Shown here in pieces: positions 1 to 59,398 of a DNA stretch of 59,398 nucleotides. Each line of letters opens with the position of its first letter. The first letter of the stretch is position 1. The notes under the pieces were generated by a model. The model was not told the origin of the DNA. It made no database searches and was given only the letters and a program-made list of their open reading frames with translations. Location of the stretch: positions 87,411 through 146,808 of the forward strand of contig JAZJZK010000002.1 in NCBI GenBank assembly GCA_040389905.1. Direction: 5' to 3'. A program made the translations under genes and the position numbers. Source of the stretch: Gemmatimonadota bacterium. GTDB lineage: Bacteria > Gemmatimonadota > Gemmatimonadetes > Gemmatimonadales > Gemmatimonadaceae.

Positions 1-22
1 CGCTTCGCTCAGGGCGACAAAA
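1..22. repeat. repeat family A arm (truncated at window edge)
   Basis: CGCTTCGCTCAGGGCGACAAAA matches the arms at 33185-33219 and 34371-34404. Confidence 0.75.
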
Positions 23-52
23 CAAGCATAAGGCATTTTCATGATCCCCGGG

Positions 53-553
53 CTACGGATACCGCACCGCGATCTTCGTCTTGCGCAGCGCGAGCGTATC
101 GGCGCGAAGCGAGTCGGCGCCGGCGGGCGCATGGTTCGCCTGGAGGACGTACGCGACCACATCGAGGTATTCCTGCTCCTTCAGGCCGCCCGGATTGTCG
201 AGCGGCATTGTGCCACGGACGAGCGCATAGAAGTCGTAGACGCGGCGGTCTTTCCACGACTCGACGAACGCCTGTCCGACGAACTTGCTCGTTTCGTGGC
301 AGGACGCGCAGGTCGCGTTGTACACGGCCTGGCCTCGCGCAGCCTGCGACGGAAGAAACGACGCCGGCGGGAGCTCGGCAGCGCTCGAGAGGATCACCTT
401 CGCATTGGGGTCCGCGCGAAGGGGCGTCGTCGCGCCAGTCTTCGCGGCTGGAGACAGGCGAGCGCCGATCGGCTCGCGGACATTCGTCATCGTCCCCGCG
501 CAGGCGGCGACGATCATGGCTGCTGCGAATACACTCCAACCGGACGTGCGCAT
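53..553 (-). CDS. c-type cytochrome, probable lipoprotein
   Basis: Single CxxCH motif (CASCH), downstream Met ligand candidate (GTMP), lipobox-like VAAC. ATG at 553 preferred over TTG at 556. Confidence 0.85.
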   Translation of the reverse strand: MRTSGWSVFAAAMIVAACAGTMTNVREPIGARLSPAAKTGATTPLRADPNAKVILSSAAELPPASFLPSQAARGQAVYNATCASCHETSKFVGQAFVESWKDRRVYDFYALVRGTMPLDNPGGLKEQEYLDVVAYVLQANHAPAGADSLRADTLALRKTKIAVRYP

Positions 554-682
554 CAAGAGCCTCCAAAGACCTGTTCACGAACGCCTCAATAATACAGCCC
601 GGTTGCACTTTGGCGACCATGGTTTGATTTCGTCTTCGCCACGCTGCAACTTTGCGCGGCTTCTCCACCAGACGCTCCCACC

Positions 683-2293
683 ATGACGAACGACTCGACA
701 CCCGATTCCAACGCGCTTCCCCGCCGCGACTTCCTGAAAAAAGCCGGTGCAGGTGCCGGCCTCCTTGTCGTCGGTGGTACGAGCGTCACCGGCAGTCCCG
801 TCGTTCCCGGCCTGCACGCTGTCACGACCGTCCGTTCCGCGAGTTCCTCTCCCGACATCGTCGTCATCGGTGCCGGCGTGTGGGGCAGCTTCACCGCGCT
901 CAACCTTCAGAAGATGGGGGCCAAGGTCACCCTTGTCGACGCCTATGGACCGGGCAACGCACGCTCGACCTCCGGTGACGAGACCCGCGGCGTACGCTCC
1001 TCGTACGGCGACAAGACAGGTGCGCTCGGCGAACTCTGGACCCTGTGGGCGCGCGAATCCATCAAGCGATGGATCGCCTTCGACGACGAGTGGGGACGCG
1101 AGTTTCGGCTGAACCTGTTCCACACGACCGGCGACCTGATCATGCGCACGGAGTGGGACAACTTTCAGCTCCGGACCAAAGTGTGGTGGGACAAGAACAA
1201 AATTCCCTATCAGATTCTCAGTCCCGACGACGTTCGGAAGTCGTTCCCAGTCCTCGCCATCGACGACATCACTGCCATTCTCTATGAGCCGGATGCCGGC
1301 GTCGTGCGGGCGCGCCGAGCGACGCAGATGGCGGCCGCAGTGTTCGAGAAACTGGGTGGGAAGATCGTGATCGGCCGAGCGACGCCCGCGAAGATCGCGA
1401 ATGGCCGACTGGAAGAAATCTCACTCGACACCGGCCACACGCTGCGCGCGGACAAGTTCGTCTTCGCGGTTGGTCCGTGGATGGCGAAGACGTTCCCCGA
1501 ACTACTCGCGAAGAAGACGCGGGCACCGATCGGATATGTCTGCTATTTCGCGACCCCCGTAAACGATCATCGCTTCACCTTTCCGAACCTGCCGAGCTAC
1601 AACTTTCCCGGCGTGACGGGTTGGCCGGCGCTGCCAATCGACAACCGCGGCTTTCGCGTGCGAGGGACCGAGCGGGCGCCCACGCCACCTGGTGAGGTGG
1701 CGGCAGCGGGTAGAGCAGGTGGTCCCGGCGCTCCTGAAACGGTACCCGGCACGTTTCCACCCACCGTTCCACGCGCGATTGCACCCGGCGCCAGTGGCGC
1801 CGCAGCGCCCGGGACGGCCGGCCGAGGAGGAGGGCGTGGTGGCGGCGCGGCGGGAACCGGGGCAGCGACGCAGCCTGAGACGCCACCCGCACAACTCGAT
1901 CCAGACACCAGTGACCGCTGGGCAGATGCCGCGCGCATCGAAGGTTCGCGGCGTTTCGTCACACATCGCTTTCCGTTGCTCAAGGACGCGCCCATCTCGC
2001 AGACGCATTCGTGTCACTACGAGTCGACGTCGAGCGGCAACTTCATCATCGATGTGCATCCACAGATGGCGAATGCCTGGATCGTGGCCGGCGGCAACGC
2101 GGAGGGCTTCAAGTTCAGTCCCGTCGTTGGAGAGTACGCCGCACAGCGGGTGATGGGCATCGAAGGTGACCCGGAGGTAGCGAAGGGTTTCCGGATTCCC
2201 GAGAAGGAATACGAACCGCCACCAGCGCCAGCGGCCCCGGGAACGGCAGCAGACAGTACGCGTCGCGCACCGGTGCGATCGCCAGAACTCTAA
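683..2293 (+). CDS. Tat-exported FAD-dependent oxidoreductase (DAO/sarcosine oxidase family)
   Basis: PRRDFLKK twin-arginine signal, VVIGAGVWG dinucleotide motif, C-terminal GFKFSPVVGE typical of monomeric sarcosine oxidase-like proteins. Long Pro/Gly/Ala insertion. Confidence 0.85.
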   Translation: MTNDSTPDSNALPRRDFLKKAGAGAGLLVVGGTSVTGSPVVPGLHAVTTVRSASSSPDIVVIGAGVWGSFTALNLQKMGAKVTLVDAYGPGNARSTSGDETRGVRSSYGDKTGALGELWTLWARESIKRWIAFDDEWGREFRLNLFHTTGDLIMRTEWDNFQLRTKVWWDKNKIPYQILSPDDVRKSFPVLAIDDITAILYEPDAGVVRARRATQMAAAVFEKLGGKIVIGRATPAKIANGRLEEISLDTGHTLRADKFVFAVGPWMAKTFPELLAKKTRAPIGYVCYFATPVNDHRFTFPNLPSYNFPGVTGWPALPIDNRGFRVRGTERAPTPPGEVAAAGRAGGPGAPETVPGTFPPTVPRAIAPGASGAAAPGTAGRGGGRGGGAAGTGAATQPETPPAQLDPDTSDRWADAARIEGSRRFVTHRFPLLKDAPISQTHSCHYESTSSGNFIIDVHPQMANAWIVAGGNAEGFKFSPVVGEYAAQRVMGIEGDPEVAKGFRIPEKEYEPPPAPAAPGTAADSTRRAPVRSPEL

Positions 2294-2298
2294 ACAAG

Positions 2299-3063
2299 GT
2301 GAACGTGGGCAATCTCGGAATCGATATCCTCTCGGAACTGGTGGGCACGGCCATCCTGTGCCTGCTCGGCTGCGGCGTCGTTGCGAACGTCGCGCTCGCG
2401 AAGACGAAGGGAAACAACGGCGGCTTCCTGATGGTCAATTTTGCGTGGGGTCTCGCGGTGTATGCCGGCGTGATCGTCGCATACAATTCGGGTGCACACC
2501 TGAATCCTGCGGTGACGCTCGGACTCGTCGCGAGTGGCGCAACGGAATTCGGTCTGGGTGTTGCGGTGAGCATGACGTCGGTGCTCGCGTACATCGTCGC
2601 GCAACTCGCCGGCGGCTTCCTCGGCGCGGTGCTCGCGTGGCTGGCGTACAAGCAGCATTTCGATGCCGAGCCCGAGGCCGCCAACAAGCTCGGCGTGTTT
2701 TCGACCGGTCCGGCCATACGCAGTCTGGGTTGGAATCTCGTCACTGAAGCGATCGGTACGTTCGTGCTGGTTTTCGTCGTCATCGGATTCGGACGTCATC
2801 CCGCCGGCGGTGGGCTTGCGGCGCTCGGCGCGCTTCCGGTGGCATTGCTGGTCATCGGCATCGGCGCGTCGCTCGGTGGACCGACCGGCTACGCGATCAA
2901 CCCGGCGCGCGATCTCGGTCCGCGCATGGCGCATGCAGTCCTTCCCATTCTCGGGAAGGGGACGAGTGACTGGTCGTACTCGTGGGTGCCGATCGTCGGT
3001 CCGATCATCGGCGGCATCCTCGGCGGTTGGGCGTCGACTATGCTATTGCCGGTGCTGCGATGA
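2299..3063 (+). CDS. glpF: MIP family glycerol uptake facilitator
   Basis: [10 protein letters not shown] and [11 protein letters not shown] boxes (NPARD is the aquaglyceroporin type). Directly upstream of glpK. Confidence 0.93.
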
Positions 3064-4580
3064 CAGACAAGCACGTCATCGCGATCGACCAGGGGACGAC
3101 CAGCACTCGTGCGATCATCTTCAATCACGCCGGCGGCATCGTCAGCGTCGGCCAGAAGGAGCACGAGCAGATCTTCCCGAAGGCTGGATGGGTCGAGCAC
3201 AATCCAAAGGAAGTCTGGGACAACGTTCGCGAAGTGATTGGACAGGCGCTCGCGAAAGCGGACATCACGCGTCATGAGATCGCAGCGATCGGGATCACCA
3301 ACCAGCGCGAGACCACCGTGGTGTGGGATAGACATACCGGTGTGCCTGTCTATAACGCGATCGTCTGGCAGGATACGCGTACCCAACCCATCGTCGATCG
3401 CCTTGCCGCTGATGGCGGCGTCGATCGCTACAAGGACAAGGTGGGGCTTCCGCTGTCCACGTATTTCTCGGGCACGAAGATCGTGTGGATTCTCGAGAAC
3501 GTCGAGGGCGCACGTGCGCGCGCCGAGGCGGGCGACCTGCTCTTTGGCACCATGGATACGTGGGTCTTGTGGAATCTCACCGGCGGCATCGACGGCGGCG
3601 TCCACGCCACCGACGTGACCAACGCAAGCCGCACGCTCTTTCTCGATCTCGCGACGCTCGAGTGGGATGACGCAATTCTCGCGGCGTTCAATGTGCCGCG
3701 CTCGATGCTGCCGGCGGTACGCTCATCGTCAGAGGTCTACGGGAAAGCGGAAGCATCGAGCCTGCTCAGTGGCGTGCCGATCTCGGGCATCCTCGGCGAC
3801 CAGCAGGCGGCGACGTTCGGGCAGGCGGCGTTTGGCCCCGGCGAAGCGAAGAACACCTACGGCACCGGCAATTTCCTGATCTTCAATACCGGGACCGAGA
3901 TCGTGAAGAGCAAGAATGGATTGCTCACGACGATTGGGTACAAGTTGGGCGATGGCGCGACCCACTACGCGCTCGAAGGTTCGATCGCCGTCACCGGCTC
4001 ACTCGTGCAATGGTTGCGCGACAATCTTGGTCTCATTGGTTCAGCGGCCGAGATCGAAGCGCTGGCGAATACGGTAACGGACAACGGCGGCGCGTACTTC
4101 GTCCCGGCGTTCTCGGGGTTGTTTGCGCCGCATTGGCGTTCCGATGCGCGCGGCGCACTTGTCGGCATGACGCGGTACGTCAACAAGGGACACATCGCAC
4201 GTGCGGCGCTCGAGGCCATTGCGTATCAGACGCGGGAAGTGCTCGACGCCGTGAATGCGGATTCTGGCGTCCCGCTGACGGAGCTCAAGGTCGATGGCGG
4301 AGCGACCGTGAACGATACGCTACTCCAGTTCCAGGCGGATATTCTCGATGTACCCGTCGTCCGGCCGGTCGTTGCCGAGACGACCGCGCTCGGTGCGGCG
4401 TATGCGGCGGGTCTGGCCGTCGGGTATTGGGCGAATCTCGACGACCTGCGCAGCAACTGGCAGGAGGACAAGCGATGGACGCCCGCGCTCGACGGCGCGA
4501 AGCGCGACAAGCTCTTTCGCAACTGGAAGAAGGCGGTTGCGAGAACGCTGGACTGGGTGGACGAGGATGTGGACGCATAG
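3060..4580 (+). CDS. glpK: glycerol kinase
   Basis: [45 protein letters not shown] motifs. ATG at 3060 overlaps the glpF stop (ATGA). Confidence 0.97.
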
Positions 4581-4587
4581 GTCGCGG

Positions 4588-6192
4588 ATGCGACTCGCCA
4601 CGGCGGTCGTTGTCGCGGTCGCCACCATCGTGTTGGCGAGTGCTCCGCTCACGGCACAGCGATCCGCGCCGACGGAACCGGTTCCGGGCTTCGATGCATA
4701 CGTCGAGCGCGTGTTGAAGACGTTCGACGTTCCCGGCGTTTCCGTCGCAATCGTCAAAGATGGTCGCGTCGTGTTGGCCAAGGGGTATGGCGTTCGTACA
4801 CTCGGGAAGCCTGACCGTGTCGATTCCAACACGCGCTTCGGCATCGCGTCGAACACGAAAGTGTTCACCGCATCGGCGCTGGCCATGCTGGTCGAGGCAG
4901 GGAAGGTGGAGTGGGATGCGCCGGTGATCCGTTATCTGCCGGACTTCGCGATGTATGATCCCTTCGTGACGCGCGAGCTCACCGTCCGCGACCTGCTCGT
5001 GCACCGCAGTGGACTTGGACTCGGTGCGGGCGATCTGCTCTGGTGGCCCGCGTCCACGTACGATCGCGCGGAGATCGCGCGGCGGTTGCGCTTCATCAAG
5101 CCGGCCACGTCGTTTCGCAGCGCGTACGCGTACGACAATGTGTTGTATCTCGTCGCCGGCCAACTCATCGAAAAGGTATCGGGCCAGAGTTGGGAAGACT
5201 TCGTGCGCACGCGGATCCTCGAGCCCGTAGGGATGACGGGGAGCACTGTGCGGCATTCGGACGCCATGGCCGGCGGGAACGTGGCATCGACGCACGCGGA
5301 GGTCGATGGCGTCGTGAAGGTCATCGCTCCGATGGTGAGCGACAATACGAATCCGGCTGGCGGGATCAATTCGTCCGCCGCCGACATGGCGAAGTGGATG
5401 ATCGTGCAGATGGATTCTGGGCGCATCGCTCCGGCGGCGAACGGCGCTCCCGAACGTCGGCTGTTCTCGCCCGCGAGTACGCGTCAGATCTGGTCGATCG
5501 TCACACCGATTCCTGTTGGTAGTCGCGTGACGCCGGGCCTCGAGCACCTCCGGCCCAATCTCTCGGGCTATGCGTTGGGGCTCGGCGTTTCCGACTATCG
5601 TGGCAAGCTTCGCCTGCAACATTCGGGTGGCCTGCCCGGCTACTTGTCGCTTGTGACGATGATTCCCTCGGCGCGGCTTGGCGTGGCGGTGCTCACGAAT
5701 CAGGAATCGGGAGACGCCTTCAACGCCATAACGCTGCGCGCCATCGATGCGTATCTCGACGCGGCGGAGATCGATTACACATCCCGCTTCGCAGTCCTGC
5801 GCGACAGTGCGCGGGCGCGTGACGCGCGACAGGCGAAGCAGGTTCGGTCATCGCGTGATTCGATGTCGGGCCCATCACTGGCGCTCGCCAAGTATGCCGG
5901 CCGCTACGAAGATGCCTGGTACGGCGACGTCACGCTTTCGATGGAAGCGGGCAAACTGGTGATGCGCTTTGGGCACACGCCTCAGCTCGTGGGCGACCTG
6001 TCGCACTGGCAGCACGATTCGTTTCTCGTGCGTTGGCGAGATCGTGAGTTGCGCGCCGATGCGTACGCGACCTTCGCGCTCAACCCGGATGGTTCGATCG
6101 ACCAGCTGAAGATGGCGCCGGCGTCGCCTGACGTGGATTTCTCGTTTGACTTTCAGGATCTGCTGCTCACGCCGAGTACGCGAAGGCCGTAG
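4588..6192 (+). CDS. secreted serine hydrolase (class C beta-lactamase-like) with DUF3471-like C-terminus
   Basis: IASNTK (SxxK), YAYDN (YxN), HSGG and LLVHRSG motifs, plus a signal peptide. Alternative start at 4567. Confidence 0.88.
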   Translation: MRLATAVVVAVATIVLASAPLTAQRSAPTEPVPGFDAYVERVLKTFDVPGVSVAIVKDGRVVLAKGYGVRTLGKPDRVDSNTRFGIASNTKVFTASALAMLVEAGKVEWDAPVIRYLPDFAMYDPFVTRELTVRDLLVHRSGLGLGAGDLLWWPASTYDRAEIARRLRFIKPATSFRSAYAYDNVLYLVAGQLIEKVSGQSWEDFVRTRILEPVGMTGSTVRHSDAMAGGNVASTHAEVDGVVKVIAPMVSDNTNPAGGINSSAADMAKWMIVQMDSGRIAPAANGAPERRLFSPASTRQIWSIVTPIPVGSRVTPGLEHLRPNLSGYALGLGVSDYRGKLRLQHSGGLPGYLSLVTMIPSARLGVAVLTNQESGDAFNAITLRAIDAYLDAAEIDYTSRFAVLRDSARARDARQAKQVRSSRDSMSGPSLALAKYAGRYEDAWYGDVTLSMEAGKLVMRFGHTPQLVGDLSHWQHDSFLVRWRDRELRADAYATFALNPDGSIDQLKMAPASPDVDFSFDFQDLLLTPSTRRP

Positions 6193-6221
6193 CCTCTTTG
6201 GCTGTGTAAGAACAAAGATTG

Positions 6222-6360
6222 AACGCAGAGGTCGCGGAGGACTGCGGGAAACTGCAACAGCAATGAACCACAGAGGACACAGAGGAACACAGAGAACTGC
6301 ATGTCTCTGTGTCCTCTATGTCCTCTGTGTCCTCTGTGGTAAATGTCTTGCTTTTGCTTG
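6222..6360. repeat. repeat family B (9-nt periodic CACAGAGGA palindrome)
   Basis: Perfect 20-bp inverted repeat 6267-6286/6321-6340 between convergent genes. Confidence 0.88.
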
Positions 6361-6365
6361 TTTGA

Positions 6366-9300
6366 TCAGGGTAGAGGTCCACCCTGAACCAATTTCATCA
6401 GCGCGGAAATCGCCGCCTCGAGTTGCTGATCCTTCCCCTTGCTGACCACTTCATAGCGATTCATCACCGTGATGTCTGGCTCGGTCTGGAGGTTCTCGAG
6501 GTACTTCCCCGTCACGGCGTCCTTCACACCCATGCCGGGTACGCCCCATCGAATGCCGTCTTGCAGCGACTCCCAGCCCGCGAACGTGCAGGTTCCGGGC
6601 GTCGGCATGCCCACCAGCGGCCCGAGTTTCTGCGCCTTGTAGGTGTACGCGAAGCAGTGTCCGTCACTGTAATTCGCCTCGTTGGCCATCGCGACCGTGG
6701 GCTTCGTCCAGCGGAAGTTCGGCTCGTAGCCAGTGCTGCGTGTGTCGGTCGTGTAGTCGAAGAAGCGCTTGCCGCTGAGGAACATCGCGAGATCCGCCAC
6801 CAGGTCGCCACCGCCATTGAAACGCGTGTCGACCACCACGCCATCGCGCGTGGCATACTTGCCCATGATGTCCTCGAAGGTCGTGCGATACGCCCCGTCG
6901 TTCATTCCGGGAATGTGGACGTAACCAAGTTTGCCGTTGCTCGCTTTGGTTACCTCGTCCGCATTGCGCTTGACCCATCGCGCATAGAGCAGGCGATTCT
7001 CCTCAGCCAGCGGGACAGGCTTTACGACGATCTCGCTCGTTGAGCCGCCATCCGTCATCGTCAACAAGACGTTCTTGCCAGCCTTCCGGTTGAGCAACTC
7101 GGCAATGTCCTTGCTCGCGGCGATTGCCACACCGTCAATTGATTCGATCACGGTTCCGGCCTTGATATTGACGTCGTGCCGGTCGAGCGGGCCATCCTTG
7201 ATTACTTCGACGACCTTGGCGCCAACACCCGTATAGGTCTGATCGAAGAACAGGCCGAGCGACGCGGTTGCGTCGTCGTTTGCGTTGGTCGTCGTGAACG
7301 TTGCGCCGCTGTGGCTGATGTTCAGCTCACCCAGCATCTCCGCCATCATCTCGGCGAATTCGAAGTTGTTGCCGATGTAGGGCAGGTACTTCGCATAGAT
7401 CGGCCGGAGCCCAACCCAGTCCACGCCATGATAGCCCTTCGAATAAAAGGTGTCGCGCGTACGGCGCCAGATGTGGTCGAACATCGCGGCGCGTTCCGCG
7501 TCTACGTCGAGCGCTTCCTCTCCAGCCACCGCGACGACATCGCGCTTCGGCGTCGCCGGCGCGGGGTCGATGCGTGAGATCCCACCATCCGCCAGCAAGA
7601 AGATGTATTTCTGTTCCTTGTCCCACGCCATGTTGCCGCCATTGGCATTGAGCGAGAGGATCATCTTGGTCTCCTTCGTGCGGAGACTCGTGGACCAGAG
7701 ATTCATTCCTTTCTCGAATCGCGCGAGGTAATACAGGGTCTCGCCGTCTCTGCTCACGAGCGCATCGCCCAGCGCTGAGGAGTGGATCGTCAACCGCGCT
7801 CGTCGTGCGTCGATGTTGTCGAGATCGAGTACGAGGTCCTTCTTCTCCGCCCGAACGCTATCGGCCTTCGCCTTGGCGGAATCGGCCTTCGTCTTCGCAA
7901 TCTTCTCATCGGCTTCCTTGACGAGGGCGAACTCGTCCTTCGTCAATCGGAAACGCTCCCACGTGTCTCGGTCGAAGAACATCGCGTAGGCATCCTGCTG
8001 CGTCTGGCCTCCCTGAGCCACGGACTTGAGGCCATCACGATTGGAGAACCACAGCATCGCCTTGCCGCCGAGGATCCACTTGCCTCGGCTGTCGTTGAAT
8101 CCACTCTGTGTGAGGTTGAGGATGTCACCCTGGCCATCAGCGCGCACGAGTCCAATTTCTCCCGGTGCGATGCCCGGCACGTCCATGTCGAATAGGATCC
8201 ACTTGCCATCCGGGCTCCATTCGAACTGGTGATCGCTACCGAACAACTGCTTCTCGGTGAGAATGGTGCGCGTCTGCTTCGACGCGAGATCGAGAATCTT
8301 CAGCGTGTTGCGGTCTTCGAGGTAGGCGAGCTGTTTACCGTCCGGCGAGAAGCTCGGATGGATATTCTGGTGCTCGTTGGACACGAGCGGCGATTCCTTC
8401 ACGACCGTGGAGGCGAAAAAGTACGGCTCCGCCTCGCGCTGGCGGCGCGCCTCGTAAATCGCCCACTTGCCGTCTCGCTCCGATGCGTAGACAATCGACT
8501 TGCCGTCAGGCGAAAACTTCACGCCGGTCTCGGCGTCAGGTGTCGTCGTGATGCGCTTGGTACCCGCGCCTTCGACACTGTTGACGAAGATGTCTCCGCG
8601 ATAGGTGAATGCGACTTCCTTGCCGGTTGGCGAAACAACAAGGCTTTGCGCGCCGGAATTGACGGCCATGATGCGTTCGTTGTTCGCCTTGCTGTCGGCG
8701 GCGACGGCGATGTCGAGCCTCGCAGGTCGTCCGCCGGATGCCATCGTGTAGATCTGTCCGTCGAATCCGAAGGCGAGCGTGCCGTTGTCCGCCATGCTGA
8801 GGAATCGCACGGGGACGCCCTTGAACGACGTCAACTGCTGCGACTTGCCGCCGTCTATGCCGAGCTTGTGCACGTTGAAGGTGCCGCTCTCCTCGCTGAG
8901 ATAGTACAGCGTCTTGTCATTGTCGGCGAAGATGGGGTTGCGATCCTCTCCGGCGAACGTCGTCACTTGGCGATGGGTGCCTGACTTGGTGTCATAGATC
9001 CAGATGTCACGTGCGATTGCAGACACGTGATGTTTGCGCCACTGATTCTCACCACCCTTGCGGTCCTCGTACGCGATGTACTGTCCGCTGCGACTGAATC
9101 GCGCGTTCTCCGCGGGCGTCGTCAAGACCTGAAGGGGACGCCCACCCGCCGCGGCGACCTGATAGAGCTCAGGCTGCGATCCCGTTGGGAATTGGCGGTT
9201 GGCGGCGGCATCCTGGCGGGCAGCGCCGAAGAGAATGTTCTTGTCGTCGGCAGAGAAGCTGTACGGAAACTCGCTTGCTGAGTGATAGGTCAGCCGCCTG

Positions 9301-9614
9301 GCCTCTCCTCCGTCGGCGCTGATCACGTAGACATCGTAGTTGCCGTAGCGATCGGACGCGAAGGCGATCTGCTTGCCGTCGTGACTCCACACGGGCATGA
9401 AATCATTCGCCGTGTGCGTCGTGAGTGGTGCCGCGGTGCCGCCGCTGCTCGCAACCTTGTAGAGATCACCCTTGAAGGTGAAGGCGATCGTCTTGCCGTC
9501 GGGCGAGATGGCGGGATAGCGCATCCAACTCGCACCCGTCGCGGATGTCGATGGAGATTGTGCAGCGGCGATCGTCGCGGAAGCGAGGAGAGCAATTGAA
9601 AGTGTGATCTTCAT
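6366..9614 (-). CDS. tricorn-like S41 protease (PD40 propellers, PDZ, S41 domain)
   Basis: Repeated SPDGK/PD40 units, PDZ region, DTRFNGGG, NYSDG catalytic Ser context. Signal peptide from MKITLS at 9614. Confidence 0.92.
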   Translation of the reverse strand: MKITLSIALLASATIAAAQSPSTSATGASWMRYPAISPDGKTIAFTFKGDLYKVASSGGTAAPLTTHTANDFMPVWSHDGKQIAFASDRYGNYDVYVISADGGEARRLTYHSASEFPYSFSADDKNILFGAARQDAAANRQFPTGSQPELYQVAAAGGRPLQVLTTPAENARFSRSGQYIAYEDRKGGENQWRKHHVSAIARDIWIYDTKSGTHRQVTTFAGEDRNPIFADNDKTLYYLSEESGTFNVHKLGIDGGKSQQLTSFKGVPVRFLSMADNGTLAFGFDGQIYTMASGGRPARLDIAVAADSKANNERIMAVNSGAQSLVVSPTGKEVAFTYRGDIFVNSVEGAGTKRITTTPDAETGVKFSPDGKSIVYASERDGKWAIYEARRQREAEPYFFASTVVKESPLVSNEHQNIHPSFSPDGKQLAYLEDRNTLKILDLASKQTRTILTEKQLFGSDHQFEWSPDGKWILFDMDVPGIAPGEIGLVRADGQGDILNLTQSGFNDSRGKWILGGKAMLWFSNRDGLKSVAQGGQTQQDAYAMFFDRDTWERFRLTKDEFALVKEADEKIAKTKADSAKAKADSVRAEKKDLVLDLDNIDARRARLTIHSSALGDALVSRDGETLYYLARFEKGMNLWSTSLRTKETKMILSLNANGGNMAWDKEQKYIFLLADGGISRIDPAPATPKRDVVAVAGEEALDVDAERAAMFDHIWRRTRDTFYSKGYHGVDWVGLRPIYAKYLPYIGNNFEFAEMMAEMLGELNISHSGATFTTTNANDDATASLGLFFDQTYTGVGAKVVEVIKDGPLDRHDVNIKAGTVIESIDGVAIAASKDIAELLNRKAGKNVLLTMTDGGSTSEIVVKPVPLAEENRLLYARWVKRNADEVTKASNGKLGYVHIPGMNDGAYRTTFEDIMGKYATRDGVVVDTRFNGGGDLVADLAMFLSGKRFFDYTTDTRSTGYEPNFRWTKPTVAMANEANYSDGHCFAYTYKAQKLGPLVGMPTPGTCTFAGWESLQDGIRWGVPGMGVKDAVTGKYLENLQTEPDITVMNRYEVVSKGKDQQLEAAISALMKLVQGGPLP

Positions 9615-9690
9615 CTGCGATTTATGCGGAGTGCGGTTGAACTGCGGAACGTGACAGCGTTGTTCGTGTTCATTTGCGGATTGGAACAGC

Positions 9691-9814
9691 GATTCATACG
9701 GATCTACACGGATTGCTCTCGATGCGGCAACAGACATTCGTTCGCCCAATGCTCGGCAACTACGGATGCAATCGAACTGGCGCGAAGGTGCAATCCGTGC
9801 AAATCCGTAGAATC
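9691..9814. repeat. repeat family C (ACGGAT/ATCCGT periodic inverted repeat)
   Basis: GATTCATACGGATCTACACGGATTGC (9691-9716) versus GCAATCCGTGCAAATCCGTAGAATC (9790-9814). Confidence 0.75.
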
Positions 9815-9885
9815 CGTCAAATTGTCGTTCCCCCTACGAGCAACGCTGTTCATGAACGCAGTCTCCATCGCACTCGATCAAGCAG

Positions 9886-12648
9886 TCATCGTCCCGCCAC
9901 GATCTCCGCGCGCGTGTACACGAATCGCCCATTGTACCCGAATGGCGATGCGCCGGCCCACGGAAAAATGCCATACCCGTTGTCGAGCGTGTTCTTGTCC
10001 GGGAAGGTATCGAGCAGGTTCCGAACGCCGACGGACCACTTGATGCCGCTGAATTGCCGCCCCGCTTCGACATCGAAAAGTGTCTTCGCGCCGAACGTCT
10101 GATCGCACGTGCCGCACAGGCCAGGCGCGGAGTGGAAGGATCCGTACGATGACGCACGAACGAGAATGCTCATGCGTTCCCGCAGGTAGTCTGCGGTCAC
10201 GGTGCCACGCCAATCGGGGCGTTCCTTTTCGACCTGAATCGTCATGAACTGGTCGACAAGTTCCGCGCCTGTGCCGTTGAGCTGCACCGGATCGGGACGC
10301 TGGCCCACAATCCGGTTGGTCGTGTAGTTCACACCGGAAGTCAGCGTGAAGACGCCGCTTCCCACGAGGGTATGGTAGTTCGTGGTGAGATCGACGCCGC
10401 GCGTACGAGTATCGATGATGTTCGTGAAATACTGCGCCGCGGTGACGGCGAGACCCTTCTTTGCGAGAATGGACTCGACGCTGTCTCCTCCGATGAAGCC
10501 GCTGAGGAGAATGCGATCGTTCAGTTGAATGACGTAGCCATCGAGCGTGAGCGTGAAGTTCTCCGTCGGACTCCAGGCCGTGCCACCGCTGACGTTGATG
10601 GAGCTCTCCGCCTTCAGTGCCTTCGCGCCGAGCGCGATCGCCGCGGGATCGGACACGGAGAAGATGCCAACCTCGAACGGTGTCTGCTTGCCCGTCGCCG
10701 GGTCCAGCCGAAAGTTGGTGATCCGGCTGCCGTAGTTGCTCTGCGCGAGCGATGGTGCGCGGAATCCGGTGCTCACCGCGGCGCGGAAGACAATGTCCCT
10801 TGCCGGTTGAAAACGGAGCGCGAGCTTCGAGCTCAATTGCGAACCGAAGTCGCTGTAGTTCTCGAATCGTCCCGCTGCGTTGACCAGCAGCTGCGGGTTC
10901 AGATTCGTCTCGAGATCGAGATACGCGCCGGAGTTGTTGCGCGCCACGTCCACCGCGGTGGATGGCAGGAATCCGCTGAAGACCTGCGATCCGGGAGGCG
11001 CCGGGTCGCCGTTGGCGGTCGGATAGCCGCCCTGGATCCATGACCCCTTCTCGCCGGCCACCAGCGTAAAGGTCTCCCGGCGCACGGTGAGTCCCACGCC
11101 GACATTGACGGGGCTCGGCAATGCGGTGTGCACGGCGCGTGTGACGTTTGCACTCACGGCCAATTCGCCTGCCCGCAATCCTCCCGCAAAGAAATGCGTG
11201 CTATTGGGAATACCCGGGTCGTCGCTGTTGCCAAAGATGCCGTCGAGTCCGGGGGCGCACGCTCGCGTGAGGCATGGACCGAGGGACACGTTGAGCGTGT
11301 TCCGGAGCTGATAGTCGAAGGAGTTACGGCCGAAGGACGCACCGGCATCATAGTTCCAACCATTCACGTCGCCGCGCACGCCGGTCGCCGCCGACCAGTC
11401 GAGCACCGTCGGCCGGAACTCCGGAAGAAAGCCGAGCGGATAGATCGCCAGCCAGTTCCGCTCGGACATCGCCTGGCGGTAAAAGCCGTTGCCCGTGCCG
11501 ATGCGATGCGTATATCCACCGAATGCGTACAGTTCGCTCGTACCTTTCTCGTTGAGCGGCAACCGCAGGTTCGCGAACGACAGGACGTCATTGGCCAGGC
11601 CGTCGCCGAGGTGATGATTTGGCTGATCGACGGGATTGTTCTTTTGCAGGATATGTCCGTTGTCATCGACGACATCTGCGTCGCCGGTCACGAGCTGATC
11701 GGCCGCCTCCGGCCACGCGCGATTCGTCGGTTGCCGATTGCGATACTCGGCGAACAGTCCGAGCGATCCGCGTCCCAACTTGAGCCCCCACCCGCCATTC
11801 ACGTTGAGGGTATTGCCATCGGAGGGGAAATCGGCGGCGAAGTAGCGTCCGAAATCCGCGTTCGCAAAGGGGGCGAACGCTCCATCCTTGATCACGAGGT
11901 TCAGTACACCGGCGATGGCGTCGGAGCCGTACTGTGCAGACGCACCGTCGCGCAGGATCTCCATTCGCTCGATCGCGCTGGCGGGCATGGCGTTGAGATC
12001 GACCCCCGTCGACCCGGCCGGCATGCCGAAGGCAAACGTGTGCACGAGGGCGGACCGGTGACGACGCACTCCGTTCACGAGGACGAGCGTGTGGTCAGGA
12101 GACAGACCACGCATCGTGAATGGACGGACGATGTCATCGGCATCCGTCACGCTCTGTCGCGGAAAATTCACCGACGGCGAGACGTTTTGGAGAATTGCCG
12201 AGAGTTCGGAGGTTCCCTGCTTCGTAATGACATCCGCGGGGATGATGTCGACTGGAACGGCGACCTCGTCGGCGGCCTTGTGATGCGCCCGAGATCCGAC
12301 GACGACCGCGATCGGCGCCAGTTGCACGGTGGAACGCCGGAGGGAAAAATCCAGCGTTACACTCTGGTCCGCGCGGACGGTGACCTCGGCGGCGACCGGT
12401 GCGTAGCTGATGATCCTGGCGCGAATGGTCTGAAGGCCGGCCGGTACTCCGCGCAGCTCATAGTTGCCGGATGATGTCGTCTGCGCGCGCACGGCGGCAC
12501 GATCGACGGTGATGATTGCGCCGGCAATGGCAACGCCGGCTGAATCCAGCACGCGGCCGCGCACCGTGCCGGTCTGGGCCGCCGCGGTGGAGAGAAGTCC
12601 TGAAAGGCAGAAGCAGGTTGCAGCGCGAGCAAAGAGAACGATCCGCAT
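9886..12648 (-). CDS. TonB-dependent receptor with N-terminal carboxypeptidase-regulatory-like domain
   Basis: Plug motifs MRGLSPDHTLVLVNG and IERMEILRDGASAQYGSDAIAGV, barrel-like C-terminus. GGAGA RBS before ATG 12648. Confidence 0.93.
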   Translation of the reverse strand: MRIVLFARAATCFCLSGLLSTAAAQTGTVRGRVLDSAGVAIAGAIITVDRAAVRAQTTSSGNYELRGVPAGLQTIRARIISYAPVAAEVTVRADQSVTLDFSLRRSTVQLAPIAVVVGSRAHHKAADEVAVPVDIIPADVITKQGTSELSAILQNVSPSVNFPRQSVTDADDIVRPFTMRGLSPDHTLVLVNGVRRHRSALVHTFAFGMPAGSTGVDLNAMPASAIERMEILRDGASAQYGSDAIAGVLNLVIKDGAFAPFANADFGRYFAADFPSDGNTLNVNGGWGLKLGRGSLGLFAEYRNRQPTNRAWPEAADQLVTGDADVVDDNGHILQKNNPVDQPNHHLGDGLANDVLSFANLRLPLNEKGTSELYAFGGYTHRIGTGNGFYRQAMSERNWLAIYPLGFLPEFRPTVLDWSAATGVRGDVNGWNYDAGASFGRNSFDYQLRNTLNVSLGPCLTRACAPGLDGIFGNSDDPGIPNSTHFFAGGLRAGELAVSANVTRAVHTALPSPVNVGVGLTVRRETFTLVAGEKGSWIQGGYPTANGDPAPPGSQVFSGFLPSTAVDVARNNSGAYLDLETNLNPQLLVNAAGRFENYSDFGSQLSSKLALRFQPARDIVFRAAVSTGFRAPSLAQSNYGSRITNFRLDPATGKQTPFEVGIFSVSDPAAIALGAKALKAESSINVSGGTAWSPTENFTLTLDGYVIQLNDRILLSGFIGGDSVESILAKKGLAVTAAQYFTNIIDTRTRGVDLTTNYHTLVGSGVFTLTSGVNYTTNRIVGQRPDPVQLNGTGAELVDQFMTIQVEKERPDWRGTVTADYLRERMSILVRASSYGSFHSAPGLCGTCDQTFGAKTLFDVEAGRQFSGIKWSVGVRNLLDTFPDKNTLDNGYGIFPWAGASPFGYNGRFVYTRAEIVAGR

Positions 12649-12842
12649 TGAATCTCCACGAAGGGTGTTCGCTCCGGGCTGCGTCGCCGTTTCTGAGGAT
12701 AGCGCCGTCACGTTGAGGCCGCCAGAAAAAATGGTCTGGGTGCAACAATTCGATTCACATCGTCGCGGAAATGATGACGCGTCAGGATCTTCGCCCAACT
12801 ACTCTGTGATCGATGAGCCCGCAATATTACAAGCCCGCCCGC

Positions 12843-12880
12843 TTGACATTAAAATGTCAACCGATGACATTTAAATGTAT
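12843..12880 (+). promoter_or_regulatory. vapB promoter with two palindromic operators
   Basis: TTGACATT-AA-AATGTCAA (12843-12860) and TGACATT-TA-AATGTAT (12865-12880). TTGACA -35 box. The second site overlaps the ATG. Confidence 0.7.
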
Positions 12881-13121
12881 GCGAACCACAATCCGCCTCG
12901 ATGATGCCCTGCTACGGAAGGCAAAAGCCGCTGCCGCCGCAAATGGCATTACGCTCAACCAGCTCATCGAAGACGCCGTGCGTGCGGCGCTCGCTCCGCG
13001 TGCGACGGGCGCACGGGTTCGCGAAGCCAGCCTGCCCGTCTACGCCGGCGCCGGGTTGCAGCCGGGCGTCGATCTCGCTGAGTCGTCTGCGCTGCTCGAC
13101 ATCATGAACGCCGCGCACTAG
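12879..13121 (+). CDS. vapB: VapB antitoxin (ribbon-helix-helix/CopG type)
   Basis: MRTTIRLDDALL RHH N-terminus, GLQPGVDL C-terminal motif, directly upstream of a PIN gene. Confidence 0.85.
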   Translation: MRTTIRLDDALLRKAKAAAAANGITLNQLIEDAVRAALAPRATGARVREASLPVYAGAGLQPGVDLAESSALLDIMNAAH

Positions 13122-13129
13122 GTACTCCG

Positions 13130-13558
13130 GTGCTCCTGCTCGACGTCAACATCGTGGTGTACGCCTTTCGCGCGGACTCGCCCCGCCACAGCGAGTACAA
13201 GGCGTGGCTCGAAGACCGTCTCGCCGGACAGGAGCCTGTTGGGGTCTCAGACCTCGTACTCAGTGGTGCGCTGCGGGTCTTGACCCATCCGCGCGTCTTC
13301 GTCCCCCCGACACCGCTGCCCGACGCGCTGCACTTCATCGCGGCGCTCCGATCGCGCAGCAATTGCGTCATCGTCAACCCCGGCTCGCGTCATTGGGATA
13401 TTTTCTCGCGCCTCTGTACCCAGGGCGCGGCAAAGGGCAATATGATTGCGGACGCGTATCACGCCGCACTCGCGATCGAACACGGGTGCGAGTGGATCAC
13501 CGCAGACCGCGGCTTTGCTCGTTTTCCAGGTTTGCGGTGGCGCAGTCCTTTCGAGTAG
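13130..13558 (+). CDS. vapC: VapC PIN-domain ribonuclease toxin
   Basis: LLDVNIVVYA, DAYHAALAIE, ITADRGFARF PIN motifs. Confidence 0.92.
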   Translation: MLLLDVNIVVYAFRADSPRHSEYKAWLEDRLAGQEPVGVSDLVLSGALRVLTHPRVFVPPTPLPDALHFIAALRSRSNCVIVNPGSRHWDIFSRLCTQGAAKGNMIADAYHAALAIEHGCEWITADRGFARFPGLRWRSPFE

Positions 13559-13564
13559 CACGAT

Positions 13565-13597
13565 TGTCACCCCGAGCGAAGGCCAGGGGGTCTGCAC
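13565..13597. repeat. repeat family A, single arm
   Basis: TGTCACCCCGAGCGAAGGCCAGGGGGTCTGCAC, just after vapC. Confidence 0.75.
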
Positions 13598-13624
13598 TGC
13601 TGTTATTCCCGCCAGGTGACCACA

Positions 13625-15196
13625 ATGCACATTCGATCGACGCTCGCCTTCCTCGCCGCGGTGGTGGTTGCCACGCCATCGCTACCCGCGCAGGCGAACA
13701 CAGGCGCCGCGGCGCGCGCCGCCGCACGCGCCTACCGCGAGTCGCATGAAGGCGCGATCGCGACGGAGTTTGCCGAACTGCTCGCGCTCCCGAATCTCGC
13801 CTCCGATTCGGTCGGCATTCGCCGTAACGCCGACCACCTGCTCGAGATGCTCGGCAAGCGCGGCTTCACGAATACCAAATTGCTGACGGTGCCCGGCGCT
13901 CCGCCGGCCGTCTACGGCGAACTGCTCGTACCCGGTGCCGCGCGCACGCTGATTCTCTACGCCCACTACGACGGCCAGCCGCTGGATCCGAAGCAGTGGA
14001 CAACGCCGCCCTGGTCACCAGTGTTGAGAACCGCCGAAGTGAATGCCGGTGGCAAGGTGATCCCGATCCCCTCCGCCAACGGCCGAATCGACGGTGAGGC
14101 GCGCATCTACGGACGTTCCGCAGGTGACGACAAGGGCTCGATCATCACGATGCTCACCGCCATCGACGCGATGCGGGCGGGCAACGTGAAGCAGTCCGTA
14201 AACCTCAAGGTGTTCTTCGAGGGAGAGGAAGAAGCCGGCTCGCCACATCTCAGCCAGATCCTCGAGACCTACAAGGCACAACTGGCCGGCGACGCGTGGC
14301 TCTTCTGCGACGGCCCCGTTCACCAGAGTGGGCGCCAGCAACTCTCCTTCGGACAACGCGGCATCACCGAATTCGACCTCACGCTCTTCGGACCAACGCG
14401 TCCACTGCACAGCGGTCACTATGGAAACTGGGCACCCAATCCCGCCGCGCTGATTGCGAACCTCATTGCGAGCATGCGCGACGATGAGGGTCGCATCAAG
14501 GTCGCCGGCTACTACGATGACGTGAAGCCCATCTCCGCCGCCGAGCGCAAGGCCATCGCCGCGCTGCCGGCGTACGACTCGACGCTCCGGGTCGCTCTCG
14601 GTCTCGGCAAGACAGAAGCGAACGGCGCACTGTTGGCCGAGCGAATCATGCTTCCCGCGTTCAATGTGCGGGGCATTCGTGTGGGAGGAGTGCGCGAGAC
14701 GGGATCGAACACGATTTCGTCCGAGGCGTACGCGTCCTTCGACCTCCGGCTTGTCCCGAACCAGAAGCCGGAACGCGTGCGACAGCTTGTCGAAGCGCAC
14801 ATCAAGAGGCAGGGCTACTTCATCACGCACGACAGCGTGACGCTCGAGATGAGGTTGTCGCATCCGCGTGTCGCACATCTGCGCTGGGGCACCGGCTATC
14901 CGCCATCGCGCGCGCCGATGGATGGGCCGTTTGGAAAGGCGGTGCTCACGGCGCTGAGTGATGGCGCCAAGGAAGCGCCACTCGTCATCCCGACCGTGGG
15001 CGGGAGCGGCCCGTCGTACATGTTCGAGCAGATCCTCAAGGTGCCGATGATCTCGTTGCCGATGGCGAATTACGACGACAATCAGCACGCGGCAGACGAG
15101 AATCTCCGGATGCAGAACTTGTGGGATGGGATCGAGATGTATTCGGCGCTGCTGGCGGGGATGGGAAAGGCATGGGGCGCACGCCCGGTGCCTTGA
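13625..15196 (+). CDS. secreted M20/M25/M40 metallopeptidase
   Basis: YAHYDGQP, GRSAGDDKG, EGEEEAGS, NQHAADEN motifs. Signal peptide. Confidence 0.92.
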   Translation: MHIRSTLAFLAAVVVATPSLPAQANTGAAARAAARAYRESHEGAIATEFAELLALPNLASDSVGIRRNADHLLEMLGKRGFTNTKLLTVPGAPPAVYGELLVPGAARTLILYAHYDGQPLDPKQWTTPPWSPVLRTAEVNAGGKVIPIPSANGRIDGEARIYGRSAGDDKGSIITMLTAIDAMRAGNVKQSVNLKVFFEGEEEAGSPHLSQILETYKAQLAGDAWLFCDGPVHQSGRQQLSFGQRGITEFDLTLFGPTRPLHSGHYGNWAPNPAALIANLIASMRDDEGRIKVAGYYDDVKPISAAERKAIAALPAYDSTLRVALGLGKTEANGALLAERIMLPAFNVRGIRVGGVRETGSNTISSEAYASFDLRLVPNQKPERVRQLVEAHIKRQGYFITHDSVTLEMRLSHPRVAHLRWGTGYPPSRAPMDGPFGKAVLTALSDGAKEAPLVIPTVGGSGPSYMFEQILKVPMISLPMANYDDNQHAADENLRMQNLWDGIEMYSALLAGMGKAWGARPVP

Positions 15197-15221
15197 ATGC
15201 TGTAACTGCGTGAACTGCCTA

Positions 15222-15325
15222 AGGAGCGGACTGAACGAACTTGAACGAAAACTGCACGGATTACTTCTTTCCGCTCGATGAATTGAGATCCGGTTGTTTC
15301 CGTTGCATCCGCTCGATCCGCTCCT
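15222..15325. repeat. repeat family C
   Basis: AGGAGCGGA...TTTCCGTTGCATCCGCTCGATCCGCTCCT. Confidence 0.7.
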
Positions 15326-15379
15326 AATTCTCCGGCCAGTGTCCATTCAATGATCTTTGATTTGTCGAGAGGCAGTGCA

Positions 15380-16723
15380 ATGAAGCACGGAAGTCTGGTA
15401 ACAGCGATATCGGGCATTTTCGTCGGTACATCGATGGCGTGCGCCAATGTGCCGCCGAGTTCCGCCGCGCTGCCAACTGACGCGTCAGCATTCGCGTGCT
15501 GCACCACCGAAGGCAAGGCGATCGCGAGCCGCTATCGGAACACTGCCATCTCGCAGCGACGCTTCACCCACGCCGAGCTGTGGACAGCCCTCGAACCGGT
15601 AACAAAGTCATCGGCCGTGCGTGTCACCGACATCGGCAGGTCGATCCAGGGACGTCCGATCCGAGCCATCACCTTCGGACACGGGCCGACTACTGTGCTG
15701 TTGTGGTCCCAGATGCACGGCGACGAATCAACGGCGACGATGGCGCTGACGGATCTTCTCGGCTGGATGACCGCACCAACGCCAGAGGTTGCGGCACTCC
15801 GAACGCGCATTGCCGATGCACTGACCGTCGTGATGGTGCCGATGCTCAACCCCGACGGTGCTGAGCTATTCCAGCGCGAAAACGCCGTCGGTGTCGACGT
15901 CAATCGCGATGCCGCTCGGCTGGCGACACCCGAAGCGAGAACGCTGAAAGCGCTTCGCGATTCCATCAAGCCCGCGTTTGGATTCAACCTGCATGATCAG
16001 AACGGACGCATCCTGAGTGGACGAGCGGGGAAGCAGGTCGCGATCGCGTTGCTTGCTCCCGCACGGAACGACGCTGCAGATTACGAGGGCGCCCGAGCCA
16101 ACGCGCGTCTCGTCGCATCCGGGCTCGTGTCCATCATCGAACGTGAGATTCCCGGCCGCGTCGCGAAGTACGAGGACGCATTCAATCCACGCGCCTTCGG
16201 GGATCTGATGCAGGCGTGGGGCACCAGCACGGTGCTCATCGAGAGCGGCGCGCTGCCTGATGATCCGCAAAAACAGAAGCTCCGCGAGATCAACGTCATC
16301 GGCATCCTTTCGGCGTTGCAGGCCATTGCCACCGAGCGGTACCGATCCGCCGATCCGCGCGTGTATGACAATCTCGCAATGAACGACCGTGCCGCAGTCG
16401 ACTTGATGGTGAAGGGTGCGCAGGTTGTGCTGCCAGGTATCGAGCCGATGCAGGTTGATCTTGCATTGAACTATGGCGATCTGCTGAACAAGTTGCGCCC
16501 GCAGGTTCGCGAAGTTGGCGACCTGTCCCTCGTCGTCGCCTTCGATACGCTCGACGCGAGGGGCTTGTTTCTGCATCCGGCGCCCGCGATGCTGACGGAG
16601 GACAAAGGCATGCGATGGCTTCGTATCGGCGCAACGGGATCATTCACCTTGCGCCGGACGCGCGATCCGAACAGTGAGATCGTACGAACCATCGGAGATG
16701 CAGTCGGTCCTCGGCGTCCGTAG
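15380..16723 (+). CDS. M14 zinc carboxypeptidase, possible lipoprotein
   Basis: MHGDE, PMLNPDG, DVNRD, FNLHDQ motifs. SMAC lipobox-like site. Confidence 0.88.
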   Translation: MKHGSLVTAISGIFVGTSMACANVPPSSAALPTDASAFACCTTEGKAIASRYRNTAISQRRFTHAELWTALEPVTKSSAVRVTDIGRSIQGRPIRAITFGHGPTTVLLWSQMHGDESTATMALTDLLGWMTAPTPEVAALRTRIADALTVVMVPMLNPDGAELFQRENAVGVDVNRDAARLATPEARTLKALRDSIKPAFGFNLHDQNGRILSGRAGKQVAIALLAPARNDAADYEGARANARLVASGLVSIIEREIPGRVAKYEDAFNPRAFGDLMQAWGTSTVLIESGALPDDPQKQKLREINVIGILSALQAIATERYRSADPRVYDNLAMNDRAAVDLMVKGAQVVLPGIEPMQVDLALNYGDLLNKLRPQVREVGDLSLVVAFDTLDARGLFLHPAPAMLTEDKGMRWLRIGATGSFTLRRTRDPNSEIVRTIGDAVGPRRP

Positions 16724-16744
16724 TCCTCATATCACTACCAGCCA

Positions 16745-18820
16745 ATGACAGACGCTCAGCGACGGACTCTGGAGGCACTCTGTGCTCGGATCGTCACCGA
16801 GGCGCGCGACGCAGCCGGTGCGCCCACGACACTCGCTGCCGCAGTGGAGGCGCGACTCGCGGCCGGCGATCCCGTTCTGCGCAGTCAGGTGTCCATGCTG
16901 CTCACCGTGTTCGACTCCCCAGCAACATCACTGCTGGTCGGACTACGCGTCGGCCGCTTCTCGGCGTGGCCGGCAGCGGACCAGGACGCCTGGCTCCGTA
17001 CGTGGGAGGCGAGTGCGCTGCCTCCGATGCGCACGATCTTCCAGGCGTTCCGGAAGCTCATCCTCTCGACGTACTATGCGCACGAATCGGCGACGGCGGC
17101 CATCGGCTTTCTCGGTCCGCTGTACGAGCGCGAGCCGCAGGTCGCTTGGGAAGGCGCGCTGCACGGAACTCAGTCAGATGACGAGCCAATCAAGCGTGCG
17201 CCGAGCGCTGCGAATGTTCCTCTGATTACTGAGAACGACGCGTGGCGCGAGGCAAATCGCGTCCCCGCAGGCGTCACTCCTGGCGACTCGCTGACCGGAC
17301 ACACGAGCATCACGGCGGATGTATGCGTCGTCGGTTCTGGTGCGGGTGGTGCGGTCACCGCAGCGCGCCTCGCGGAACGTGGCTTCGACGTCGTGCTCCT
17401 CGAAGAGGGTGGCTACTGGACTGCGAGCGATTTCACCGAACGCGAGTCGGAGATGGTACCGCGCCTGTACGCGGACGCCGGCGCGCGCGCGACGGACGAT
17501 CTCTCGCTCTCGATCCTTCAAGGCCGATGCATAGGCGGAGGCACCACGATCAACTGGATGATCATGTTGCGCGCCGCGGAGCAGGTGCTCGATGAATGGG
17601 CAGAGGAACATGGCGCGGAGGGTATGCGCGCGACGGATTTCGCGCCTGTCTACGAACAGATCGAAGCGGAGGTGCACGCACGCTTCGTCCCGGACGACGC
17701 GCATGCGCCGAACAATCGGATCATCCTCGATGGCGCGCGGGCACTCAGTTGGCATGCGACAAACGCGCGCATCAATGCGAAGGAGTGTGTTCGCGCGGGG
17801 TTCTGCGGCGTCGGGTGCCGGTACGGTGCGAAGCAGAGCACGCTGGTGACATTCATGCCGCGCGCGCTCGCGGCCGGTGCACGGGTATTCAGCGACGTAC
17901 GCGTTGAAACGGTCAAGCAGTTGGCCCCGCATAGCGGAGCGCACCTCAAGCGTGTTGCCGGCACTGTCCTTGATCGCGCAACGGGAAAGGCGCGTGGAAC
18001 CATTGCGGTCGACGCGCCGATCGTCGTGCTGTCCGCTGGTGCCGTGGGCACGCCGTCGATCCTGCAACGCTCCGGTCTTGGGGGTGGAGGCGTCGGTCGT
18101 TTTCTGCGCGTGCATCCGACGTCCGCCACGGTGGGGCGATACGACCGCGAGATGTATGGCACCGCGGGGATACCGCAGTCGTCGCTCTGCGACCAGTTCA
18201 TGGCGGGCGAGGACGGCAAGGGATATGGCTTCTGGATCGAGTGCCCCGCGCTGCTCCCCGCACTCGCCTCCGTTGCCGTACCGGGATTCGGGGCCGAGCA
18301 TGCCGCGGTCATGCGCGACTTCACGCGGCTTGGTAGCCTGATCGTTCTGACGCGAGACGGCGCGCAACGCGAGCATTCCAGCGGTGGCGTCTCGGTCGAC
18401 CGCACCGGGCGCGTGCATATCTCATATCGAATGACAACGGCGGACCGCGAGACATTGGTTCGAGGAATCGCGGCGACGGCGCGTCTGCATTTTGCGGCCG
18501 GCGCGCAAGAGGTGACGACACTGCATTCTCCGATGCTGCGCCTGCGTTCCGAAGCGGACATCGTCGATATCGCATCTCGCCCGTCGGGACCGAATCAACT
18601 GGGACTCTTCACCGCGCACATGAACGGCACCTGTCGGATCGGCAAAAACCCCGCGACGAGCGGCTGCACGCCCGATGGAGAGCGGCATGGTGTTCCAGGG
18701 CTCTATGTGATCGATGGGTCGTTGTTCCCGACGGCCCCCGGCGTGAATCCGCAGGAAACGATCATGGCGATGGCGACGATACTCTCGTCGCGCATCGCGT
18801 CGCGGCACGCGCACATCTGA
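16745..18820 (+). CDS. GMC oxidoreductase (long-chain alcohol oxidase-like) with N-terminal helical domain
   Basis: VVGSGAGG, GRCIGGGTTIN, CxxxGxCxxGC, AHMNGTCRIG, DGSLFPT and VNPQETI motifs. Confidence 0.9.
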   Translation: MTDAQRRTLEALCARIVTEARDAAGAPTTLAAAVEARLAAGDPVLRSQVSMLLTVFDSPATSLLVGLRVGRFSAWPAADQDAWLRTWEASALPPMRTIFQAFRKLILSTYYAHESATAAIGFLGPLYEREPQVAWEGALHGTQSDDEPIKRAPSAANVPLITENDAWREANRVPAGVTPGDSLTGHTSITADVCVVGSGAGGAVTAARLAERGFDVVLLEEGGYWTASDFTERESEMVPRLYADAGARATDDLSLSILQGRCIGGGTTINWMIMLRAAEQVLDEWAEEHGAEGMRATDFAPVYEQIEAEVHARFVPDDAHAPNNRIILDGARALSWHATNARINAKECVRAGFCGVGCRYGAKQSTLVTFMPRALAAGARVFSDVRVETVKQLAPHSGAHLKRVAGTVLDRATGKARGTIAVDAPIVVLSAGAVGTPSILQRSGLGGGGVGRFLRVHPTSATVGRYDREMYGTAGIPQSSLCDQFMAGEDGKGYGFWIECPALLPALASVAVPGFGAEHAAVMRDFTRLGSLIVLTRDGAQREHSSGGVSVDRTGRVHISYRMTTADRETLVRGIAATARLHFAAGAQEVTTLHSPMLRLRSEADIVDIASRPSGPNQLGLFTAHMNGTCRIGKNPATSGCTPDGERHGVPGLYVIDGSLFPTAPGVNPQETIMAMATILSSRIASRHAHI

Positions 18821-18829
18821 GACTACTGA

Positions 18830-19162
18830 ATTCTTCGGATCGAACGGCGTTGAGGAGGGGCGTTCGTCGTGTGAGATGAAGCAGATTCTTCGGATTCTTC
18901 GGATTGAACGGATTCTCCAACACGCGAAATCACGATGATGGCGTTGACGCTTTGAACTGACGCTTCAACGCTGTTGAATTTCGGCAGTTTCCGTGGCATC
19001 CCGTCGCATCCGTTCCTAAAGAGTCATCAAAGCCTGAGGAACGGATTAACCGGATGCGACAAGAAAATGGCACCGATTCCTGCAAAGACTCGTTGCGACT
19101 CTGTTCTAGAATGAGCGTTGAAGGATCCGTGTCGATCGCCGAACTCCGTACAATCCGTAATC
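18830..19162. repeat. repeat family C cluster
   Basis: TTCTTCGGAT three times, GTCGCATCCGTTCCT / AGGAACGGAT..CGGATGCGAC, and trailing ATCCGT units. Confidence 0.7.
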
Positions 19163-19298
19163 CCCAACGGTCAACGCAGTTGCTGGTGACGCCTTTCCAC
19201 GAAACCGGTATGGTCCCCGCCACGAAAGTGGGTCTGTGTCGCGACCGTCGAATCGATGACCAATTCCAGTCTTCACCCAACCCGAATTGAGTAACGTG

Positions 19299-20417
19299 AT
19301 GACCAGTCGTCGCGATTTCATCAAGACCAGTGCACTTGCCGGCGGAGCGGTGATTCTCGGCGCAGATGCACTGCGCGCGCAGGACGCGCTCTTCCGTGAG
19401 AAAACACCGCGTGCCGCGGCGAGTCTCAAGGTGCTTGTACTCGGCGGCACGGGCTTCATCGGACCGCATCTCGTCCGCCACGCGGTCGGGCGCGGCCACA
19501 AAGTCACGATCTTCACGCGAGGACGCCGTGACGCCGAGCTACCCGCAGACGTGGAGCGTCTCATCGGCGACCGGAACGGCGACCTGAAATCGCTGGAAGG
19601 AAAGAAGTGGGACGTCGTCATCGACGACTCCGCGACGAACCCGGTATGGGTCGCGGCGACTGCGGCGCTCCTGCGTAACAATGTCGGTCGGTATCTCTTC
19701 ACGTCGTCCACCGGCGTGTTTTATCCGTACCTCACGCGAGGCCTGGACGAATTCGGTCCCATCAAGACCGAGGTGGATGACCCCAAGGACGGCTCGGCCA
19801 CCTTTGGTGTTGCCAAGGCCAAGTGCGAGCTGGAAATGATGGAAGTCTTTCGCGAGCGTGGCGTCGTCGTCCGACCCACGTACATCGTCGGGCCTGATGA
19901 CACCTCCGATCGTTTCCCCTACTGGCCACAACGCCTGGCGCGCGGCGGTGAGGTGTTGGCGCCCGGCAAACGCGACGACCCCGTGCAGTTCATCGACGTG
20001 CGTGACTTGGCGGAATTCATGATCAAGCTGCTCGAAGACGGCCAGCACGGTGCGTATAACGCGGTAGGCCCCGAGAAGCTGATGACGTCGCGCCAGTTTT
20101 ATGCACAGGCGCGTGCCGCGCTCGGCTCGAAGGCGCAACTTACGTATATCGACGACTATGCGTTTCTCTCAGAGCACAAAATCGAAGAGGCAATTCCGTG
20201 GGCGATGCTCAAGGGCAACGACGACGGCATGATGTCGATCAAGAATGAAAAGGCCCGTGCGGCGGGACTGAAGTACCGTCCACTCGAGACCACGGTGCGC
20301 GATACACTTGCCTGGTGGCCTACGGTTCCGGATGCCCGGCGCAATGCGCCCAAGTTCACCATTCAGCCTGAACAGGAAGTGCAGGCGTTGGCGGATTGGC
20401 ACACGCGTAAGGCGTGA
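19299..20417 (+). CDS. Tat-exported NAD-dependent epimerase/dehydratase (extended/atypical SDR)
   Basis: SRRDFIK twin-arginine signal, VLGGTGFIG Rossmann motif, QFIDVRDLA. Confidence 0.88.
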   Translation: MTSRRDFIKTSALAGGAVILGADALRAQDALFREKTPRAAASLKVLVLGGTGFIGPHLVRHAVGRGHKVTIFTRGRRDAELPADVERLIGDRNGDLKSLEGKKWDVVIDDSATNPVWVAATAALLRNNVGRYLFTSSTGVFYPYLTRGLDEFGPIKTEVDDPKDGSATFGVAKAKCELEMMEVFRERGVVVRPTYIVGPDDTSDRFPYWPQRLARGGEVLAPGKRDDPVQFIDVRDLAEFMIKLLEDGQHGAYNAVGPEKLMTSRQFYAQARAALGSKAQLTYIDDYAFLSEHKIEEAIPWAMLKGNDDGMMSIKNEKARAAGLKYRPLETTVRDTLAWWPTVPDARRNAPKFTIQPEQEVQALADWHTRKA

Positions 20418-20418
20418 C

Positions 20419-20495
20419 GTGCAGCCCCCTCGACTTCGCTCGGGGCGACAACAGTGTCACCTCGAGCGAGCGGAGCGAGTCGAGAGGTCTGCACC
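20419..20495. repeat. repeat family A, two arms tail-to-tail between convergent genes
   Basis: GTGCAG..CTCGACTTCGCTCGGGGCGACAA then TGTCACCTCGAGCG..GAGTCGAGAGGTCTGCAC. Abuts both stop codons. Confidence 0.85.
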
Positions 20496-22015
20496 TATGG
20501 TTTTACGCGCTCCAGCCTCGCTTTCGCGACCATCGCCTTGACGTCGGCAAATAGCGTTGGCGCATGGTACGGAATGCCGTCCTTGATGGTCCATTCGACG
20601 CCACCACCATGGACGATTTTTCCATCGCGCACTTCATCGACGCCGGTGGGGTAGAGCACCTTGAGATTCTCGACCGGGTTACCGTTCACGACAATCAGGT
20701 CGGCGAGATACCCCGCGCGGACGCGACCAAGATCCGACTCGCGACCGAGGATGCGCGCATTGTTGCCCGTGGCGTGCTGGATGACCTTCAGCGTCTGAAA
20801 TCCGGCCTCCTGCTGTAGCTCCAGCTCCCGGATCAGGCCGAAACCATACATCTGGTAGATGAATCCCGCGTCATCACCAACGCCGATGAGGCCACCCTTG
20901 CGCTCGAAGTCGCGGAGCGCGGACATCCAGATCCGATAGTTCTCCTTCCAGTAAACTTCGTCCGTCGAGCTCCATCCAAAGAAATAGGATCCGTGATTGG
21001 CCGGATCGGGGCGGAAATACGCCTCGAGCGTTGGGTGCAGGTAATCGGTGAACCACGGCTGCGTTTGGGCCCGCTGCAGGTCGCGCGATGCTTCGTAAAT
21101 GTCGAGGGTCGGCACCCACGCGACGTTCGCGGCAACCAGTGTGTCGAGGACCTTGCCGAGGAGGACAGGGTCTGCTTCGCGCCACAAGCGTCCGGCCCAC
21201 CGAAAGCGATCGGTCTCGTTGCGGTAGTTGTAGCCCGAGGGAAAATGTTGGCGACCATCCGGAATTGCCGCGTCCGGAATACCATACCAATGCTCGATGC
21301 TCGTGGTGCCAAAGCGCGCGTCGTCGAATGCGTTCGTTTCCTCGACGCCGGTGTGATGTGCGACGCGCAGTCCTGCCCGGTGTGCTTCGTCGAGCGTTGC
21401 CTGCATGATATCGCGGTCGATACCCAGTATCTTGACGCCATCGGCGCCGATTCGCTTGAGCTCGCGAATGCGCGCACGCGCCGCGTCCGGCGTTTGCGGG
21501 ACTGGCTGATTCGAGAACCGCCCGTACACGAATAACCGTGGCGCGGCGATCTCACCACGCGCGCCGCGATCCCGCATCGCGATGATTTTCTCCGTCGTAT
21601 CGGCGCCGACTTCGCGGACACTGGTGATGCCGGAGGCAAGCCACAGCTTCAGCGTGTAGTCATACGGCTGTGGCACGCGGGCGCGTTCGTCCTGTAGATG
21701 CGCGTGCGCGTTGATGAGGCCGGGAAGTACGTACTTGCCGGTCGCGTCAATCTCGGCGTCGGCAGCGGGGCGCCTGGCAGTTCCGGATCGCACGGCCACC
21801 GGATCGAGGAAGGTCACGCTCGCTATCCGGTTGCCTTCGACGAGAATGTCCGCAGGCCCCGACGCGGGCGTGCCATTTCCGTCGACGATCGTGGCGTTGC
21901 GGATCGCGAGTCGAGGGGTGCGGACGCCGTTGCGCGCCGTTGCTCCTTGCTGGGCACCGACAACGTTAACAGCGACCGCGAGACAAATCAGAAATAGGCG
22001 GGATCTAGCGAACAT
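20495..22015 (-). CDS. secreted amidohydrolase
   Basis: PGLINAHAH metal motif, SIEH, GYLADLIVVNGNP. Signal peptide. Confidence 0.9.
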   Translation of the reverse strand: MFARSRLFLICLAVAVNVVGAQQGATARNGVRTPRLAIRNATIVDGNGTPASGPADILVEGNRIASVTFLDPVAVRSGTARRPAADAEIDATGKYVLPGLINAHAHLQDERARVPQPYDYTLKLWLASGITSVREVGADTTEKIIAMRDRGARGEIAAPRLFVYGRFSNQPVPQTPDAARARIRELKRIGADGVKILGIDRDIMQATLDEAHRAGLRVAHHTGVEETNAFDDARFGTTSIEHWYGIPDAAIPDGRQHFPSGYNYRNETDRFRWAGRLWREADPVLLGKVLDTLVAANVAWVPTLDIYEASRDLQRAQTQPWFTDYLHPTLEAYFRPDPANHGSYFFGWSSTDEVYWKENYRIWMSALRDFERKGGLIGVGDDAGFIYQMYGFGLIRELELQQEAGFQTLKVIQHATGNNARILGRESDLGRVRAGYLADLIVVNGNPVENLKVLYPTGVDEVRDGKIVHGGGVEWTIKDGIPYHAPTLFADVKAMVAKARLERVKP

Positions 22016-22045
22016 GAACTATGCGTGTGAAATGCCCGAAAAACA

Positions 22046-22150
22046 AATGAACCACAGAGGACACAGAGAACGCGGAGGACTGCGGAAGAACGAGAATGAA
22101 GTCCCGCTGTCCTCCGTGTCCTCTGTGTCCTCTGTGGTAAGTGCTCTTGC
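22046..22150. repeat. repeat family B
   Basis: Perfect 18-bp inverted repeat 22051-22068/22121-22138. Same AATGA and ..CTTGC flanks as the 6.3-kb copy. Confidence 0.88.
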
Positions 22151-22155
22151 AAAGA

Positions 22156-23664
22156 TTAATGAAGCCCCACCTGTCCCTTCACCGACGCAAACAACTTCGC
22201 CGAATCAAACCCAACTCCATCTTTGAACACGATTTCCATCTTCTCGACGTCGGCGATACGCGAAGACGGATCACCGTTCACGAGAATGAGGTCCGCGCGC
22301 TTGCCAACAGCAATCGATCCAATACGCGCTGCGCGGCCGAGATACTCGGCACCATTCAACGTCGCGACCTTGATTGCCTCGAGCGGCGTGAGCCCTGCCT
22401 CGACAAGTAGCTCGAGCTGTCGCTGATTCGAATAGCCTGCCACGACACCGCCATAGCCCGTCGGATCGGTACCAGCCAGTAGCAGCCCTCCGGCGCGAAA
22501 GAACGCCAGTTCGAACTGCATCTCCTTCGGGAACGTCGTTGCGTACGCGGATGTCGGTTGCCCGGCAATAGCCGTCCATCTGCGCGTGTATTGATCGCGC
22601 GCTTCCGGGAGCATGGCATCCAGTGCCCCCTGCGGCGCTTGCGGACGACCTGGCGTGAACGTCTCGAAGACGGTGAGTGTCGACGTCAGAGCAACACGCT
22701 TCGATACGAGGAAATTGATCAGCGATTGCACCGCCTCGCCATTCACGTCCAGCGACATCAACGAAGCGGTGACGCCGCCATTCGCCGTCGGGCATTCGTC
22801 CGGCTTCTTCCCAGTGACAAAATCGCTCGCGACGACCAGGCCATGTTCGAGGTTGTCGATGCCGAGCGTCGCGGCTTCTCGGAATGTGACGGAGCAAAGG
22901 TGACCCGTCACCTTGAGCTTTCGGCGATGCGCTTCCTTCACGACCGCGGCCAACTCGGCGCGAGTGATCTGCATGTACGTCTTGAACGACGTCGCGCCGC
23001 GATCCGCCCAGTGTGACACCATCTCGGTGGCATCCTTCGGGCCGGTGAGCGCATGGACCTGATAGATCGGAAGCCCAGGTCCATTCAAGTAGGGCGCGGT
23101 CACGTCGAGCGAGGGGCCGACGGTCTTCCCACTATCGATGGCTCGCCTGAGCTCGAGGTCTGCGTACCCAGCCATGTTGCCCGCCGTGCGCGCCGTCGTG
23201 ACGCCGCCGGCCAGATACAACCTCGGGAAGCTGAAGCCCTGTTCATTGTAGACGCTCCCGCCGCCCGACGGATAGAACATGTGCTCGTGCATCATCACGA
23301 GCCCAGGCATGACGGACTTGCCCGTTGCATCAATCACGCGCGCGCCGGCCGGAATGGAGACGTGATCGGCGTCGCCGAGGGCTCGAATGACGCCCTTCTC
23401 GAACACAATCGTCTGGTCCGTGCGCGCCGCGGCACCCGTCCCGTCGATGACTCGTGCGTGCGTGATCGCAACCACGGGCGCGTCGACACTCACGAACGGT
23501 CGCACCGCGTCCGTGATTGGCGCTTGCGCGCCCACGACCGCCGGGAGTAACCATCCAATAATCGCGAGTAGGCTGGTCCGCTCGTGTTGTCGCCTGCTTG
23601 CCCTCGAGGAGAGAAAGCGACGAAGGGAGCGTAGCGAAGGGCCTGCACCTGTTACGTAGGTCAT
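22156..23664 (-). CDS. secreted amidohydrolase
   Basis: PGLVMMHEH, GHL, LEHG, AGTDP, GKRADL motifs. ATG overlaps the S9 stop (ATGA). The N-terminus contains a repeat element. Confidence 0.88.
   Translation of the reverse strand: MTYVTGAGPSLRSLRRFLSSRASRRQHERTSLLAIIGWLLPAVVGAQAPITDAVRPFVSVDAPVVAITHARVIDGTGAAARTDQTIVFEKGVIRALGDADHVSIPAGARVIDATGKSVMPGLVMMHEHMFYPSGGGSVYNEQGFSFPRLYLAGGVTTARTAGNMAGYADLELRRAIDSGKTVGPSLDVTAPYLNGPGLPIYQVHALTGPKDATEMVSHWADRGATSFKTYMQITRAELAAVVKEAHRRKLKVTGHLCSVTFREAATLGIDNLEHGLVVASDFVTGKKPDECPTANGGVTASLMSLDVNGEAVQSLINFLVSKRVALTSTLTVFETFTPGRPQAPQGALDAMLPEARDQYTRRWTAIAGQPTSAYATTFPKEMQFELAFFRAGGLLLAGTDPTGYGGVVAGYSNQRQLELLVEAGLTPLEAIKVATLNGAEYLGRAARIGSIAVGKRADLILVNGDPSSRIADVEKMEIVFKDGVGFDSAKLFASVKGQVGLH
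23587..23650. repeat. repeat family A arm with nested 29-nt element, inside the amidohydrolase CDS
   Basis: TTGTCGCC-TG [CTTGCCCTCGAGGAGAGAAAGCGACGAAGGG] AGCGTAGCGAAGGGCCTGCACC. Confidence 0.75.
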
Positions 23665-25988
23665 GGCACCATCGAGATCGGCTTCGTCTCTTTCGTGTCT
23701 TCGAGCGTCTTCAGCACATCACGCCAGGCAAACTTCTTTCCCGAGTGCCGCACGTAGTAGTCCATCCACGCCATCTCGGCGGTGGCCTTCACCAGTTGAT
23801 TGCGCGGATCCGGGATGCCGTGCGTGTTGCCAGGATACACGAAGAATTCCGTGGGCACGCCGAGCTTCTTCAACGCCATGTGCAATTCCTCGCTCTGCGG
23901 CCTCGGCACGCGTGGATCGTTGTCGACGACGTGAATCATCGTCGGTGTCTTTGCATTCTTGATGTACGCGGCCGGCGACTGCTTCCACCAATGCTCGGCG
24001 TCATCCCAATACATCTTGTCGCCGAGATACCATTGGCGAACGCGCTGGACGTCGCTCTGTGCATACATCGATACCCAGTTGAAGACACCTGCTCCAGTGG
24101 AGATGGCCTTGAAGCGGTTCGTGTGCGTCAGGATCCAGTTGGACCAATGACCGCCGGCGCTCCAGCCGAACACGCCCATTTGCGTGCTGTCAGCGATCCC
24201 CTGCGCGATGAGATGATCCACGCCGGTCATGATGTCCTGATAGCCCTTGGTGAAATAGTCGCCCTGACTCTCCGTCTTGAACCTCTGGCCGTAGTTCGTC
24301 GAGTTGCGGTAGTTCGGTTGCAGCGTCACGTAGCCCGCACCCGCGTAGACCTGACCGGTGCCGTTGAAGCCCAACACGTCGGCTGACGCTGGTCCGCCGT
24401 GAATCGATACGACCAGGGGATAGCGTTTGCCTGGCTGGTATCCGACGGGTAGCGTGAGTACACCGCCCACGCTGCGTCCATCTGCGGACTTCCACGTGAT
24501 TTCCCGTGCGTCGCCGAGCATGAATTGTCGCGTTTGCGGATTTCCGTCGGTGAGTTGAAGCCAGGCACTTCGCGTTCCCAAGTCGTTCACGCTCGCAACG
24601 GTGTAGAGGGTCGAGGGCGTCTTTGGATCGCTGTATGAAATGAAGAGCCGTCCCGTATCCTCGTTTTCCGTAACATGGACTGACGCCGACTCATGAACGA
24701 CCGGCTGCACCGTATTCGCCGCCACGTCGAGCGCGAGCAGTTGATCTGTCGCCTTCACGCCATCGTCGAAATAGATGGTCTTTCCGTCCTTCGACCAGAA
24801 ACCCACAGACACATCGCCATCGAAGCCAGCGCCGAGCTTCTTGAACGATCCGCCAGCGCTGGACACATCCCGCAGGTACACACGACTGTTGTGCATGAAG
24901 ACGAAGTCGTCGGGCGCCGAGAACGCGACCAGCCGGCTATCGGGCGAGAACTCCACGCCACTTTCGGCGATATCAATATTCCTGGTCAGTCGTTCGATCT
25001 GTCCGGACGCAACGTTCATCAGATACAGATCCGCATTGTTGTTCTGCTCGAGCACGTTCCGCTCGTATCGGTTCGCCGAGATGCCGCGAAACCCGATCCA
25101 CTTGCCGTCGTCCGACATCGAGAATTCGCCGACACTGTATGAGGTGTCACGCGTCATTCGCGTCGTCCTGTCCGAATCGAGGTCGAGCGCCCAAAGACTC
25201 GACACGGGCGACTCCGCATTTCGCACGCGCACATCGAACCGCTTTTCGAGACGCAGCTTCTCGTCGACGTCGATGGTATCGGCTGTCACGAAATAGATGC
25301 GCTTCGAATCCGGCGCGAACCGCCAGAGTCCGACACCTGTCGGGTGCCGCGTGATCTGGAGCGCGCGCGCCGAATCGCCGCTTGCGATTGTGGCCGTTGG
25401 CAGCGTGTAGAGCTGTTCCTGCGTCGTCGGCCCGGAACGATAGACAAGTGCCCGGCCATCCTTCGAGAACGCGTATGTCGAAACACCATCGCGAGCGTCC
25501 GTGATTCGGCGCGCTTCACCACCATCGGGTCGCATGGCATAGAGCTGATACGAGGCACCACCCATCCCTCCCCCGACAGCGGGCGGGAAATACGGTGCAC
25601 CCGGACCACTCGTCGGTAGGGAACTGCCTCCTCGCCCAGCTGCCGCGGCGGGATCGCGATCGGAGAGGAAGACGAAGAACGCGCCGTCGCGCGACCACGC
25701 TGGTGCGTTCTCGTTCTTGTCTGTCGTGAAGGTCAGCCGCCGGGTATTGCTGACTCCCTGCGTTAGCGACACGAGGTACAGGTCGGTCTGTCGGCGTGCG
25801 TCCTTCCAGTCAGGAACACTGAGTGTGTACAGCGCCCATTTGCCATCCGGGCTCGGTACCGGTGCACCGATCTGCCGCATGTTCTGCATGTCCAGGAACG
25901 TCATCGGCCGTGTTGCCGACGCGTTTTGGGCGTCTGTCGCCGACGCGAGTGCCGGCAGCAGCAGTGCAACGAGGACGCTGCGATTCAT
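23661..25988 (-). CDS. S9 family (acylaminoacyl/prolyl oligopeptidase-like) peptidase
   Basis: IHGGP, GWSAGG nucleophile elbow, DPRVP, GNTHG catalytic triad contexts, propeller N-terminus. Signal peptide from MNRSVL. Confidence 0.93.
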   Translation of the reverse strand: MNRSVLVALLLPALASATDAQNASATRPMTFLDMQNMRQIGAPVPSPDGKWALYTLSVPDWKDARRQTDLYLVSLTQGVSNTRRLTFTTDKNENAPAWSRDGAFFVFLSDRDPAAAAGRGGSSLPTSGPGAPYFPPAVGGGMGGASYQLYAMRPDGGEARRITDARDGVSTYAFSKDGRALVYRSGPTTQEQLYTLPTATIASGDSARALQITRHPTGVGLWRFAPDSKRIYFVTADTIDVDEKLRLEKRFDVRVRNAESPVSSLWALDLDSDRTTRMTRDTSYSVGEFSMSDDGKWIGFRGISANRYERNVLEQNNNADLYLMNVASGQIERLTRNIDIAESGVEFSPDSRLVAFSAPDDFVFMHNSRVYLRDVSSAGGSFKKLGAGFDGDVSVGFWSKDGKTIYFDDGVKATDQLLALDVAANTVQPVVHESASVHVTENEDTGRLFISYSDPKTPSTLYTVASVNDLGTRSAWLQLTDGNPQTRQFMLGDAREITWKSADGRSVGGVLTLPVGYQPGKRYPLVVSIHGGPASADVLGFNGTGQVYAGAGYVTLQPNYRNSTNYGQRFKTESQGDYFTKGYQDIMTGVDHLIAQGIADSTQMGVFGWSAGGHWSNWILTHTNRFKAISTGAGVFNWVSMYAQSDVQRVRQWYLGDKMYWDDAEHWWKQSPAAYIKNAKTPTMIHVVDNDPRVPRPQSEELHMALKKLGVPTEFFVYPGNTHGIPDPRNQLVKATAEMAWMDYYVRHSGKKFAWRDVLKTLEDTKETKPISMVP

Positions 25989-26085
25989 GCGAGTATCTCT
26001 CCGCGAAAACATGGTAGGATGCCGCCAAACGTACGGACCCCGATCCACGCTTGCCAGACGCCGGAACAGAAAGGAAGTTGATCCG

Positions 26086-27228
26086 ATGAACATCGCCATC
26101 ATCGGCGGAGGGATCGGCGGGTTGGCGACGGCAATCGCCCTCCAGCAACGAGGCGTGCGCGCCAATATCTACGAGGCCGCGCCAGAAATTACCGCTGTCG
26201 GCGCCGGCATCATGCTTCCGCCGAACGCCATGGAGGTACTCGGCCGGCTTCAACTGGCGGACGCGGTGCGCGCAGACGGATTCCTGCTCGATTCCGGAGA
26301 GGTGCGCGACGTGCGGGACGGATTGCTCCAGCGCTTCGAACTGTCTGGCCGCGTCGATCGCGCCGACATGACAACACTCGCCATTCATCGTGCTCGGCTA
26401 CAGCGCATTCTGGTATCGCAGCTTCCAAGCGAATCGGTGCACGTCGGCCGCCGCTGCGTTGGGGTGGAGGATACTCCGGTCGGCGCGCGGATTCGCTTCG
26501 CCGACGGTTCCGAGCTTTGCGCGGACGTCGTGATTGGCGCGGATGGACTCCGATCCATCGTCCGCGAGTATGTCCGGCCCGGCATGCCCCTCCGCTACGC
26601 AGGCCAGACATCGCATCGTGCCGTCGCGCGGTTCTCACTTCCCAACGACGCCCTGCGATCGGGCACCGAGCTGTGGGCACCGGGGCGTCGCTTCGGGTTC
26701 GGCGCGATCGCGACGGACGAGGTCTACTGGTTCACCGCAATGGATACCGAGGCAGGGCAGCGGGAAGATCCTCTCCACCTTCATGCTCGGCTCACTGCGC
26801 TCTACGCGGATTTTCCAGCTCCAGTCCCGGCACTCATCGCAGCCACTGAGCCAGCCGACATCATCCATACCGATCTCTTCGACTTCGTGCCTATGCGACC
26901 ATGGCATCGTGGGCGAGTGGTTCTCATTGGCGACGCGGCGCATGCCACAACACCGAACCTCGGCCAGGGCGGTGCGCAGGCGATCGAAGACGCGTGGTTT
27001 CTCGCAGATCGCCTGGCCAACTGCGCCGACTCTCGGGCGGCGTTCACAGAGTTCGAAGCGCGGCGCGTGGAGAAAACGCGACGCATCGTCGAACGATCGA
27101 GACAAATGGGGCACCTCGGACACCTTCGAAATCCTCTCGCCCGTCGCCTCCGCAACATCGCGCTGAGGCTGGTTCCGGAATCCGTCGGCCGACGGCAAAT
27201 GGAATCGATTTTCCGCCTGAATTTCTAA
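26086..27228 (+). CDS. FAD-dependent monooxygenase (group A, salicylate hydroxylase-like)
   Basis: IIGGGIGG, IGADG, IGDAAHATTPNLGQGG fingerprints. AAGGA RBS before ATG 26086. Confidence 0.92.
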   Translation: MNIAIIGGGIGGLATAIALQQRGVRANIYEAAPEITAVGAGIMLPPNAMEVLGRLQLADAVRADGFLLDSGEVRDVRDGLLQRFELSGRVDRADMTTLAIHRARLQRILVSQLPSESVHVGRRCVGVEDTPVGARIRFADGSELCADVVIGADGLRSIVREYVRPGMPLRYAGQTSHRAVARFSLPNDALRSGTELWAPGRRFGFGAIATDEVYWFTAMDTEAGQREDPLHLHARLTALYADFPAPVPALIAATEPADIIHTDLFDFVPMRPWHRGRVVLIGDAAHATTPNLGQGGAQAIEDAWFLADRLANCADSRAAFTEFEARRVEKTRRIVERSRQMGHLGHLRNPLARRLRNIALRLVPESVGRRQMESIFRLNF

Positions 27229-27253
27229 CGGCGCATCGGCGTCGGAGGTTGTC

Positions 27254-27772
27254 ATGCTGACCCAGCTGGTCGCTCGTGAGTTGGCGGCGCAGGAACGGTT
27301 CTTTGGCGCCGGGACGATGGACTATGTGCGGATCATGTGGCGCGATGCGCGCGGCGCATTCTGGGGATTCGCGCTCGCGCGTCGTTTCCTCGGCTATCGC
27401 AACGCGCTCGACGCCACGATGTACCACGCGGCACGCATCACGGCGACGCAGCTCGAGGACTGTGGCACGTGCGTGCAAATGACGGTGACGGCCGCACGCG
27501 CCGCCGGTGTTGATGCCGCAATCGTGCGCGGACTCATCGCTCGCAGTCCCGGTGAGCTCCCGCCCGACATCGCCCGTGTCGTCGCGTTTACAACCGCAGT
27601 CGTGATCGCCGATTACGCAGCCATCGGCGAACTTCGACCGCTGATCGCCGAGCGCCTTGGCGATGAGGCGATGGTGGAGCTGGCCATGGCCATCGCTGCA
27701 GCGCGAACGTATCCCACGATCAAGCGCGGTATGGGCCTCGCACTGAGCTGCTCGGCCGTCGAGGTGGTATGA
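27254..27772 (+). CDS. AhpD/carboxymuconolactone decarboxylase-like protein
   Basis: EDCGTC CxxC motif in a helical protein. GGAGG RBS. Confidence 0.72.
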   Translation: MLTQLVARELAAQERFFGAGTMDYVRIMWRDARGAFWGFALARRFLGYRNALDATMYHAARITATQLEDCGTCVQMTVTAARAAGVDAAIVRGLIARSPGELPPDIARVVAFTTAVVIADYAAIGELRPLIAERLGDEAMVELAMAIAAARTYPTIKRGMGLALSCSAVEVV

Positions 27773-28332
27773 CGGAGCGTTTTCCGCTCGAGGCACCGTA
27801 CTCCGGCGAGGCGATCATCGACGCGCTCCTCGCACTCGAGGAGCGCTCGCACGCCTTTCTCGCCGCGCTTCCGTCCGACATCTTCTTCGCGCCGCAAGGT
27901 GACCGCTGGTCACCCGCCGACCATACGCGCCATCTCACCAAGTCCATCGGTGCGGTCGCAAAAGGGCTGGTCGCGCCGAAGCTCGTCGTGCGCATGCTGT
28001 ACGGTGTGCACGTGGGCCCGTCACGCGACCTGGCTACAGTGACCGCCGTCTATCGCGCGAGACTGTCACTTGGCGTCTCCGCAGGGAAATTTGCTCCCGA
28101 GCCACGCCCCACGCCCAGCGATCGCGACGGTGGTCGCGCGGCGATTCTTGGCCGCTTTCGTTCGGCGGGCGGGGACCTGCGAGCCGCCATACAGCGTTGG
28201 GACGCGAAACAACTTGACCGGTTGCACCTACCGCACCCCGCGCTCGGCAAGCTTACCGTGCGTGAGATGTGTTTGTTCACGCTTTACCACAACGCGCATC
28301 ACATGCGTCTCGTGGCTGAGCGGCTGAGCTAG
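27769..28332 (+). CDS. DinB superfamily protein
   Basis: WSPADHTRHL, HPALGKLT, HNAHH His triad. ATGA coupling to the upstream gene. Confidence 0.85.
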   Translation: MTERFPLEAPYSGEAIIDALLALEERSHAFLAALPSDIFFAPQGDRWSPADHTRHLTKSIGAVAKGLVAPKLVVRMLYGVHVGPSRDLATVTAVYRARLSLGVSAGKFAPEPRPTPSDRDGGRAAILGRFRSAGGDLRAAIQRWDAKQLDRLHLPHPALGKLTVREMCLFTLYHNAHHMRLVAERLS

Positions 28333-28374
28333 TGTCTGTCCTGAAACCACCATTTTGGAGCGCATGGCCTTGGA

Positions 28375-28535
28375 TGTCATCCCTCGACTCGCTGCGCTCG
28401 CTCGGGGCGACAAATCCTGAAGAGCGCTGTTTCAGCCCCGCATACAGCGCGCGGGGTAAACTCCGCGAGTCGAGCGGGTCTGCACCTCGCATACAGGCGG
28501 CAAGTGCAGATGGCTCGACTTCGCTCGGGATGACA
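28375..28535. repeat. composite repeat family A cluster between convergent genes
   Basis: TGTCATCCC.. start, ..CTCGGGGCGACAA, GAGTCGAGCGGGTCTGCAC, loop, GTGCAGATGGCTCGACTTCGCTCGGGATGACA. Confidence 0.85.
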
Positions 28536-28581
28536 ACCAAGGCCGTGCGCGCCGGAATAGGCGGTCCGGGACAGACGCTCG

Positions 28582-29847
28582 TTACGTCAGAGCCGCCTCG
28601 ATGACCTCCACCGCGCGAGCAACACCGCGATCAGATGCCAATCGTTCGGAAAGGGCAACGCATCGATCACGCATCGCACTGCCCGACACCGCCTGCTTGA
28701 TCGCCATCGCAAGACGATCCGCATTCAAGTGTCGCATCGGTATCGGATTTGGCCCAACGCCCAACGCGCGAACCCGTTCGCCCCAGAACGGCTGATCCAC
28801 GAAGAAAGGCACGTTGATCGACGGCACGCCGGCGCGTAGGGCAGCCGCTGTGGTTCCGGCTCCGCTATGGTGGACGACGGCCGCCGTGCGTGGAAAGAGC
28901 CACCGATGTGGCACATCGTCGGCAAGGAAGACACACGCGCGTTCTGAATCCGGAATGCCCTCCCACCGGCCCGCGAGAATCCCGCGCTGGCCGCTGCCGC
29001 GAAGCGCGTCGAGCACGACTCTCGTAATTCGTGGTGAACCTGACGGCATACTTCCGAATCCGACGTACACCGGAGGCGGTCCTGCCTCGAGGAACCGTGT
29101 CAGCTCGTCGGGCGGACGCCACCCGGCGTCGTCAAACCACCAATAGCCGGTGAGATGGAGTGCGTCGGACCAATCTGTTGGACGCGGCACCACGTGCTCG
29201 CTGAATGCGTACAGCATCGGAATTTCGTGTCGCTGCATTTCCGCGAATGGCCCGGCGCGTGTTGCGCGGATCGTCGGCAGACGCCGCTGAAGCATTGCAT
29301 TCGTGCTCGCCCGGAACGGTTGCCACGCGAGCGCGTTGATCGCGAGTGCATGCGACCACGCATTCATTCGCCGGCCGAGGTGCGTGCGTGGCGGCAGTGC
29401 GAGCGTCGCAAAGTCACCCGTGGGGTCCGCAGGCTGGAGACCGAACGCAACGGAAGGAACGCCAAGTCCCCGTGCGATATAGTGACATGCCGACCCATAC
29501 ACCTTTGGATGAACGATCAGGTCTGCACCGAGACAGGCATCGAACATGTCGTTGGCCATGCCGTCGAGCTGGGGCCGAATTTCCTGCATCATCGCGCGAA
29601 ACTTCACGATCATGTCGAAGGTTCCACGCTCCATGCTGTCGCGAACACGCGGTTCCTGGAGCATGCCGCCGAGGTCCGGACGGACGAGCCGGAACGCAAA
29701 GCCATGCCGTTCGACGTAGTGTCGGAGGCTTTCGTGCGTTGCGATGCGCACGCTGTGCCCCACATCGCGCAGGCCGGCCGCAAGAGCGAGGATAGGTTGC
29801 ACATCACCCCGCGAACCGAGCGCAATAAGCGCGATCGTCTTTGTCAT
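28582..29847 (-). CDS. GT1 family glycosyltransferase (sterol/antibiotic glucosyltransferase-like)
   Basis: GSRGDVQP, YVGFGSM, HHSGAGTT, DQPFWG motifs. Confidence 0.92.
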   Translation of the reverse strand: MTKTIALIALGSRGDVQPILALAAGLRDVGHSVRIATHESLRHYVERHGFAFRLVRPDLGGMLQEPRVRDSMERGTFDMIVKFRAMMQEIRPQLDGMANDMFDACLGADLIVHPKVYGSACHYIARGLGVPSVAFGLQPADPTGDFATLALPPRTHLGRRMNAWSHALAINALAWQPFRASTNAMLQRRLPTIRATRAGPFAEMQRHEIPMLYAFSEHVVPRPTDWSDALHLTGYWWFDDAGWRPPDELTRFLEAGPPPVYVGFGSMPSGSPRITRVVLDALRGSGQRGILAGRWEGIPDSERACVFLADDVPHRWLFPRTAAVVHHSGAGTTAAALRAGVPSINVPFFVDQPFWGERVRALGVGPNPIPMRHLNADRLAMAIKQAVSGSAMRDRCVALSERLASDRGVARAVEVIEAALT

Positions 29848-29974
29848 CCGACGCCAAGGTACACGGAACGCACGCGACCTTCAAACGCTATCGTGTAGTG
29901 AGGGGATCTCGCAGAGCGCGAAGCAGCGTTGCAGCTTCCCACTCCAACATCACCGCTCGCAACCGGAGGGACAG

Positions 29975-30409
29975 ATGACGGACAGGCTTGCCATCGCCAA
30001 GGCATATGAGCGCGCACTGTTTGCCGGACGGATGGACGAGGTGGCGTCATACTTCACGATGGACGCCAGCTACTGGGTCGCAGGTGCACCACCCATCGGC
30101 GGAGAATGGCATGGTCCTGACGCAATCGTCCGTGCCTTTACAAAGCGCGAATTCGGACTCGGTGCCGCCAATTGGGGTTATGAGGAAGTCTGGCGCGAGT
30201 GGTACACGGCCGAGGAACGCGTGATCGTCGAAATCCGTGAGCGGAGTTGGCTGAAGGAGTCGCCGGATGACGTCATGGACGCGCGTACCTGCGTTGTCAT
30301 CACGTTCCGCGACGAGAAGATCTGCGACATGCGGGACTACACGGATGCGTGGATCTACGAGGCGTTCAAGTCCAGACACCCCGAGTTACCCAAGTTCGCC
30401 TCATCTTGA
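29975..30409 (+). CDS. SnoaL/NTF2-like protein
   Basis: GGEWHGPDAI and FRDEKICDMRDYTD patterns. GGAGG RBS. Confidence 0.8.
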   Translation: MTDRLAIAKAYERALFAGRMDEVASYFTMDASYWVAGAPPIGGEWHGPDAIVRAFTKREFGLGAANWGYEEVWREWYTAEERVIVEIRERSWLKESPDDVMDARTCVVITFRDEKICDMRDYTDAWIYEAFKSRHPELPKFASS

Positions 30410-30432
30410 TGAGGGTGACCGGCCACGCGGGG

Positions 30433-30470
30433 TTGACGCTGGAGGGAAATGGCCATATAATTATGGCCAT
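30433..30470 (+). promoter_or_regulatory. sigma70 promoter with two ATGGCCAT palindromic operators
   Basis: TTGACG (30433-30438), 17-nt spacer, TATAAT (30456-30461). ATGGCCAT at 30449-30456 and 30463-30470. Confidence 0.8.
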
Positions 30471-30547
30471 AGACATATGTTTTGGACGCAATAAATGATA
30501 CCACGTGCGGAGATACGGTAACGCGTTTGGAATGTCAGGAGGTAATA

Positions 30548-30844
30548 ATGTCGGTGTCACACAAATCATCGTCGCCGACGCCCACTTCTTCGAGCGCGGC
30601 CAATAGTCCAGTCACCGTTGAAGTGAAGGCCGGCGTGTTCAAGAATACGTGTCTCGAGTTGATGGATGACGTGCACGCGCATCGGAAGGAGGTCGTCATT
30701 ACCAAACACGGCACCGCCGTCGCAAAGCTCGTGGCGCCCGACGTGCAGGCGCCAAGCGCATTCGGGTTCCTGCGGGGAACGTTGCTTGCGCACGGCGATA
30801 TCGTGTCGCCGGACTTCGAGCCCTGGGGTGAGCTCGGCGCATGA
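30548..30844 (+). CDS. Phd/YefM family antitoxin
   Basis: AGVFKNTCLELMDDV...VVITKHGTAVAKLV. AGGAGG RBS before ATG 30548. Confidence 0.88.
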   Translation: MSVSHKSSSPTPTSSSAANSPVTVEVKAGVFKNTCLELMDDVHAHRKEVVITKHGTAVAKLVAPDVQAPSAFGFLRGTLLAHGDIVSPDFEPWGELGA

Positions 30845-31377
30845 TGCGCGCGTCATCCGTGTGGACGCCATCGGAACGTCCGCAGTACGACGGTCCGCTG
30901 TTACTCGATACGCACATCTGGATCTGGCATCTGGAAGGTGACGAGGCGCAGATGGCAGCTGGGACAGTCGCGCTTCTCGATCGCGCAGGAACCGCCGCTG
31001 GCCTGCATGTCTGCGATATCTCCGCGTGGGAGATTGCGATCAAGGCACGAAAGGGGAAGCTCCATTTCTCCGTGGACCCACTCGTCTGGCTCCGTCGTGC
31101 CGAGCGTGCGCCGGGGATGCGCGGGTTGGCGTTGGATCGGGAAATTCTGCTCGCGAGCACGAGCCTGCCAGGCGAGATGCACAACGATCCAGCGGATCGG
31201 ATGCTCATTGCCGCGGCGAAGCTCAACAACCTGCCGTTGGTAACGGCAGATGCTCAGATCATCGAGTACGCGACGGCGCACCCAGGGACGCCCGTCGTAG
31301 ACGCTCGGCCGCCCGAAGAATCGTCGCGAGGCGTAGCGCTGCTACGGTTGCGTCGACCGATTCTCGAACCAGCGTAA
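30841..31377 (+). CDS. vapC: VapC PIN-domain toxin
   Basis: LLLDTHIWIW, SAWEIAIK, HNDPADRMLIA, LVTAD motifs. ATGA coupling. Confidence 0.9.
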   Translation: MMRASSVWTPSERPQYDGPLLLDTHIWIWHLEGDEAQMAAGTVALLDRAGTAAGLHVCDISAWEIAIKARKGKLHFSVDPLVWLRRAERAPGMRGLALDREILLASTSLPGEMHNDPADRMLIAAAKLNNLPLVTADAQIIEYATAHPGTPVVDARPPEESSRGVALLRLRRPILEPA

Positions 31378-33288
31378 CCCGCCTGCAGACGTCCCGACGA
31401 GAATGTCCGGACGCCCCTGGCCGTGCAGGGCTCCTACTGCGGGTATCGCGCCCGAATAACTCTTCAGCACAAACGTCGAGTCGCGCTCGAACGTGATTTC
31501 GTGCTGCGCCGCGCTGCCCACGCTACGCCACAGTTCGAGCGTCCCATCGTCCGACCCGATCAGCAAGTCGAGCCTCCCGTCACCGTCGAGATCGGCCAAG
31601 GTCGGCGCGCTGCGCCGCGGAACCTTGATCCCCTGAAAGGTGTCACTCACCAACTGAAACTTCGGTGACGTTTTCGTTCCCACGTTCTTGTACAGGATGA
31701 TCGAACCCGACGCCTTTCCAATGACGAGGTCCACCAGCCCATCGCCATCCAGGTCGCCGAAGCTCGGCACTGTGTTGCTGCCGCGCGTAATCGTGACGAG
31801 CGCACTGTCCGCGAGCGAGAAGTGCGGCGCCGCACGTGTCCCGGTATTGCGATACCACTGGATGTGGTCCGTCCACGTGCCGACCACGATGTCGGGCAGA
31901 CCGTCGCTGTCGAGATCGACGACCGACGGCGAATAGCTGAATTGTCCACGAATGGGCAACGGCCCCCGCTCGCGAAACGCGGGCTGCGCCGCGGAGCCGG
32001 TGTTCTCGTACCACGACACCGATCCGGTCGTGCGGTCTGCCGGATCGGCTTTGCTCCCGACAACGAGATCCAGCAATCCATCCCCATTGAGATCCGCGAT
32101 GGACGGTGCCGCATCGCTGCCGACGTCGATCATCGGAATCGCACGCTTTGTCTTGACGCTCCAGTTGGCCTTCGGCGACTGGGTCACGGAATAGAGATTC
32201 TCGATTGACGTCCGCGACGGTCCGTAGGCTCCGCCGATGACGCCCATGACGAGATCGACATTCCCATCGCCATCGACGTCACCGAACGTCGGCGCGTTGT
32301 AGCCGGATGTCAGCACCGGCTTTGCCAGCGGAAAGCGTGTTGGCTTGCTGCTGAAATCGGGTTGCGAACAGGAGCCGGTGTTCTCGAATCGCAGGAGTCC
32401 CTGCTCGAAGAAGTCGCCCCAGAAGAGGTCGCGCACACCGTGTCCCTTCCCACTCACGTCGGCGAAAGCGAGCGTGTTTGCGCCGTGCAGACGAGTCGTA
32501 GCCGAGGGCGTCCGAACGTGATGCGGCGCACCGTCGTCTTCACGCATGAACGAACTCCCGGTATCCGGCACGATCGACCCGCCCGTGACCTCCGGTCCGA
32601 GCACTTCGATTCCCTGCCACGCTTCCTCGATCAGGCGGAATCGGGGTGAGCCGTCGGGACTCTTGCCCTCTGCTTCGAACCGATCGACAACGCCTTGAAC
32701 GCGTCCGATGAACAGATCGAGCCGGCCATTGCAATCGATATCGACGGCGGTGAGGATATTCTGCCGATCGGCCGCAATGGCTCGGCCGTCGACGTCGCGG
32801 ACCGTGTCTCCGAGCGTGACAAAATGCGGTGTTGTGGCGGTGCCGTCGTTGCGCCACGCGCGCACGTAACCAGTCGGCATCTCACTGAAGAGATCGACCT
32901 TGCCGTCGCCGTCGATGTCGACAAAGCGATACCACTCACCGATGTCGAGGTTCTGGTACTTGTCCGAGCGCCAGATCCACTCGTCACGAACCCGTTCGAA
33001 GTACAGCAGGCTGCCGAAGCGTTCTTGCACAAACAACTCCGGCTTCCCGTCGCCGTTGATGTCAATGAGTTGCGGACGCGGTACGTCAAAGCCGCCGATG
33101 AACGGTGCAGGGATCAGTGTACCGGCGATGTCGGTGACGGGGATGCCGGACACGCGTGCTGTGAAATCCCATTTAACTGCGAGGAGGTGCGGGCCCTTCG
33201 CTGCGCTCAGGGCGACAAACCGAGCGGGGAGGCCCGCACCTGCCGTTACGACGACCAAAAGGCAAAGGGCGCCCGCACGAAGATTCAT
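31342..33288 (-). CDS. secreted FG-GAP/VCBS repeat protein
   Basis: About ten DxDGDGxxDL Ca-binding repeats and a signal peptide. ATG 33288 overlaps the upstream stop (ATGA). Confidence 0.88.
   Translation of the reverse strand: MNLRAGALCLLVVVTAGAGLPARFVALSAAKGPHLLAVKWDFTARVSGIPVTDIAGTLIPAPFIGGFDVPRPQLIDINGDGKPELFVQERFGSLLYFERVRDEWIWRSDKYQNLDIGEWYRFVDIDGDGKVDLFSEMPTGYVRAWRNDGTATTPHFVTLGDTVRDVDGRAIAADRQNILTAVDIDCNGRLDLFIGRVQGVVDRFEAEGKSPDGSPRFRLIEEAWQGIEVLGPEVTGGSIVPDTGSSFMREDDGAPHHVRTPSATTRLHGANTLAFADVSGKGHGVRDLFWGDFFEQGLLRFENTGSCSQPDFSSKPTRFPLAKPVLTSGYNAPTFGDVDGDGNVDLVMGVIGGAYGPSRTSIENLYSVTQSPKANWSVKTKRAIPMIDVGSDAAPSIADLNGDGLLDLVVGSKADPADRTTGSVSWYENTGSAAQPAFRERGPLPIRGQFSYSPSVVDLDSDGLPDIVVGTWTDHIQWYRNTGTRAAPHFSLADSALVTITRGSNTVPSFGDLDGDGLVDLVIGKASGSIILYKNVGTKTSPKFQLVSDTFQGIKVPRRSAPTLADLDGDGRLDLLIGSDDGTLELWRSVGSAAQHEITFERDSTFVLKSYSGAIPAVGALHGQGRPDILVGTSAGGLRWFENRSTQP
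33185..33241. repeat. repeat family A inside the FG-GAP CDS
   Basis: AGGTGCGGGCCCTTCGCTGCGCTCAGGGCGACAAA plus a degenerate second arm ending GGCCCGCACCT. Confidence 0.82.
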
Positions 33289-34457
33289 CGGGCGCCTGGA
33301 CCGCCCATTCCGCTGGGTCCGATGCCGAGCGGCAGGGTCTTCTCGACTTTGCCAGTGGCGACGTTGACGACGGACAACCAACCCGTCTTCGGTGCGGGAG
33401 CGGGCATCCCGGTCATTCCTGCCATGCCAGGCATGTTGTCGTGTGCGCTCTTGCTCGCCGATACCGCACCCGTGTTCTGGTTCACGACGAAGAGATACTT
33501 CCCGTCGCGGCGAAGAATCATGTCATACGGCTGCGCAAAGGCTCCGCTGAACGTCCGCACCACCTTGCCGGCAGCGAGATCGACTTCGGCGATAGCGCTA
33601 CCACCGAAGAGTGAGAAATAGGCGCGCCTACCGTCTGGGGAGAACACCGGGTCCCATGGCTTGCCTTCAACAGCAAACTCCGCAATCGGAGCAAGGGGCG
33701 GTGTTTTCGTGAGATCGAACACGAGGACGGTGTTGGACAGTTCCCCGCCGACGATGAGCCGCGTGCCGTCTGGGCTGACCGCGAACTGCACCATGGAGCG
33801 CGTCACATTTCCGGGCAACGTCGTGAGCGTGACGCGACCCGTGGCCGTCTCGAGCGACGCAAACCGATTCTCGGCGAGTGACGCGGTGTGCACCCACTTG
33901 CCGTCGCGCGTCGTGACGAGCGCGTGCGGACGCGGAATTTGAATCTCCTGCTCCTCGACCATCGTGAATGTCGAACGCTTGATGACGCCGAGCGACTTCG
34001 GCGGATTGACGGCCGTCATCGAGCGCCCGACGTATAGCGTGTCGTGCACTGGATCCAGCGCGACGAGACCGGGTGTCTCCATGGACACCTGCCCGACGAG
34101 GCGATTGGCTCGGTCGAACTTGAGAACCTTGCCGTCACCGATGAGCGTCGCGTACCAGAACGAACCGTCAGGCTCGACGATCGCGTGATGCGGCTTCGCG
34201 TTTGGTGAGAAACCGAGCTTGGTGAGATCGATAACGGTGTCGACGACGAGCTTCGTCTGGTCGACGACGGTGATCGACGCGCCGCTCTGGTTGGTGATAT
34301 ACAGCTTGGCGCCCTGCGCGGTAGTCGCGCAGGGAATGAGTAGCGTGAACGCAGTTCCGTAAGCCGCTCGTTTTGTCGCCCTGAGCGCAGCGAAGGGCCT
34401 GCACCACCGACGTGCAGATCCCTCGACTGCGCTCGGGATGACAAAGGCCTTGCCCAT
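33285..34457 (-). CDS. secreted YncE/YVTN-type beta-propeller protein
   Basis: LYITNQ, SPDG, LFVVNQ repeats. ATG 34457 overlaps the upstream TAA (TAATG). No later in-frame start precedes the hydrophobic segment. Confidence 0.85.
   Translation of the reverse strand: MGKAFVIPSAVEGSARRWCRPFAALRATKRAAYGTAFTLLIPCATTAQGAKLYITNQSGASITVVDQTKLVVDTVIDLTKLGFSPNAKPHHAIVEPDGSFWYATLIGDGKVLKFDRANRLVGQVSMETPGLVALDPVHDTLYVGRSMTAVNPPKSLGVIKRSTFTMVEEQEIQIPRPHALVTTRDGKWVHTASLAENRFASLETATGRVTLTTLPGNVTRSMVQFAVSPDGTRLIVGGELSNTVLVFDLTKTPPLAPIAEFAVEGKPWDPVFSPDGRRAYFSLFGGSAIAEVDLAAGKVVRTFSGAFAQPYDMILRRDGKYLFVVNQNTGAVSASKSAHDNMPGMAGMTGMPAPAPKTGWLSVVNVATGKVEKTLPLGIGPSGMGGPGAR
34371..34445. repeat. complete repeat family A palindrome inside the YncE-like CDS
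   Basis: TTTTGTCGCCCTGAGCGCAGCGAAGGGCCTGCAC-cac cgac-GTGCAGATCCCTCGACTGCGCTCGGGATGACAAA. Confidence 0.9.
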
Positions 34458-37123
34458 TACGGAACCGGTTTCCGCGTGCCGTCGCGCACCATGAAGAATC
34501 CTTCTCCGATACTCGTCACGCCGATCGCGCCATTCTTGAAGAACGGATAGTTGTTCCACGTCCCGGCAAAGCTCGCGTCGTTCTCACCCGGGCTGGTGTC
34601 GAGGAAGCCGACTTCCTTTGGGTTCTTCGGATCGGAGATGTCGAGAATGCGAAGCCCAGCTTTGTAGTTCGACTGGTACATGCGATCGCCCTTCACATAC
34701 AGGTTGTGATCGATCGCGTGCGTGGGGCCGATGTGTTCCTTCACCATGATCGGCTGTTCGAGGTCCGCAACGTCGAACACCATCGTGCGCGTGCCTTCAG
34801 CGGAGCGTCCGAGGTTGGCAGATTCGTCGAGCTCGTCGTTGAGATACCAGTGCCGTTGGTCATCGGTGAACCAACCCTGGTGCGTGTAGCCCGGCGTCGG
34901 ATAGTCCGCATGCGAGAGCACCTTCACGTTCTTCTTGTCGGTGACATCCTGAATGGAGACGGTCGTCTCGTTCGACGCCATGCAGATCTCATGGCCCGTG
35001 TACCGCTTGTCCGGCCCGTGATACATGACGCACTGGATGTCGTGCGTGTACCCGCCCTTGGCGCGACCTGTTCCCACGTCGGCAAAACATCCGGCGAACG
35101 TTGGTTTGAGTGGCACCTTCATGTCGATCATCAGCGAGCCGCCGCTGCACCGCTCACCACCGGAAGACGTGCCAACGGCATAGGCATATCCACTCGCCTC
35201 GTTGACCGCGATGTCGTGAATGCTTCCGGCGTCGAAGTGCGCGTCTTCAGTGAAGTGCTGCGGCTTTTTCACGTTGCGGAGCTTCGTCAGGTCGAAGATC
35301 TGAATGCCATGGTGATCGCCTGAACCGTCGGACACGATGAGCGCGTAGTTCTTGTACGTCTTGATCTCGCGCCAGCTCGACGCATTCGCTCCTTTGGTGC
35401 GCGGCAGGTCGCCGAGATACCGCGGATGCGTCGGGTCGGTGACGTCGACGAATGCGGCCGCGTCAGTTCGGCCGATGATGGAGATGTCATGCCCCGTGAC
35501 GGGATCGGTCCAACCCCAGCTTCCGCTGAGATTCACACCACGCTTGCCGCCCACGGCCGAGATTGGCATGAACGACAGCAGTCCGGTGTTGCCGCATTCG
35601 AATGCGGTAGCCATTCCGTTTTCACAATGCACTTCCTTGCCGAGCACCGCGGGAAACCGTTCCTGTGGCGGCGGCATGATCAGGCTCTTGAGATTCCAGT
35701 CACCGCCCTTGGCCTTGCTCAGAAAGCCAACCGTTCCCCCGCCGCCGCCATCGCCCGGCATGCCCACGATCGCGGAATTGCCGCTGACGGCGAACGACGC
35801 TGACCAGAGCGCGCCGGGTTCGAGCGAGTCGACGCCGAGCTTCGTCATGCCGCCCCAGGCGCCATCCTTGTTCGCATGCGCTCGGTAGATCCGTCCCGAG
35901 CCGTCGCTGCCTGGTGCGCCGATCCAGAGTTCGTCGCCGACAACGCCAATCGCTGATCCGAACGCAACATTACCGAAGTCGAATGGCGCGAGGGTGCCGA
36001 TCATCCGCCATGAACCGAACGATGCGCGTTCATAGGTAATGACGATACCGGCGCCGAGGCCGATGTTTGCACCGCCACGCCCACCGCCGGCAGCCAAGCC
36101 ACCTGCACGGCCGCTCGGCGCAAGCGCTGCAAGCCGGGCCACGATGGAATCACGCGCCGCACCCGCCGAGCTGCTCGCGAGCTGAATGAGCAGCGAGTCG
36201 CGCGTGGGGTTGGGCAGCGTCGTCGGCGTGAAGTTCGTGCCGGGTGCGCCGACGATGACCTGATCTCCCTTCACGGCGACCGCGCCACCGAAGAGCGAGT
36301 TGTCCGGGAGATTCTGCGGCGCAACCTGTTCGGTCTCCTGCATCCACCGCCCCGACGCGTCGCGACGGAATACGTAGACCGCGCCCTTGAGCTTTCTCGC
36401 CGGCGCGCCAATCGCGACACGGTCCCTATCGATGGCGATTGCAGATCCGAACCGATCACCGGTGACGAGCCCCTGCGCAGGCAAGGCGCCGCCACCGGAC
36501 CAGTTTCCATCTTTGCCGCGCTGGAAGACGTACACGGCACCGCCATTCGTCTCGCCGGGCGCGCCAACGAGGACCAGATCGCCAAGCACAGCGAGCGCCG
36601 CGCCGAATTGTGCGCCGCCAGTTCGCGTGGCCGAAAGATTGCCGGCGGACGTCCACTTCATGTCCGCGCCGCGCTTGAACAATTGCACCGACCCCACTGC
36701 GGTATCGACCGGAGCGGGGCCTGCAGGCTGCGGCGCCCCGCGGCCGCCTCGTCCTACCGGAGCCGTCGGCGGCGGACTCACTTGCCCGACGAGCAATGTT
36801 GTTCCCTCGGCCGCGAGCGCCGAGCCGAATCCATCACCGCCGACCGATGCGGCGGAGACGAGTTGGCCCGCTTCCTTCCAACCAGCCGCGCTCTGTCGGT
36901 AGATATGAACGAGACCGGGGGCCGGCGGCCCTCCGCCCCGCCCACCGCGTCCGCCAACGACGACGTTCGGTTCCCCGACGAATGCGAACTCGCCGGCGAT
37001 GGCGACGGCGCGGCCGTACGCCCGGTATGCTGCCGTCTCCGAGCGCGAAACGGTCGGAGCGGACAACGCGGCGGCGAATCCGCTGCCGGCAAGTAGAATG
37101 ACGATGTGTTTGGGTAGGCTCAC
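34457..37123 (-). CDS. choice-of-anchor B (LVIVD-like) protein with N-terminal FG-GAP repeats
   Basis: FGSALA/VGAPG repeats, then WGWTDP, SSWREIKTY, YTHQGW, DELDE, IDHNLYV, GLRILDIS, WNNYPFF. Confidence 0.87.
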   Translation of the reverse strand: MSLPKHIVILLAGSGFAAALSAPTVSRSETAAYRAYGRAVAIAGEFAFVGEPNVVVGGRGGRGGGPPAPGLVHIYRQSAAGWKEAGQLVSAASVGGDGFGSALAAEGTTLLVGQVSPPPTAPVGRGGRGAPQPAGPAPVDTAVGSVQLFKRGADMKWTSAGNLSATRTGGAQFGAALAVLGDLVLVGAPGETNGGAVYVFQRGKDGNWSGGGALPAQGLVTGDRFGSAIAIDRDRVAIGAPARKLKGAVYVFRRDASGRWMQETEQVAPQNLPDNSLFGGAVAVKGDQVIVGAPGTNFTPTTLPNPTRDSLLIQLASSSAGAARDSIVARLAALAPSGRAGGLAAGGGRGGANIGLGAGIVITYERASFGSWRMIGTLAPFDFGNVAFGSAIGVVGDELWIGAPGSDGSGRIYRAHANKDGAWGGMTKLGVDSLEPGALWSASFAVSGNSAIVGMPGDGGGGGTVGFLSKAKGGDWNLKSLIMPPPQERFPAVLGKEVHCENGMATAFECGNTGLLSFMPISAVGGKRGVNLSGSWGWTDPVTGHDISIIGRTDAAAFVDVTDPTHPRYLGDLPRTKGANASSWREIKTYKNYALIVSDGSGDHHGIQIFDLTKLRNVKKPQHFTEDAHFDAGSIHDIAVNEASGYAYAVGTSSGGERCSGGSLMIDMKVPLKPTFAGCFADVGTGRAKGGYTHDIQCVMYHGPDKRYTGHEICMASNETTVSIQDVTDKKNVKVLSHADYPTPGYTHQGWFTDDQRHWYLNDELDESANLGRSAEGTRTMVFDVADLEQPIMVKEHIGPTHAIDHNLYVKGDRMYQSNYKAGLRILDISDPKNPKEVGFLDTSPGENDASFAGTWNNYPFFKNGAIGVTSIGEGFFMVRDGTRKPVP

Positions 37124-37207
37124 GACATGCCTCGTACGGTGGGGTGAACAGACGACAGATAATAGCCGTGTCCGCCGTCACGCGTTACCCCTCTGCGCCG
37201 ACCTTCG

Positions 37208-37726
37208 CTACAGGTATCTCGCTCGAATAATTGATACGTGATGAGTCACGTGTCCGGCCACCATGTACGCGAGTGCACGCACGGAGCAGGGGTTGCCGCT
37301 CGCGACCCCGCTGCGCGACCACGCATCGACAGGCAGCGAGCGGAAGAAGGAAATGCTGGCGAGCCGGATGTTGGAAAACTCCTCGATGAGTTCGTTCCAT
37401 GAGCGACTGTCAGCGCCGGCAGCCGCATTCGCCACGTTCTGATCGAAGCTCGGCAGTGCCGACTCGAAGCCGCGAGCAAACCAGAATGCACGGAAGGTGA
37501 ACAGTCGCTCACAGTCGCTGAGATGATTGAGGACTTCCCGGATACTCCACTTGTCAGGAGCGTACCGAGAAAGCGACTGCGCTTCGGAAATCCCGCGAAG
37601 GAATCCCGTCGTCGCCTTCAACTGCTCTGCCAGCACATCGCGAATGTCTCCCGGCGCAACTTGGTCGATGTACTCGAAGTAGTACGCCGCTGCCTCGGAT
37701 CGTTCAGGCCGTGCAATGGTCGTCAT
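37208..37726 (-). CDS. DinB family protein
   Basis: YAPDKWSIREVLNHL and AGHVTHH motifs. ATG 37726 overlaps the M1 stop (ATGA). Confidence 0.88.
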   Translation of the reverse strand: MTTIARPERSEAAAYYFEYIDQVAPGDIRDVLAEQLKATTGFLRGISEAQSLSRYAPDKWSIREVLNHLSDCERLFTFRAFWFARGFESALPSFDQNVANAAAGADSRSWNELIEEFSNIRLASISFFRSLPVDAWSRSGVASGNPCSVRALAYMVAGHVTHHVSIIRARYL

Positions 37727-39621
37727 TTGGCTGTCCATGAGCTATCGGTCGTATCTGCATCCATCCAGATGCCGCCGCGGAGGTCGATTGACTTGACCCG
37801 CTTCCTCGCAGCGAAAGTCACCGCGGCGTTCCTGCTGTCGCGCAGCCAGATCGCCGACGACTGATGCACTGTCTCCGTCGTGCCATCCGCGTAATTGACC
37901 ACGACATCAACCGGTGCGGGCATTCCGCCGACATTTGCGATCGTGAGCGCATAGCCGTTCACCACCTTGTGCACGGACGTCAGCGCGAGATCGATGTAGC
38001 TGTTCTCGAAATACCAACTCCGCCAGAACCAATTCAGGTCCTTCCCACTCACATCGTTGAACGTGTTGAAGAAATCCCAGGGGGTGGGGTGCTTTCCGTG
38101 CCAACGACTCATGTATTCGTGGAGGCATTTTCGGAACAGTGCGTCACCCAGCATGTCCTTCATCGCGAGATAGCCGAGCGCCGCCTTCCCATACGCGCTA
38201 TTTCCATACGCCGCGTCCCGGAGACCGTCGGCCGGCGTGATGATCGGCAGATCCTGAAGCGGAGAGGGATCATTGATCCACCCGCTGACACGAAACTGCT
38301 TGAAGAACTCGACGGCGCGATCGTGGCCGAGATCGGCGCTACCGATGAGAAACTCGAAGGCAGTCGCCCAGCCTTCATCCATGAACGCGTAGCGGCTCTC
38401 GTTGATGCCCATGTAGAAGGGCATGTAGGTGTGCGCGATCTCGTGTTCCGCGACGAAGCGCGAGAAGACCGTATCCGCGTACGCTTCATCGTTCGCCATC
38501 ATGGGATACTCCATGCCGGCAAAACCCTGGAAGACCGTCGTCTTTTCGTAGGGGTAGGGCACCCCAGGCCAGTTGTGCGAGAGCCAGTCGAGCGCGTGAC
38601 GACCGAAACGCACCATGTGATGATAGTCCGCCGCCGTGTCATTGAACGCCGCCTGCACACTCGCTCGCCGGTGCGTTGCGTCGTCGACCACGACGCTGCC
38701 GGCATCCCACACGTAGTGATCGCTTACACCGAACGTCATGTCCGGGATGTTCGTCGCCGTGAAATGCCACGTGTTGGTGGCGTTCTGCCGGGTGACTGAC
38801 TTCGACGCGAGCTCCTGTCTCGTCGCGACGTGGATTGTGGTGTCCGAGCTCAACGAGCTCTGGAATCTCCGCAGTGGCTCCGGCTGGAGGACACTTTCGG
38901 GCTCCTGCAACGTGCCAGTGCCCCACACGACGAAGTTCGCGGGCACCTTGATCGAGACATCGTAGTCGTTGAAATCGCTATAGAACTCCTGTTGGTCGAC
39001 GAACGGCATCGTGTCCCAGCCATTGTAGTCGTCGTAGACCGCGATCCGTGGATAGAAGTACGCGAGAAACATCGTCGTCGAGTCGATCATGCCTTCGCGA
39101 TTACTCTCGCGTGACGCGTCGTAGTGCCACTGGAATGCGAGGCGAACCGAGTCTCGCGGGCCCAGCGCCGAGGGGAGCGTCACGCGTTGTACGGTCGTGG
39201 TGCCCTCGTTGCCTGGCCACCGCGTGGGTTGCCCATTCACGGAGAAGGCATCGATCTGCGTGCCGTCGGTGATGTAATCCGAGGATGCCGCGCCACCGCG
39301 TGCCGCGCCGGCCTTGTGAATATTCACGAACAGGCGAACGACGAGACTCTTGAGCGTATCAGGGCTGTTGTTCCAGTAGGTGATTTGCTCGCTGCCTCGC
39401 ACCGTTCGCGCGGGCGGCGCGGCGTTGACCTCGATCGCATATCGCGCGCGATTCTGCCAGTATTTTGCACCGGGGCGTCCGTCGGGCGATCGCGTGCCCT
39501 TCTTGAACGCTGTCGTGACCGCGCGGGGCATGTAGAGCGGGTCGGCCGCTCGCTGGGGCATCAGTGGCAGCGCGACGGCGGCGAGAAGGGCGGACTTGAT
39601 CGCGATGGTCTTGATCAGCAT
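37723..39621 (-). CDS. secreted M1 family metalloaminopeptidase
   Basis: GMEYPM, HEIAH...DEG zinc motif, AYGK. Signal peptide from MLIKT. Confidence 0.92.
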   Translation of the reverse strand: MLIKTIAIKSALLAAVALPLMPQRAADPLYMPRAVTTAFKKGTRSPDGRPGAKYWQNRARYAIEVNAAPPARTVRGSEQITYWNNSPDTLKSLVVRLFVNIHKAGAARGGAASSDYITDGTQIDAFSVNGQPTRWPGNEGTTTVQRVTLPSALGPRDSVRLAFQWHYDASRESNREGMIDSTTMFLAYFYPRIAVYDDYNGWDTMPFVDQQEFYSDFNDYDVSIKVPANFVVWGTGTLQEPESVLQPEPLRRFQSSLSSDTTIHVATRQELASKSVTRQNATNTWHFTATNIPDMTFGVSDHYVWDAGSVVVDDATHRRASVQAAFNDTAADYHHMVRFGRHALDWLSHNWPGVPYPYEKTTVFQGFAGMEYPMMANDEAYADTVFSRFVAEHEIAHTYMPFYMGINESRYAFMDEGWATAFEFLIGSADLGHDRAVEFFKQFRVSGWINDPSPLQDLPIITPADGLRDAAYGNSAYGKAALGYLAMKDMLGDALFRKCLHEYMSRWHGKHPTPWDFFNTFNDVSGKDLNWFWRSWYFENSYIDLALTSVHKVVNGYALTIANVGGMPAPVDVVVNYADGTTETVHQSSAIWLRDSRNAAVTFAARKRVKSIDLRGGIWMDADTTDSSWTAK

Positions 39622-39656
39622 GGGTGCTCCCGGTGGTGTCCTGCGTATCTTGAGTC

Positions 39657-40553
39657 GTGTTCGGTCAATATGGAAGCTGGCGGAGGGTGGCGCCGCTCGC
39701 CCTGGCGGTTGGTTCGGCATGCGCATACCGGCCCGCGTCAGATCCCAATACAACGCTGTCGTTTGGCGCTCCCGAGCGTGTTCGCATCGTTGGGTACGAT
39801 GACGATGCCATGGAGCCGTTTCTCTCGCGCGATGGCAAGTACCTCCTCTTCAACAACCTCAACGAACCGTCGGTCAACACGGATCTTCACTTTGCCGAGC
39901 GTGTCGACGACGTGACGTTTCAGTATCGCGGGCGGCTCGACGGCGCGAACACAGTGGCCTTGGAGGGAGTTCCGACGATGGACCGCGCGGGAACGATCTA
40001 TTTCGTCTCCCCGCGCAGCTATGCGCAAAGCCGTTCGACGATCTATCGCGGCAGCTTCGACGCAGGACGCGTGACCACCGTCGAGCTCGTACCAGGTATC
40101 TCCAGAAACCAGCTCGGCAGGGTGAACTTCGACGTCGACGTCAGTCCCGACGGGAACACGCTGTATTTCGTGGACGGGCTGTTCGGCAATGGCGGGCCGC
40201 CAAAGGAAGCCAAGCTGGTGATTGCCGAACGCGTCGGTCAGCAGTTTCGGCGGAAGGCGAACAGCGACGCGCTTCTGCGCAACGTCAACACGAGTCTGCT
40301 TCAGTACGCAGCCTGCATTTCGGCGGATGGGCTGTCGCTGTATTTCAACCGAACGCGCGTTGGGCTGTTCGGGGGTACGGCGATTTTTCTCGCGACCCGG
40401 CCGGACACATCGTCGCCCTTCGGCGTGCCGAAGCGCATTGCGGCGATCACGGGCTTTGTCGAGGGGGCAACGCTTTCGCCCGATGAGCGATCGGTCTACT
40501 ACCACAAGAAGGACGGTACTCGCTTTGTACTTTATCGCGTCGTCAAGCATTGA
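39657..40553 (+). CDS. PD40/TolB-like propeller lipoprotein
   Basis: SRDGKYL, SPDGNTLYF, SADGLSLYF repeats and a GSAC lipobox-like site. TATCTT -10-like box 5 nt before the GTG. Confidence 0.75.
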   Translation: MFGQYGSWRRVAPLALAVGSACAYRPASDPNTTLSFGAPERVRIVGYDDDAMEPFLSRDGKYLLFNNLNEPSVNTDLHFAERVDDVTFQYRGRLDGANTVALEGVPTMDRAGTIYFVSPRSYAQSRSTIYRGSFDAGRVTTVELVPGISRNQLGRVNFDVDVSPDGNTLYFVDGLFGNGGPPKEAKLVIAERVGQQFRRKANSDALLRNVNTSLLQYAACISADGLSLYFNRTRVGLFGGTAIFLATRPDTSSPFGVPKRIAAITGFVEGATLSPDERSVYYHKKDGTRFVLYRVVKH

Positions 40554-40709
40554 GCCGTGAAATCACGTAGACGCGTTTCGCGCCTGCCCTCGAGGAGCGC
40601 AAGCGACGAAGGGCTCCGACGATATCACGAGCGGAGCAATGCTCTGTGGCGGGGGTATCCAAAATGGGGTATCTTCAGACTGCCTCCACCACCCAACCAA
40701 GGTTTCGTC

Positions 40710-41303
40710 ATGTCAACGTCCGTCGCTTTTCGCGCAACGATGCTCGCAAGTGTCATGGCGCTCGTCGCGCTCGCACCGTCCGCCGCTCAGACCCAAGCTG
40801 GCCAGGCTGCTCCTCCGCCGCCCGCGCCGGCCACCCCAGCCGTCGGCGATGCCGCGCCTGATTTCACCGCGACGGCAACTGATTCCACAGGCAAGACGAT
40901 CCCGGTTTCGCTCGCGTCAATGCGCGGCAAGGTCGTTGTCATCGCGTTCTACCCGGCAGACCGCACGAGCGGTTGCACGGCCGAGCTGACCAAGTTTCGT
41001 GACGAGTACAAGACGCTCTTTGGCGATGGCGTTGCTGTTCTCCCCACGTCGATCGACAGTGTGGCCTCGCACGCCAGCTGGGCAAGGGATGCACATTTCC
41101 CGTTCGCGATGATTGCCGACACCAAGGGTGATGTCGCCGTGAAGTACGGCGCGCAGCGTGCGCCGGGCAGGGCATTCAGCCGTTCGACCTACGTCATCGG
41201 TAAGGACGGCAAGATCGTCTACGCCGAACCCCGCTTCAATGCGTTGGCGCAGGATGGGTATGACAAGCTCGCGGCTGCGATCAAGCAGGCGAAGGGTACC
41301 TGA
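40710..41303 (+). CDS. exported peroxiredoxin (BCP/PrxQ type, 1-Cys)
   Basis: FYPADRTSGCTAE (PxxxTxxC), RSTYVIGKDGKI. Signal peptide. Confidence 0.88.
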   Translation: MSTSVAFRATMLASVMALVALAPSAAQTQAGQAAPPPPAPATPAVGDAAPDFTATATDSTGKTIPVSLASMRGKVVVIAFYPADRTSGCTAELTKFRDEYKTLFGDGVAVLPTSIDSVASHASWARDAHFPFAMIADTKGDVAVKYGAQRAPGRAFSRSTYVIGKDGKIVYAEPRFNALAQDGYDKLAAAIKQAKGT

Positions 41304-41344
41304 TTTGGTCGATTGAGGAGCGGATCTAACTGATGCACCTGAAC

Positions 41345-41389
41345 CAGCCGGATTGAACTGCTTTTTACGGGTTTCAATCCGGCTGTTTT
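41345..41389 (+). terminator. hairpin terminator after the peroxiredoxin gene
   Basis: CAGCCGGATTGAA (41345-41357) pairs perfectly with TTCAATCCGGCTG (41373-41385), followed by TTTT. Lies between convergent genes. Confidence 0.6.
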
Positions 41390-41418
41390 CGTCACGTGGG
41401 CGCACCCCTTCGCCACCA

Positions 41419-43101
41419 TCAGTACCCCGCCGCGTACCCATCCTTTCTCGGATCCGATCCCGCCGCGTAGCCCTTCGTGAGACGGATGATCGCCTGTGCA
41501 CCACCGAATTGGGTTCGCAGTCCATCCGTGGGCTGGTGACCGCGCGCTGACAGTGCCGCGCGAACGGCATCCGTAAACGGCGGCTCTAACTCAACGCGAA
41601 AGCCATCGGTATGTCGGAAGCGCGCCGCATCGATGGCCTGCTGGATGTCCATGCCGAACACGATGTGGTTGATGAGCATCTGCGCGTGTCCCTGTGCCTG
41701 CATACCGCCACCCATCAGCCCGAAGCTCATGTACGGGGTATCGGTGCTTCCATCGGCCTTCGGCACGGCGCCAGGCTTTGTCACGAATCCTGGAATGAGC
41801 GTGTGGAATGGCCGCTTGCCCGGCGCGACCGTATTCGGCAGGCCCGGCTCCAACGAGAAGGCATTTCCGCGATTGTGGAGAACGAAGCCCGTTCCCGGTA
41901 CGACGATGCCCGAACCAAAGTGGTCGTAAATGCTGTTGATGAACGAGACCATGTTGCCGGCATTGTCAGCCGCGGTGAGGTAGATCGTCTCGCTCGCCGT
42001 ACGCGCGGAACCAGGATCGACGCGCTGCTGTGCCCGCGCGGTATCGAGGTGTGACCGCCGCTCGTTGATGTAGTCGTCGGTGAGTAGCCGGTCCGGCGGT
42101 ACGGTGAGATGATCGGGGTCTCCGACGTACTTCGCGAGGTCCGCGTACGCGAGCTTCTTCGCTTCGATCAGGTAGTGGAGGTACTGCGGGCTATTGTGAC
42201 CCATGGACTTGAGATCGTACGGCTCCAGGATCTTGAGCATTTCCAGCACACCGACGCCCTGATTGTTCGGCGGCATCTCCCAGATGCGGTATCCCTTGAA
42301 CATCACCGAAATCGGCGTGACCCACTCGGGCTTGTTCGCCTTGAAATCCGCGAGGGTGAGGAACCCGTTGAGCGATTGTGAGTGCTTCACGATGCGCTGG
42401 CCCAGCGCGCCCCCGTACAGCACGCCGATCCCACCTTTCGCGATCTCGCGCAGCGTCCGCGCGTAGTCGGGGTTGGTGAACCACTCGCCGGGCTCCATGG
42501 GATGCCCGTTCGGCATGTAGGTCGCCTTCGTCGCCGGATCGCTCCCAAGCAAGCGCTCCTCGCTCTTCCATTCGTCCGAGATGATCGGTGTGACCGGGAA
42601 CCCCTCCTCCGCATACCGGATGGCGGGCGCGATCGCCTGCGCGAGTGTCATCGTGCCGTACTTCCTGAGCAGGGCGTCCCACCCCGCGAGCGCACCGGGC
42701 ACAGTGACGGTTTCGATACCGCGCGCTGGCATACGCTGTCGCCCGCGTTTCAACAATTCTTCGCGCGTACTCAGCGCTCCGGCGCGCCCGCTCGCGTTGA
42801 GCGCGACGAGCCGGTGTTCTTTCGCGATCCACACCATCGCGAACATGTCGCCGCCGATGCCGGTCATCATCGGTTCGGTGACGGTGAGCACGGCTGCAGC
42901 CGTGACCGCAGCATCGATGGCGTTGCCCCCGCTGCGCAGCACCGCCAGTCCCGCTTCGCTCGCAAGTGGCTGGCTCGTCGAGACGATGCCGTGTGGCGCG
43001 TAGACGACGGACCGGCCCGCAAGAGAAAGCGGACGCTGAGCAGAACTCGTCGTTGCGACGAGCATCGAGAGCGACGTGGCAGCGACAGTGACGAAACGCA
43101 T
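41419..43101 (-). CDS. ggt: gamma-glutamyltransferase
   Basis: GGNAIDAAV, GIGGD, E-TIYL autocleavage Thr, KRPFHTL, GGGMQAQG, SDPRKDG motifs. Confidence 0.95.
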   Translation of the reverse strand: MRFVTVAATSLSMLVATTSSAQRPLSLAGRSVVYAPHGIVSTSQPLASEAGLAVLRSGGNAIDAAVTAAAVLTVTEPMMTGIGGDMFAMVWIAKEHRLVALNASGRAGALSTREELLKRGRQRMPARGIETVTVPGALAGWDALLRKYGTMTLAQAIAPAIRYAEEGFPVTPIISDEWKSEERLLGSDPATKATYMPNGHPMEPGEWFTNPDYARTLREIAKGGIGVLYGGALGQRIVKHSQSLNGFLTLADFKANKPEWVTPISVMFKGYRIWEMPPNNQGVGVLEMLKILEPYDLKSMGHNSPQYLHYLIEAKKLAYADLAKYVGDPDHLTVPPDRLLTDDYINERRSHLDTARAQQRVDPGSARTASETIYLTAADNAGNMVSFINSIYDHFGSGIVVPGTGFVLHNRGNAFSLEPGLPNTVAPGKRPFHTLIPGFVTKPGAVPKADGSTDTPYMSFGLMGGGMQAQGHAQMLINHIVFGMDIQQAIDAARFRHTDGFRVELEPPFTDAVRAALSARGHQPTDGLRTQFGGAQAIIRLTKGYAAGSDPRKDGYAAGY

Positions 43102-43190
43102 GATGCTTCCCCTCAGCAGGTGATCGACGCACGAAAATAGTGTCGTGGCGACCCTCTCCGCGAGTTCGTGGAAGAGAAGCGCGGGTACGG

Positions 43191-45902
43191 CTACCTCCCG
43201 AGCCAGTAGTTGACCTTCACGAGGAAGATGTTCACCGGCCGATCGCGGAAGATCTCACTCGACTGATTGCGCAGGTCGAACTGGCCCACCGCGTCGAAGC
43301 CATTGCGCTCCTGCGTCCACACGAAGAACACCGTCGATCCCGGCCGATACTGCCACCGAAGCACCGCGTTGCCGCGGAGCGACCGAACCGTAAAGTCCGG
43401 ATCGTCGATCGAGAATGAGGCAGCGGGCCCACTGCCATCGGGGTCCACGGTGTAGCGTCTGGTCGCGGATGCATACGCGATCGACCCGACATCGAGCCCA
43501 TAGATCTGCTTGTCGACGCTGCGTGGCCGCGCGAACTGCCGAAATTGCGAGTAGGCGCCGCTGGCGACGAATGGCTGCGCGAAGAGCTCGAGCGTCAAGT
43601 CAGGAGTGAATGTCCAGTTCACGCGAGTGTCGATCGAGACGGTCTTCTGCTTCAGGTAGGCGAACACGTAACGCGTGCCGCCAAAGGCGGGAACGGTGGC
43701 GTCCGCGACGGACCGAACGTACTGCGCGGCGTCGTCATCGTCATTGTAGCTCGGAGCAATGCTGACGAACACATTCGTCGCCGGCTTGATGGCAATGCTG
43801 GGATTGATCCGCCATGTGTTGGTCAGCGAGTTGATCCCGTGACCGTAATCCAGCCGCATGCTCAGCACCGTCGTCTTTCGATTGTCCGTCGAGACGTTGC
43901 TGGAGTAATAGTCGTAGCCCGTGCGCATCACCACCGGGCCCCCGCGCGTGATGGTTTCGTCGAGCGAGGAGGGATGGTGGATGTAGAAGGTGTTCACCCC
44001 CCAGTAGTTCTTGAGGTTCGAGAAGATGCCATAGTGTTCTTCTTCATCGTTGACGTCGCCGTCATAGTTGTACTGCCGCTGCGCACCCGCGGTGATGTTG
44101 AGATAGCGGAACGGTCCCATTGGTGTCGTCCACTGCCGCACGACGTTGGCCAACATCCATTTGTAGTCGGCACGGTTGAGGAAGGCGATGTCATTTACCT
44201 CGAAGCCGGGACTCCTCCAGTTCTGTGCCGTTTCCCAGAGCCAATCGCCATTGTCCTTTCCGAGCCGCGCGTACAGGCCGTATCCGCGCAGGCTGTTTCG
44301 GGTCTGGTCGTAGCGCGTGTCGAAGAGACCATCGCTGGTCTGGTGACGGTCAATGCGCTGGAAGTACCGCGCGCTCGATTGCTGCGTCGCCGCCATCGCC
44401 GAGTCGGATCCGCCGACATCCGACAGTGCGACGCTGGCGAGCACGGAGTAGTCTCGCTTGCTCCACGCATGCTCCATGTCGAAGCCGATGACATTGGCGT
44501 GGCTACGAAGCCGGTTCACGAGCAACGAGTCCTCGAGCTTTCGCGTGGTGGACGTCAGGATCGCACCGAAGGTCGTCGCACCGTCGCGGAAGTCTCGGCG
44601 CACGCGGCCCACGAAGTAGTTGCTGAGCGGCTCGACCTCCTGTGTGAGCGTGGGCGACGTTGCGGTGGCGCCCGTGCGATAGCGCGCCGCTTCGCGGTTG
44701 GTGACGGCATCGAGGATACCGACGGTAAACCCATTGGCTCGACCGGTGACCTTTCCGGCACCGAGGATCTGGGTGTTCTCGGGGAGATCCGCGAACGAGG
44801 CGCGACTATCGACGAGGCCGTTGAGCTGCGGTGCGCGACCGATGCGTCGCGTGTAGAACAGGTCGAGGCTCGAGACGTTGTCGCAGAAGAAGCAATTGAA
44901 GTTGCCGAAGCTGAACGCCTGGCGTCCGGCAACGAAGAAGGGGCGCTTCTCGCTGAAGAATGTCTCGAACGCGCTGAGGTTCACTGTTGCTGGATCGACC
45001 TCCACCTGTCCGAAGTCCGGATTGACGGTCGCGTCGAGGGTGAGGTTCGACGTCAGCAACACCTTTGCGTCGCCTCCCCACCGAACGATTCCGTTCGCGC
45101 TCTTGTGGAACGGGTCGAACGGATCGGCGTACTTGTATTGCTGACGAAAAATCGCGTACGGCAGCAGTTCGATTTGCCGCGTGCGGCCGGCAAACTGTAA
45201 TCCCTCGAGGTGACCGAAATACGGCGGGCCGCCGGCTTCGTTCCGCTTCCAGAATGACCACATGTCCTGTTCGTTGAGCCGGTCGACGTAGCGCCAGAGT
45301 TGCATCCCCCACGTCTGGATCGAATCACGCGAGAAGCGGAGCTGTGACAACGGGATGCGCATCTCGGCGGTCCAGCCGAGGGAGTCGATCTGTGCGGACG
45401 CTTCCCAGATGGGGTCGAAGGAGTTGTCGTTGTTGAAGTGCTCACCCTTCACGCCTGCAGGATTGACCTCGAACCACACCCGATCGAGGTGATTGTGATA
45501 GGGGTCGAGCACGATGGCGATCTTGTCCGTCGTCAACTGATCGCCGTTCAGCAGCTGATCGCGCCGTGCGAGCGGGGCACGTACACCCGTTCGTCCGAGC
45601 GAGTCGAACATGCGCGCACCGATGTAGATCGCGTCGTTGTCGTACAGGACCCGCACCTCGGTACGCTGAGTGGCCGGCGCTGCTTCGTTCGGCTGTGTCT
45701 GGGTGAATTGTGTGATCAGTTTTGCGCCTTGCCACCCTGCGTCATCGAGCTTCCCGTCAATGAGGATTGCTCCGTTCCGAGGCGACGCGGACGCCGAGGG
45801 CGCCGCTGTTGGATGCACAGAGGCCGATGTATTCTGGGCGAGAATCGTTTCGGGCGCGCAGACCGCGGCGACGATGAGAAGGGGAAGCCAGAAGCGGGGC
45901 AT
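43191..45902 (-). CDS. DUF5916-type outer-membrane protein with CBM9-like N-terminus
   Basis: IDGKLDD, GWTAEMRIP, TVNPDFGQVEVD, EKRPFF, YTRRIGR motifs. C-terminus KVNYW. Confidence 0.85.
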   Translation of the reverse strand: MPRFWLPLLIVAAVCAPETILAQNTSASVHPTAAPSASASPRNGAILIDGKLDDAGWQGAKLITQFTQTQPNEAAPATQRTEVRVLYDNDAIYIGARMFDSLGRTGVRAPLARRDQLLNGDQLTTDKIAIVLDPYHNHLDRVWFEVNPAGVKGEHFNNDNSFDPIWEASAQIDSLGWTAEMRIPLSQLRFSRDSIQTWGMQLWRYVDRLNEQDMWSFWKRNEAGGPPYFGHLEGLQFAGRTRQIELLPYAIFRQQYKYADPFDPFHKSANGIVRWGGDAKVLLTSNLTLDATVNPDFGQVEVDPATVNLSAFETFFSEKRPFFVAGRQAFSFGNFNCFFCDNVSSLDLFYTRRIGRAPQLNGLVDSRASFADLPENTQILGAGKVTGRANGFTVGILDAVTNREAARYRTGATATSPTLTQEVEPLSNYFVGRVRRDFRDGATTFGAILTSTTRKLEDSLLVNRLRSHANVIGFDMEHAWSKRDYSVLASVALSDVGGSDSAMAATQQSSARYFQRIDRHQTSDGLFDTRYDQTRNSLRGYGLYARLGKDNGDWLWETAQNWRSPGFEVNDIAFLNRADYKWMLANVVRQWTTPMGPFRYLNITAGAQRQYNYDGDVNDEEEHYGIFSNLKNYWGVNTFYIHHPSSLDETITRGGPVVMRTGYDYYSSNVSTDNRKTTVLSMRLDYGHGINSLTNTWRINPSIAIKPATNVFVSIAPSYNDDDDAAQYVRSVADATVPAFGGTRYVFAYLKQKTVSIDTRVNWTFTPDLTLELFAQPFVASGAYSQFRQFARPRSVDKQIYGLDVGSIAYASATRRYTVDPDGSGPAASFSIDDPDFTVRSLRGNAVLRWQYRPGSTVFFVWTQERNGFDAVGQFDLRNQSSEIFRDRPVNIFLVKVNYWLGR

Positions 45903-46117
45903 GCGAGGGACGGGATTGTGGGTGATTCCCGCTCCTGCCGTCGGAGCGATGTCCGACTACTACGCCTGTAGATCTGGAAGGTTTCAGCGGTTCCGTCGGT
46001 GGAGTGTCAGGATTGTGCAAACCGGTCTGACGGTCGCTGCGAGGCGATGAGCGGGCTTGCGGTGTCCAACCCACACTGGCCAAGCTACTTCGGTCAAATA
46101 CACTACCGGAGATGGAC

Positions 46118-47011
46118 ATGAGCTTCGCGCCCCCCATTACCGTCTCCAGCCGCACCGCCACCGAGCCCCGCCCGAAGGATGATGAGCTCGATCTTTTTGG
46201 ACTGACGCATCCGGGACTCGTTCGCTCCGACAACGAGGACCAATTCCTTCTCTGCACGGTGCACCCGCAGGTCGTGGTGCACGCAACCAGCCTGCCGGAC
46301 GCCGCCGACTTGGCGCAGCGAGGTCAGCGCGTCGCCACCATCATGCTCGTTGCCGACGGCGTCGGCGGAAGTGCGGCTGGCAAGCGCGCGAGCCGGATTG
46401 CGACGGAAGCCGTGACCCGGTATGTGGCGTCATCCCTTCGCTGCTACCACACCGATATCAACGTCTCCGACGGCGAATTCGAGGAGACATTGCGGGCCGC
46501 GGCAATCGACGCCCACGAGCTCGTCCGCAACGAAGCAGCGACTGTGCCTGGTGAACGCGGGATGGCCACGACGCTGTCACTCGGCATCGTGGTATGGCCA
46601 TGGCTGTACGTCATGCAGGTGGGTGACAGCCGCTGCTACCTGTACCAGCGCGGCGTCCTCCGTCAGTTGACGCGGGACCAAACTTTCGCGCAGGACCTCG
46701 TCGAGCAGGGTGTTTTCACGCGGGAAGACGCGAAGATGTCCCCGCTCAACAACGTGCTCTCGAGTGCCATTGGCGCGACGGAAGCGCAACCCGTCGTGAC
46801 GCGCGTCGACGTCCGGGAGCGCGGTTCCGTGATCCTCGTGTGCACGGATGGCGTGACCAAGCATGTGACCGATGTGGAAATCGGTGAGCATCTGGGCGCC
46901 ATGGAGTCTGCTGAGCAGGTCTCGCGCGCGCTGCTGCAGCTGGCGCTCGAACGTGGTGGCACCGACAACATTACGCTCGTCGTGGGTCGCGCACTCAAGA
47001 CGGTGCCCTAG
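46118..47011 (+). CDS. PP2C-family Ser/Thr protein phosphatase
   Basis: NEDQF, VADGVGG, GMATT, VGDSRCY, CTDGV, GGTDNIT motifs. Start may be 46112. Confidence 0.92.
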   Translation: MSFAPPITVSSRTATEPRPKDDELDLFGLTHPGLVRSDNEDQFLLCTVHPQVVVHATSLPDAADLAQRGQRVATIMLVADGVGGSAAGKRASRIATEAVTRYVASSLRCYHTDINVSDGEFEETLRAAAIDAHELVRNEAATVPGERGMATTLSLGIVVWPWLYVMQVGDSRCYLYQRGVLRQLTRDQTFAQDLVEQGVFTREDAKMSPLNNVLSSAIGATEAQPVVTRVDVRERGSVILVCTDGVTKHVTDVEIGEHLGAMESAEQVSRALLQLALERGGTDNITLVVGRALKTVP

Positions 47012-47038
47012 ACGCAATACTGTTCAGCTAGGCGCTGT

Positions 47039-47287
47039 ACAAAGCAAAAGCTTTACCGCAACCGCACAAAGCAAAAGCTTCACCGCAGAGGACGCAGAGG
47101 CCATGCGCACCCAGAGCAACCTACGATGCGCCGGACCGCAGAGGTCGCTGAGGACTACGAGAACAGAACCAAACCAAACCCCCCACCGCCGTTCCGCAGT
47201 CCTTTGCGCCCCTCTGCGGTCCGGCGCATTGACGAAGGCACGGAAGGCCGAACCTCTGCGTCCTCTGCGGTAAGCTTTGCTCTTGCT
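47039..47287. repeat. repeat family B variant forming a ~210-nt nested hairpin
   Basis: 19-bp inverted repeats at 47082-47100/47253-47271 and 47126-47144/47211-47229. Confidence 0.85.
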
Positions 47288-47320
47288 GTTCGGCAAGCGA
47301 CAATCGAGAGCAAACCCGAG

Positions 47321-47374
47321 GCACCTCGTACTCCGGCGGCAAGTGCAGATCCCTCGACTCCGCTCGGGATGACA
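47321..47374. repeat. repeat family A, loop plus right arm
   Basis: GCACCTCG..GGCGGCAAGTGCAGATCCCTCGACTCCGCTCGGGATGACA. Loop shared with 28482-28535. Confidence 0.85.
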
Positions 47375-47397
47375 GCGCTAACTGAACCGTATTGGTC

Positions 47398-48579
47398 CTA
47401 GCCTTCGATGCGCGCCATTCGCGCATTCAGCTGCACTGTGCCAACGAAGGTTCCGGCATCTGTGACGCGCAGCAACGTGGACGGGCCCGTCGCGATGTCG
47501 CGATGTGACGCGACGTCGTGCGCGCTCACCTCCAGCACATAGCTGCCCGCGGGAACGTTCGCCTGAAACTCCGCCGTGACGGCGAACGGTCCAGGCACGC
47601 TGAGGTCGACGCCGAGTCGCCGGGTGCCGGAGGTGAAGAGCACATTTCCGCTCTGGAGCGAGCGAAACCGCAGGTGGATCGGCTCGACGTCGGAGGGCAA
47701 GGATTCCGAGAGGCGACCATCGATCCGCACCGCGAAGTGCCCGCCTGACTGAACGACGCCGCCGCCGATCAAGGTGGCACGATCCAGGTGAACGACGCCC
47801 GTACTCGACACGACTTTGGCCGCGTCATGATTCGATACATATGCCGCCACGACGTCGTCGGGAGTGCCACGCGCGGCAACCTCGCCCCGGTTGAGCAGAA
47901 TCGCGTCCGTGCAGAGTTCGGCGATGCGATCGAGTTGATGGGAGACGATGACAACCGGAATGCCGCTGCGCGCCAGGTCGCGAATGCGACCGAAGGCGCG
48001 TTCCTGGAATGAGAGGTCGCCGACGGCCAAGACCTCATCGATGATCAGGACATCCGGTTCCATGTGCGCGGCAATGGAGAATCCGAGTCGGGCGTTCATT
48101 CCGCTCGAGTAGTGCTTCACCGGTGTCCCGATCGCATCGGCGATTCCGGCGAATTCGACGATCTCGTCGAACTTCCGCCTGATGTCCTCGAGGCGCATGC
48201 CCATGATCGCGCCCTGGAGAAAGACATTCTCTCCACCGGTGAGATCGCCATGAAAGCCCGCCGCCACTTCGATCAGGGTGCCCACGCGCCCACGTGCCTG
48301 GCAGGCCCCGCGTGTTGGTGCGAGGATGCGGGTGAGCAGCTTGAGCGTCGTGGACTTTCCGGATCCATTCGGTCCGATGATCCCCAGTGTCTCACCCGGC
48401 ATGACCTCGAACGAGAGATCGCGGACGGCCCAGAAATCACCCTCGTGAAGCTCTGCCGGATTGCGCGGCGCCGCGAGATTTCGAACCATCGCGGGAATGA
48501 GATCGCGCAGGCTGTCGTGCAGCTGGCCGCGATGGAACTTCTTCCAGACGTGGTTGAAGACGATGCGCGATTCCTTCAC
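47398..48579 (-). CDS. wzt: polysaccharide ABC exporter ATPase with C-terminal Wzt_C-like domain
   Basis: GPNGSGKST, YSSGMNARLGF, IIDEVLAVGD motifs, plus a beta-rich C-terminal extension. Confidence 0.9.
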   Translation of the reverse strand: MKESRIVFNHVWKKFHRGQLHDSLRDLIPAMVRNLAAPRNPAELHEGDFWAVRDLSFEVMPGETLGIIGPNGSGKSTTLKLLTRILAPTRGACQARGRVGTLIEVAAGFHGDLTGGENVFLQGAIMGMRLEDIRRKFDEIVEFAGIADAIGTPVKHYSSGMNARLGFSIAAHMEPDVLIIDEVLAVGDLSFQERAFGRIRDLARSGIPVVIVSHQLDRIAELCTDAILLNRGEVAARGTPDDVVAAYVSNHDAAKVVSSTGVVHLDRATLIGGGVVQSGGHFAVRIDGRLSESLPSDVEPIHLRFRSLQSGNVLFTSGTRRLGVDLSVPGPFAVTAEFQANVPAGSYVLEVSAHDVASHRDIATGPSTLLRVTDAGTFVGTVQLNARMARIEG

Positions 48580-48592
48580 GCGGATGCCGGCC

Positions 48593-49510
48593 TCATACCA
48601 GCTCGGCGAACCGCCGCTCCGAACGATGGAACCACACCGTGGCCGCCAGGAGCGCGACGATGCCCCAGAGCGCGCTGTACGCGAGGTACCAGGGAGTCCA
48701 AAACTGTACGCCCGTTGCGCTCGAAAGGGGCCGAAGAAGGTTGTGGTGCTGCACGACGCAGAGTCGCAGTCCCTCCAGCAGCGGGGAGACCGGATTCAGC
48801 ATGATGATGCGCATGCCCCGCTCGCCGAGCATTGTGGCGTCGAGCAGGACGGGTGTGGTGAAGATGCCGAAGGTCAGGAAGACCTGGACGAGATATTTCA
48901 CGTCCCGGAAAAAAATATTGGCGCAACTGAGAAAGAGTCCCGCGGCCACGGATTGAATCCAGAGGCCCAAGGCGAGGAGGGGAATCCAGAGCAATTGAAA
49001 GGAGGGCGTGATGCCGAGAAACGGGAAAACGGAAAAGATCAGCAGCGCGCCAATCGCCGTATCGGCCGTCTGGGTGAGCACGGCGCTCAGGGGCAGCACC
49101 TCGCGCGGAAAGTAGATCTTCGTCACGAGGGACTTGTTCGTGAGCAGGCTCGGCGTCGTCTGATTGAGGCATCCGACGACGAAGCTCCACGCCAATGCCT
49201 TGATGGCGAGTCCGACGACCTGCGCTTTGTCGATGCCGCGCCCCGCCGCCACGGAGAATGCGAGGCGGATGGCCAGCCCCGAGAGCACCACGAACATCGG
49301 CATGAGGAGCGCCCACGCAAAGCCGAAGATCGCCTGCTTGTAGCGAATGCGAATGTCGCGCAGCGTGAGTTGCTGGATGAGATCCCGGCTTCCCCGCAAC
49401 TCCTCGATGACCTCGGCGAGATCGGTCCACGGGCTGCGTTTGCTCGCAACGACCGGCACGTCCGAGCTCGCCGAGAGATACGCGCCCCGAGGGGGCCGAG
49501 CGTCGCCCAT
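48593..49510 (-). CDS. wzm: polysaccharide ABC exporter permease
   Basis: RDIRIRYKQAIFGFAWALL, KIYFPREVLP, FRDV, LNP, ERRFAE motifs. Start uncertain. Confidence 0.9.
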   Translation of the reverse strand: MGDARPPRGAYLSASSDVPVVASKRSPWTDLAEVIEELRGSRDLIQQLTLRDIRIRYKQAIFGFAWALLMPMFVVLSGLAIRLAFSVAAGRGIDKAQVVGLAIKALAWSFVVGCLNQTTPSLLTNKSLVTKIYFPREVLPLSAVLTQTADTAIGALLIFSVFPFLGITPSFQLLWIPLLALGLWIQSVAAGLFLSCANIFFRDVKYLVQVFLTFGIFTTPVLLDATMLGERGMRIIMLNPVSPLLEGLRLCVVQHHNLLRPLSSATGVQFWTPWYLAYSALWGIVALLAATVWFHRSERRFAELV

Positions 49511-49638
49511 CAACGCGTTGTCCTGGTGTCGTGTGCCAACAGTGGAACATCCTCCGACGGTTTCAGCCGAGATTCTCATCAGCATGCAATATGACCCGGC
49601 ACTTGCTGCCACGCGATGGGCGCGGTTAGGCTCACTGC

Positions 49639-50385
49639 GTGATACTCCCGAGCACCTGGTCAACACGGCCCGCACCGCCCCTCGCCGACGGCGACGTGCA
49701 TGTCTGGCGCATGCGCCTGTCGGGGGACTGGGGAGCGAAGGCGCCTGCGGTGCTCTCCGCGTCCGAACAGGAGCGAGCGAGTCGGTATCTTTCCGACGTG
49801 CATCGCCGCGCGTACATCCTGACGCGCATGCACGTGCGAGCGATACTTGGCCAGTATCTGGACGTCGCCGCGAACGAGATATCCTTCGGCGCGGGCCGCC
49901 ACGGCAAGCCGTACCTCCATCGCGACGAGGGTGACCATCCGGTGCGCTTCAACCTTTCACATTCCGGCGATCTGGCGCTGCTGGCGGTGTCGCGTGAGAG
50001 AGAAGTGGGAGTGGACCTCGAGCGCTGGCGCGAGAATGTTGCCTTCGGAGAGCTTGCGACGCGTTTCTTTTCGTCGAGTGAACATTCTGCCTTGCACCAG
50101 CTGACGCACGACACGGATGCGCTCCTGGAAGCTTTCTACACCGTCTGGGCACGGAAAGAGGCGTACATCAAGGCCACAGGCGATGGCATTACTCGTGGAC
50201 TCTCCACCTTCGACGTCTCGCATGACACGCACGGAACGCCACTGTTCGTGCGCGATCGGCGCGACCCATCGGCCACGACGCGCTGGACGATGATGACGCT
50301 TTCGGTCGCGCCGGGGTACTCGGCCGCGCTGGTCGTCGCGGCGCCGATCGGCGCCGTTACGCTCATCGACGCGGTGGAGCCGTGA
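49639..50385 (+). CDS. Sfp-type 4'-phosphopantetheinyl transferase
   Basis: GKPY, FNLSHSG, VGVDLE, WARKEAYIKATG motifs. Confidence 0.93.
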   Translation: MILPSTWSTRPAPPLADGDVHVWRMRLSGDWGAKAPAVLSASEQERASRYLSDVHRRAYILTRMHVRAILGQYLDVAANEISFGAGRHGKPYLHRDEGDHPVRFNLSHSGDLALLAVSREREVGVDLERWRENVAFGELATRFFSSSEHSALHQLTHDTDALLEAFYTVWARKEAYIKATGDGITRGLSTFDVSHDTHGTPLFVRDRRDPSATTRWTMMTLSVAPGYSAALVVAAPIGAVTLIDAVEP

Positions 50386-52211
50386 CACACGAGTACATCC
50401 TCGGAATTTCGGCCTATTATCACGACAGCGCCGCCTGCCTGCTCCGAGACGGCGCGATCATTGCCGCCGCACAGGAAGAGCGCTTCACTCGAAAGAAGGG
50501 TGACGAGCGCTTTCCGTCGAACGCCGTCGCGTACTGCCTTCGCGAGGCGGGCATCGCGATGCCCGACGTGAACTACGTGGGATTCTACGACAAACCGCTG
50601 CTCAAGTTCGAACGGATTCTCGAAACGTACCTCGCCGTCGCACCACGGGGCTTCAGGTCATTCCTGATGGCCGGTCCCATGTGGGTGAAAGAGAAGCTCT
50701 TCACGGACCGGGATCTTCGGAAATCTCTGGGGGGATACGACGGACTCCTGCTGTACGCCGAGCATCACGAGTCGCACGCCGCGAGCGCGTTCTTTCCCTC
50801 GCCCTTCGAGGAGGCCGCGATCCTGACCATCGATGGCGTCGGCGAGTGGGCGACGGCGGCGATGGGCGTCGGCAAAGGATCGGATCTTCAATTGTTGCGC
50901 GAGTTGCGGTGGCCGGATTCACTCGGGCTGTTGTACTCTGCGTTCACGTACTACACCGGCTTCAAGGTCAACTCCGGCGAGTACAAGGTCATGGGCCTCG
51001 CGCCGTACGGCGAGCCGAAGTACGTCGACCGCATCTATGAGCATCTGCTCGATGTGCGTGACGATGGCTCCTTCACGATGAACCAGACGTACTTCAACTA
51101 CCTGAGCGGCCTCACGATGACGAGTGAGGCGTTCGACGAACTGTTTGGCGGTCCGCCGCGAACCCCGGAATCGGCGTTGACGCAACGCGACATGGATCTC
51201 GCCCGGTCCGTGCAGGTGGTGACCGAGGAGGTCACGATGCGCATGGCGCGAGCGCTCCACCGCGAGACGGGGCTGGAGAACCTGTGTCTCGCCGGTGGCG
51301 TCGCGCTGAACTGCGTTGCGAACGGGAGACTACTGCGAGAGGGCCCCTTCAAGCGCATCTGGATCCAGCCCGCTGCCGGCGACGCGGGCGGTGCCCTGGG
51401 CGTTGCGCAACTCATTCACCATCGGTATCGGGAGCAGCCGCGAGTCGCACTCGGTACACGCGATGCAATGAAAGGCTCGTATCTGGGTCCCGCGTTCAGC
51501 GACGACGAGATCGAGGGATATCTTCGAGAAGCGGGTGCAACCTACCGCCGTCTCGAACGCGACGACCTGCTTGCCGAGACCGCCCAGCACCTGGCTGACG
51601 AGAAGGTGATCGGCTGGCTCAACGGCCGAATGGAATTCGGGCCCCGATCCCTGGGCGCGCGCAGCATCCTCGGCGATCCTCGAAGTCCGCGCATGCAGGC
51701 GCAGATGAATCTCAAGATCAAGTTTCGTGAAAGCTTCCGGCCGTTCGCGCCGAGCGTGCTCCTGGAGCACGCGCAGGAGTATTTCGACCTCGAGTGCGAG
51801 TCACCCTACATGCTCCTCGTGGCACCGGTGAAGGAAGAGCGCCGAGTGCCGATGTCGGGTGCGGATGCAGGATTGTGGGGAATCGAACAGCTCAATCTCG
51901 TGCGCTCCGACATTCCAGCCGTCACGCACGTCGACTACTCGGCGCGTGTGCAGACGGTGAATCGCGAAACGAACCGAGATTACTACGATCTCATTGCTGC
52001 CTTTCGAGAACGAACTGGCTGCGCCGTGTTGGTGAACACATCGTTCAACGTGCGCGGTGAGCCAATCGTGTGCACGCCGGCAGACGCGTATCGATGCTTC
52101 ATGCGGACGCACATCGATACGTTGGTGCTCGGTCCGTTCCTGCTGGAAAAGTCGCAACAACAACCATGGACAGAGGGCGACGCATGGCAGACGGAAATCC
52201 AACCCGACTGA
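50382..52211 (+). CDS. O-carbamoyltransferase (NodU/CmcH/SxtI family)
   Basis: YYHDSAA, QEERF, HHESHAASAF, DGVGE, GEYKVMGLAPYG, GGVALNC, RESFRPFAP, NTSFNVRGEP motifs. Confidence 0.95.
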   Translation: MTHEYILGISAYYHDSAACLLRDGAIIAAAQEERFTRKKGDERFPSNAVAYCLREAGIAMPDVNYVGFYDKPLLKFERILETYLAVAPRGFRSFLMAGPMWVKEKLFTDRDLRKSLGGYDGLLLYAEHHESHAASAFFPSPFEEAAILTIDGVGEWATAAMGVGKGSDLQLLRELRWPDSLGLLYSAFTYYTGFKVNSGEYKVMGLAPYGEPKYVDRIYEHLLDVRDDGSFTMNQTYFNYLSGLTMTSEAFDELFGGPPRTPESALTQRDMDLARSVQVVTEEVTMRMARALHRETGLENLCLAGGVALNCVANGRLLREGPFKRIWIQPAAGDAGGALGVAQLIHHRYREQPRVALGTRDAMKGSYLGPAFSDDEIEGYLREAGATYRRLERDDLLAETAQHLADEKVIGWLNGRMEFGPRSLGARSILGDPRSPRMQAQMNLKIKFRESFRPFAPSVLLEHAQEYFDLECESPYMLLVAPVKEERRVPMSGADAGLWGIEQLNLVRSDIPAVTHVDYSARVQTVNRETNRDYYDLIAAFRERTGCAVLVNTSFNVRGEPIVCTPADAYRCFMRTHIDTLVLGPFLLEKSQQQPWTEGDAWQTEIQPD

Positions 52212-52591
52212 GCGCGGCGGCCGGCCGGAAGTTCGGCACGACGGTCGGGGTGGCGTTCATCGCCATCGGGCTGTTGCTGGTCTGGCGCAGTCACCCGATT
52301 CGCGCCACGGTGGCGCTGTCGCTGGGCGCGTCGCTCGCCGTCGCCGGACTGCTCATACCGACGATGCTCGGCCCCGTCGAGCGCGCGTGGATGGGGTTCG
52401 CGCACGCGCTGTCGAAAGTGACGACGCCGATATTCATGAGCATCGTCTACTTCCTCGTCATGACGCCGATCGGCATCATCAGGCGGCGCGTGAGCCCGTC
52501 TCCGATTCTGCGGACTGCTCGAGACGCATCGCGATGGCAGGCGCACCCCGCGAGCGACGCGGTGCGTGAACGGATGGAACGACAGTTCTGA
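52184..52591 (+). CDS. SxtJ-like membrane protein
   Basis: RKFG...WMGFAHAL...YFLVMTPIG...MERQF pattern, directly after the carbamoyltransferase. Confidence 0.82.
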   Translation: MADGNPTRLSAAAGRKFGTTVGVAFIAIGLLLVWRSHPIRATVALSLGASLAVAGLLIPTMLGPVERAWMGFAHALSKVTTPIFMSIVYFLVMTPIGIIRRRVSPSPILRTARDASRWQAHPASDAVRERMERQF

Positions 52592-52605
52592 CAATGAGGA
52601 CCGGA

Positions 52606-52764
52606 ATGGCACAACGCGGACTGATGGGCGAGCTGTGGGACTTCATGCGCGTGAGGAAGAAGTTCTGGCTGCTTCCAATTTTGATCATCCTGCTGCTCGT
52701 TGGTGCGCTGCTCGTGTTCGCGCAGGGGTCGGCACTCGCGCCGTTCATATACACAATTTTCTGA
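52606..52764 (+). CDS. small membrane protein, SxtK/DUF5989-like (52 aa, absent from the ORF track)
   Basis: MAQRGLMGELWDFMRVRKKFWLLPILIILLLVGALLVFAQGSALAPFIYTIF. GAGGA RBS. Confidence 0.9.
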   Translation: MAQRGLMGELWDFMRVRKKFWLLPILIILLLVGALLVFAQGSALAPFIYTIF

Positions 52765-52779
52765 GGACACAATCTTCTG

Positions 52780-53012
52780 AGTGACGTACGAGGTACCTGG
52801 TACCGCGTATCCTGACTGGCATACTCGCCAAGAGGAGCCATCAGAAAGTGGGGTCACGACGAACGCCGTTCGCAACAGCAAACGGAATTCGGCGTCGCGT
52901 GGGTAGGCAGGGATTGTGTCGAGGGCTCCTCTTGGACTGAATGCCAGTCAGGGTACAGGGGCCCGGGTACCTCGTACGTCAGTGGTTGTACGAGGTACTG
53001 TCGTACGTCACT
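52780..53012. repeat. ~230-nt rod-like hairpin with GTACGAG/GTACCTG termini
   Basis: Inverted repeats 52782-52797/52966-52981 (16 bp), 52811-52822/52941-52952 (12 bp), 52828-52839/52924-52935 (12 bp). Confidence 0.85.
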
Positions 53013-53022
53013 ATTCAACGAT

Positions 53023-54291
53023 ATGTCCGACTCCACACCGACTCCTCGACGCCAGACCAGCATCTACCTCGACGGAGCACGTGGTGTTCTCCCACGTGTT
53101 CCCGTGGACGCCGAGCGGCTCGAGGCCGCGGCGCAGGCTGCGCTGTCTCGCGCCGCGTATTCGTACATCGCGGGTGGCGCGGGCATGGAGTCAACGATGC
53201 GATCCAACCGCGCGGCGTTCGACGCTCGGCGCATCGTGCCGCGCGTTCTCCGCGACGTCTCCGTGCGCGACACCAGCATCGAGTTGTTCGGACGACGACT
53301 CGCGTCGCCGCTGTTTCTTTCGCCGATCGGTGTGCTGGAGCTCATGCATCGCGATGCGGATGCCGCTGTTGCACGGGCGAGCGCTGCGCGTGCGATTCCC
53401 ATGACGTTCTCCAATCAGGCGTCGGTTTCCATGGAGCAGTGCGCCGCCGAAATGGGCGCGTCGCCGCGCTGGTTCCAGCTGTACTGGAGCAAGGACGACG
53501 AACTCGTCGAGAGTCTCGTGCAGCGGGCCGAACGCTGTGGATGTGAAGCGATCATCATCACGCTCGATACCACGCTACTCGGCTGGAGGCCGCGCGATCT
53601 CGAGCTTGGCCATCTGCCGTTCATGCACGGAAAGGGGATTGCACAGTACACGAGCGACCCGGTGTTCATGCGAAAACTTGCGGAGCCGCTTCCGGGTCCA
53701 GCGCCCGCGCGCGGGAGGGTGACGCTCGCAGCGATTCAAACGGCGCTCGCAATGGCGCGCTCCGTTCCCGGGGGCACGTTTGCAAATCTGCGCGCGGGCA
53801 TCGGCATGGCGGCGGTCCGCCGCTTCACGGCGACGTATTCGCGACCGTCGTTGACGTGGGACGCACTCCCGTTCCTCCGGCAGCGAACCAAGCTGCCCAT
53901 CCTCCTGAAAGGCATTCTCCACCCGGACGACGCTCAGCGCGCCGTGGACGCTGGAATGAATGGGGTCATCGTTTCCAATCACGGCGGCCGCCAGGTTGAC
54001 GGAAGCATCGCGTCGCTCGATGCGCTGCCATCGATTGTGGAGCGCATTGGCGGCGACGTGCCGGTCTTGCTCGACAGCGGTGTGCGTGGTGGGGCGGACG
54101 TGTTTCGCGCGCTTGCGCTGGGTGCGAGAGCGGTTGGCGTTGGTCGACCGTACGCATACGGGCTCGCGGTCGCGGGAGAGCAGGGTGTGGGCGACGTGCT
54201 CGACAATATTCTTGCCGAGTTCGAGCTGACGATGGCGCTGGCGGGATGCGCGTCGGTGTCGGAGATCGGAGGCGGTTCATTGGTGCTCTGA
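53023..54291 (+). CDS. FMN-dependent alpha-hydroxy acid oxidase (lactate 2-monooxygenase-like)
   Basis: [34 protein letters not shown] motifs. Confidence 0.92.
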
Positions 54292-54301
54292 GTCAACCGC
54301 T

Positions 54302-54465
54302 GGCTTGGGCGCGGGCGCAGGCTAGGGCGTGTGCCTGGGCTCGCCGACAGGCCCGAGCCCGGGCCCGGGCGCGTGCCCGAGCCTGCAGGCCGGCCCAAGC
54401 CCACGCCCTGGTCCAAGCCCGCGCCCCAGCCCGCGTTTTTGAAGCCCGAGCTCGAGCCCGAGCCC
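54302..54465. repeat. GCCCGA/TCGGGC hexamer palindromic array, probable bidirectional terminator
   Basis: Inverted repeats 54307-54316/54417-54426 and 54324-54331/54402-54409, then TTTTT. Between convergent genes. Confidence 0.75.
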
Positions 54466-55341
54466 TTACGCGAGCGCGACCAACAGGCACCCCGCAACGA
54501 GCAGCCCAACTCCGACCTGCTTCGGCGGCGCGAGATCCTCTCCGAGCAGCTTCCAGCCAAGCAGGACACCAATTCCGATGCTGAGCTGTCTAAGTGCCAG
54601 GACATAGCTCGATGTGCCGGACTTGAGCGCGATCAGGACCAGCCAGTACGACGTGGTGTTGAAGAACCCAACCTGGACGATCGGCCAACCATGAATTCGC
54701 CACTCCGCGCGGAGCGCGGGCATCGTGTGGCGCGTTCGAAGGAAGGCCGCGTAGAGAACGCCGACGATGACCGAATACGAATAGAAGTAGGCAAAGGCAG
54801 GAAGAATCTGGACGGAGCGTTTGTCCCAGACGGTATAGCTGGCGGTCGAGAGCGCCGCGAGGAGTGCGTAGGCAATGGACGGATGCCACAACATGCGACC
54901 AAGTCGCCGCACCGACGCGAGGTCGAACGCGGGAAGCCGAATGGTGACGATACCGGCCACGATGCACGCGATAGCAACCCATCCAATGAATGAGAGCCGC
55001 TCACCAAAAACGAGGAAGCCGAATGTCGGGAGGAAAATGAGTGTGCCGCCGCGAGCAACGGGATAGACGACGGAGAGGTCTCCCGTTTCGTAGGCCCGTC
55101 CCAACGCGACGTAGTTGGTGAGGGTGAGGAACGCGCCGATCGCGATGAGCGGCCAGGCGTGCAGCACATCGCGAAAGACAGGCGAGTACCAGATGATGAA
55201 GACCGGCGCGAACAGAAACACTTCCGCAACCTTGCTCAGCCCAATGAAGGTCGAGCCGCCCCCGCTTCGCTTGATGAGAAAATTCCAGTACGCGTGCGTC
55301 GCCGTCGAGGCGAGCACCAGGAGCACAGCCGTGAGTTCCAT
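54466..55341 (-). CDS. EamA/DMT family transporter
   Basis: HAYWN, GDLSVVYPVARG, YTVWDK, ALRQLS motifs and about ten hydrophobic segments. Confidence 0.88.
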   Translation of the reverse strand: MELTAVLLVLASTATHAYWNFLIKRSGGGSTFIGLSKVAEVFLFAPVFIIWYSPVFRDVLHAWPLIAIGAFLTLTNYVALGRAYETGDLSVVYPVARGGTLIFLPTFGFLVFGERLSFIGWVAIACIVAGIVTIRLPAFDLASVRRLGRMLWHPSIAYALLAALSTASYTVWDKRSVQILPAFAYFYSYSVIVGVLYAAFLRTRHTMPALRAEWRIHGWPIVQVGFFNTTSYWLVLIALKSGTSSYVLALRQLSIGIGVLLGWKLLGEDLAPPKQVGVGLLVAGCLLVALA

Positions 55342-55457
55342 CGATTCTGGGTAGGGGCTTGGCAACCAAGGTAGCCTGCTGGGCGACCACCTTGCGAGAG
55401 TACCGATTGTCCGACAGCTTCGCGCTAAAGTACCGCACTTTCCGGAGAACCCACCGC

Positions 55458-56834
55458 ATGCGACGAATTCACGGCTTTCTAACACTTATGGGCATCGCGC
55501 TACTTGCGACGCGCGCGTCCGCCCAACCCGCAATGCCCATTCACGACACGACGCTTGCGAACGGATTGCACGTCATCGTCATCGAGAATCACGCTGTGCC
55601 GCTCGTGACGGTCGAATTCAACGTGAAGAACGGCGCATATACGCAGACGCCGGAATACGAAGGGCTGGCGCATCTGTACGAGCATATGTTCTTCAAGGCC
55701 AACCGCACGATTACATCACAGGAGAAATATCTCCAGCGGCTGCGCCAGATCGGTGCGTCGTGGAACGGGACGACGTCGGACGAACGCGTGAACTATTTCC
55801 TCACGGTCGGCGTCGACAGCATGCGCCCAGCGCTCCAATTCATGGAGGACGCGATCCGCTATCCGTTGTTCGATCAGGCGGAGCTCGTGCGCGAGCGGCC
55901 GGTGGTCATCGGAGAATTCGATCGCAATGAAGCGAACCCGTATTTCCATCTCGGCCGCGGGATGGACACGATCCTGTGGACGCCGGCGTACTACTCGCAC
56001 AAGAACACGATGGGCGACCGCACGGTCATCCTCGGCACGCCGCAGGAAAAGATGCGGGAGATCCAACGGCGGTACTATGTGCCGAACAATACCGCGATCA
56101 TTCTCGCCGGCGACGTCACGTCCGCCCAGGGTTTTCGCATGGCCAACGAGGTCCTCGGCGACTGGCCACGTGGCGCGGATCCCTTCGCGACACCGATTCC
56201 GGATCCGCCGCCGCTCACGAAGACTCAGGCGGTCATCGTCACACAACCCGTGAATTCCGTCACGATTCAGATCGAACTGCAGGGCCCGAGTGTGACGAAA
56301 GACCCTGTGTCGACGTACGCCGCGGACGTGCTCAGCACGATCCTCGCGAAGCCGACGAGCGGATTCCAGAAACGTCTCGTCGACAGCGGGCTCTCCTTCG
56401 GCGCCGGCATCGGCTACTACACGCTCAGCCACGTCGGGCCCATCACACTCTTTCTCCAGACGTCACCGGACAAGATTCAAGATGCGCGGCGCGCCGCGCT
56501 CGACGAGATCGCGCGAATGACCGATTCGAACTACGTCACGCAGAAGGAACTGCTCGACGCACAGAAGGAACTCGGCATCAACGCGCTGTACGAACGCGAG
56601 GAGGCTACGAACTGGGCACACACCGTTGGTTTCTGGTGGTCCGTCGCGGGCCTGGACTACTACCGCAACTATGTGCCGAACATGCAGCGCGTCACCCGCG
56701 GTGATCTTGCACGCTATGCACAGAAGTACATGGCAGGCAAGCCGTATGTCGTGGGCGTGCTGATGAGCGAAGACACCAGGAAGAAAACCGGGCTCACCGC
56801 TGACGCACTCCTACCAAAGGCGATCGTACCATGA
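55458..56834 (+). CDS. M16 (pitrilysin-family) peptidase, active subunit
   Basis: GLAHLYEHMFF inverted zinc motif, WNGTT, YYVPNN. Signal peptide. Confidence 0.92.
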   Translation: MRRIHGFLTLMGIALLATRASAQPAMPIHDTTLANGLHVIVIENHAVPLVTVEFNVKNGAYTQTPEYEGLAHLYEHMFFKANRTITSQEKYLQRLRQIGASWNGTTSDERVNYFLTVGVDSMRPALQFMEDAIRYPLFDQAELVRERPVVIGEFDRNEANPYFHLGRGMDTILWTPAYYSHKNTMGDRTVILGTPQEKMREIQRRYYVPNNTAIILAGDVTSAQGFRMANEVLGDWPRGADPFATPIPDPPPLTKTQAVIVTQPVNSVTIQIELQGPSVTKDPVSTYAADVLSTILAKPTSGFQKRLVDSGLSFGAGIGYYTLSHVGPITLFLQTSPDKIQDARRAALDEIARMTDSNYVTQKELLDAQKELGINALYEREEATNWAHTVGFWWSVAGLDYYRNYVPNMQRVTRGDLARYAQKYMAGKPYVVGVLMSEDTRKKTGLTADALLPKAIVP

Positions 56835-58129
56835 GACGCTGTCTTACGATATTCGCGCTCGCCGCGATGGCGCAGTCAGCCGCCGCACAGGCCACGCCGG
56901 CCATCGACGCGTTCGACGTCAGCGGAATACATGTCATCCACAAGCTGAATACGGCGAATGACGTCGTTGCCGTGCGACTCTTCCTGAAAGGCGGCTCGGC
57001 GGCGCTGACGCCGGCGATGGCCGGCATCGAGCAGATGATCGTTTCGACGGCAACGCTCGGTACGGCGAAGTATGACAAGGACCAGTTTTCAGCGCTGGCC
57101 ACAGTGAACGGCGCCGCGATCGGCGGGGAGACGAGCACAGACTATACCGTGATGTCCCTGCGCGCCGTTCGACAGAACTGGAAGGACTCGTGGGAACTGT
57201 TTGCGCAGGCGGTTGCCCATCCCACTTTTCCGAAGGAGGAGATCGACCTCGCGCGCGGCCAGGCGGAGAATGGCCTGAAACAGCGCGTCGATGATCCAGA
57301 TACCTTTCTCAACCTTCTAAGCGACAGCGTGTCGTTCGCGGGGCATCCCTTCCGCGTCGATCCGCAGGGCACGGCAACATCGGTCGCGAAGATGACGAGG
57401 GACGATCTCGCCCGCTGGCACAAACGACGGTTCACGAAGGCCAATCTGTTGATTGTCGCCGTCGGGAACGTGAGCCGGGAGGAGTTGTCGGCGCGAATCG
57501 CGGAGTCGTTTGGCGACTTGCCGGCTACGGGTGGGGAGGCGCGACCCGTCCCGGCGCTCCCGCCGAGCAAACCCTCGTTGACGATCGTGAAGCGCGACCT
57601 TCCGACGAACTACATCCAGGGCCTCTACGTCGCTCCGAACCGCGCGAGCAAGGATCTGCCCGCGCTTCAATTGGCGACGCGGGTGCTTGGCGACCGGCTG
57701 TTCGAGGAGGTCCGCACGAAGCGGAATCTCACCTATGCCGTTGGCGCCGGCGTTCGCTCAGGTCTCGTGGGTCGCGGTACCCTGTATGTGACGGCCGTTC
57801 AACCGGAGACCACGTTGAAGGTCATCCTGGCCGAGGTGCGGCGGATGCAGCATGAGCTCGTTCCCGTTGATCGACTCCATGAGACGCTGAACGAATATGT
57901 GACTGGTTACTGGATGAACCAGGAAACGAACATGGACCAGGCGCAGCAACTCGGAAACTGGGAGCTCGCCGGTGGCGGATGGCGCAATGCGCTGACGACG
58001 GTGGAACGAATGCGCGCTGTGACACCCGCGGACGTTCAGCGTGTGTCCGTGCGGTACATGAAGAATGCGCGCTTCGTGGTAATCGGTGACCCGAAAAAGA
58101 TCGATCGAAAGTTGTTTACGTCCCTTTAG
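56831..58129 (+). CDS. M16 peptidase, non-catalytic partner subunit
   Basis: M16 fold without HxxEH. RLFEEVRTKRNLTY R/Y pair. ATGA coupling. Confidence 0.88.
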   Translation: MRRCLTIFALAAMAQSAAAQATPAIDAFDVSGIHVIHKLNTANDVVAVRLFLKGGSAALTPAMAGIEQMIVSTATLGTAKYDKDQFSALATVNGAAIGGETSTDYTVMSLRAVRQNWKDSWELFAQAVAHPTFPKEEIDLARGQAENGLKQRVDDPDTFLNLLSDSVSFAGHPFRVDPQGTATSVAKMTRDDLARWHKRRFTKANLLIVAVGNVSREELSARIAESFGDLPATGGEARPVPALPPSKPSLTIVKRDLPTNYIQGLYVAPNRASKDLPALQLATRVLGDRLFEEVRTKRNLTYAVGAGVRSGLVGRGTLYVTAVQPETTLKVILAEVRRMQHELVPVDRLHETLNEYVTGYWMNQETNMDQAQQLGNWELAGGGWRNALTTVERMRAVTPADVQRVSVRYMKNARFVVIGDPKKIDRKLFTSL

Positions 58130-58225
58130 GAGATAGGAGACAGGGGACAGGGACCAGGGGACAGGAACGTCATGGGATTGCTCTTTCTGTCCCCTGTCCC
58201 CTGTCCCCTGTCCCCTAGCTCCTAA
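58126..58225. repeat. GACAGGG/CCCTGTC heptamer palindromic array
   Basis: About four units per arm. Ends TTAGGAG...CTCCTAA contain the stop codons of both flanking genes. Confidence 0.85.
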
Positions 58226-58635
58226 TAGACTCTCTCCCCACCCACGTTGAGCGTGCCCTTCCCGACATGCAGTGTACCGACGAGCCCTTTGTTCGTGATG
58301 CGGAGCTTCAAGTCGCCGCGTCCGATGTTGGTCAAGAGACTCGCGGTGATGATGTCGCCTTCGACCTTCACGTTCTCGAGCAGCGCTTGCTGATCGTGCG
58401 TGATGAAGACCCCCGTGTAGCCATCACCTTTCTTCTCGACGACGAGATCGACGCGCTGCTCCGCGTGCCGAGCGCGAACGGTGAGGCTGAAGAGACCTGC
58501 CGCGTTCTTCGCATCGGCGTCGGTCGTGACCGCGGGCCGAGTCGGCGTGGAGGCATTCGCCACCGACGGTAGCGCAAGGATAGCGACGCTGAACAGCATC
58601 GGGGCAACGGAACGGAACACGGTGGGGATGCGCAT
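58222..58635 (-). CDS. secreted hypothetical protein (beta-rich)
   Basis: Signal peptide ending ANA, GAGG RBS, fills the gap between the M16 pair and rsmD. Confidence 0.7.
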   Translation of the reverse strand: MRIPTVFRSVAPMLFSVAILALPSVANASTPTRPAVTTDADAKNAAGLFSLTVRARHAEQRVDLVVEKKGDGYTGVFITHDQQALLENVKVEGDIITASLLTNIGRGDLKLRITNKGLVGTLHVGKGTLNVGGERVY

Positions 58636-58807
58636 CGGACGCCTCTCGAGAGAAGATGTGAGCCACTAGCGCGTCGCGCGAGATTGTGTGGGCGCGGCGA
58701 CTGACGCTCTCTACGAGGGCAGTCCGATGCGAGTTTCACGCGTGCGTGTCAACGTTGCGGCGCTTTTACGCATGCAACGCTTTGTCGCGCCGTGGTGTCG
58801 AGCGGGG

Positions 58808-59335
58808 TTATGCGGGAGCGCTGGTGCGATAGATCGTGACGACGCTCTCGTCGAAGACGCGACGTTGCGCGCCCTTCGGCAGCTCGTGCGTGCGCGCGTG
58901 CTCCACAGCGAGCACCGGCGAGAACGAAAGCTTGAACCACGTCTCGATCAGGCGGTCGAGCATGCGCGACTCATACGGTGGGTCAGCGAACGTGATGGCG
59001 TAGCTGCCCAGCGACAATGCGCCGGCGAAGGGAAGCGCGTCGCGCTTGAAGATGCGCGTGCGCTTGGTCATGCGGAGCAGTGCGATGTTTGCCTTCAATG
59101 CATGCAGGCTCGACGGACGAATCTCCAGGAAGTCCGCGCTGCGTGCCCCGCGCGAAATGGCCTCGAGCCCAAGCGCCCCGGTGCCGGCGAAGAGGTCGAG
59201 CACCCGTGCATCCTTCAGGTCATCGGCAAGCATGTCGAGCATGCCGCCCCGCACGTGTTCTGCCGTCGGGCGCACGCGAGCATCGTTCGGCGACATCAAG
59301 TCACGGCCAGCGAACTTTCCGGAGATTATTCTCAT
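58808..59335 (-). CDS. rsmD: 16S rRNA m2G966 methyltransferase
   Basis: MRIISGKFAGR, VRPT, LDLFAGTGALGLEAISRGA, DPPY motifs. Confidence 0.93.
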   Translation of the reverse strand: MRIISGKFAGRDLMSPNDARVRPTAEHVRGGMLDMLADDLKDARVLDLFAGTGALGLEAISRGARSADFLEIRPSSLHALKANIALLRMTKRTRIFKRDALPFAGALSLGSYAITFADPPYESRMLDRLIETWFKLSFSPVLAVEHARTHELPKGAQRRVFDESVVTIYRTSAPA

Positions 59336-59398
59336 GACTACAGTCTAGTCCTAAAATAAGCGAGTTGTGCGACCACGGCCTCTCGTCGGCCGCCGGAG

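Follow-up and report, generated by a model that had tools for sequence, protein, structure and literature searches.

In the window, the stretch of 59,398 nucleotides analysed here, an inverted pair of TGTC-tagged repeats lies in frame at the beginning of a predicted export leader, ahead of its hydrophobic core. It is probably translated as a basic extension of 25 to 27 residues, which would be cut off together with the leader on export, and judging from sequence comparisons it is best regarded as a near-neutral insert.

The focal gene (33285-34457, minus strand) encodes a beta-propeller protein of 390 residues with YVTN-type repeats (PF10282, E 4.5e-10; TIGR02276, 35 bits against a cut-off of 27.85). 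It had been labelled YncE-like in the first-pass annotation, a name that no family search returned. The upstream gene on the same strand (34457-37123) codes for a choice-of-anchor B family protein with FG-GAP/LVIVD repeats (TIGR04312, 414 bits against a cut-off of 100). The ATG of the focal gene at 34457 takes its A from the last base of the upstream TAA stop codon (TAATG). The repeat FVIPSAVEGSARRWCRPFAALRATK makes up codons 5-29 (34445-34371). After codon 1, the next in-frame ATG, GTG or TTG is codon 124, in agreement with the earlier claim that no later start precedes the hydrophobic segment.

The rest of the predicted signal peptide, its residual hydrophobic and cleavage region, is encoded by codons 30-47 (34317-34370, minus strand), with a putative cleavage site placed at A-x-A-like motifs. 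The orthologues of the focal gene have clear leaders; among 46 orthologues, the focal protein ranks last in the strength of its hydrophobic core (best 12-residue Kyte-Doolittle mean of 1.59 against a median of 2.28). The focal leader was above a hydrophobicity threshold of 1.9 and below a stricter one of 2.2, and has a proline within the core. Given this weak core, export of the focal protein may be impaired. The mature region is under purifying selection, with dN/dS values of 0.05-0.11 against five orthologues, values that include the period preceding the insertion; a sixth comparison was void due to an indel. In a quick tree the focal terminal branch measured 0.12, compared with a median of 0.086. 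The relatives are labelled Gemmatimonadaceae and Gemmatimonadales. A Tat motif has a twin arginine with hydrophobic residues at +2 and +3. A Tat signal was rejected here: the repeat-encoded RR is followed by W-C-R, and no RR motif is conserved in the orthologues.

The 75 nucleotides of the repeat consist of two different REP-type units of about 33-41 nt each, both TGTC-tagged and facing each other. The type 1 unit (34412-34445, minus strand) is read in sense in codons 5-15 (nhmmer 44.9 bits) and has 128 near-full copies in the genome. The type 2 unit, read in antisense in codons 18-31, extends together with a conserved 6-nt flank (34365-34370) over 34365-34405 on the plus strand (nhmmer 46.3 bits; flank profile from 147 copies). 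Each base of the TGTC tag is conserved in 95-100% of the 128 copies of unit 1 and the 147 copies of unit 2. In unit 1 the stem is imperfect and opens with AT, in unit 2 it opens with GC, and the tail reads CTG. Since the flank of unit 2, CGCTCG, is also conserved (each base in 67-88% of the 147 copies), codons 30-31 and possibly a few more are repeat-derived as well. The leader that remains when the 25 codons are removed had been taken for a plausible ordinary signal peptide; with codons 30-31 derived from the repeat, it is not a clean pre-insertion state.

Combined, the two units fold into a single long, imperfect hairpin with a 7-nt loop (34371-34445, minus strand), which is free of stop codons in the three forward frames. 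As RNA, the hairpin was calculated at -60.6 kcal/mol (z -4.8) and none of 200 shuffled sequences was as stable; as DNA, it had a z of -6.7 against shuffles. Single units folded no better than shuffles. The strong hairpin begins 12-13 nt downstream of the A of the focal ATG. With respect to the palindrome of 75 nt that codons 5-29 had been said to represent, the sequence and the hairpin are as described; a single, fixed and perfect palindrome was not found, and the repeat continues past codon 29.

In a profile search of the 5.08-Mb genome, 561 units in 405 clusters were detected, and the reversed genome gave no match. Single units account for 266 of the clusters, tag-outward pairs of the focal type for 79 and tag-inward pairs for 29. 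The 88 adjacent pairs of the tag-outward type span 53-150 nt, mostly 83-95, and these varying lengths rule out a fixed element of 75 nt. A MITE has a fixed length, terminal inverted repeats and a target-site duplication; the length here is variable (53-150 nt), and among the relatives there was no close empty allele in which a duplication could be sought. No ORF called by our in-house gene caller was overlapped by 238 of the 405 clusters. At 158 same-strand junctions, the repeat starts at a median of 30 nt past the upstream stop codon. The copies described elsewhere in the window (at 1, 13564, 20419, 28379/28504 and 47343) belong to the family, but none is a complete copy: they consist of one unit only or of a pair in another arrangement. 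A further family, built of tandem 9-nt units, is present at 6221-6354, 22059-22152 and 47134-47163. Around 30550-31377 on the plus strand, a short ORF and an overlapping ORF of 178 residues were seen, which by eye resemble an antitoxin/PIN-domain toxin pair.

The start position was examined in 45 unique orthologues of at least 58% identity, after 13 duplicates, loci without the upstream gene and the mis-assigned locus L059 had been left out. In 35 of them an ATG or GTG overlaps the upstream TGA (RTGA). Five (L002, L043, L057, L133 and L136) have lost this RTGA overlap and appear to use a TTG situated 11 nt ahead of the last base of a TAA or TAG stop, with an open frame, and five begin 6-37 nt later. 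The TTG of L133 is the only ATG, GTG or TTG ahead of the mature protein. In most orthologues an ordinary leader follows directly after the start. In the source genome (G000) the stop is TAA and the overlapping ATG lies one codon further, in the same frame as the RTGA of most relatives. With overlapping starts in 40 of the 45 orthologues, the proposed start at the upstream TAA is well supported.

No repeat pair was present at the focal junction in 41 of the 45 orthologues. Different repeat pairs were found at this junction in L002, L003, L044 and L048, and a short remnant in L043. In a quick tree of the mature proteins, repeat pairs appear at four places, counting G000. L003 is the sister of the empty L004 (SH-aLRT 99), and L044 and L048 are sisters of each other, so that the insertion events are not all independent. 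Among the relatives found, the best was 82% identical, which is not close enough for a true empty allele. The alignment of orthologue N-termini that had been suggested for finding empty sites yielded empty junctions, as in L004, and not a close empty allele.

The reading frame at the junction was then compared over five genes, adding to the focal one four G000 genes whose leader contains a repeat, each with 19 orthologous loci. In the four added genes, an overlapping start followed by a plain leader is the usual state among relatives. There were 113 scorable junctions, with 8 loci without an upstream gene left out; the conclusions are the same with or without L252, an empty junction from the unpublished genome G012. 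The repeats were searched with a regular-expression detector, which was noisy (8 of 113 reversed junctions matched, against none with nhmmer), and the matches were checked by eye. The detector flagged 14 of the 113 junctions. One of these, L055, was false, leaving 13, and one repeat-looking junction, L263, had been missed.

All flagged junctions, including the 13 real ones, and 95 of the 99 others have a start no more than 11 nt from the stop of the upstream gene, with an open frame behind it. The in-frame junctions use three different frames of the repeat and both orientations. For an untranslated spacer about one third would be expected in frame; observed were 13 of 13, corresponding to about ten independent events. 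An untranslated spacer with a new downstream start is very unlikely because all 13 keep the frame. Most of the repeat-bearing orthologues have a later ATG, GTG or TTG, either within the repeat or behind it; L265 alone lacks one, and those of L295 lie within the hydrophobic core. The argument is therefore one of frame conservation and not of absent alternative starts. The conserved overlapping start and the frame kept at 13 of 13 junctions support the first-pass claim that the repeat would be translated in frame.

The gene following the focal gene codes for an FG-GAP protein (31342-33288) and is ATGA-coupled to it. The profile search detected a second in-frame unit after the hydrophobic core of its predicted signal peptide (33186-33219, minus strand). 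In this FG-GAP gene, which serves as an independent check, repeat sequence past the core was observed at five loci (G000, L002, L003, L004 and L041). At this position it would be translated if the protein is exported, since a later start cannot keep the signal. The same search found a partial unit (23627-23649, plus strand) which is read in antisense and in frame within the leader of a gene for an amidohydrolase-like protein with an ATGA-overlap start (22156-23664, minus strand). Both units, which lie in predicted export leaders, had escaped notice in the first-pass annotation.

Other arrangements were seen in such leaders. A repeat piece of 30 nt is present four to five times in tandem, in frame, inside the leader of L208 (G000:C8:233690 onward) and of the downstream gene of L002, which suggests that the repeat grew by slippage after its arrival. 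Short tandem repeats of another kind, with units of 7-9 nt, were found in or just before the same leaders in L045, L046, L049, L050, L127, L154 and L291. The leader site hence collects several kinds of intergenic repeats. Cytoplasmic proteins also contain in-frame copies, and the leader bias is for this reason not exclusive. An error-prone DNA polymerase (L213:2-3448, G000:C64; NF004225 above cut-off) has two separate in-frame insertions. Single cases are a TrhP-like protein (L214), a sugar ABC ATPase (L215), where the repeat lies between the two halves, a CoA ligase (L216), a GlcE-like subunit (L212) and a CheW-like protein (L211), where it forms an N-terminal extension.

The preference for export leaders was analysed with gene calls from in-house scripts and a home-made rule that combines hydrophobicity and a cleavage motif. 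The tests were anchored at the start codon; an earlier screen had scored repeat residues as core and so missed the focal gene. An overlapping start that is open into the next gene was found at 769 of 2186 same-strand junctions. With the repeat residues masked, 14 of the 20 coupled starts with a repeat were signal-like, compared with 197 of the 749 without (odds ratio 6.5, p 7e-5). Under six settings the number varied between 12 and 15 of 20 (p 7e-5 to 6e-4). The enrichment of signal-like leaders at coupled starts is roughly five- to six-fold. The excess in export signals that the first-pass annotation had expected from a genome scan was thus observed at coupled starts, as judged by the home-made predictor.

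When repeat-bearing junctions with an overlapping ATG or GTG were considered, the frame was kept at 18 of 26 signal-like ones (p 2e-4 against one third) and at 13 of 29 others (p 0.13). Sixteen genes with a repeat in the leader were chosen as candidates without reference to coupling; nine of them have an overlapping start, compared with 200 of 1051 repeat-free signal-like genes (p 0.001). For open coupling among repeat-bearing junctions only, 13 of 72 signal-like against 7 of 86 others was not significant (p 0.09). The idea of signal peptides as tolerated landing sites holds with respect to the enrichment and needs an addition: proximity to the upstream stop, together with coupling, brings the repeat there. 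In G000 the repeats begin at least 13 nt past the start in all 20 cases, and the absence of close copies (0 of 20 against 19 of 138 elsewhere) is marginal. A rule that keeps the hairpin out of the footprint of the initiating ribosome was rejected, as the orthologue repeats begin 3-12 nt past the start.

A possible partner of the repeats is a small gene of the Ssn-like GIY-YIG type. G000 has two such stand-alone genes of about 100 residues, each with an adjoining repeat, and NCBIfam gave no family match for them. Of 54 further genomes from the genus, 21 contain homologues, and 25 of 28 matches were obtained as loci. A tagged hairpin within 250 nt was present at 22 of the 25 loci, and on both sides at 19, compared with 33 of 1121 control windows. 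Where a genome carries a leader repeat, an Ssn-like gene is usually present too (7 of 9, compared with 14 of the 45 remaining genomes; p 0.02, in an unevenly sampled set of incomplete genomes whose kin are not independent). At one locus (L036:1402-1722, G000:C13) the GIY-YIG gene draws its stop codon and last residues from its flanking repeat, read on the antisense strand. The degenerate SRM pattern was not found in the window and was found 30 times in the genome, where about 51 matches are expected by chance. Strict membership in the SRM class was ruled out, as the published pattern is unmatched.

We propose the following route for the insertion. The abundant repeats gather shortly past stop codons. 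At the focal junction the downstream start overlaps the stop, and the position after the stop corresponds to the first codons of the next gene. Because the consensus units contain no stop in 10 of 12 frames, only their length modulo 3 matters. Ribosomes would start again at the overlapping codon and translate across the hairpin. Frame-breaking insertions would be purged, and cleavable leaders would tolerate the others far more than the N-termini of cytoplasmic proteins do. Spread or maintenance of the repeats may be linked to the Ssn-like GIY-YIG gene, which has them on its flanks. The sequences themselves document the placement of the repeats, the coupling, the conserved frame and the leader bias, whereas translation of the insert, export, cleavage and the part played by the GIY-YIG gene are inferred. 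In all likelihood the insert is near-neutral rather than a regulatory device.

A wider reading is that coupled signal peptides are a general entry of Ssn-associated repeats into the proteome, and that a sizeable share of the export signals in Gemmatimonadaceae is built from, and dependent on, a selfish repeat. Repeats would land after the stop, be read as the n-region and gradually take the place of the original basic and hydrophobic segments. We regard this generalisation as improbable. Improbable as well is that the repeat has been co-opted, with the arginine-rich and hydrophobic frames of the repeat replacing the native n- and h-region and being needed for export. In L044, L048, L281 and L283 the second unit abuts and partly forms the hydrophobic core. 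In the focal gene, C23:10319 and C1:15756 it contributes the basic residues ahead of the core, and there is one comparable published case, RU-2 in YPO1552 (PMC2759123). The use of three frames and both orientations, with some of the peptides acidic or proline-rich, argues against selection of a particular peptide. Co-option is compatible with a near-neutral leader insert.

The repeat could also have damaged the focal leader, so that the ATG is little used, the protein is not exported, or translation initiates after the repeat at a non-AUG codon (ACG at codon 38, ATT at 41 or CTG at 52). The weak core with its proline points in this direction, as do the repeat-like flank, which may reach into the core, and the strong hairpin shortly after the ATG. 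We consider such damage unlikely, since the frame is open, the terminal branch is normal and dN/dS is about 0.1, a value that includes pre-insertion time. An overlapping start has been retained, in the form TAATG instead of the RTGA of most relatives, and the non-AUG codons would cost most of the signal peptide.

The least probable alternative, with only a slim chance of being correct, is that the hairpin is kept as an operon regulator which tunes coupled re-initiation, pauses ribosomes in export, or protects or cuts the intergenic mRNA: the hairpin is stable, a segment of 9 nt (34354-34362, minus strand) complementary to 34457-34465, where the upstream gene ends with its final codons and stop, is predicted by folding to contribute to an outer helix of 11 bp over the stop/start junction, repeats recur at both junctions of the focal operon and REPs are thought to work at the RNA level (PMC3733652), but 41 of 45 orthologues have no repeat pair at the junction and the copies differ in sequence, length and distance from the start. 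The accessibility of the start region was the same in the 20 repeat-bearing coupled starts and in 200 sampled from the 749 repeat-free ones (p 0.95), which rules out start sequestration as a shared feature. The outer helix over the stop and start was absent in the four repeat-bearing orthologues that were folded. Neither a terminator nor a sigma-70 promoter was detected at the repeat. Rfam gave two weak matches below the gathering scores, neither of them at the repeat, and a known structured RNA was ruled out. The suggestion that the hairpin tunes translation or mRNA processing in the operon is hence unsupported.

With the near-neutral leader insert as the preferred explanation, the results have several consequences. 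The conserved frame in independent insertions indicates that N-terminal repeats are read. For one lineage this settles the doubt in the REP literature whether N-terminal intragenic repeats are real or result from wrong start calls. It also provides a simple rule for the entry of repeats into proteins: landing next to a stop, coupling and a cleavable leader. The filled and empty leaders are a natural series on how export and re-initiation tolerate an extension of the n-region and early mRNA structure. For annotation, repeat-bearing starts are easily shifted downstream.

The closest known repeats are the CGTC/TGTC-tagged REPs, reported near the 3' ends of genes by Di Nocera, De Gregorio and Rocco 2013 (PMC3733652). 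The G000 repeats carry a terminal tag, are present in high copy number, are mostly intergenic and often form inverted dimers. They share with the published REPs the TGTC variant of the tag, the frequent inverted dimers and the location after stop codons, and apparently the short imperfect stem. The paper also describes intragenic dimers of 20-30 codons, many of them N-terminal and suspected to reflect mis-annotated starts, and insertions in DnaE2 genes. Intragenic dimers of this kind are shared, and the two polymerase insertions in L213 match the remark on DnaE2. The published REPs have a terminal CGTC, TGTC or CCTC tag and a short palindrome, with a stem of 8-9 bp that opens with a complementary AT, a loop of 4-5 nt and the tail CCA, whereas in G000 the stem of unit 2 opens with GC and the tail is CTG. 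Signal peptides are not connected with REPs in the main text of that paper, nor does Gemmatimonas occur in it, and the orthologues of G000 support the upstream start.

The Rickettsia palindromic elements (RPEs) are translated within Rickettsia proteins (PMC2229807, PMC10969869). RPE-4 and RPE-6 are repeats of the CGTC class (PMC2229807, PMC10969869, PMC3733652). As with RPEs, the G000 repeats lie in frame in conserved protein genes whose relatives have no repeat. Both are palindromic repeats in frame in unrelated proteins and apparently near-neutral. RPE-1 is about 150 bp long and encodes one conserved peptide in metabolic genes (PMC2229807, PMC10969869, PMC3733652), whereas the G000 units have 33-41 nt, are read in any frame and are enriched in leaders at coupled starts.

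In Ssn/NTS-SRM (PMC11893778), a stand-alone GIY-YIG gene of about 100 residues is flanked by GTC-tagged hairpin repeats with hundreds of copies, as here. The published SRM pattern fails on the G000 units, and the likeness rests on the architecture of gene and repeat. Movement of the repeats by Ssn is not described for that system (PMC11893778).

The nearest precedent for the signal peptide is given by Delihas 2007 (PMC2759123), where the predicted signal peptide of YPO1552 begins with residues encoded by an RU-2/YPAL repeat. This is one locus with a different family of 168 bp, and its description includes no enrichment test, coupling or series of empty sites (PMC2759123). In the literature searched, which covers few subscription papers, a systematic bias of REPs towards signal peptides or coupling was not found except for this single case. 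The focal repeat does not represent a new kind of system. In conclusion, CGTC REPs inside genes, the RPEs of Rickettsia and a single signal peptide derived from a repeat were known already, and what appears to be new is the measurable preference of the repeats for coupled export leaders.
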